DNA of 34,610 nucleotides, from IMG/VR virus record IMGVR_UViG_3300048851_000188, positions 1 through 34,610 of that record. The stretch is one strand, 5' to 3'. The first letter of the stretch is position 1, and every line of letters starts with the position of its first letter. The position numbers and the translations under genes are program-made. The notes beneath the pieces are model-generated. The model was not told the origin of the DNA, did not search any database, and saw only the letters and a program-made list of their open reading frames with translations. Positions 1-34,610 of the stretch are shown here, piece after piece. The stretch is from a virus (Duplodnaviria > Caudoviricetes).

Positions 1-840
1 TCAGTTGTTGTTGGCCGCCTCACGCCGCGAGCATAGCGCGGTCGCATCGAAGTTCGCCACCACCAGCTCGCTGACCTGCTTCGCCGCCCCTGCCCCGACC
101 GTATAGGTCACCGGCAGCTGCACCTGGTGGAACCGCCCGAACACCTCGCGCGCACCGGGCGTGTCGTTGATCGACAGCAGGAACTTGCCCTTGATGCCGG
201 CGAGCTGGTCGGCCAGCGCCGCGAAGTCGGCCCGGCCGAACACGTCCTGGCCATAGTCGGTCTCGCAACCCCAGTAAGGCGGATCGAGATAGAACAGCAT
301 GCCGGCGCGGTCATAGCGGCGGATGAACTCGGCATAGCCCAGCTGCTCGATCACGACGCCTGCTAAGCGGTCGTGAATGTCGGCCAGCATCGGCTCCAGC
401 TTGGTGACGTTGAAGTGCACGTTGCCTTGCCGGGAAACGCCAAAATGCCGCCCGTTCACCTTGCCGCCGAACGCCAGGCGCTGGAGATAGAGAAACCGCG
501 CCGCCCGTTCGAGGTCGGTCAGCGTCTCGGGCGCCTGCGCCTTCAGCCGCTCGAACTCGTTGCGGCTCGCCACACGGAATCGCAGCATGTCGAGGAAGTA
601 GGGATAGTGCCGCTGCAGCAGACGGAAGAACGTGGCGACATCGCCCGACACGTCGTTGATGATTTCGACCTTCGGCCGCGACCGGCGGCGCAGGAAGATG
701 CCGCCCATGCCGACGAACGGCTCGGCATAACCGTCATGCTCGACCTGGGCGATGATCGCGGTCAGCCGGGACGCAAGATTGCGCTTGCCGCCGATGTAGC
801 CGGCTGCGGGTGCTACGGGACGTACGTTTGTTGGATACAC
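1..840 (-). CDS. DNA adenine methyltransferase (D12/Dam-like family)
   Basis: Motifs YIGGK, EPFVGMGG (SAM binding), INDV and FYLDPPY (catalytic). In-frame GTG at 840 is preferred over the ORF-track start at 951, whose extension overlaps a structured leader. Confidence 0.92.
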   Translation of the reverse strand: MYPTNVRPVAPAAGYIGGKRNLASRLTAIIAQVEHDGYAEPFVGMGGIFLRRRSRPKVEIINDVSGDVATFFRLLQRHYPYFLDMLRFRVASRNEFERLKAQAPETLTDLERAARFLYLQRLAFGGKVNGRHFGVSRQGNVHFNVTKLEPMLADIHDRLAGVVIEQLGYAEFIRRYDRAGMLFYLDPPYWGCETDYGQDVFGRADFAALADQLAGIKGKFLLSINDTPGAREVFGRFHQVQLPVTYTVGAGAAKQVSELVVANFDATALCSRREAANNN

Positions 841-955
841 GGGTAAAAAGCTCGCCTTATGGGGTTCCCGCCCGGCGACATGCCGGGTGCGGGACGGCCG
901 ATGGCCGTTGGTCGTGGCGAGCTGGATTTCGTCGGTTTGCCGGACTGCCATCCGG

Positions 956-986
956 AAAACCCCCGCCAGGCCGAAGCCCGGCGGGG
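956..986 (-). terminator. Rho-independent terminator after the portal gene
   Basis: Minus strand reads CCCCGCCGGGC-TTCG-GCCTGGCGGGGG-TTTT: GC stem, cUUCGg loop and U tract, immediately after the portal stop. Confidence 0.75.
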
Positions 987-993
987 TAGCTGG

Positions 994-2052
994 TCACGCG
1001 GCCTGCGCCGCCTCTTCCTCTTCGAATGCGACGGCGGGCAGGCCCACCGCGTCGTTCAGGTCGAGGAACACCGCCATCAGCGGCTTGATCTCGTTGCGCC
1101 GGAACATCGCTGTCGCATCGGTCGGGTTGCCGAACGCGGAACCCTGTGCCGGCACGATGCCGAGCAGCTGGGGCGGCACGCGATGCGCCGCCATGACGTC
1201 GGCCTGCGTCGCGCTCTTGATGCCAAGGAACTCGTCCTTCGCTGCCGCCTCCGCAATCGAGATGATCTTGATGCTGTTCTCTTTGCCGTTGGGCGCATGC
1301 ACGAACATCGACCGGAAGTTGCCTGGGCCCTTAGCGCCGCGCATCGCTTCCTTCAGCTTGTCGGTGTCGTTCGCGTCGATGTCGCCGGTCGCGTACATGA
1401 TATAGCCGGCATGGGCGCCGTTCAGATAGTAGCGACGGCGAAACAGCGTCGCCGCTTCGTTCAGCAGCGCCGCTTGGAGCGCGGAGATATACTCCGGCAC
1501 GCCGTAGATCTCCTGATTCACGTCGGGCTGCATCAGCTGAACCACGCTGCCGCGGTCGAACTCGCTCTCCGGCTGCGCGCCCGGAACATAGAAGAACCGC
1601 TCAGCCTCGATCCCGCGCCGAGTGTATTTCGCCGGCGCATAGTCGATCCGCATCGTCGCGCCCGACAGGCTGCGCACCTTCACCGCATAGCAGTCGCCGA
1701 ACACCAGATAGTCCTGCACCAGCTTGGCGAACACGGTACGGCTCAACCACTGCGACGGGATGAACGACCCAACCAGCTGGTTGCGTTTGAAGATGATGGC
1801 CGAGCTATGATGCGGCGACACCCGGAACGACCGAGCGAGCCCGTCGCGGGAGATCGGCGGCTCGTACCAGCGGTTGTTGTGGTAGCATTCCAGCATGTCG
1901 AGCAGCTGCCGGCGATCGAGCACGGCCTCCGGATCGCCGAAACTGAAGGCCTCGACGTCGGTGCTGCGCTCGGCCGCCGCCGGCTCGACCGCGCCGGCCG
2001 ACGCGGCGCTTGCCTCGTGCCGCGACATCCGCCGCGCGCTCCGCTTGCTCAT
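994..2052 (-). CDS. Q: Phage portal protein (P2 gpQ / PBSX family)
   Basis: AFSFGDPEAVLD, WYEPP, QEIYGVPEY, AKGPGNF, AAHRVPPQLLG are typical of gpQ. ATG at 2052 overlaps the terminase stop (ATGA). Confidence 0.96.
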   Translation of the reverse strand: MSKRSARRMSRHEASAASAGAVEPAAAERSTDVEAFSFGDPEAVLDRRQLLDMLECYHNNRWYEPPISRDGLARSFRVSPHHSSAIIFKRNQLVGSFIPSQWLSRTVFAKLVQDYLVFGDCYAVKVRSLSGATMRIDYAPAKYTRRGIEAERFFYVPGAQPESEFDRGSVVQLMQPDVNQEIYGVPEYISALQAALLNEAATLFRRRYYLNGAHAGYIMYATGDIDANDTDKLKEAMRGAKGPGNFRSMFVHAPNGKENSIKIISIAEAAAKDEFLGIKSATQADVMAAHRVPPQLLGIVPAQGSAFGNPTDATAMFRRNEIKPLMAVFLDLNDAVGLPAVAFEEEEAAQAA

Positions 2053-3878
2053 TCGATGATCTCCATGGAGCCCTTGGGCTTTTCCTTGCCGTCGAGCGGC
2101 TCGTTGATGAGGACGTGCATGATCGCCCACGCGATGTCGGCATGGCCGTCGTCGCCGCCGCGCCCCGCCTTGAAGGTGACGTTGCGCCCGCTGGTGGTCA
2201 GCGTTTTCTTGATCGAGATGAACGACGACACGATGTCGAGGTAGAAGCTGTCGAACGCCAGGCGCCCGCGGCGCACGACGTTCTGCGCCTTCATCACCAT
2301 GGCCGCCTTCACTTCGAGCGAATATTCGATCTTGGTGACGCCGCGGATCCCGGTCTCGGGTTTGGCGAGCAACTGGTGGACGCCGGCGCCGACGCCCGTC
2401 GCGTCGATGCCCAGATAGGTCACGGTGTAGCGCGACAGCACCGACTGGATGAACGCCGCCTGCTGTTCGAAGTCGAGCCCGCGCAGCTGGTGGCGTTCGA
2501 GGATCCGGAACGGCCCGCCGGGGAACGCCGGCGGCGCCATGATCGCCAGCGCGGCATTGTCGCCATTCTCGCTGTTCTGCGGATCATAGCCGGCCCAGAC
2601 CGCGCGGTGACCATAGGGCCGCGCCGCCTCGGGATCGAAGTCGGTCCAGTCGACCAGGCTGTCGCAGCCGAGCTTGACCAGGTCGTTGAACCGGAATGCC
2701 GACAGGCTGTCGTCGACGAACACGCACCCGAACAGGTTGGCGAACTCGTCCTCGGCATATTCGTCCTGCAGCTCGTCCAGGTCGACCAGGTCAAAGCCCT
2801 TGTCGATCGCGTCCTGCACCGTGACGATCTGGCGCCAGATGCTGTCCTCGCACAGCTTGCCATCCTTCAGCGCGGCATGGCTGACGTCGATCTCGATGCG
2901 GTCTTCCTTCTTGCGCCGGCGGTTCCGGCGCTCGCCCGTCCAGTACGGATAGGCCGGGTGGGCCACGGTCGATGGCGTCGAGAAATAGGTCTTCCGCCAG
3001 TGCTTGTGGGTCGCCATGCCCGAGGCGACCTTGTTCAGCTCCTCGAACCCGTGGACCCAGAAGAACTCGTCGAAATAGAAGTTGCCGGAGCGCCCCTGCG
3101 CGGTGCGAAAGTTGGTACCCAGGAAGTGGAGCTCGGCCGCCCCCTCGCCCTCGGGGCGTAGCGCGCTGGTGATCAGCATCGGGTCGCCCTTCAGGTCGAC
3201 GCCGACCAGCTTGGCAAAGCCGATGATGTAGTTGCGGAACTGGTGCGCCTGCGCCTTGGACGCCGACAGGAAGATCTGGTTGCGGCCGCTTTCGATCGCG
3301 TCGATCAGCGCCTCGAACGCGAAATAATAGGTCGCACCGATCTGGCGCGACTTCAGGATCATCCGCGCGCGGCGCGACAGGTTCGCCCACCACGTCTCCT
3401 GGTACCCGAACAGCTGCTTGAGGAAGATTTCCTTCAGCTCGGCGGCCTGTTCGGCGGTGAAGTGGTTCGGCTTGGCCTTGGGCTTGCGCTCGCCCCGGTT
3501 CCGGTTGGCGACGCGCTCGTTCAGGTCGCCTTCGTGACCGCCCGGTTCCTCATAGCGGCGGACCTTCGCCAGCGCCGCGACCTGCCGGCCGAGCAGGTCG
3601 ATCTCCTTGAAGTCGCCGGGGGTCTTCTTTTCCTTGGCGATCAGCACCATCCAGCGCGCTTCGAGGCAGTCCTCAAGCCGGCGGATGCTGGGCACGTCGT
3701 CCCACTTGCCGCGATCCTTCCACGACTGGACGGTGGTGCGCGCCACCTGCAGTTCCTCGGCGATCTGGCTCACCTCCCACCCGCGCCAGTACAGGCTGCG
3801 CGCCGCGCGCCGGCGGTCCTCGACCGGCAGTGTCAGCGGGTCGGCATGCAGGGCGAGCGGATTGGCGAGGATCGACAT
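2049..3878 (-). CDS. P: Terminase ATPase subunit (P2 gpP)
   Basis: N-terminal HTH (LYWRGW...IAEEL), LKSRQIGAT Walker A-like motif, YFDEFFW Walker B, C-terminal HADIAWA nuclease motif. Confidence 0.97.
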   Translation of the reverse strand: MSILANPLALHADPLTLPVEDRRRAARSLYWRGWEVSQIAEELQVARTTVQSWKDRGKWDDVPSIRRLEDCLEARWMVLIAKEKKTPGDFKEIDLLGRQVAALAKVRRYEEPGGHEGDLNERVANRNRGERKPKAKPNHFTAEQAAELKEIFLKQLFGYQETWWANLSRRARMILKSRQIGATYYFAFEALIDAIESGRNQIFLSASKAQAHQFRNYIIGFAKLVGVDLKGDPMLITSALRPEGEGAAELHFLGTNFRTAQGRSGNFYFDEFFWVHGFEELNKVASGMATHKHWRKTYFSTPSTVAHPAYPYWTGERRNRRRKKEDRIEIDVSHAALKDGKLCEDSIWRQIVTVQDAIDKGFDLVDLDELQDEYAEDEFANLFGCVFVDDSLSAFRFNDLVKLGCDSLVDWTDFDPEAARPYGHRAVWAGYDPQNSENGDNAALAIMAPPAFPGGPFRILERHQLRGLDFEQQAAFIQSVLSRYTVTYLGIDATGVGAGVHQLLAKPETGIRGVTKIEYSLEVKAAMVMKAQNVVRRGRLAFDSFYLDIVSSFISIKKTLTTSGRNVTFKAGRGGDDGHADIAWAIMHVLINEPLDGKEKPKGSMEIIE

Positions 3879-3923
3879 GGTGGCGCGAGCCTAGCCACGC
3901 CTGATCGCCTGAACGGAGCGCCG

Positions 3924-3952
3924 GCAATCGTAGAGTGCGTCTCTACGATTGC
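3924..3952. promoter_or_regulatory. Late-promoter palindrome copy 1, between divergent P and O (putative Ogr activator site)
   Basis: GCAATCGTAGAG-TGCGT-CTCTACGATTGC; recurs before J and V. Confidence 0.85.
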
Positions 3953-4051
3953 GCACGCTTGAGAAGCGGCGCGCCTTCGGTCCCTGTTCGGCTTCGCAAA
4001 CGGCCGGCGATGTCCCGGCAGCATCGAACCGACCCCGAGGACCGCACCGCC

Positions 4052-4897
4052 ATGGCCACCAAGAGCAAGTTCTTCCGCATCGCCGTCGAGGGCGGCACGA
4101 CCGATGGACGCGTGATCGAGCGCGACTGGATCGAGCAGATGGCCGCCGGGTACAATCCCGCGACCTATACCGCCTGCATCAACTGCGAGCACCTGCGCGG
4201 CTACAGCCCCGAGCCGCCGTTCAACAACTACGGCACGGTCTCCGCGCTCAAGACGGAAGAGATCGAGCTGTCGATCGCTGGCAAGACGGAAAAACGCCTG
4301 GCGCTACTCGCCCAGCTCGAACCCAACGACCAGCTGCTGTCCGTCAACCGCGCCAAGCAGAAGCTGTTCACCAGCTGCGAGATCTCGCCGAACTTCGGCG
4401 GCAGCGGCAAGGCCGGCCTCGTCGGTCTGGCGGTCACCGACAACCCGGCCAGCCTCGGCACCGAGATGCTCCAGTTCGCCGCCGGCAAGGGCGATGCCAA
4501 TCCTTTTGCCGCGCGCAAGCAGGACAAGGCGAACCTGTTCACCGCCGCCGAGGAGGCCTCGATTGAGTTGGACGACGCGGCCGATCCGACCGGCCTGGTG
4601 TCGTCGCTGAAGGGCATGTTCGACAGCTTCGCGGCCAAGTTCGCCAAGTCCGATGACAAGCAGGCCGAGCCGCCCGAGCCCGCCAATGACAACGATCTGC
4701 AGGCGTTCGCGACCGCGATGGGCGAGACGATGTCGCAGGCGCTCACCGCAGCACTCGCGCCGGTCAACGCCATCATCGCGAGCATCCAGACCGAGCTGTC
4801 CTCGGTGAAGGGCAAGCTGGAGACAACCGAGGCACCGCAGCAGTTCTCGCGCCAGCCCTCGACCGGCGGCGGTGCGCAGATCCTAACAGACTTCTGA
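4052..4897 (+). CDS. O: Capsid scaffolding protein/protease (P2 gpO)
   Basis: KFFRIAVEGGTTDGRVI, INCEH, GLAVTDNPASLGTE; GAGGA ribosome site upstream of ATG 4052. Confidence 0.96.
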   Translation: MATKSKFFRIAVEGGTTDGRVIERDWIEQMAAGYNPATYTACINCEHLRGYSPEPPFNNYGTVSALKTEEIELSIAGKTEKRLALLAQLEPNDQLLSVNRAKQKLFTSCEISPNFGGSGKAGLVGLAVTDNPASLGTEMLQFAAGKGDANPFAARKQDKANLFTAAEEASIELDDAADPTGLVSSLKGMFDSFAAKFAKSDDKQAEPPEPANDNDLQAFATAMGETMSQALTAALAPVNAIIASIQTELSSVKGKLETTEAPQQFSRQPSTGGGAQILTDF

Positions 4898-4955
4898 TCG
4901 CCAGCTCGGCCGAACCCACCGCCCCACCCGCCTGCGTCTTTCCCCGGAGCCTCCC

Positions 4956-6050
4956 ATGCATAATCAGACCCGCCCGCTGTTCAACGGCCTGCTCGCCCAG
5001 GTGGCGAAGCTGAACGGCGTCACCGACACCACCGTCAAGTTCTCGGTCGCACCTGCGATCGAGCAGAAGCTGGAAGAGGTGATCCAGCTCTCCAGCGAGT
5101 TCCTGCAGAAGATCAACGTCGTGCCCGTCATCGCTCAGGAAGGCGAGAAGGTCGGCGTGGGCGTCACCCGCCCGATCGCGAGCCGCACGCGCACCGACCC
5201 GAAGACGGGCAAGCGCCGCATCGCCACCGATCCGACCGACACCGGCGACCGCGGCAAGTATCGCTGCGAGATCACGCACAGCGACGTCGCTATCCGCTAC
5301 GCAAAGCTCGACCAGTGGCGCCACAAGCCCGAGTTTCAGAAGCTGGTGGGCGATGTCATCGTCAAGCAGCATGGCCGCGACCGCATCATGATCGGTTGGA
5401 ACGGCGTCGCCTGCGCCGAGAACACTGACCTGGAGGCGTTCCCGCTGCTACAGGACGTCAACTATGGCTGGCTCTACAAGATCCGGACCTTTGCGCCGGA
5501 ACATGTGCTGTCCGACGGCGACCTGACCACGGGCGCGACGAAGGCGATCTACGTTGCTGCTGGCGACGACGTCGTGCTGGTCAACTCCGATGGCAGCAAT
5601 GCAGACGAGGCGAATGCGGACTTCGCCAACGTCGACGCGCTGGTGTACGCCGCGACCGAGCTGCTCGACGAATGGAACCGCGACGACACCGACCTGGTCG
5701 TGATCGTTGGCCGCGACCTGGTCCATGCGCACTTCTCGAACTTCATCAACACCGCCGGCAACACGCCGACCGAGGTGGAGGCGCGCAACCGCATCCTGAC
5801 CCTGCCCAAGCAGCTGGGTGGCAAGACCGCGGTCATGGTGCCGTTCTTCCCGGCCGACGCGCTGCTGGTCACCCGCCTCGATAACCTGTCGATCTATGTG
5901 CAGGAGGGCAGCCGCCGCCGCCAGCTGCGCGACGAGCCCGATGACGAGCAGATCGCCGACTATCAGTCGGTGAACGAGAGCTACGTGGTCGAGGACTACG
6001 GCATGACCGCGCTCGTCGAGAATATCGTTCTGGGCAAGAAGCCGGCCTGA
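4956..6050 (+). CDS. N: Major capsid protein (P2 gpN)
   Basis: FSVAPAIEQKLE, DRIMIGWNG, PLLQDVNYGWL, NLSIYVQ, NESYVVEDY. Confidence 0.97.
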   Translation: MHNQTRPLFNGLLAQVAKLNGVTDTTVKFSVAPAIEQKLEEVIQLSSEFLQKINVVPVIAQEGEKVGVGVTRPIASRTRTDPKTGKRRIATDPTDTGDRGKYRCEITHSDVAIRYAKLDQWRHKPEFQKLVGDVIVKQHGRDRIMIGWNGVACAENTDLEAFPLLQDVNYGWLYKIRTFAPEHVLSDGDLTTGATKAIYVAAGDDVVLVNSDGSNADEANADFANVDALVYAATELLDEWNRDDTDLVVIVGRDLVHAHFSNFINTAGNTPTEVEARNRILTLPKQLGGKTAVMVPFFPADALLVTRLDNLSIYVQEGSRRRQLRDEPDDEQIADYQSVNESYVVEDYGMTALVENIVLGKKPA

Positions 6051-6097
6051 TCGGCCGCTTCGCCCGCACCTGATCCGCTCCCATCCGGAAAGTCGCA

Positions 6098-6874
6098 ATG
6101 AGCCTCGCTCGACGCCACCAGGCACGCATCCTGGCCGCACAAGCCGCGACCCTTCCGCATGGGGGCGGTACCGCCACCGCCGCATTGCCGGCGGTGGCGC
6201 CCCCTTCCCTCGACCGCGCCGCGTCGACCGCCGCTGCCCAGATCGCGATGCGCCTTGCGCACGATCTCCGCCGGCTCAAGCAGATCAAGGCGATCTCGCT
6301 GAAGATCGCCGCCAAGCGCGAGATGCTGCCGGAATATACCCCCTGGGTCGAAGGGCTGCTTACCGGTGCGACCAAGGCTGGTGCCGGTGCATCCGGCGAC
6401 GTGCTGCCGACCATCATGGTCTGGCGGATCGACGTGCGCGATTTCGCCGGCGCCATGCCGCTGATCGAGCATGTCCTGCACCACAACGTGCCGATGCCCC
6501 AGCGCTACGAACGCGACGCTGCGACGCTGATCGTTGAGGAAGTCGCCGAGGCCGCAATCAAGGCACAGGCCTCCGGCGAACCTTTCGACCTCGCCGTGCT
6601 GGAGCGCGTAGATGAACTCACCGTCGCAATCGACATGCACGACCCGGTGCGCGCCAAGCTGTTCAAGGCGATCGGCTGCGAGCTGGACCGTACCGCGCGC
6701 GCCGCGGCCGAGGCAGGCACTGTGGCGCTGCCGCTCCTACGCCAGGCGCTTGCGGCGCTGCAGGAAGCGCAGAAGCTCAACGACCGCGTCGGCGTGAAGA
6801 CCACCATCCGCTGTGTCGAGAAGGCCATTCAGGCAGCGACGCCGCAACCTGATTCCGCCGGCACTGCCGGCTAA
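6098..6874 (+). CDS. M: Terminase endonuclease subunit (P2 gpM)
   Basis: MSLARRH, DLRRLKQI, KREMLPEY.PWVEG, MVWRID, DMHDPVRAKL; follows N. Confidence 0.93.
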   Translation: MSLARRHQARILAAQAATLPHGGGTATAALPAVAPPSLDRAASTAAAQIAMRLAHDLRRLKQIKAISLKIAAKREMLPEYTPWVEGLLTGATKAGAGASGDVLPTIMVWRIDVRDFAGAMPLIEHVLHHNVPMPQRYERDAATLIVEEVAEAAIKAQASGEPFDLAVLERVDELTVAIDMHDPVRAKLFKAIGCELDRTARAAAEAGTVALPLLRQALAALQEAQKLNDRVGVKTTIRCVEKAIQAATPQPDSAGTAG

Positions 6875-7023
6875 CCAGCTCGCCCCCCGGCGCTCGGGGG
6901 CGGATCGCAAGACGCGGGAGGGCCTTCGGGCTGAGGGCCGCGATTCTCCGATCCCCACCCCCGTTTCTTTCGAGGACCCCGGATGTCGCCCACCCCCACC
7001 GCCTTTCTCGCCCGGTTGCTCGC

Positions 7024-7509
7024 ATGAACGGCTTCGGCTGCATCAGCTCGGTCGTTCCGGATCCCGTCGTCACCGTCGAGACGGTCATAGACGACGACTG
7101 GTACCCCGCAATCGATCCCGCCCAGCTGCGGCGCGAACATCGCCTGGGCGACCTTGCCAAGGTCACACCCGAACGGCTGCGCGCCGCCATCCTTGAGGCG
7201 CTGATCTCCGTCGACAACCAGCTCGGCGTCTGGGCGATGCGCCAGATCGCTGCGGGCTACGCCTCGCTCGGCGAGGTGCCCGCGCGCAAGTTCGACGGCG
7301 AAAGCCGCCTGGTCATCTCCTTCCGGCGTGCGGTCGGCGCCCTGACCAAACTGGAGCTGATCGAGCGCCATCGGGATCTCGACACCACCGCCGCCGGCGA
7401 CCGGGATGCTGCCGCGCTGGATCCGTCAATCGGCGAGCTGCGCCGCGATGCCGTCCACGCCATTCGGGACATCCTCGGCACCACCCGCGCCACCGTCGAG
7501 CTGATCTGA
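7024..7509 (+). CDS. L: Head completion/stabilization protein (P2 gpL)
   Basis: WYPAID, VTPERLR.A, C-terminal AIRDILG..R.TVELI. Confidence 0.92.
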   Translation: MNGFGCISSVVPDPVVTVETVIDDDWYPAIDPAQLRREHRLGDLAKVTPERLRAAILEALISVDNQLGVWAMRQIAAGYASLGEVPARKFDGESRLVISFRRAVGALTKLELIERHRDLDTTAAGDRDAAALDPSIGELRRDAVHAIRDILGTTRATVELI

Positions 7510-7724
7510 TGGCCGACGTCATCCACGCGCGCCAGGGCGATACGCTCGACCAGCTTCTGCACCGCGAACGGGCGCTCGGCCCGGAAGCGCTTGGCACCGT
7601 CCTCGCTGCCAACCCCGGCCTCGCCGCGCTGGGCGCGGTCCTGCCGACCGGCACCGCCGTCATCGTCCCGCCCGCCGCGCAGGCCGCGCCGGTCGAGCGC
7701 CAGTACCTCGATTTCTGGGACTGA
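7509..7724 (+). CDS. X: Tail protein X (LysM-like)
   Basis: ARQGDTLD, VLAANPGLA.LG.VLP.GT.V, terminal WD. Confidence 0.93.
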   Translation: MADVIHARQGDTLDQLLHRERALGPEALGTVLAANPGLAALGAVLPTGTAVIVPPAAQAAPVERQYLDFWD

Positions 7725-7726
7725 CC

Positions 7727-8071
7727 ATGTCCAAGCTGCCCGACATCCTCGATTCCTTCCTGACCTTCCTCGCGGGTCTGTCGCCCGGCGCGCTCGGCGC
7801 CGCGGTCAGCCTCGCCCATGAGAAGGGGCTGACCTGGTCGGAGCGCTGCATCCAGTTCGCCGCCGGCACCACCGTCAGCTGGTTCGCCCAGCGCGGGATC
7901 GGCGCGCTCTACGCCTTCGACCCCTTCGTGCTGCAGGGCATCGGCTTCAGCGCCGGCATGGTCGCCTTCAAGTCCACGCCGCGCTTCATCGCCAGCGCGG
8001 CCGACGTGATCGCCGGCCTGCCGGCCATGATCCGCGACCGCTTCTTCCCCGCTCGAAAGGACAAGCCGTGA
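7727..8071 (+). CDS. Putative holin
   Basis: Small protein with 2-3 hydrophobic segments and a basic C-terminus, between X and the endolysin. Confidence 0.65.
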   Translation: MSKLPDILDSFLTFLAGLSPGALGAAVSLAHEKGLTWSERCIQFAAGTTVSWFAQRGIGALYAFDPFVLQGIGFSAGMVAFKSTPRFIASAADVIAGLPAMIRDRFFPARKDKP

Positions 8072-8652
8072 CCGACACGCGCAACCCCGCCCCGGCGCCC
8101 AAGCGGCGCACCCTCGCCGGCGTGATCGGCACGACGCTCGGCGCCGTCGCGCTGTTCACGGTGACGCCGTTCTTCGAAAGCGGGCGCACCGTCGAAGCGG
8201 GCGTCACGCCGGCCGGCGACGTGCAGATCCGCCATGTCGCCGGCCGCCAGTACCTCGACGCCTATCTCGACATCGTCCGCGTGCCCACCGCCTGCGACGG
8301 CATCACCAAGGGCATCCGGATCGGCCAGCGCTATACCGAGGCGCAGTGCACCGCGATGCTGGAGCGCGAGCTGATCGCGCATGCCGAGGAAGTCATCGCC
8401 TGCGTACCCCAGCTCTACGGCCGCGAGCGCGAGGCGCCCGCCGCCGTGTCCCTCGCCTACAACATCGGCGGGCCGAAGTTCTGCGCGTCGACCGCAGCCC
8501 GCCACTTCCGCGCCAAGCGCTGGACGGAGGGCTGCAGCGCCCTGGTCCTGTGGAACAAGGCCGGCGGCCGTGTCGTGCAGGGCCTGGTCAACCGCCGCGA
8601 GCGCGAGCGCGCGATCTGCCTGCGCGGCTTCAGCCCCCGAAAGGATCCGTGA
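8068..8652 (+). CDS. Endolysin, GH24 lysozyme with probable SAR anchor
   Basis: Basic N-terminus then a Gly/Ala-rich hydrophobic stretch; YLD.V.VPTACDGIT, SLAYNIG, W.KAGG, GLVNRR..E...C. Confidence 0.93.
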   Translation: MTDTRNPAPAPKRRTLAGVIGTTLGAVALFTVTPFFESGRTVEAGVTPAGDVQIRHVAGRQYLDAYLDIVRVPTACDGITKGIRIGQRYTEAQCTAMLERELIAHAEEVIACVPQLYGREREAPAAVSLAYNIGGPKFCASTAARHFRAKRWTEGCSALVLWNKAGGRVVQGLVNRRERERAICLRGFSPRKDP

Positions 8653-9170
8653 TGATCGCAGCCGCTCTCACGAAGCTCGCCCGCGCCCGCGAGTGGCTCA
8701 CCCTGCTCGCGCTCGGCGCCGCCGCCGCATGGATCTACGTCCAGTGGGCCGAGGCGGACCGAGCCCGCGACCGCTATGCGCAATGGATCGATGTCACCTG
8801 CGCCGGCGCCGGTGCGCCTTACGCCGGCGGCAGCGAGCAACGCACCGACACGGCGGGCAAGCCGGTGACCGTCACCTTCGCCGAGGGCCAGCGCTGCCGC
8901 ACGGCCATCAACCTCGCCGTCGCCTTCAAGGGCGAGACCGACCGCGCCACTGCCGAGCGCCTGGCGCGCGCCATGCTCGAACACGACGGCAAACTGCTCG
9001 CCGATGCCCGCCTCGCGCGCGTCGCGGCCGAAGCCGCCAAGGCCGCTACCGAACGAATGGAGATCGCAAATGCCGAAGTCGAAGCACAGCCGGACGGCAC
9101 GGGTCACGTCGATCGCGCTTGGTTCGCTGCTCTTAATGACCTTGCCGGGCTGCGCGCACCGAGCCGTTGA
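8652..9170 (+). CDS. Inner-membrane spanin (Rz/LysB-like)
   Basis: Single N-terminal TM segment (WLTLLALGAAAAWIYV) followed by an Ala-rich coiled-coil; follows the endolysin; ATG at 8652. Confidence 0.75.
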   Translation: MIAAALTKLARAREWLTLLALGAAAAWIYVQWAEADRARDRYAQWIDVTCAGAGAPYAGGSEQRTDTAGKPVTVTFAEGQRCRTAINLAVAFKGETDRATAERLARAMLEHDGKLLADARLARVAAEAAKAATERMEIANAEVEAQPDGTGHVDRAWFAALNDLAGLRAPSR

Positions 9171-9396
9171 AGTTCCGGTACCGCAGCCGGTGCCGGTGGC
9201 GGTCGAGATCCGCGACACGCCGCCGGCCGAGCTGCTGCGCTGTCCCGAACAGCCCGCCGGCTTCCCCACCGACGCCCAGGCGACCATGCCGGCCGGCGTC
9301 CGCTCGGCCGCGATCCGCATGGCGCGTGCCCTGCGCGACCGCGGCGACCAGCTGGTGCGCCTGATCCGCTGGCACGACCCTGAGGCATGCCGGTGA
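9070..9396 (+). CDS. Outer-membrane spanin lipoprotein (Rz1/LysC-like)
   Basis: Lipobox LPGC after a hydrophobic stretch; Pro-rich with PPAELLRCP; overlaps the 3' end of Rz in another frame. Confidence 0.78.
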   Translation: MPKSKHSRTARVTSIALGSLLLMTLPGCAHRAVEVPVPQPVPVAVEIRDTPPAELLRCPEQPAGFPTDAQATMPAGVRSAAIRMARALRDRGDQLVRLIRWHDPEACR

Positions 9397-9860
9397 AGAA
9401 GCCCGAGGGGTTGCGCCGTCTGCTGCTCGCCACCGCGCTGAAGGATCAGCCCGAGAAGCTGCAGCTGTTCATCGATCGCGGCGGCGTCACCTGTCGCCGC
9501 GGCCGCAACCTCGCCTTCACCTACGGCTACACGCTCAACGTCGTGGTCGAGGGCTATACCGGCGAGGTCGACGCACTGATGGTGCCGATCCTCGCCTGGG
9601 TAGCGGAACAGCAGCCCGACCTGCTCGACAAGCCGCCGTACAAGCCGTTCGAATTTGAATCGGAACTGCTCGACGCCAACAGCGCCGACGTCTCGATCAA
9701 CATCGAGCTGACCGAGAACGTCCTGGTCGATCGCACCGGCACGCGGGAATGGTCGACGCGGCACCTGGACGAGCCGGTTATCGCCGATGCCTTCCCCGGC
9801 GTCTGTGGTGTCTCGCTGGTCGAGGCGCTGATCGCCGAGGCGAACGACGCCACGCCATGA
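9387..9860 (+). CDS. R: Tail completion protein R
   Basis: KKP..LR, PEKL.LFID.G, Y.YTLN, W...QPDLL, I.LTE.V.V. Confidence 0.92.
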   Translation: MPVKKPEGLRRLLLATALKDQPEKLQLFIDRGGVTCRRGRNLAFTYGYTLNVVVEGYTGEVDALMVPILAWVAEQQPDLLDKPPYKPFEFESELLDANSADVSINIELTENVLVDRTGTREWSTRHLDEPVIADAFPGVCGVSLVEALIAEANDATP

Positions 9861-10525
9861 GCGACGACCTGGTCGAGATCGAGCAGCTTGCCGGCGCGCT
9901 GCTGCGCAACGTCGACGCGAACGCGCGGCGCCGGCTGCTGCGGTCGGTCGCGAAGAAGGTGCAGGCGAGCCAGCGCGCCCGCATCGCACGTCAGCAGGAT
10001 CCGGACGGGGCACCGTTCGCCCCGCGCCGCAAGCGTCCGGAACCCACGCGCGGCACCTACACGGTGCGCTTCCTCTACCCCAAGGGCGACCCGAATCCGC
10101 GCGAAGTCCTCATGAAGAGCTGGGTCTGGGATGGCCCGCTGATGACGGGCTTCGACATCGAGGCGGGCGGCATCCGATCCTTCCACCGCGATAAGGTCGA
10201 TCGCTACCTTCCGTTGGAGCCGGGAATGCAGAACGCCGCCGCCGGCAAGCTGCGCCGCAAGGGGCACATTCGCCGGGCCGCGATGTTCCGCAAACTGGCA
10301 TGCGCCCGGTATCTGCGCGCCGATGCCAGCGATACCGAGGCATGGGTCGGATTCACCGGCCAGGCGGCGCGGGTCGCCGGCATCCACCAGCACGGCCTGA
10401 TCGACAAGCCGGCCGAGAAGGCCAAGCCGGTGCGCTACGCGCGCCGCACGCTGCTTGGCTTCAGTGAGGCCGATCGCATGATGGTGCTGGATGCGCTGCT
10501 TACGTCACTGGTGGACGGCGCGTGA
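9857..10525 (+). CDS. S: Virion morphogenesis/tail completion protein S with an internal insertion
   Basis: SQRARIARQQDPDG.PF.PR, MFRKL, ARVA.IHQ.G, YARR.LLG; 222 aa, longer than the usual ~150 aa. Confidence 0.9.
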   Translation: MSDDLVEIEQLAGALLRNVDANARRRLLRSVAKKVQASQRARIARQQDPDGAPFAPRRKRPEPTRGTYTVRFLYPKGDPNPREVLMKSWVWDGPLMTGFDIEAGGIRSFHRDKVDRYLPLEPGMQNAAAGKLRRKGHIRRAAMFRKLACARYLRADASDTEAWVGFTGQAARVAGIHQHGLIDKPAEKAKPVRYARRTLLGFSEADRMMVLDALLTSLVDGA

Positions 10526-11164
10526 TCTCCTGAGTGAGCAGTTTAGCGGGGCGGGCGAACCCGAGGTAATGCAGCTTTAGAAGCCCCGCATCCTCGGAGG
10601 GGATGTAATCACGCTTGGCGGATGCTATGTTCGCCAGATCACCCTGTTGGATCGAGCAAGGGGAAGATTGAGAGTCATTTTGCACTCTCGCTCAGATGAG
10701 GGTCACCACATGTTGAGCGCACCGTTCAAAGCCATTCCTCCGGAAGATGTTATAGATCTGAGTCTTGGGCTGGATCTAAAAATCACGGTCGGGGAACATA
10801 CTATTCTGATGCAATTAAAGCCTCATCACGTGGTGGTTGATGGTCCGATACATCCTGTCCGGGCTGAGGTTCACCTGTAATCGCTGGCGGGCGACGCCAC
10901 CAAGTTTTCCGCCTTGGAGCCTGACGATTTAAAAGTGACTCGCGACGGCTCGATCTGTGGCGCCGCTTGTTACCTCCCTGATCGGAGATAATCTTTGCCT
11001 CAGAAAATTGTGGCCGTCGCGTTTCTGACGCGGCGAGACCTCGATGGGGTCGGAAGCTGTCTGGAGCGGGTTTTCCCCGTTCAGGAGTGTGGCAGCTTCG
11101 ACGCTATCGTCGCGACTCTTGATACGCTGCCTACAAGCGACAGCGCCCAAGAGCTAAACCCCGC

Positions 11165-11428
11165 TTAGGTCGCCAACTCAGAAGGGGCCGCAGGCCCTCC
11201 ATCGTCTTGCGAGCTGGCGAGTTCTATCGATCTGCGTTCTCGATCTTCTCTCAGCAGCGCCCGTTCATCGTCCGTTTGGAAGCGATTGTGCGGGTAGCTG
11301 CTCTTGACTAGCAATCTTCCGTACGCCTCGGCGAACGCCTGATGGGCAACCCGGGCTGCTCGCGACGGAGACGACTTAGCGCGGGCAAGCGATTGCTGCT
11401 CACGGCGAAGTAAATAGTTGATATCCAT
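11165..11428 (-). CDS. Small conserved hypothetical protein (sphingomonad-like)
   Basis: MDINYLLRREQQSL.RA....S.AAR.AH..FA.AY resembles small helical proteins common in Sphingomonas; start chosen at ATG 11428. Confidence 0.65.
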   Translation of the reverse strand: MDINYLLRREQQSLARAKSSPSRAARVAHQAFAEAYGRLLVKSSYPHNRFQTDDERALLREDRERRSIELASSQDDGGPAAPSELAT

Positions 11429-11805
11429 GATCTGGCTCCATTCGAGCGCGAGCACGAAACTCTCTGCCGTGCGATTGCTCAGAGCGGTGCGCACGATGGC
11501 ACATCATAGCACATTGCCCAACCAAGGCTGCACGATTTCCACTCCGTTGCCGATTTCTGGTGCGATCGCCAGGTCCGACGCACGCGATACTTGCGAGGAT
11601 AGCGGCCGCCGCCCATATAGAAGCCATCGCTCCGCTTCGTTCACGAGCAAGGATGCGACTGAGAGATGCTTGCGCTCCCGCTCTGACGCGGAGTCGGCAT
11701 GCCTAAACGTCCTCCCATTCTAGCAACTGCCTCACGTAGCTCGGACGTGGGTGCTCGCCATCAGGAGCGCTCAGCGACAGTCGCGACGCTACGGGACCGG
11801 ATCCC

Positions 11806-12027
11806 ATGTCGCGCGCGCTGAACATCGACGCGACCGTTGCAGAGGTGACGGCGATGTCGGCCAAGCACAGCGTCCAGATCAGCGCGATCGAACCGTTGCA
11901 GCCGAGCGGCACACGCGTCGTTTTCATGAACATGGAGGGTGCAGCGACTATCGCCCGAGTCTACGGCGAGCGTGTCCTCACCGGCCCAGTAACGCGTATG
12001 CCGTGGGCCTCAAGTAGGGGTGCCTAG
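11806..12027 (+). CDS. Small conserved hypothetical protein
   Basis: MSRALNI...ISAIEPL.PSGTRVV: natural globular composition, resembles a sphingomonad small-protein family. Confidence 0.7.
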   Translation: MSRALNIDATVAEVTAMSAKHSVQISAIEPLQPSGTRVVFMNMEGAATIARVYGERVLTGPVTRMPWASSRGA

Positions 12028-12458
12028 TCCGGCCTCCTGGCACCGATGCACAGGGTGCGACGTGGATTTCAAAATAATGGAAGGCTCCCGCAGAACGCTG
12101 CGGTTGGTCCAACCGCGCTCTGAAAGAAACGCCAATGTTTGACCTGCTTCATCAAATCCTCGGAAGGCACATCCCTGATCCGTCGCTCAACAGATGGGAT
12201 CGTGGCCACTTCACGAGCGTTTGTCTGCGTTGCAAGCGTGACATGACCCGGCTGCCTGGACTGCCGTGGCGCGTGGGAACGGCGGGATAGCATTCAGCAA
12301 CTGACGCAATTGAATTTTTGCCACGACATGGGGCAAAGCGGCCCACGCGGCAGCTAGGGTGGCTACAATTCGGCAGGGCCTCCCCTCCGGTAGCCCTCGC
12401 CGCACAAGGTGCAGCGCGGTATGGTTTCCGGTGGGCGACACAGTTGAGGATGCAGGTG

Positions 12459-12914
12459 ATGGCAGAGCGTTTAGTTGACGTCTTGGACAGCAATGGGCGG
12501 ATCATTCACACTTACCCCATCACGCTCGACGAATCCGGTGGACCTGCGAGCGACGCCAAATACCAGGAGAGGGCCTTGGAGGCCGCTGCGCACGGGCAGC
12601 TGGTCCCGAACGCCGAACTCCAAAGCCTCACCGCTCGGATACACATCAGTCGTGGGGGCCAGATGCATGCCTTCGGGGACCAGATAAGCAGCTCATCAGA
12701 AACAATGCTCGGCTTGGAACAAGAAGTCCGAGAACGCGCCTACTTCCTTTGGGAACAGGAAGGCCGTCCAGAAGGGCGGGCAGACGAATATTGGGCACGT
12801 GCTCTCGATGAGCATCTACGTGAGCGCGCCTACGTTTTGTGGCAACAAGAGGGGAGTGGCGAGGGCGGCGCCGCTAAGGACTGGGATCAGTTGCGCGACT
12901 TTCAAGCTCGTTAA
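12459..12914 (+). CDS. DUF2934 domain protein (one full and one partial/second repeat)
   Basis: EQEVRERAYFLWEQEGRPEGRADEYW.RA, followed by LRERAYVLWQQEG. Confidence 0.85.
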   Translation: MAERLVDVLDSNGRIIHTYPITLDESGGPASDAKYQERALEAAAHGQLVPNAELQSLTARIHISRGGQMHAFGDQISSSSETMLGLEQEVRERAYFLWEQEGRPEGRADEYWARALDEHLRERAYVLWQQEGSGEGGAAKDWDQLRDFQAR

Positions 12915-12960
12915 ACCCGTCAATGCTGGCCAGCTGCTTTCCAGCAGCGGCTGACGCAAG

Positions 12961-12986
12961 GCCAACGCCCCGACTTGGGCGTTGGC
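12961..12986. terminator. GC-rich hairpin, possible terminator at the end of accessory region 1
   Basis: GCCAACGCCC-CGACTT-GGGCGTTGGC perfect 10-bp stem; no clear U tract. Confidence 0.4.
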
Positions 12987-13013
12987 GGCCGTAGCGATTC
13001 AAGGACCATTTCC

Positions 13014-13044
13014 CGCAATCGTAGAGTCCCTCTCTACGATTGCG
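13014..13044 (+). promoter_or_regulatory. Late-promoter palindrome copy 2, upstream of J
   Basis: CGCAATCGTAGAG-TCCCT-CTCTACGATTGCG. Confidence 0.85.
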
Positions 13045-13087
13045 CCCCCCTAGTCGCTGCTGCCACCGGCCGCCGACATGGCCGGTG

Positions 13088-13957
13088 ATGTCCACCGCCG
13101 CCGCCACCAGTTCCAACGCCATCGACCTGTCGCGCCTGCCGGCGCCGACGATCGTCGAGCAGCTGACGTTCGAGCAGATCCTCGCCGAGCTGATCGCGAC
13201 CCTGCGCCCGCTGCTGCCCGGCTTCGACGCGCTGGTCGAAAGCGACCCGGTGGTGAAGCTCCTGCAGGTGGTCGCCTACCGCGAGCTGCTGCTGCGCCAG
13301 GGCTTCAACGACGCCGCCCGCCAGCTGATGGTCGCTTATGCCACCGGCCCCAACCTCGACCACCTGGCGGCACTGGTCAGCGTTGCCCGGCTGACCGACG
13401 AGGAAGATGACGAGTCCCTGCGCCAGCGTGCGGTGCTGGGTCCCGAGGGCTTCTCGGTCGCTGGCCCTGAGCTGGCCTATGTGTTCCACGCCAAGTCGGC
13501 CGACGCCGGCGTCCTCGACGCCAGCGCCATCTCCCCGGCGCCTGGTGAAGTGCGGGTCACGGTCCTGGCACGCGACGGCGACGGCGCAGCCCCGGCAGCG
13601 CTGCTTGACGCCGTCCGCAAGCGTGTGAATGCACGCGAGGTTCGCCCGCTCGGCGACCTGGTCACCGTCGCCAGCGCCGAGATCCACAACTTCGCGATCG
13701 ACGCCACGCTCTACACCTTCGCCGGGCCGGATCGCTCGCTGGTGCTGACCGCCGCGCGCGCACAGCTCGACGGATACCTTGCCGAGTGCCGGCTGCTCGG
13801 CCGCGACGTCACCATGTCCGGCCTGTACGCCGCCCTCACCGTCCCCGGCGTGCAGCGCGTCGTGCTGGCGTCGCCGGTCGCCGACATCGTCTGCGATGCC
13901 ACCCAGGCGGCCTGGTGCACCGGGATCATCATCGCGCACGGCGGCTATGACGAATAG
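13088..13957 (+). CDS. J: Baseplate assembly protein J
   Basis: IDLSRLPAP.IVE.L.FE.IL, ESDP..KLL, FSVAGP..AY.FHA.SAD, VRPL.D.VTV. Confidence 0.96.
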   Translation: MSTAAATSSNAIDLSRLPAPTIVEQLTFEQILAELIATLRPLLPGFDALVESDPVVKLLQVVAYRELLLRQGFNDAARQLMVAYATGPNLDHLAALVSVARLTDEEDDESLRQRAVLGPEGFSVAGPELAYVFHAKSADAGVLDASAISPAPGEVRVTVLARDGDGAAPAALLDAVRKRVNAREVRPLGDLVTVASAEIHNFAIDATLYTFAGPDRSLVLTAARAQLDGYLAECRLLGRDVTMSGLYAALTVPGVQRVVLASPVADIVCDATQAAWCTGIIIAHGGYDE

Positions 13958-14597
13958 CCTGCTGCCGCCCAACGCTACCCGGCTCGAACGTGCGGTTGAA
14001 GCGGCGACCGCGCGCATCGGTGACGTGCCCGTCCCGATCGACCAGCTATGGGATCCGGCGACGCTCGCGGCCGATCTGCTGCCTTGGTTGGGCTGGGCGT
14101 TGTCGGTCGACAACTGGGATCCCGACTGGACCGACGCCGAGAAGCGCCGAGCCATCGCCGAATCGATCGCGCTGCACCGGATCAAGGGCACGCGCGCGTC
14201 CGTCGAGACGGTCCTGAGCCGCTTCGACGATCTGGTCGAGTTGGTCGAGTGGCACCAGGCGATCCCGCGCGCGGTTCCGCACACCTTCGAGATCCGCCTG
14301 CCGATTGCCCGCGAAGGCATCGTGCCCGGCGGCCGCCGCGCTACCGCCGCCTTCGCCGAGGCCATCGTGCGCGACGTTGCGCGGGTGAAGCCCACCCGCG
14401 AGCACTTCATCCTCGCCCAGACGCTCGCGCTCACCAGCGCGGTCGGCATCCAGGGTGCCGGTCGCCTGGTGGACGTGCGCCGCGCCGATGCCACCCCCGA
14501 CTTCGACACTTCGCCCGCCTGGAACTTCTATCTTCAGACCGAAGATGGGGAGCCGCTCCAAGACAACGCCGGCGCCTTTCTGGACACCGCCCCATGA
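13947..14597 (+). CDS. I: Tail/baseplate protein I
   Basis: SLLPPNAT.LE, LWDP, LLPWL.WALSVD.W, HR.KGT. Confidence 0.95.
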   Translation: MTNSLLPPNATRLERAVEAATARIGDVPVPIDQLWDPATLAADLLPWLGWALSVDNWDPDWTDAEKRRAIAESIALHRIKGTRASVETVLSRFDDLVELVEWHQAIPRAVPHTFEIRLPIAREGIVPGGRRATAAFAEAIVRDVARVKPTREHFILAQTLALTSAVGIQGAGRLVDVRRADATPDFDTSPAWNFYLQTEDGEPLQDNAGAFLDTAP

Positions 14598-15778
14598 GCA
14601 AGCTCATCCTCGTCATCACCCAGGCCGGCCAGGCGCGGTTCACCGCCGCGCAGCTCGGCGACGCGATCGACCTGAAGGTCGCCCGCGTCGGGCTCACTGC
14701 ACAGCCCTTTGTGGCCGCGCCCACGCTTACCCGGCTGCCGGGACAGTTCCGCAGCGTCGACACGGTCTCTGGCGAGGCAGCCGGCGACAACGTCGTGCAC
14801 ATGGTGCTGCGCGACGCAGAGCCCATCGCCTATACCGTCCGCGGCTTCGGGCTGTTCCTCGCAGATGGCACGCTGCTCGCCGCCTATTGCCACGACGCAC
14901 CGCTGTTCGAAAAGTCGACCGCGAGCGAGATGCACCTGGCGCTCGACATCGCCTTTCCGACCGACCAGGTGGCCGCACTCAGCTTCGGTGACACCAACTT
15001 CCTCAACCCGCCGGCCACCACCGAGACCAAGGGCGTGGCCGAGCTGGCGACGCAGGCCGAGGTAGACGCCGGCGACGATACGGCACGGATCGTCACGCCA
15101 CGAACGCTGGGCCAGCGGCTTCTCGCGATCACCAACGCCATCTTCGGCCGCCGCATCAACACCGCAGGCCTGGCGATTGGCGGCGGCGATCTTTCGGCCG
15201 ACCGTACCATCACCGTCCCGGCTGCCAGCGCCGCCGAAGCGGATGCGGGCACGCTCGCCACCAAGGCGCTGACGCCTGCCAGCATCACCAACGTCCTCGC
15301 GTCTATTCTCACGCGCGTGCCGCTCACCCGCCGCATCGACACCGACGGTCTTGCGCTCGGCGGCGGCACCTTGGTCACCGACAAGACCATCTCTGTACCG
15401 CCGGCGACGGTTGCCCAGCTGCTCGCGGCTAGCGCAGGGAACGTCGCGGTCACGCCGGCCGCGTTCGGCGGGCTCGCCAAATTGTTCGACACCTCGGGCT
15501 ACTACACCCTGCCTGGCGGGCTCATCGTGCAGTGGGTGACCTATCGCGCGCTACTCGCCGACGAACCGAGTGTGTCTGTGGCATACCCCATTGCATTCCC
15601 CAACGGATGCCTCTTTGCCATGACGTGCCCGTACATCTCGGCGGCAAGTCAGGCGCGGGACGGGTGGACCCAGATCGTAGGCAATCCCGGCGCCGCCTCC
15701 TGCCTCATTCAGGTACAGGCGGACGACCAGAACGACCGCCGTATCGACGGCATCAACCTCCTCGTCATCGGACGCTGA
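14594..15778 (+). CDS. H: Tail fibre protein (gpH-like)
   Basis: N-terminal IT.AG baseplate-anchor domain, AT....G...LAT.AE...G...VTP repeats, two GL..GGG.L..D.TI repeats, C-terminal GY..LPGGLI.QW...YPIAFP domain. Confidence 0.88.
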   Translation: MSKLILVITQAGQARFTAAQLGDAIDLKVARVGLTAQPFVAAPTLTRLPGQFRSVDTVSGEAAGDNVVHMVLRDAEPIAYTVRGFGLFLADGTLLAAYCHDAPLFEKSTASEMHLALDIAFPTDQVAALSFGDTNFLNPPATTETKGVAELATQAEVDAGDDTARIVTPRTLGQRLLAITNAIFGRRINTAGLAIGGGDLSADRTITVPAASAAEADAGTLATKALTPASITNVLASILTRVPLTRRIDTDGLALGGGTLVTDKTISVPPATVAQLLAASAGNVAVTPAAFGGLAKLFDTSGYYTLPGGLIVQWVTYRALLADEPSVSVAYPIAFPNGCLFAMTCPYISAASQARDGWTQIVGNPGAASCLIQVQADDQNDRRIDGINLLVIGR

Positions 15779-15780
15779 CC

Positions 15781-17889
15781 ATGGCCAAGATTTCTGAACT
15801 CCCGGACCTCGTTGCTCCCACGGGCCTTGAGCATGTACCGGTCGTCGACGAACAGGGCGTGACCCGCCGCGCGCTCGTCGGCGCGCTCGCCGGCGCCGCT
15901 GCCCTCGCCACGATCGACGAGGCTGCCGAGGCCGCGGTCCAGCGCTTCGACGACTACAACCGGGGACCCGCCGGACCAGCCAACAACACGCATGCGACGG
16001 TCGCGTCGCTCAGGAAGGCCGATCCGAACAACCTTTCCGCATTCCTGACGCAGCGCGGCCGGGAGGGCTCTTTCACCTGGGAGAGCGGGGACCACAGCGC
16101 GGAAGTGGCGGCCGATCCACTCGGCGCCGTGTGGATCACTCGCGAAAGCGATCCGACCGGCAAGACCGGAGCGTGGAGGCGCGCAGATCGCCGCCCCAGC
16201 GCCTTCGCCTATGGCTCCCTTCAGGACGCCGCGATGGCAGTCGAGAGGCAGGGCCTCCGCTCCCTCTACATCCCCGCAGCAACCGAGGCGTCGATCCCCG
16301 TCACCTCCACCATCACCCTCAAGACCCCAGGCGTCCGGATCTCCGGCGATCTTGGCGGAAGCTACAACCGTGGCGCGGGCAAAGGCGGGTGGCTCGAAGC
16401 CGCCGCCGGGATCGGGTGCGTGTTCGATTTGGGCGCGTCGCGCACCTACTCAGGGCCGAGCGACAACGGGGCCGACAACTGGCAGGTCGACGGCATTAGC
16501 ATCCGTCAGGCCGCAGGTGTTCCGGTCCGCTCGGTCGACGGCATCAGATTCTCTTCGCGCACGGACGGTCCCGATCGCGGTGCGATCCTTCGGAGCGTCT
16601 CTATCCGGGGAATGAAAGACGCGATCACCGTCGAAAATCCCGACCTCTCGACGAACCTCGCGTCGCTGTCGCTGGATGGCTGCGTCATCATCGGCAACGA
16701 GTCTATCCTCAATGCCAAAGGCCGCCTGCTTGGCCTTTCCATGACGAACTGCCAGCTGGAGCAGAACGCGGGGAAGGCTGGCACCGACGAGGGCGTCATC
16801 AAGGGATCGGTCGACGGACCGGTGTTTATCTGCACCAACATGCTGGAGGGGCAGAACAACTTCCTCGACATCCGGGTGCCTGCGACCTTCGGCAACAGCC
16901 CGAAGGTGATAGTGGCGTTCAACTACTATGAGGCCAATGGTGGTGACTACGTCCACCGCTTCGCGTGCTCGACCTCACGCGGGCACCTCACCATCGGCCC
17001 GAACTACACCCATAACATTACCGCCAAGGATTACGTCGTGCTCACCGGGGCGGGCACCTCCTTCGTCGACGTCTACGACGACTTTCCGGTCACGTTCGAC
17101 AACAGCGCCATCACGCTAAAGTATGGCAGCAACATCCTCCGCAATCGTCAGACCGGCTACAAGGTCCGTCGCCTGGGCAGCACGGCCGGGGCCAAGTCTC
17201 CCGAAGTCATCATCGCTGACTACCACAACCTGCGCGAAAACAGCGGGAACCCCCACGTTCATGCGGTCGCAACCGCGGGCACTGTGATGTCGACGCCAAT
17301 CGGCGAGCGTACGTGCGCCACGCTCGGCTCCCAGCTGATCGGCATCCAGGTCCCGGTGGCTATTGGCGACCTCATCGAAGTGAATATCTTCATGCGCGCC
17401 GAGCAGGTGGTCGAAGGCAACTTCCTGGTGAACCTGTACGCCGACGACGGCGTAACCCCGGTCTTCCAGTGGACACAGTCGGCCATCCCGCTGGAACTGG
17501 CCGGCAGGTGGGCGCTCGTCAGCATCACCGGACTGGCGCAAGCTGCGTCGACCCGCCTGCGTCTCGGGATGCGGGGTCTTTCCGGCACCTTCGACTTCGC
17601 GATTGCCGGAGCCAGCGCCCGCAACCACGGCGCACACGTCAACGACGGTTCGGCGTTCAAGCTGGTCCGCCCGGTGATGCCGCGCATGATCGCCGCAGAA
17701 CAGAGCGGCTGGACAGCCGGCACCGGCACTCCGCTCAAGGGAGCGTTTGCTGCTTTCGCCGGATTTGCCGCGGGCGAGGCCTATATGCCCCAGCAACTGC
17801 AAAAGGTTGCGGACGCGTCCAGCGAGAGTTCCCGCAGGCTTCTTGCCATCGAGCAGGCGCTTAGGGCCGCAGGCATCGTCCTCGACTGA
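15781..17889 (+). CDS. Second receptor-binding protein, probable tailspike with beta-helix depolymerase-like core
   Basis: ATG 15781 MAKISELP; LYIPA..., TITL..PGV.I.G and Asn/Gly/Ile-rich rung-like segments typical of pectin-lyase-like beta-helices; C-terminal beta-sandwich-like region. Confidence 0.75.
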   Translation: MAKISELPDLVAPTGLEHVPVVDEQGVTRRALVGALAGAAALATIDEAAEAAVQRFDDYNRGPAGPANNTHATVASLRKADPNNLSAFLTQRGREGSFTWESGDHSAEVAADPLGAVWITRESDPTGKTGAWRRADRRPSAFAYGSLQDAAMAVERQGLRSLYIPAATEASIPVTSTITLKTPGVRISGDLGGSYNRGAGKGGWLEAAAGIGCVFDLGASRTYSGPSDNGADNWQVDGISIRQAAGVPVRSVDGIRFSSRTDGPDRGAILRSVSIRGMKDAITVENPDLSTNLASLSLDGCVIIGNESILNAKGRLLGLSMTNCQLEQNAGKAGTDEGVIKGSVDGPVFICTNMLEGQNNFLDIRVPATFGNSPKVIVAFNYYEANGGDYVHRFACSTSRGHLTIGPNYTHNITAKDYVVLTGAGTSFVDVYDDFPVTFDNSAITLKYGSNILRNRQTGYKVRRLGSTAGAKSPEVIIADYHNLRENSGNPHVHAVATAGTVMSTPIGERTCATLGSQLIGIQVPVAIGDLIEVNIFMRAEQVVEGNFLVNLYADDGVTPVFQWTQSAIPLELAGRWALVSITGLAQAASTRLRLGMRGLSGTFDFAIAGASARNHGAHVNDGSAFKLVRPVMPRMIAAEQSGWTAGTGTPLKGAFAAFAGFAAGEAYMPQQLQKVADASSESSRRLLAIEQALRAAGIVLD

Positions 17890-17902
17890 TCCGGAGGAGC
17901 AC

Positions 17903-17935
17903 GCGCAATCGTAGAGTGCGTCTCTACGATTGCGC
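17903..17935 (+). promoter_or_regulatory. Late-promoter palindrome copy 3, upstream of V
   Basis: GCGCAATCGTAGAG-TGCGT-CTCTACGATTGCGC. Confidence 0.85.
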
Positions 17936-17974
17936 CCCCCGTGACGCCGCTGCCGGGCCGCGCATGGTCGCAGC

Positions 17975-18496
17975 ATGGCCGAACCTGTCGACACTCCCCG
18001 CCTGATCGGCGACCTGCTGCGCGAAGGCGTCGTAATCGAACGCGTCGGTGCGACGTGCCGTGTCGCCATCGGCGATATCGAAAGCGGCCCCCTGCCGTGG
18101 CTGTCTGGCCGTGCGGGCGAGGCCACGATCTGGTCGCCGCCGAGCCCGGGCGAACAGGTGCTGGTGCTTTCACCGGAGGGCGATCTTGCCCGCGGCATCC
18201 TCCTGCCCGGCATCTTCTCCGACGCGCACCCGGCACCCGGCGGCGACACCACCCACATCGCTTTCGCAGACGGTAGCTGGATCGGATACGATCCTGGCGC
18301 TGGCGAAGCGATGGTCACCGTGGGCGACGGCACTGGCCTGACGATCGCGCCCGGCAAGATCCGGATCAACTGCGACGTCGAGATCACCGGCAAGCTGACC
18401 GCCACCGACGACGTCGTCGGCGCCGGCAAGAGCCTGAAGGAGCACGTCCACACCAAGGTGCAGGCCGGCGCCGCCATCTCGGGTCCGCCGCAATGA
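17975..18496 (+). CDS. V: Baseplate spike protein V
   Basis: LPWL..RAG....WSPPS.GEQV.VLSP.GD; C-terminal SL..HVH iron-binding motif. Confidence 0.95.
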   Translation: MAEPVDTPRLIGDLLREGVVIERVGATCRVAIGDIESGPLPWLSGRAGEATIWSPPSPGEQVLVLSPEGDLARGILLPGIFSDAHPAPGGDTTHIAFADGSWIGYDPGAGEAMVTVGDGTGLTIAPGKIRINCDVEITGKLTATDDVVGAGKSLKEHVHTKVQAGAAISGPPQ

Positions 18497-18855
18497 TCGG
18501 CATGAACGCCTCCACCGGCAAGCTGCTGGAGGGTATCGAGCATCTGCGCCAATCGGTGCAGGACATCCTCGCCACGCCGCTTGGCACCCGCATCGGCCGG
18601 CGCTGGTACGGCTCGCACATCCCCGAGCTGCTCGATCAGCCGCTGAACGATCGCACCCGGCTCGCGCTGGTCGCGGCCGGCGCCCTCGCCCTCATGCGGC
18701 AGGAGCCGCGGATCCGCGCCACGCGCATCACCGTCGAAACCGGCGAGATCGTCGGCAGCGCCGTGCTGCGCATCGTTGGCAAGCGTCTCGACGGCCCTCG
18801 CGTCGGCGCCCCGCTCACCCTCGCCATCCCCGTTCTCGCCGCCAGCGCATCCTGA
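18493..18855 (+). CDS. W: Baseplate protein W (gp25-like)
   Basis: GMNA.TG, HLRQSV.DIL.TP.G.R..RR.YGS, EPRI. Confidence 0.95.
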   Translation: MIGMNASTGKLLEGIEHLRQSVQDILATPLGTRIGRRWYGSHIPELLDQPLNDRTRLALVAAGALALMRQEPRIRATRITVETGEIVGSAVLRIVGKRLDGPRVGAPLTLAIPVLAASAS

Positions 18856-18866
18856 AAGGACCAACC

Positions 18867-20054
18867 ATGGCCGACCGTTACCACCACGGCATTTCCCTGA
18901 CCGAAGTCTCCAACGCACCGCGTATCATCGCGACCGTCGCCACCGCCGTGATCGGCCTGGTCGCCACCGCGCCCGCTGCCGCTGCGGACGCCTTCCCGCT
19001 CGACCGGCCGGTGCTGGTCCGCGACCTCGACGCCGCGATCGTGGCGGCCGGCGCCGGCGGGACGCTTGCCGCAACTCTGTCCGCCATCGCTGCCACCGTC
19101 CGCACGCCCGTTGTGGTCGTTCGGGTCGCTCCCGGTGCGGATGCTGCCGCAACGCAGGCGGCCATCATCGGTGCAAGCGTCAACGGCCAGCGCACCGGCC
19201 TGCAGGCGCTGCTCGGTGCCGAGGCGGCAACCGGCGTCAAGCCGCGGATCCTCGCCGTGCCGGGGCTGGAGAACGCCGAGATCACCCAGGCGCTCGCCGA
19301 GGTGGCCGAGAAGCTGCGCGGCATGTCCTATGCCAAGGCGCTGGGCGACGACGTCGCTGCGGTCGAGGCCTATGCCGGCGGCTTCACCTCGCGCGCCCTC
19401 ATGCTGCTCTGGCCCGACGTCACCGTGCGCCGTGCGGACGGCACCACCGTGCCCAGCTTCGCCGCCGCCCACGCCGTCGCCATGCGCGCGCTGATCGACC
19501 AGGATCAGGGCTGGCACAAGACGCTGTCGAACGTGCCCCTGCCCGCCGTCACGGCCGGCACCAGCGTTGTCGGCATCACCCGCGATGTCACCTTCGACAT
19601 TCAGGATCCCGACTGCGACGCCAACCTGCTGAACGCCGCCAACGTCACCACGCTGGTGCGCATCAACGGCGAGCTGCGCTTCTGGGGCTCGCGCACCACC
19701 GCCAACGACGCGAACTTCGCATTCGAGTCCGCAACCCGCACCGCCCAGATCCTCGCCGATACGATCGCGGGCGGCCTGGTCTGGGCGATCGACAAGCCGC
19801 TGACGCCGGGTCTGGCGCGCGACATCGTCGAGCAGTGCAACGCCAAGTTCCGCGCCATGAAACAGGCGGGCGTGATCTTCGGCGCCCAGGCGGTGTTCGA
19901 TGCCTCCAAGAACCCGGTCGACAAGCTGCGCACCGGCATCCTGACCATCGGCTACCGCTACACGCCGGTACCCCCGCTGGAGCGGCTGAACCTCGTCCAG
20001 GAGATCTCGGACGAGTTCCTGGCCAACTTCGCCGACCTCGTGGCGAACGGCTGA
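18867..20054 (+). CDS. FI: Tail sheath protein FI
   Basis: YHHG, ADAFPL, GVKPRIL.VPG, GWHKTLSNV, RFWGSRT, YTPVPPLE.L. Confidence 0.97.
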   Translation: MADRYHHGISLTEVSNAPRIIATVATAVIGLVATAPAAAADAFPLDRPVLVRDLDAAIVAAGAGGTLAATLSAIAATVRTPVVVVRVAPGADAAATQAAIIGASVNGQRTGLQALLGAEAATGVKPRILAVPGLENAEITQALAEVAEKLRGMSYAKALGDDVAAVEAYAGGFTSRALMLLWPDVTVRRADGTTVPSFAAAHAVAMRALIDQDQGWHKTLSNVPLPAVTAGTSVVGITRDVTFDIQDPDCDANLLNAANVTTLVRINGELRFWGSRTTANDANFAFESATRTAQILADTIAGGLVWAIDKPLTPGLARDIVEQCNAKFRAMKQAGVIFGAQAVFDASKNPVDKLRTGILTIGYRYTPVPPLERLNLVQEISDEFLANFADLVANG

Positions 20055-20057
20055 GCG

Positions 20058-20246
20058 ATGGAGATCCCCAACCGCCTCCTGGTCGTGCTCCTGATCTTCG
20101 GCGTCGTCGTCGCTGCGGTGCTGTGGGGCTGCGGTGTCGTGCCCTGGTGGGCCGCGCCGATAGTCATCCTCGTCGCGCCGGTCGCCGCCTGCGCCGTCCT
20201 CGCCCTGCTGTTCTACGCCGCATGGATCGCGTCGGGCAGCCACTGA
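20058..20246 (+). CDS. Small two-TM membrane protein
   Basis: 62-aa, almost entirely hydrophobic ORF that fills the FI-FII gap on the operon strand. Confidence 0.6.
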   Translation: MEIPNRLLVVLLIFGVVVAAVLWGCGVVPWWAAPIVILVAPVAACAVLALLFYAAWIASGSH

Positions 20247-20267
20247 CCTCCCGAAAGGAATCGACAC

Positions 20268-20777
20268 ATGAGCTTCCCCGAAAAACTGAAGAAGGCCGAC
20301 CTGTTCGTCGACGGCCGCTGGGTTGCCGAACACACCTCGGTCACCCTCCCCAAGCTTGGCCGCAAGCTGGAAGAGCATCGCGGCGGCGGGATGGACCGCC
20401 CCGTCAAGGTCGACATGGGCGGTGAGGCGCTGGAGGCGGAGTGGACCTGCGGCGGTTGGGTGCGCGACCTGATCATGGGCTTCGGCCACGAACGGCTCGA
20501 AGGCATCCAGATGCGGTTTACCGCTGCCGCCCAGGACGATGCCACGGGCGCCGTTCACAGCTGGGAAGCAATCCTCGGCGGTCGCCACGAAGAGATCGAC
20601 ATGGGCGAAAGCAAGCCCGGCGAGGATACGGAGATGAAGGGCAAGACCGCCGTCGTCTTCTACCAGCTCACCCGCGACGGCGAGGAGCTGGTCTACATCG
20701 ACGTCCTCAACACGATCGAGCGCATCGGCGGTGTCGACCGCATGGAAGCACACCGCGCCGCCCTCGGCCGCCTCTGA
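20268..20777 (+). CDS. FII: Tail tube protein FII
   Basis: P.KLK, VTLPKL.RKLEE.RGGGM, EIDMG, IDVLN.IE...GVD.M..HR.ALG. Confidence 0.96.
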   Translation: MSFPEKLKKADLFVDGRWVAEHTSVTLPKLGRKLEEHRGGGMDRPVKVDMGGEALEAEWTCGGWVRDLIMGFGHERLEGIQMRFTAAAQDDATGAVHSWEAILGGRHEEIDMGESKPGEDTEMKGKTAVVFYQLTRDGEELVYIDVLNTIERIGGVDRMEAHRAALGRL

Positions 20778-20834
20778 TCACCGGCCCCGGCCGCGCGCCG
20801 GGGCTACCCCTGTTCCCGCATCTAGGATCATCCC

Positions 20835-21146
20835 ATGTCTGCTATCTTTTCCAGTTTCGCTCTTCAGGCTGCAATCTCCGTCGCGGGCGCTGTCGTGCAT
20901 GATGCCGGCACCCAGATCGAGGTGCGCAAGCCCGGTGCCGGCGAGATGCGCGGCCTGTCGGTCAACCCGCTCATCCAGGGCGACTACACCTCGCTCGAAT
21001 CGCTGGCCGCCCGCATCACCAAGCCGCAGCTGTCCAAGCAGCACTTCGCCGCGCTGGACCCGGCGGACCTGACCCAGTTCCACCTCGAAGTTCTGGATTT
21101 TTTGCTGCCGTCGAGCGCGAAGCAGGCAGTCTCCCCGACCGAGTAG
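20835..21146 (+). CDS. E: Tail assembly chaperone E
   Basis: RKP.AG.MRG, RIT.P.L, LDPADL, terminal DFLLP. Confidence 0.9.
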   Translation: MSAIFSSFALQAAISVAGAVVHDAGTQIEVRKPGAGEMRGLSVNPLIQGDYTSLESLAARITKPQLSKQHFAALDPADLTQFHLEVLDFLLPSSAKQAVSPTE

Positions 21147-21280
21147 AGCCCATCATGGCGGACATCTGGTGGGTGCTGCGCGGGCAGCCCGACCTGCAGG
21201 CGATGTCCGCCATGTCGATCCCCGAACTGATGGATTGGCACCGCCTGGCGGCCGAGCGCGCGCCCAAGAAGGAAAAGTGA
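21098..21280 (+). CDS. E' extension reached by programmed -1 frameshift at TTTTTTG (E+E')
   Basis: TTTTTTG at 21098-21104; the -1 frame stays open to TGA 21278-21280 and encodes MADI.......M...ELM.W...A.ER, the gpE' motif. Confidence 0.88.
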   Translation, partial: FFAAVEREAGSLPDRVEPIMADIWWVLRGQPDLQAMSAMSIPELMDWHRLAAERAPKKEK

Positions 21281-21281
21281 C

Positions 21282-23883
21282 GTGGCCGATCGCGACATGA
21301 AGATCCGCATGCTGCTCGCCGCCAGCGACCGCGTCAGCCGCCCGTTGCGCGACATCGCCGGCGGGTCGCGCGCCGCCACCGAGGCGCTGCGCGGCACGCG
21401 CGAGCGCCTGCGCGAAGTCGACCGTGCTCAGGAACAGCTGAACAGCTTCACCACCCTGCGCGCCGGCATGCGGTCGTCGGCCGCTGCAATGCGAGCGGCC
21501 GAACAGCGGGCCGCAGCGCTCGGTCGCGAGATCGAGCAGACCGCCAAGCCTACCCGCGCAATGAAGCGCGAGTTTGCCGAAGCGACCCGCGCGGCCGAGC
21601 AGCTGGCCAACAGCCACCCGCCACGACGTGCAGCAGCTGCGCGAGCTGCGCACCGCCCTCCAGGCGGCCGGCGCCAACACCCGCGACCTGGCGGACTACG
21701 AGCGCAATCTGGCCGACCGCTACGCCAACACCAACCGCGAGCTGGCTGAGCAGGAACGCCGCCTGGAGCGGGTCGCCAACCGCGAGCAGCGCATGGGCGC
21801 GGCACGCGATCGGTTCAGCCGCACCATGGGTGCGGCCGGCAATGTCGCCGGCGCCGGCATGGGCATGCTCGCGACCGCGGGCGCCATGGCGCTGCCGATC
21901 GTCGCCGGCATCCAGGGGGCGCAGGAATACGAATCGAAGATGACCGACATCGGTCAGAAGGCGAACCTCACCCGCGCCGAAACGGGCCGCATGGGCGCGG
22001 ATCTGCTGAAGGCCGCGCGCGCCGCCAACCAGCTACCCGAGGCGATGCAGGGCGGCGTCGATACGCTGTCGGGCTTCGGCCTCGATCCGCGCCAGGCGAC
22101 CGCGATGATGCAGCCGATCGGGCGCGCAGCCACCGCCTACAAGGCCGAGATCTCGGATCTCGCTGCCGCAAGCTTCGCGGCGCATGACAACCTGAAGATC
22201 GCGCTCAGCGATACCCAGCGCATGATCGATGGCATGGCCGCCGCGGGCAAGGCGGGCGCCTTCGAGATGAAGGATATGGCGCAGCACTTCCCGACGCTGA
22301 CCGCCGCCTACCAAGGCCTCGGCCAGACCGGAGTGGCCGCCGGCGTCGACCTGTCGGCCGCGCTCCAGATCACCCGCAAGGGTGCCGGCGACAGCGCGAC
22401 CGCGGCCGGCAACCTCAACAACGTCCTGCAGAAGATCACGTCGCCGGCCACGGTACGCGCGTTCAAGAAGCTGGGCGTGGATCTGCCGAAGTCGCTGAAG
22501 CGGATGTATGCCGAGGGCAAGACGCCCATCGAGGCCATCTCGGAGCTGACGAACAAGACGCTGAAGGGCGACCTGTCGCGGCTCGGCTACCTGTTCGAGG
22601 ATGCTCAGGTGCAGCAGGGCCTGCGCCCGCTCATCCAGAACATGGAGGAATATCGGCGGATCCGCAGTGAGGCGATGAACGCCAGCGGCACCACCGACGC
22701 GGACTTCGCCGAGCGCATGCGCGACAGCGCCGAGCAGACCAAGCAGCTGACCGTCAACGCGGCCACGCTCGGCATCCAGCTCGGCACCGTCCTGCTGCCC
22801 ACTGTCAACGATCTGCTGGGCAAGGCGTCCGCCATGGCGTCGCGCCTCGGCGACTGGTCGCAGCGTCACCCGGCGCTCACCAAGGCGATCGTCGTCGGCA
22901 CCGTGGCGCTTACCGCTATGATGGGCGCCGCTGCCCTGCTGACCCTGGCCTATGCCGCGATGATGGGGCCGATGGCGCTGTTTGGCGCGTTGTCGACCGC
23001 CACCGGCATCGCGATGCTGCCGATGATCGGCATCATCCTCGCCGTCGTCGCCGCGGTCGCCCTGCTCGCCTATGGCGCGTACCAGGTCTACAACAACTGG
23101 GGCGCGATCACCGGCTTCTTTGGCGGGATCTGGGAGCGCATCCGCTCGACCTTCACCTCGAACTGGGCGTTCATCCGCAACCTGCTGCTCGGCGCCCTGG
23201 TCATCTTCATGCCGCCCGTCGCTGCGCTGATGCTGGTGGCAAAAGCGGTCTACGACAACTGGGGCGCGATCCGCTCGGGCTTCATGGCCGGCGTCGCCTT
23301 CCTCGCCGGCATCGTCGGTCCCGTGGTGCAGCCGCTGCTGAACATCCTCGGTTTCATGGGCGGGCTCTACCTGCGGTTTTCGCAGATGGGCCTGCACCTG
23401 ATCCAGGGGCTGGGTCGCGGAATCCTTTCCGGTGTCGGATGGGTGCTGAAGCTGATCACCAACGTCGCCACCACGATCGGGGGTGCCTTCGCGCGAGCAA
23501 TGGGCATCAAGTCGCCCTCGCGCGTGTTCATGGCCTACGGCGGCCACCTCATGGCCGGGCTGCACAACGGGATCGACAACGATGCCGACGCGCCGGTCGG
23601 ACGCATGACGCGGCTGTCGCGCGACCTGACGCAAGCCCTCGCGGTCACAGCGGCGACGCCAGCGCTGGCAGCCGCTGGCGTTGCGCCTGGCGCCGGCAGC
23701 GCGCCGGCGGCGGCGCGTGCCGCTCCGCCCGCGCCCATGACCGTCACGATCCACATCAACGGCGCCAACCGCGATCCGCAGGACATCGCCGCCGCCGTGG
23801 AGCAGGCGCTTGCTCGCGTCGATGCCGCCCGCCGCGCTGACAGCTATTCCGCGTTCGCAGACGCCCCGGATTGGAGCAACTGA
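21282..23883 (+). pseudogene. T: Tape measure protein T, split by a +1 frameshift near 21618
   Basis: The N-terminal ORF (A.DR.SRPL) and the long Ala-rich ORF ending ...GIKSPSRVF join if one C is removed from CACCCGCCAC. Confidence 0.88.
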
Positions 23884-24272
23884 TGCTGATGTCGCTGGGG
23901 ATGTTCCCCTTCTCGCTCGACACCCTCGCGCATGAGGATCTGTCGCGCCGCACCGCCTGGCGTCATCCCACGTCGCAGCGCATCGGCCAGCGTGACGCGA
24001 CGCAATTCGTCGGTCCCGGCGAGGAAACAATCTCGATCGGCGGAACGGCCTATGCCGAGCTGACGGATGGCCGCGCCAGTCTCGATCAGCTGCGCGCCAT
24101 GGCGAACACCGGCGATGCTTGGCCGCTGGTCGACGGCGCCGGCATGGTCTTCGGCGCCTTCGTCATCCAGACGCTCGACGAACGGCACAAGCACCTGTTC
24201 GCCGATGGCACCCCGCGCTCGATCGACTTCCAGCTCGAACTGCTGCGCGTCGACAGCGAGCAGCCGGCATGA
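23883..24272 (+). CDS. U: Tail protein U
   Basis: MSLG.F.F, R.G....QFVGPG.E.I, WPLVDG.G, DGTPR.IDF.L.L.RVD. Confidence 0.94.
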   Translation: MLMSLGMFPFSLDTLAHEDLSRRTAWRHPTSQRIGQRDATQFVGPGEETISIGGTAYAELTDGRASLDQLRAMANTGDAWPLVDGAGMVFGAFVIQTLDERHKHLFADGTPRSIDFQLELLRVDSEQPA

Positions 24273-25291
24273 TCGCCAACATCCCCGACTATCGCGTGGA
24301 GGTGGACGGCGTCGACATCACCCCGCGTTTGCGCGACCCCGTTCCGGCCAACCGGAATCGCCCCCGCCTGATTTCGCTCGGTCTGACAGACAAGCGCGGC
24401 AATGAAGCCGACCAGCTCGACCTGGTGCTTGATGACAGCGACGGTGCCTTCAACCTGCCGCGCACCGGCGCCGTGATTCGCGTGCAGCTGGGCTGGAAGC
24501 AAGGCAGCGACGTCACGGTCGGCCTGGTCGACAAGGGCACCTTCATCGTCGACGAGGTGTCGCACACCGGCCCGCCCGACGTGATCACCGTTCGCGCCCG
24601 CGCTGCCGACTTCACCGGCGCCATGCGCGTCCGCCGAGAGCGCAGCTGGCGCGGCACCACGCTGGGCGCGATCGTCGCCGACGTTGCCCGCGCGCATGGG
24701 CTGACGCCGCGTTGTGCGCCCGCCCTGGCATCGATCCCGGTCACAACCAAGGCACAGAGCCGGGAGAGCGATCTCGCCTTCCTGCGCCGCCTGGGGCGCG
24801 ATCACGATGCTGCCGCGACGATCAAGCGGGGCAACCTGGTGCTGGCACCGCTCGGCAAGGCGGCGACCATCTCGGGCGTGAACCTGCCGGCGCTGACCAT
24901 TCACCGACGCGACGGCGATCGGCACGACTACCAGGTGCAGAAGCAAGAGGAGGTCACCGGCGTCACCGCCAGCTGGCACGATCGCGGCGCGGCGAAGAAA
25001 AAGACGGTGACCGTCGGCAAGGCGGATGGCGCGCGCAGGCTGTCCCGCACCTATGCCACCGAAGCGGACGCCGAGGCGGCGGCGCAGGCCGAGAGCAGCC
25101 GCGCCGCACGCCAGCCGCGCACGCTCGCGCTAAATCTTGCGCTCGGGCGTGCCGACATCAAGCCCGAACAGCGGGTCACCGCTTCCGGATTCAAGCAGGC
25201 GATCGACGTCCAGCGCTGGGTCGTTGCCGAGGTCTCCCACGCGCTGGGAGATCGTGGTTTCACTACCCAGGTAAAGCTGGAGGCCGCTTAG
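24269..25291 (+). CDS. D: Baseplate hub / late control protein D
   Basis: LTD.RG.EADQL, DKG.F.VDEV.H.GPPD, Q..ESD..FL.RL. Confidence 0.95.
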   Translation: MIANIPDYRVEVDGVDITPRLRDPVPANRNRPRLISLGLTDKRGNEADQLDLVLDDSDGAFNLPRTGAVIRVQLGWKQGSDVTVGLVDKGTFIVDEVSHTGPPDVITVRARAADFTGAMRVRRERSWRGTTLGAIVADVARAHGLTPRCAPALASIPVTTKAQSRESDLAFLRRLGRDHDAAATIKRGNLVLAPLGKAATISGVNLPALTIHRRDGDRHDYQVQKQEEVTGVTASWHDRGAAKKKTVTVGKADGARRLSRTYATEADAEAAAQAESSRAARQPRTLALNLALGRADIKPEQRVTASGFKQAIDVQRWVVAEVSHALGDRGFTTQVKLEAA

Positions 25292-25306
25292 GCAGTACCT
25301 AGGAGG

Positions 25307-25336
25307 AACGACCGCTAGCGCCCGATAGCGGTCGTT
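25307..25336 (+). repeat. 30-nt hairpin repeat R1
   Basis: AACGACCGCTA-GCGCCCGA-TAGCGGTCGTT, perfect 11-bp stem. Confidence 0.7.
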
Positions 25337-25360
25337 AGATTTGATCGGTAAGCTTCGAGG

Positions 25361-25735
25361 ATGAAGGTCCAATTCTCCTCATTGGCATGCATCGCCCTGC
25401 TATCCGCATGCGAGCCCCGCGCGGTGCAGATCGCCAATGATCGTTGTTGGGACGTGAAGCCCGGCGACAGGGTCGATGGCAAGCTCACCGTTGTGGGCTT
25501 GGTGGATGAAAGTGTGATCGAGGGTGGTTCGTATATCCAGAACACCGCCTGCCCTGCGAAGACAACGGGTCTCGCGATCCCGAGCGGCCCGATGCTCGAT
25601 AGCTACAAACGGAGGATGAGGACCGATCCTCCGCGATTTGTCGAACATCGATTTTTGGTGAGCGGCCGCATCTTCAAGAGCTCGGGAAGCGATCGTCTCT
25701 TAATCATGGCGGAGAGTTTACAGCCTGCACCGTGA
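25361..25735 (+). CDS. Putative lipoprotein (moron)
   Basis: MKVQFSSLACIALLSAC lipobox; GAGG directly upstream. Confidence 0.72.
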   Translation: MKVQFSSLACIALLSACEPRAVQIANDRCWDVKPGDRVDGKLTVVGLVDESVIEGGSYIQNTACPAKTTGLAIPSGPMLDSYKRRMRTDPPRFVEHRFLVSGRIFKSSGSDRLLIMAESLQPAP

Positions 25736-25826
25736 ATGGCAGCAAACCACCCACTTGTCGCCGTTCCTCGCGGTGCAACCGCGACCCCAGAAGCGGACCG
25801 GCAGGAAGCGCCCACTAGCGGACGTC
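25735..25826 (+). repeat. Degenerate hairpin repeats R2 (25735-25765) and R3 (25797-25826)
   Basis: AATGGCAGCAAACCACCCACTTGTCGCCGTT and ACCGGCAGGAAGCGCCCACTAGCGGACGTC align with R1. Confidence 0.55.
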
Positions 25827-25874
25827 GGTGGGTCGGTGACTTGTTCCTAAATTCAGACACCAACTACGTTCGGT

Positions 25875-26483
25875 CTATCGCTGCTCGGCCTGCAGAATGG
25901 CTCGAATTGCGTGAGCTTGCTCGCTCTCCGCCTCATAGATGAAAGCGCTGGAGCACGGCGCCTGAAGAAGTGTCAGAGCGTTCACATCCGGGCTGGGCAA
26001 AATCGTGGCGCTTGGGCCTCGGAGGGGCGGCTTGTCCGAGGTAGGTCGACGTAGCGCAATCAAGTAGCGTCCGGGCTTGATCTGATCCGGTTCGCCGAAG
26101 GTTGAATTATCCCAAGTGACGGATACGGCGGCTAGCGCCTCGCCGACTAGCACTTGTTCGACCTGAATTTCGAAGCGGGCATAATCAGGCAGCAATCGCT
26201 GCTTCGGATCCTGATACAAGTTGCGCACATCCGCAGGCAATTTCGGAGACGACAGCATGCGTGTGCGGAAAGCTTCGTCGCGCACAATCCGGTAATCAGC
26301 GATGCGACCGATGACCACGACATCTGCGTAGCGTACGTCCTCCAGTTTCGGAGATACGAACATGCGACAGGCATGAGCCGAGCCAGACGCGCTCCCGATC
26401 AGCGCTGCGACGGCAGCGCAGCGCACGAGTGACCAATTTCTCTTCGAGTCCCGCATGGAGTTGGGCCAATCGACTGTTGTCAC
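25875..26483 (-). CDS. Secreted hypothetical protein (possible TIMP/NTR-like OB fold)
   Basis: Signal peptide ending AHA-C, then ADVVVIGRI, F.VEQVL.G, G.YLI.L. The true start may be ATG 26456. Confidence 0.72.
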   Translation of the reverse strand: MTTVDWPNSMRDSKRNWSLVRCAAVAALIGSASGSAHACRMFVSPKLEDVRYADVVVIGRIADYRIVRDEAFRTRMLSSPKLPADVRNLYQDPKQRLLPDYARFEIQVEQVLVGEALAAVSVTWDNSTFGEPDQIKPGRYLIALRRPTSDKPPLRGPSATILPSPDVNALTLLQAPCSSAFIYEAESEQAHAIRAILQAEQR

Positions 26484-26509
26484 AAGCCAGAGTGTGGACC
26501 CAACAATTT

Positions 26510-26575
26510 AACGGCCGCTTTCTAATCCGAGAGTTCGAAAAGCAGAATGACCGCTAACCACCAATCCCGGCCGTT
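26510..26575 (+). repeat. Degenerate hairpin repeat R4 (26546-26575) preceded by a half copy
   Basis: AATGACCGCTAACCACCAATCCCGGCCGTT; half copy AACGGCCGCTTTC at 26510. Confidence 0.55.
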
Positions 26576-26786
26576 CCAGGCGGAGAGACCCTCCGCCGCG
26601 GTTCAGAAAACTTTGCCGAATCCAAGGACCACGAGCCGTCGGCCTGACGCAATACCCCTGCCGTACCCCGACGTGATCGGCTGCTGAGCTTCCCTACCGT
26701 TCGACATACCTTGTTTCACGCCTGCCCCTACCCCCGAACGAGATCGACGCGAAGAGGCCAGCGGTCGGCCCTCAGCGGCCCAGGAT

Positions 26787-27662
26787 CTAAAACTTCCGGT
26801 GAGTGCCAGGACCGGTAGATTCGGGTTGAGCGTCGGCACCCGTTTCTGCCTTAGGTGGACGCCCCGCTATGGGGGCATCATCGTTCGCAGCTCGGCTCAT
26901 TGCTTCAAAGTCTAGCGGACGAGCAGAAAGGTATTCTTCTGCTGTAAGCTCGCGTGTCGTCGCTAATCTCACAACAACATTTGGACACCACGCCTTGTCC
27001 AGCTTGCCTGTCATCAGCGGAATCATGGTCGCCGCCCAAGCTGCTCGCTGAGACGGGGTAGCAGTCACCGGCATGATACAGATGATGTCGATGCTGGGCG
27101 GGCGATCCACGTCATCCGCAACAACACGCAGTTCCTCAATTGCATCAACGAATCTACCTTCGTCGCTGTCCTTACCGGCGCGCGCTTTGATCCAGTCGCG
27201 CAATTTGTCGAACGCTGTAGCCCACAAATCGGGGAACGCATGCCGCGCCCTCTGGCGTCCAAGGGCGAATGAACAGTGCGATCTTGATTCTCGATCTTGG
27301 GGCGCCGGGACCCTCGTCCATTTGGATAAGACAGCCCTGTCGTAGGTCGCCGTCAGCTCCAGATCTGCTACCAAGTTTCGATGGCTAAGGGCAGGAACAT
27401 ATAAATAACGCGGCCTACGAAATTTGCGCACCTCCTCGACAAAACGCGCGTTTTGTTCGACCAGACCAGCAACTTGGATCAAGGCCGGCGATCCCGGGAG
27501 GGATGACCCATTCACGATGTCGCACGTCTGCGAAGTTATAACCACGCCCGCAACGCGGAGATCGATGATCTCGTTCTCCGCATTGACGTGGGGCAGAGCG
27601 TCTACATCGAGCGAAGCATCGCCCTGCCCCCATTCAGCGAAGTTCTCTTCCTCTGTGGACAT
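26787..27662 (-). CDS. Hypothetical protein with PemK/MazF-like N-terminal region (SQTCD motif), putative toxin
   Basis: GVVITSQTCDI, IQVA.L, VADL, R.R.AFPD. The fold assignment is an inference. Confidence 0.6.
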   Translation of the reverse strand: MSTEEENFAEWGQGDASLDVDALPHVNAENEIIDLRVAGVVITSQTCDIVNGSSLPGSPALIQVAGLVEQNARFVEEVRKFRRPRYLYVPALSHRNLVADLELTATYDRAVLSKWTRVPAPQDRESRSHCSFALGRQRARHAFPDLWATAFDKLRDWIKARAGKDSDEGRFVDAIEELRVVADDVDRPPSIDIICIMPVTATPSQRAAWAATMIPLMTGKLDKAWCPNVVVRLATTRELTAEEYLSARPLDFEAMSRAANDDAPIAGRPPKAETGADAQPESTGPGTHRKF

Positions 27663-27673
27663 GCGGTGCCGGC

Positions 27674-28258
27674 TTACGCCTCCCCAATCGGTCGTCGGGA
27701 TCGTGTACCCACCATCTGGAGCGGAGCCGCGACAAGAGAATGGTCGTTCTCAAGAATAGGGCCCGCCAGGCTCGGGCCACGCCGAGGCGATGCCCTCCCG
27801 CCGCGCGGCTCTACCTTGTACTCTAGGCTGAGAGCTAGGCCTGCGCTCGTCGGACCGAGACCCTTGAATAGCGTGCCCGCCCTTTCATGAAGACGCAGGA
27901 GACGATCTGCATTCATGCCCGTCGGTTCTTCACCGCTAGACCAGTTATGCACCGCCTTGCGGCTGACCGAGAGTATTTCTGCTATCGTGCCCCAAGCAAG
28001 ACCGGTCCAAAGACGGATCTCGCTCAGCGCCTGACTTGCAGAAATAGCGAGACGGCGACGCCGGTCGATAGCGTGGTCCTGTACAAGAGGCTGAACGCTG
28101 AGGGCAGAAACCATCCTATTGCCGGTCGCATGGCTTCCCGTTGAACCCACAAGCAGAGCTCCCGCGCCGATCGCTACGATCGTACACGATGCGGGCAGTC
28201 GATCCGGGAGGGAAAACGTTAAGCTCCGTCCGGTGCCTGTGTAGCGGAGATTACCCAC
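27674..28258 (-). CDS. XRE-type HTH protein with hydrophobic N-terminal extension, putative antitoxin/regulator
   Basis: LSEIR..TGL.W..IAEILSVSRKAVHNW..G; start overlaps the stop of the upstream gene. Confidence 0.72.
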   Translation of the reverse strand: MGNLRYTGTGRSLTFSLPDRLPASCTIVAIGAGALLVGSTGSHATGNRMVSALSVQPLVQDHAIDRRRRLAISASQALSEIRLWTGLAWGTIAEILSVSRKAVHNWSSGEEPTGMNADRLLRLHERAGTLFKGLGPTSAGLALSLEYKVEPRGGRASPRRGPSLAGPILENDHSLVAAPLQMVGTRSRRPIGEA

Positions 28259-29069
28259 GGCGATACTCCTGCAAGAACTCGTCAGAAATAGCCCATCGGA
28301 ACATCTGACAATTCAGGTTCGTAAGTTCGACAGCGATGTCACGAAGGTGGTCTGAAGACGTATCTCCAGTAAGCATCTGCGCAGCATCGATATCAAGCAG
28401 CCAAGCGGTATCAGCTAGGGGCGCCGTTATCATTTCACCAACGGTACCCGGCTTCAGCCGACCAGTCTTAATGATAAGCTTGGACGCCCCAACACTTCCT
28501 TCCGTTTGTCCGAATGAAGACTCAAAGTTGTTTCCGAATACTCTTCCGCCAAATCCAATCATCGCCGGATTTGTATACTTACTTATTCCGGCAAGGAGAT
28601 CGCCTTCGAACAGATTTACATACCGGAAACCCAAGCGACCTGGGACAACGGGTGAATAACTAGCGTGCAAGGCGTCCAGCAGATCGCCAAAGCGGTTGAT
28701 GAGATTATTGCGGCCCGCGTAGCTCTCGCCACTCGTCTGGATTGCAAGCGATTGATGCGTAAGCGTAACGATCCAGTCTTCGCTGATATCGGCGAATATC
28801 CACGCAGGATGACTTATGACCGATGGTTGATTGACCACCTGCCCAGCTTCATTCGCCTCGAAACGCAGTTCGTGCTGCTGCTCCGACCGGAAAATTGGAT
28901 AGGTGCTACGGACATGATCCTGAAACTTGGCCACGCCCTGCCCGGAGGGATCGCTAATTTTGAGGATCGGAGCGAATTGCATCACGCACAGCACGTGACG
29001 GAGCGGCGCCGAGGTGAGCGTCACGAGATCCGGCGCGGTGCCAGCGGAGAGGGGTGCGAGTCTTGTCAT
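28251..29069 (-). CDS. TIGR04255-like protein
   Basis: L..APL..V.C...F, YP, W.F, Y......F, R.G.RY.N, LLDID match my recollection of the family pattern. Confidence 0.75.
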   Translation of the reverse strand: MTRLAPLSAGTAPDLVTLTSAPLRHVLCVMQFAPILKISDPSGQGVAKFQDHVRSTYPIFRSEQQHELRFEANEAGQVVNQPSVISHPAWIFADISEDWIVTLTHQSLAIQTSGESYAGRNNLINRFGDLLDALHASYSPVVPGRLGFRYVNLFEGDLLAGISKYTNPAMIGFGGRVFGNNFESSFGQTEGSVGASKLIIKTGRLKPGTVGEMITAPLADTAWLLDIDAAQMLTGDTSSDHLRDIAVELTNLNCQMFRWAISDEFLQEYRRG

Positions 29070-29078
29070 GTGAACCGT

Positions 29079-29112
29079 TGTGTAAACTAAGTGTGTAACA
29101 CGAAAGTTGCAA
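29079..29112 (-). promoter_or_regulatory. Sigma70-like promoter of the three-gene operon, with overlapping TTACACA direct repeats
   Basis: Minus strand TTGCAA (29112-29107)-N17-TAGTTT (29089-29084); TTACACA at 29098-29092 and 29085-29079. Confidence 0.6.
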
Positions 29113-29281
29113 CCGGCTGCAGCATGCTCCAGCGATTTAAGTGTCCATCCTTAACCCAACACAGCTGCCTACCCCTAGTGGGCGACCACTCGCTAGTGAC
29201 AGCAGCGGACAGGCCCTCCGCCGTGGCTCAGCCAGCAGGCCCGAATCCGCGGGTTGAGAGCGGCTAGCTTGGCTCGATTGC

Positions 29282-30067
29282 TTACCGCCCCGCGCGCCGC
29301 GCCTCAGCCTCGGCTGCAACAGCTTCCTCCATGCACTCGGCATAACAAGCTGCCCAACGGTGCTCGTCCTCACAGATCACACCATCGGCGGCGATCACCC
29401 GCTGCACATACTGCGTCAGCACCGCCCGGGAGGTGCTACTGTGCGCGTACTGCCGGATCGCGCTTTCAAACACCTCGCCATCGGGCGCGAGCCTCCGGGC
29501 GTGGGCCACGATCCGGTCGAGCGGCGGTGATCCTTCCCACTCTTTCCGCAGCCACAGCGAACAGATGAAATCCTCGATCGTCTGCGTCTCCAGCGGGTGC
29601 CACTGGCCGTCGCAGCGCGCCATGAACGCCAGCACGTTCAAGCCGGCGACGATCAACGACTTCCGCGGCGAGGTGGTGTCCCACATGTCCGCTAGCGGCT
29701 TGGACGCGCTCACCGTGAACCGCTCGAAATAGGTGCCGTCGCCAAGGGACGCTCCCGTCTCGGCGTCGCAGACCTCCATGATCCGGTCGCATCGGAACAG
29801 CTTGTATCGCTTGGAGTTGCCACAGATCGCGCCAACGGAGGCATTACCGCCGACAGTCAGATAACGCCGGCAGCTTATCAGGCGCTCGGTGACGACCCCG
29901 CTGGCGTCGGCATATTCGATGACGCACAGGAACCCGGCGATCGCCTGGGGCTCGTCGGTATCATCCGGCGCATCGGGAAGAGTTTCGACGTCCTCGCAGT
30001 TTAGCAAGGCCGTGAGACCAGGCGGGAGAACCGCCTCCTTAACCGCGAACTCCTGAAGTGCCCCCAT
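29282..30067 (-). CDS. WYL-like domain plus TerB-like domain protein
   Basis: IEY.DASG..TER.I...A.C.....K.FR.DRI (WYL-like); L.FMARCDG..HP.E and VI.ADG.I...E (TerB-like); GGGGGAG ribosome site. Confidence 0.8.
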   Translation of the reverse strand: MGALQEFAVKEAVLPPGLTALLNCEDVETLPDAPDDTDEPQAIAGFLCVIEYADASGVVTERLISCRRYLTVGGNASVGAICGNSKRYKLFRCDRIMEVCDAETGASLGDGTYFERFTVSASKPLADMWDTTSPRKSLIVAGLNVLAFMARCDGQWHPLETQTIEDFICSLWLRKEWEGSPPLDRIVAHARRLAPDGEVFESAIRQYAHSSTSRAVLTQYVQRVIAADGVICEDEHRWAACYAECMEEAVAAEAEARRAGR

Positions 30068-30187
30068 GCTCCCCCCTATCGTCGCCCCTTAGAAGCCCGC
30101 TGCTTCACTCCGGGACGTGGTCAAATGTTTACCGGCAGACAGCGTGTTTGCCGCCGCTTTCCTACAAGCCTCGGCAAGGTCATATGA

Positions 30188-30202
30188 GAACGGAATAGGA
30201 AC
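30188..30202 (+). promoter_or_regulatory. Alphaproteobacterial LexA (SOS) box
   Basis: GAAC-GGAATAG-GAAC, exact GAAC-N7-GAAC direct repeat in an AT-rich intergenic context. Confidence 0.8.
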
Positions 30203-30218
30203 AAATACCGAGTCACTC

Positions 30219-30509
30219 TTGAACGAACCCGTCTTTCGAACTGCCCCAGGATGCGAGCTTGCCTGCGACCGCTGCGAGGTCATGTGCGCGATCCTGGCTG
30301 GGACACGGGATGATCTGTGGCGGGAGGTGGAGGCGCTGCATCGGGAGCGGTCGCTTGCCCCGTCGCCTCGGACGGAAGAACGCTTGCGAGCCGCGCTAGG
30401 CCATTTGGAAGCCGCTGAGCGAGAATTCGCGCGAGTTCGTCCTTCGGGGCAGCTAGATCGAGCGGCCGAAGCAGCCCTTCGAACATGCGCGCCAAAGCGG
30501 CCTCACTAG
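30219..30509 (+). CDS. Putative SOS-induced Cys-rich protein, antisense to the 3' end of cI (candidate antirepressor)
   Basis: TTG 16 nt after the LexA box; CxxxCxxCxxxC followed by amphipathic helices. Start codon uncertain. Confidence 0.5.
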   Translation: MNEPVFRTAPGCELACDRCEVMCAILAGTRDDLWREVEALHRERSLAPSPRTEERLRAALGHLEAAEREFARVRPSGQLDRAAEAALRTCAPKRPH

Positions 30510-30849
30510 GTAAGACAACCCCCATGGGGATGACCTGATCGTCTGTCCTTAAATGCCCGCTGAGCGAGGCTGATCGGGAGGTCAACTTCCCCTCGGAAGG
30601 CTCGGGGGCTTCCTGCTCGATGCCGGCGAGCGCAAGCACGTCTGCGACCGCTACCCCGTGGGTGCTCAGAGGCTTTGCAACAGCCTTCGCAAACCCGACG
30701 GGGAGATACTGCTTTTTGAACTTCTTAGGGTCTTCGTAGAAGGCATAGGACGACGGTGCGATACCCAGCTCTTCCGATAGGCGCCTGATGCTCAGCCGCG
30801 GGTGAGTGCTGTCGCGAAGGCGTTTCAGACGGACTGCGGCGGTCTCCAT
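30280..30849 (-). CDS. Prophage repressor (cI-like XRE HTH, no S24 peptidase domain)
   Basis: RLKRLR....LSIRRLSEELGI..SSY..YE; divergent from the cro-like gene. Confidence 0.8.
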   Translation of the reverse strand: METAAVRLKRLRDSTHPRLSIRRLSEELGIAPSSYAFYEDPKKFKKQYLPVGFAKAVAKPLSTHGVAVADVLALAGIEQEAPEPSEGKLTSRSASLSGHLRTDDQVIPMGVVLPSEAALARMFEGLLRPLDLAAPKDELARILAQRLPNGLARLASVLPSEATGQATAPDAAPPPPATDHPVSQPGSRT

Positions 30850-30870
30850 CACAAACTCGTCGCGGAAAAA

Positions 30871-30926
30871 TCGTACACTGTCTGTACGAAATAGTCATTG
30901 CACGTTGTACGACTCCTTCGTACATG
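30871..30926. promoter_or_regulatory. Lysis/lysogeny switch: operators and rightward promoter
   Basis: TCGTACA-N5-TGTACGA (30871-30889), TGTACGA-N5-TCGTACA (30906-30924); TTGCAC (30898-30903)-N17-TACATG (30921-30926). Confidence 0.72.
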
Positions 30927-30932
30927 TCGCAC

Positions 30933-31223
30933 ATGATCAGCGAGACGGACCTGTTCGAGTGCTTCGGCGGCATTCGCCCGATGGCTAAGGAGTTGGGTGA
31001 ACGCCCGACCACCGTGCAGGCTTGGAAGAGTACCGGACGAGTTCCAGCCTCAAAACAGCCGCTTGTTCTCGATCGAGCTAGTGAACTGCACCTCGACGTT
31101 GTTCCTTACGATGTTGTCTTTCCGCTCTCTGCACGCCGCCGCGCCTCCAGCGAGCAAGTAGCCGCTCTAAGCGGGGCAGTCGCATCGAATGCCGACAGCA
31201 TTTTCGATCGGAAGCAGGCGTGA
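30933..31223 (+). CDS. Cro-like HTH protein
   Basis: FGGIRPMA.ELG..PTTVQ.WK..GR.P; first gene of the early operon. Confidence 0.82.
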   Translation: MISETDLFECFGGIRPMAKELGERPTTVQAWKSTGRVPASKQPLVLDRASELHLDVVPYDVVFPLSARRRASSEQVAALSGAVASNADSIFDRKQA

Positions 31224-31714
31224 CCGTGCCCCGCACCCCTGACACGTCGGCCGATGCCGTGCTGCAGATCGCTGGGCGCATTGGCTATGATGCGGCCGCA
31301 AAGATCGTCGGGCGCAAGTCAGCCTGCATCCGGGACTGGACGAACGAGGCGACCACCTCCTGCCCCAGCTTCGCCCAAGCGGTCGCCCTGGATGCTGCGT
31401 ACATCGCTGCCGGCGGCGAGAATGCCCCGCTGCATGACGCTTATGCCGTGCAGCTGGAGATCGTCGTTGCCGAGCGCACCGCCTGCGCAAACTCCCTTTC
31501 CCGCGAGGTGGCGACCGCCGCCCGCGAGTTCGGCGACCTGATCGCCGCCAGTTTGCCGGTCTGCCAGCCCGGCTACAGCCCCAACGATGCGCAGCGCGCG
31601 CTTCTCGAAGCCGACCAGGCCGAAAGCGCGCTCGCCGCCGTCAAGCGCCGGCTGTTCAGTTTCCTAAAGACCGGCGCGGGGCCGGTCGGGAAAGCCGGGG
31701 GTTCCCACCAATGA
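31220..31714 (+). CDS. CII-like phage regulatory protein
   Basis: N-terminal HTH (AA.IVGR....IR.W), A..LD.AY..AGG, helical C-terminus; follows cro. Confidence 0.62.
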   Translation: MTVPRTPDTSADAVLQIAGRIGYDAAAKIVGRKSACIRDWTNEATTSCPSFAQAVALDAAYIAAGGENAPLHDAYAVQLEIVVAERTACANSLSREVATAAREFGDLIAASLPVCQPGYSPNDAQRALLEADQAESALAAVKRRLFSFLKTGAGPVGKAGGSHQ

Positions 31715-32046
31715 GTCGCATCGCGCGTCCGCGCCAGCCTTCTTTCGACTGCCCACACTGCCGATCGCGCGCGATCGTGCGCAGCAGCGCACAAGTCACG
31801 TCACTGGTCCGCGAGCTGGACTATGCCTGCACGAACCACCGCTGCGGGCACACCTTCGTCGCCCAGCTGGAGGCGGTTCGCACCATCGTTCCCAGCGCGA
31901 TGCCGAACGCCGCCATCCACCTGCCCTTCGGCAACCGTAACCTTGGGCCGAAGCGCCTGCCGGTTCCCGCCAACGACGACAACCGCGACCCAGCGAACGA
32001 CGCTGGTCCGGACGTCGCCCAGGCGCCCGATCCCATGAGCGGCTGA
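31711..32046 (+). CDS. ogr: Ogr/Delta-family zinc-finger late transcription activator
   Basis: CPHC...A.VRSS...Y.C.N..CGHTF......RTI.PS. Confidence 0.93.
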   Translation: MSRIARPRQPSFDCPHCRSRAIVRSSAQVTSLVRELDYACTNHRCGHTFVAQLEAVRTIVPSAMPNAAIHLPFGNRNLGPKRLPVPANDDNRDPANDAGPDVAQAPDPMSG

Positions 32047-32159
32047 TCCACCGCGGCACCCGCCGCCCGCCCGCTTCTCCCCGACTGCCCTGTTTACCCG
32101 GCTTTGCACCCCGCTGCCGGCATCGCCCCCGCTTTGCCCTGTTCCCGAAAGGATGCCCC

Positions 32160-32621
32160 ATGCTGCACCGTCACGCCTTCACCACATCGCCGCGCAAGCG
32201 GTTCCTTCCCCGCATCCCCGATGCACGGCTGCTGACGCCCGAGGGCTATCTGCGCCTGCGCCGCAAGGCTGCCGGTCTTGAGATCCGCGACCTCGCCGCG
32301 CGGCTAACCGAGCTGCGCTCCGCGTTGGTTGAGGCCGGCGAGCTGCCCGCCGACATGCTGGCGATCGGCCGCGATTTCGTCTCGATCCTCCTCATGCTTG
32401 AGGCGCCGAGCGTCCGCGCCCGCATGCGAGAAACGCTCGACGCGATCGCCGCGGTGATGCCGTTCGATGCCGACGTCTACCAGCAGCTGGCCGACGTGGA
32501 CCCGTGTCGCCATCCGCGCGTCTGTCGCGGCTGCGGCACCTCGACCCACGATCATGACATGCCGAGCTGGGCGACGGCGACCAGCTGCACTCGCTGCGAT
32601 CCCGCTGGGGAAGGCCTGTGA
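32160..32621 (+). CDS. XRE-like HTH protein with C-terminal CxxC...CxxC zinc finger
   Basis: YLRLRRKAAGL.I.DLA; CRGCG...W....CTRC. Confidence 0.72.
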   Translation: MLHRHAFTTSPRKRFLPRIPDARLLTPEGYLRLRRKAAGLEIRDLAARLTELRSALVEAGELPADMLAIGRDFVSILLMLEAPSVRARMRETLDAIAAVMPFDADVYQQLADVDPCRHPRVCRGCGTSTHDHDMPSWATATSCTRCDPAGEGL

Positions 32622-32764
32622 CCGCCCGCCGCGTTCTCAAGCGGCGGGAGATGACCCGCCGGGCCTTGCGCGCCCTGGTCATCGCCGGTGGCATCGCCAT
32701 CGCGATGCTCTGCATCCCCGCTCTGATCGTAAAGACGTTCGCCGATGCCAAGGGCCAGCGGTGA
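32618..32764 (+). CDS. Small single-TM protein (48 aa, not in the ORF track)
   Basis: GTGA-coupled to the upstream gene; basic N-terminus then LVIAGGIAIAMLCIPALIV. Confidence 0.55.
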   Translation: MTARRVLKRREMTRRALRALVIAGGIAIAMLCIPALIVKTFADAKGQR

Positions 32765-32966
32765 TGGGAGCGCGCGCAAACCGACCGGCGCCGCCGCCAG
32801 CGGCGACCGCGCGGTCTTCCTCGGCCTCGGCCCGCGCGGCGCACATTGCGACGTCCTCACCGTGCGCGGCCGCTTCGCCACGATCCGCATCGACGGGCAG
32901 CGTCCCGCCCTCGCCCTCATCAGCGATTGCCACCCGATCCCCCGCCGCCCCCCGCCCATGTGGTGA
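32745..32966 (+). CDS. Small hypothetical early protein
   Basis: Fills the operon gap; beta-rich core (AVFLG...CDVLTVRGRFATIRIDG). Confidence 0.45.
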   Translation: MPRASGDGSARKPTGAAASGDRAVFLGLGPRGAHCDVLTVRGRFATIRIDGQRPALALISDCHPIPRRPPPMW

Positions 32967-32970
32967 CCCG

Positions 32971-33270
32971 ATGGAGAGCGCCTTGCCTGCGGCTGGGAAC
33001 GGCGAGCCTAAAAACAGGCTCAGCATAGGCGACCGCGCCCGCCGTATCACGCTGCTGCGTGGCGCTGCCGACCTGTTTGGCACAGCCCGCGCTGCCGCTG
33101 CGCTGGGGATCGAGGGCCGCTCGTTTCGCGCCAAGCTCGAAGCCACCCGCGGCGTCGCCATCCACGACTTGCGCGCGATTGCAGATGCGCTCGACCGGCA
33201 TGCCGCCGCCGCAGCCGCGCACGCCACCGCCATCCGCGACACCCTGGCTGATCGAAAGGACGCCGCATGA
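32971..33270 (+). CDS. Hypothetical HTH-like early protein
   Basis: LFG.ARAA.ALGI..RS.RAKL; ATGA-coupled to xis. Confidence 0.6.
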   Translation: MESALPAAGNGEPKNRLSIGDRARRITLLRGAADLFGTARAAAALGIEGRSFRAKLEATRGVAIHDLRAIADALDRHAAAAAAHATAIRDTLADRKDAA

Positions 33271-33521
33271 GCCCGGAATTCGACCCACAGGCGCGTCTGC
33301 AGAGCAAGGCTGGCATCTGCGCATACCTGGGACACATCAGCACCGCGACCTATGACATCTGGGCGCAGAAGGGCTTGGTGCCTGGCCCCGTGCGTGGGAC
33401 CAATCGCTACGACGTGCGCGCGCACGACCAGCTGCTCGACCGCCATGCCCGCCTAGACACCGGCACGACCACCCTCTCGCCGCTCGAACAGTGGGAGGCG
33501 GAACATGCGCGTGCCGCTTAA
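33267..33521 (+). CDS. Excisionase-like winged-HTH protein
   Basis: ICAYLG.IS..TY..W..KGL.P.P..GT.RYD; overlaps the integrase start. Confidence 0.75.
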   Translation: MSPEFDPQARLQSKAGICAYLGHISTATYDIWAQKGLVPGPVRGTNRYDVRAHDQLLDRHARLDTGTTTLSPLEQWEAEHARAA

Positions 33522-34610
33522 GGGCGTCTACGCCAGCAAGAAGAAGCTCGCGGACGGCACGCGCCGGACCTACTACTTCCTGCGCGGGTTCGGCGCCCTA
33601 AAGCCCCAAGACGGCGACGAGGCAGAAGAGTTCGCGCCCGGCACCCCTGCGTTCATGCGGGCCTTTCACGCCGCGATTCAGGCGCCCCGCATCGCCCGCA
33701 CCCATGGCACGCTTCAGGCGATCATCGACGGGTATCAGCGGTCGCCCCAGTATCTGAAGCTCGCACCCAGGACAAAGCGCGACTACGACGCCGCGCTGCT
33801 CCGCATTGGCGAGCGGTTCGGCAACCACCCGCTGGCGGTGATCGAAGACCCAAAAATCCGCGTGCGCTTCCTCCAGTGGCGGGACGATCGCGCCAAGACG
33901 TCCGCGCGCCAGGCGGACGCCGTGCTGGGCGTGCTTCGCATCGTCCTCGAATGGGGTCGCGATCGTGGCCTGCTGATGCACAACCACGCGACGCGTCCGA
34001 AGAAGGTCTACAAGGCGGATCGCGCGGACAAGCTATGGCTGCCGCCGGATATTGCAGCGCTGCAGGAGGTTGCCGAGCCTGAAATTAGGCTCGCGTTCGA
34101 ACTGGCGCTGGGTACCGGCCAACGCAAGGGTGACCTCCTGGCATTGCCCTGGACGGCCTATGATGGCGCACGCATCCGGCTGCGGCAGGCAAAGCGCAAT
34201 CGCATGATCGACATGCCGGTCACTCAGTCGCTGAAGGCGCTCCTGGATGCGCAGCCGCGCACCGCCAAGACGATCCTGACGCGCAACGACAAGCCATGGG
34301 GCAAGGTCAACTTCGACCATCGCTGCGGGAGACGGTCGTTCGCGCCGGACGCGACGGACTGCACTTCCACGACCTGCGGGGGACCGCCTGCACCATCCTC
34401 GCGCAAGCCGGTGCCACGCCATCAGAAATCGCCGCGATGCTCGGCTGGACCGTCTCCACCGTCGCCCGAATGCTCGATCTCTACCAGGCGATGACCGCGT
34501 CGCTGAGCGATTCTGCGGTCGCAAAACTCGAAGCGCGCAATGCGCAGCTGCGGAACGAGGTGCGGAACGCGCCCGAAGCGCACACCGAAAAAGGGGAAGA
34601 AAGTGAATAA
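33505..34610 (+). pseudogene. int: Tyrosine integrase with a 1-nt deletion frameshift near 34326
   Basis: TGQR.GDL in the first frame; FHDLRGT, LGW and catalytic Y (LDLY) in the second. CGCTGCGGGAG restores to R-W-R-E with one extra G. Confidence 0.9.

Follow-up and report, generated by a model that had tools for sequence, protein, structure and literature searches.

The window, meaning the whole 34,610-nt (34.6-kb) virus record analysed here, has a P2-like layout, comprising a tail GPD gene, cargo genes, a repressor gene, and cro-like, cII-like and ogr genes. The features considered are as follows.

24119–25291: tail GPD (PF05954)
29282..30067, − strand: WYL/TerB-like cargo gene, with weak PF13280 and PF05099 matches; a neighbour outside the module
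30158..30165, + strand: TTTCCTAC, a likely promoter element, considered both as a −10 and as a −35 element
30188..30202, + strand: GAAC-N7-GAAC direct repeat GAACGGAATAGGAAC, a predicted alphaproteobacterial LexA operator
30219..30509, + strand: gene for a 96-aa protein (hereafter the ORF) with a C-x3-C-x2-C-x3-C cluster and a predicted helical hairpin; candidate antirepressor
30219..30353, + strand: ORF codons 1–45, with the ORF frame dominant; first outside cI and then facing its Pro/Ala tail
30280..30849, − strand: cI-like repressor of 189 aa, with an XRE-type helix-turn-helix (HTH), a linker, a helical C-terminal domain and a disordered tail; divergent from cro
30399..30509, − strand: cI residues ~114–150, the conserved helical C-terminal domain, with the cI frame dominant; doubly constrained in part where it faces ORF helix 2
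30507..30509, + strand: ORF stop codon TAG, made by cI codon 114 (Pro, CCT) together with the initial base of Ser115
30924..31223, + strand: cro-like gene with a carph-isopro domain (NF046037, E 1.9e-13, above the cut-off)
31220–31714, + strand: cII-like gene (phrog_38866, E 2.8e-39)
31711–32046, + strand: ogr/delta-like late activator gene (PF04606, E 4.5e-17)

The cII-like and ogr/delta-like genes (31220..32046) form the early lytic operon of the P2-like prophage. Between cI and cro, TCGTAC/GTACGA half-sites recur (30871–30925), including an inverted repeat at 30871–30889, and these are likely repressor operators; similar repeats are also present in locus L001. At the end of the window, a frameshift near 34320 interrupts the integrase gene (33505–34610): the N-terminal frame (33505–34494) loses sense there, and the C-terminal part, which looks catalytic, is in a different frame, suggesting an assembly error or a broken gene. 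The minus-strand cargo block at 26787–29069 contains three genes, encoding a TIGR04255-family protein (E 3.5e-31), a small HTH-like protein and a 291-aa protein, and is possibly a defence or toxin-antitoxin-like unit; PADLOC returned no match for this block. A search of the region 29000–32500 against Rfam gave no match.

The cI-like repressor carries no S24 autocleavage domain, as the preliminary description of this DNA held: PF00717 was not matched, and the only matches were weak ones to HTH domains. The monomer model comprises the XRE-type HTH and two helices (residues 116–127 and 136–157), followed by a tail that is predicted to be disordered. Weak Foldseek matches, including the N-terminal domain of SinR, cover only the HTH part (E 0.04–0.07). 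The C-terminal domain, which presumably drives oligomerisation, is joined to many unrelated HTH domains across the loci, and Pfam detected PF00717 in none of 25 repressors that carry it. A ribbon-helix-helix reading of this domain found no support, as the monomer model has no strand and the PDB has no sequence match. The tail is dispensable, since it is predicted to be disordered and is truncated in L321, L381 and L396, in which the ORF is intact.

The box, the antisense gene and its protein family

The exact GAAC-N7-GAAC box GAACGGAATAGGAAC reported earlier lies 77 nt past the cI stop codon (30280–30282) and is the sole exact match within the window. By itself the box is at chance level (58 of 100 shuffles of the window contain one), and neither the box alone nor the open frame alone exceeds chance; their significance derives from relatives. 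The box is exact in 72 of the 77 distinct ORF copies, has one mismatch in three, and is missing from two (L267, L287, L360, L373 and L412 are copies that lack the box), and its spacing to the ORF start is 13–21 nt in 42 of 44 representatives. Motifs of this type are the LexA motif of Alphaproteobacteria in the available passages of PMC8565304. Four related sphingomonad genomes that carry the module were read as stand-ins for the window's host, and the reverse complement of the box, GTTC-N7-GTTC, is located upstream of lexA and recA in 8/8 promoters. Host LexA would be expected to bind the box.

The element TTTCCTAC retains at least 7 of its 8 bases in 36 of 44 box-bearing representatives, 21–26 nt upstream of the box, and TTTCCTA precedes the box in three of the four host lexA promoters as well. 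Neither spacing model fits the promoter geometry of this element (TTG at −35 in 2/36; TA at −12 in 9/36), and promoter recognition for the ORF recognised none. The ribosome-binding site of the window ORF is weak. A scan with the promoter pattern returned mostly chance matches, with a Cys-containing ORF in 14 of 120 loci, and GAAC-N7-GAAC matches near cro in L258, L260, L300 and L306 were discarded as lying inside the cro coding sequence. In L139 and L217, which belong to other phages, the layout of TTTCCTAC and GAAC-N7-GAAC fronts a different family of small proteins (~60 aa, no Cys), a second candidate SOS-controlled phage gene. L267 and L287 have the ORF and the C-terminal-domain repressor but no LexA box, and possibly respond to an input other than SOS; in L267, a LuxR-like HTH gene (identified by eye) lies just upstream on the opposite strand.

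The plus-strand frame at 30219–30509 is open for 96 codons from TTG and overlaps cI by 230 nt, confirming the earlier account. Although the frame in the window is open already from GTG 30117, we place the start at 30219, outside cI, because 71 of the 77 copies have NTG there and in-frame stops directly precede it in L043 and L087. The family was collected with a cI profile (24 of 44 matches aligned), which retrieved 38 viral and 12 GTDB loci from Sphingomonas, Sphingobium, Novosphingobium, Croceibacterium and one further alphaproteobacterium. Each of these 50 rows, retrieved by the cI profile alone, has an ORF-profile match (50/50), two of them to degenerate ORFs (L038, L039). The ORF profile added 65 further rows, giving 77 distinct ORF copies including that of the window, of which 75 end in TAG and 71 are 96–97 codons long. 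The cI C-terminal domain is encoded on the opposite strand in 77/77 loci and overlaps the ORF in 74. Metagenome contigs gave 38 rows (21 duplicates, 4 unmatched by the pattern and 13 new), and box, start and TAG are present in 12 of the 13 new copies. Within the order, the family was found in 7 of the 401 genomes searched; a class-wide search of 401 genomes yielded just two weak matches, lacking the Cys motif.

Residues C12, C16, C19, C23, R30, W34, E38 and R42 are invariant in 34/34 aligned members. AlphaFold2 predicts helices 21–46 and 50–73 with a mean pLDDT of 72, exceeding 90 in the hairpin core, and with low confidence in the Cys region. The four invariant Cys are the sole basis for suggesting that the protein binds metal. 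Their spacing resembles that of DUF326 copper-storage repeats; this identity was dropped, as the 34 members gave no Pfam match to it. The terminal His was likewise dropped as a functional residue: it is invariant in the 34-member alignment and present in three duplicated copies, but missing from both free-standing copies.

Of 1.84 billion representatives searched with the profile, 64 are ORF-family proteins already called as genes; ten were looked up, and the two with names are both a 'hypothetical protein'. Pfam, PHROGs and NCBIfam gave no match for the window ORF protein, and a single-sequence search with it found no called homologue among 43 candidates. The 34 members gave scattered matches (best E 0.0005), none to known antirepressor families. 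No usable match was found in the ESM Atlas, a PDB sequence search returned designed or coiled-coil proteins only, and fold searches returned only generic helical hairpins (best Z 9.6), which does not make the fold new. The family is unclassified and appears to be new. Short relatives of 59–93 aa also exist (P0084, P0090, P0094, P0098, P0105 and P0079–P0107), some of which lack the terminal His and have one more helix at the N terminus.

Selection on two overlapping frames

Selection on the two frames was estimated from 27 independent pairs drawn from 63 ungapped copies, 14 of the 77 being excluded for length or separation. In ORF codons 2–20 and 21–45, dN/dS is 0.18 and 0.16 for the ORF, versus 1.8 and 2.6 for the cI-phase frame; in codons 46–60, it is ~0.6 in both frames; and opposite codons 61–76 and 77–96, it is 0.17 and 0.09 for cI, versus 1.6 and 4.9 for the ORF. 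Ratios of third- to second-position differences in the ORF frame follow the same segments (175:63, 164:41, 44:46, 13:60 and 16:130, from codons 2–20 to codons 77–96). Specifically, the 19 ORF codons outside cI show a protein-type codon-position pattern (175:63, p 2e-13), and the low cI dN/dS opposite codons 61–96 (0.09–0.17) verifies that the cI frame there encodes a real protein, as had been proposed. Fourfold sites of cI are variable in 51 of 306 cases opposite ORF codons 61–76 and in 85 of 289 opposite codons 77–96 (p=0.0003), the lower proportion opposite ORF helix 2 being a sign of double constraint in these alignments.

The ORF stop is also maintained. The Pro codon that forms it is CCT in 46/46 representatives versus 43 of 226 Pro codons in non-overlapped cI, and relatives without the overlap have CCG at that Pro. 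As a control, the antisense frame of equal phase was followed across 76 cI codons outside the overlap; it is open there in 3/46, versus 46/46 within the overlap. For the window cI alone, the overlap frame is open in 18.5% of synonymous resamplings (mean over genes 0.24). The suggested check of both frames and the box in homologues thus found box, start and stop conserved, with purifying selection acting on both frames.

By these measures the overlap is largely segregated. The Cys cluster and helix 1 of the ORF lie outside cI or opposite its tail, and the cI domain faces helix 2 and the passenger tail of the ORF. The preliminary description had envisaged that the shared DNA forces the two proteins to co-evolve; this applies to approximately ORF codons 46–76, which are constrained in both frames, but not elsewhere, since the most conserved part of the ORF, with the four Cys and helix 1, is outside cI or opposite its dispensable tail.

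Separated pairs and alternation with S24 repressors

In several loci the two genes do not share DNA, and separated ORFs keep the box with them. In L112, L078 and L087, an inserted cargo gene (spacing 0.7–2.1 kb) splits the module with partial duplication (92–95% identity), leaving the box and the whole ORF on one side and a tail-less cI on the other; the ORF stop is now TAA or TGA in two of the three. In L415, ORF and repressor do not overlap and a cargo gene lies between them; an inverted repeat 3′ of this ORF was not scored as a terminator. In L212, the box, the ORF and a similar repressor (identified by eye) are convergent, ~25 nt apart, with no overlap. In L357, the sole locus with the C-terminal domain (CTD) but without an adjacent ORF, the box is found 620 nt away, past a cargo gene, together with a homologue of 86 aa (profile E 6e-10 and 2e-9). 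The L357 and L212 repressors have the CCG codon and an acidic tail. Because both genes survive separation in five loci, a small number, a protein acting in trans is favoured over an antisense RNA. The promoter-pattern scan also found divergent overlapped modules in L159, L173, L182, L199 and L206, with the repressor identified by eye and by position; in L173, a gene at 877–1252 in the sense direction after the box, in the cro position, resembles a LexA DNA-binding domain by eye.

To keep the module itself out of the selection, prophages were picked by their cII-like gene, using the best 80 of 181 viral matches and 30 of 35 matches in 401 genomes of the family. The resulting set of 109 distinct loci includes the window; 17 untypable loci and 7 with <260 nt of sequence past the stop codon of the repressor (6 S24, 1 CTD) were dropped. 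The sample leans towards relatives, as the loci behind the cII profile comprised 21 with the module and one of the S24 type. Among prophages with S24 repressors, ORF and box are each present in 0/41; among those with CTD repressors, the ORF is adjacent in 43/44, a co-occurrence that is partly automatic where both share DNA (separated cases number five), and the exact box is present in 40/44. In the 44th CTD prophage the ORF is 620 nt away, so that 44/44 CTD prophages have one. A Pfam check of the type labels on 53 of 91 repressors found PF00717 in 28/28 S24 and 0/25 CTD repressors.

On a FastTree phylogeny of cII, repressor type changes 13 times, and strong branches require 8 of these changes. 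Among 8 independent pairs, ORF presence tracks repressor type in 7.7 and the reverse never occurs (sign test, p about 0.008). By cII, the closest relative of the window (L258, 84%) is of the S24 type. L001 combines a window-like HTH head with an S24-type end and no module. The module and S24 repressors strictly alternate. Seen across the loci, the box, the ORF and the C-terminal domain are one ~350-nt cassette fused to many unrelated HTH domains, an arrangement that would allow a phage to change immunity yet keep its trigger, or to swap the cassette for an S24 domain.

A candidate induction trigger and its alternatives

We consider it probable that the 96-codon ORF, as a conserved protein gene, encodes an SOS-induced antirepressor that acts on the cI C-terminal domain. 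In an undamaged cell, host LexA is predicted to repress the ORF at the GAAC-N7-GAAC box. DNA damage triggers RecA-driven cleavage of LexA, as is established for the SOS response; this would release the box and allow the ORF protein to be made. The protein would then bind the repressor at its helical C-terminal domain, likely breaking its oligomer, and inactivation of the repressor would free the cro-cII-ogr operon. The core of the preliminary description, namely a putative LexA-controlled protein gene lying antisense in the gene of a non-cleavable repressor and likely serving as the induction trigger, passed all sequence tests that were run, with conservation of the box and of the two frames, and with alternation between the module and S24 repressors.

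Alternatively, the ORF could encode a real SOS-induced protein that acts elsewhere, on a host factor, Cro or RNA polymerase, or as a metal/redox sensor that aids lytic growth, the prophage being induced by another route. Consistent with this, no family, fold or mimicry link connects the protein to repressor binding; mimicry of the cI C-terminal domain, specifically, gained no support (profile–profile probability 0.3%). The four invariant Cys further suggest a cofactor, which AimX proteins, as described in the preprint passages cited below, do not need, and several shorter relatives have a different architecture (P0084, P0090, P0098, P0105). However, a generic helper would be expected with both repressor types, whereas the ORF accompanies every CTD prophage and none of the S24 type, and ORF and repressor remain neighbours even when they do not overlap. 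We therefore regard action elsewhere as unlikely.

Slightly less likely again, in our view, is that the transcript is the working product, either silencing cI by antisense pairing or collision, or reading through into cro-cII-ogr on the same strand. The promoter region is aimed into cI, 230 nt are perfectly complementary, and no plus-strand terminator-like site was seen at 29900–31300. However, an RNA needs neither protein-level selection (dN/dS 0.16–0.18) nor a fixed start and stop, and L415 and L212 have no overlap, with a cargo gene intervening in L415. Moreover, in the available passages on phi106, recoding and stop alleles of aimX indicate that the RNA matters little (bioRxiv 10.1101/2025.11.23.689978). 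The antisense-RNA arm of the initial proposal thus gained no support here, and the separated pairs argue that it is not required, although the transcript may still contribute in cis.

The box might instead control the leftward cargo gene, or cI read-through into it, leaving the ORF incidental. In most loci the box does have cI on one side and a same-strand gene on the other. The leftward cargo varies by locus, however, with WYL-TerB, the gene originally suggested as a target, in just 5 of 77; the box remains at its fixed distance from the ORF start and travels with separated ORFs; and S24 prophages have cargo at the same place beside the repressor, yet no box. We consider this control very improbable. 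The least probable explanation, that the frame is open as a by-product of the constraints on cI coding in G+C-rich DNA, could draw on synonymous resamplings, about a quarter of which leave the frame open by chance for one gene, and on the lack of a called homologue for the exact window protein, but is refuted by the codon-position pattern outside cI, the rare Pro codon fixed to form the stop, the free-standing copies and the 64 representatives called as proteins elsewhere.

An antirepressor acting on cI has a close parallel in Bacillus. In the available passages of Kabel et al. (bioRxiv 10.1101/2025.11.23.689978), phi106 has a LexA site, a 29-aa aimX and a 30-bp antisense overlap of aimX with aimC behind that site, and the earlier statement that LexA-repressed antirepressors are known as separate genes only is to be corrected in this respect. 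The AimX protein, not the RNA, is described there as inactivating AimC, with predicted binding to its C-terminal oligomerisation domain. As far as those passages extend, the module resembles the AimX-AimC-AimL module of the phi106 family in having a LexA site followed by a small ORF that is convergent with, and overlaps, the repressor's end; a short repressor that is itself unresponsive to RecA and consists of an HTH, a linker and a helical C-terminal domain (for oligomerisation in AimC); a divergent cro-like gene; and a small helical candidate antirepressor predicted to bind the C-terminal domain. Unlike AimX as described there (29–80 aa), the ORF protein has 96 aa and four invariant Cys, and is found in Alphaproteobacteria behind a GAAC-N7-GAAC box. 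The overlap spans 206–242 nt across a conserved domain here, versus the 30 bp described for phi106. Unlike in arbitrium systems, the upstream neighbour is WYL/TerB-like and on the opposite strand (with varied cargo in relatives), and no aimR/aimP or other arbitrium genes were seen. No sequence link between the ORF family and AimX was found.

In the available passages of PMC3121763, Tum (186), AntC (N15) and GftA/GfoA (Gifsy) are LexA-repressed antirepressors of non-cleavable repressors, and the locus shares with these a repressor without S24 and a host-type LexA operator before a small gene (72/77 exact). According to the same passages, the Gifsy antirepressors belong to a distinct dinI operon, 1.3 kb past the replication genes, whereas the gene described here is nested in cI, and Tum has 146 aa and a DinI-like half. 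No profile match of the ORF family to Tum, AntC or Gifsy antirepressors was found. The module as predicted works like the Tum/AntC/Gifsy and AimX/AimC systems but is outside their protein families; phage 186 is P2-related.

Compared with lambda-type self-cleaving CI (HTH and Peptidase_S24, PF00717), the repressor occupies the same slot between cargo and cro, at times with the same HTH lineage (L001), and lambda-type CI represents the alternative state, in which ORF and box are missing (41/41 such loci). Like SinR of B. subtilis, the repressor joins an XRE HTH to a small helical C-terminal domain. SinR-type domains are a known target of small antirepressors, SinI being a mimic of the SinR domain. 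Unlike SinR/SinI, only the HTH matches, and the profiles of the ORF and the cI domain do not align. Searches of the open-access full-text literature found no description of this sphingomonad module; the main text of PMC12486242, on Citromicrobium prophages, contains neither 'LexA' nor 'antirepressor', and the available passages of PMC6472365 make no statement on prophage induction.

The LexA-controlled antirepressor logic itself has precedents in 186 Tum and Gifsy, and most of all in Bacillus AimX/AimC. Novel here are the family to which the protein belongs, the extent of dual coding across the likely target domain, the way in which cassette and S24 domain replace one another, and a natural range of forms that runs from overlapped to free-standing. 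We are evenly divided on a joint reading that goes further: a new metal-binding antirepressor family would be coded opposite its target domain, with operator, trigger and target combined in a 350-nt cassette that recombination cannot split, that is interchangeable with S24 and that can be joined to DNA-binding heads of any kind. With a target domain common to different immunity groups, the protein of one phage could induce co-resident prophages that are heteroimmune to it, and a redox/metal checkpoint on SOS induction could come from the Cys cluster.

The preferred reading, an SOS-induced antirepressor, would explain how about half (44/85) of the classified P2-like sphingomonad prophages sampled respond to damage without a cleavable repressor. 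The ORF is mostly missed by gene callers because it is hidden under cI. The overlap, in which selection acts on both strands and one stretch of bases encodes a regulator together with its likely inhibitor, is an unusually well supported case of a long antisense protein overlap in a phage, and the overlapped, duplicated and free-standing forms found in nature provide a series for following how an overlap of this kind originates and is resolved. Cultured, non-pathogenic hosts carry close copies of the module, among them Sphingomonas molluscorum JCM 14122 (L045) and S. desiccabilis CP1D (L046), whose C-terminal domains are 84% and 82% identical, respectively; one Novosphingobium genome (L257, G004:C33) contains two modules in two prophages, a natural cross-induction system.
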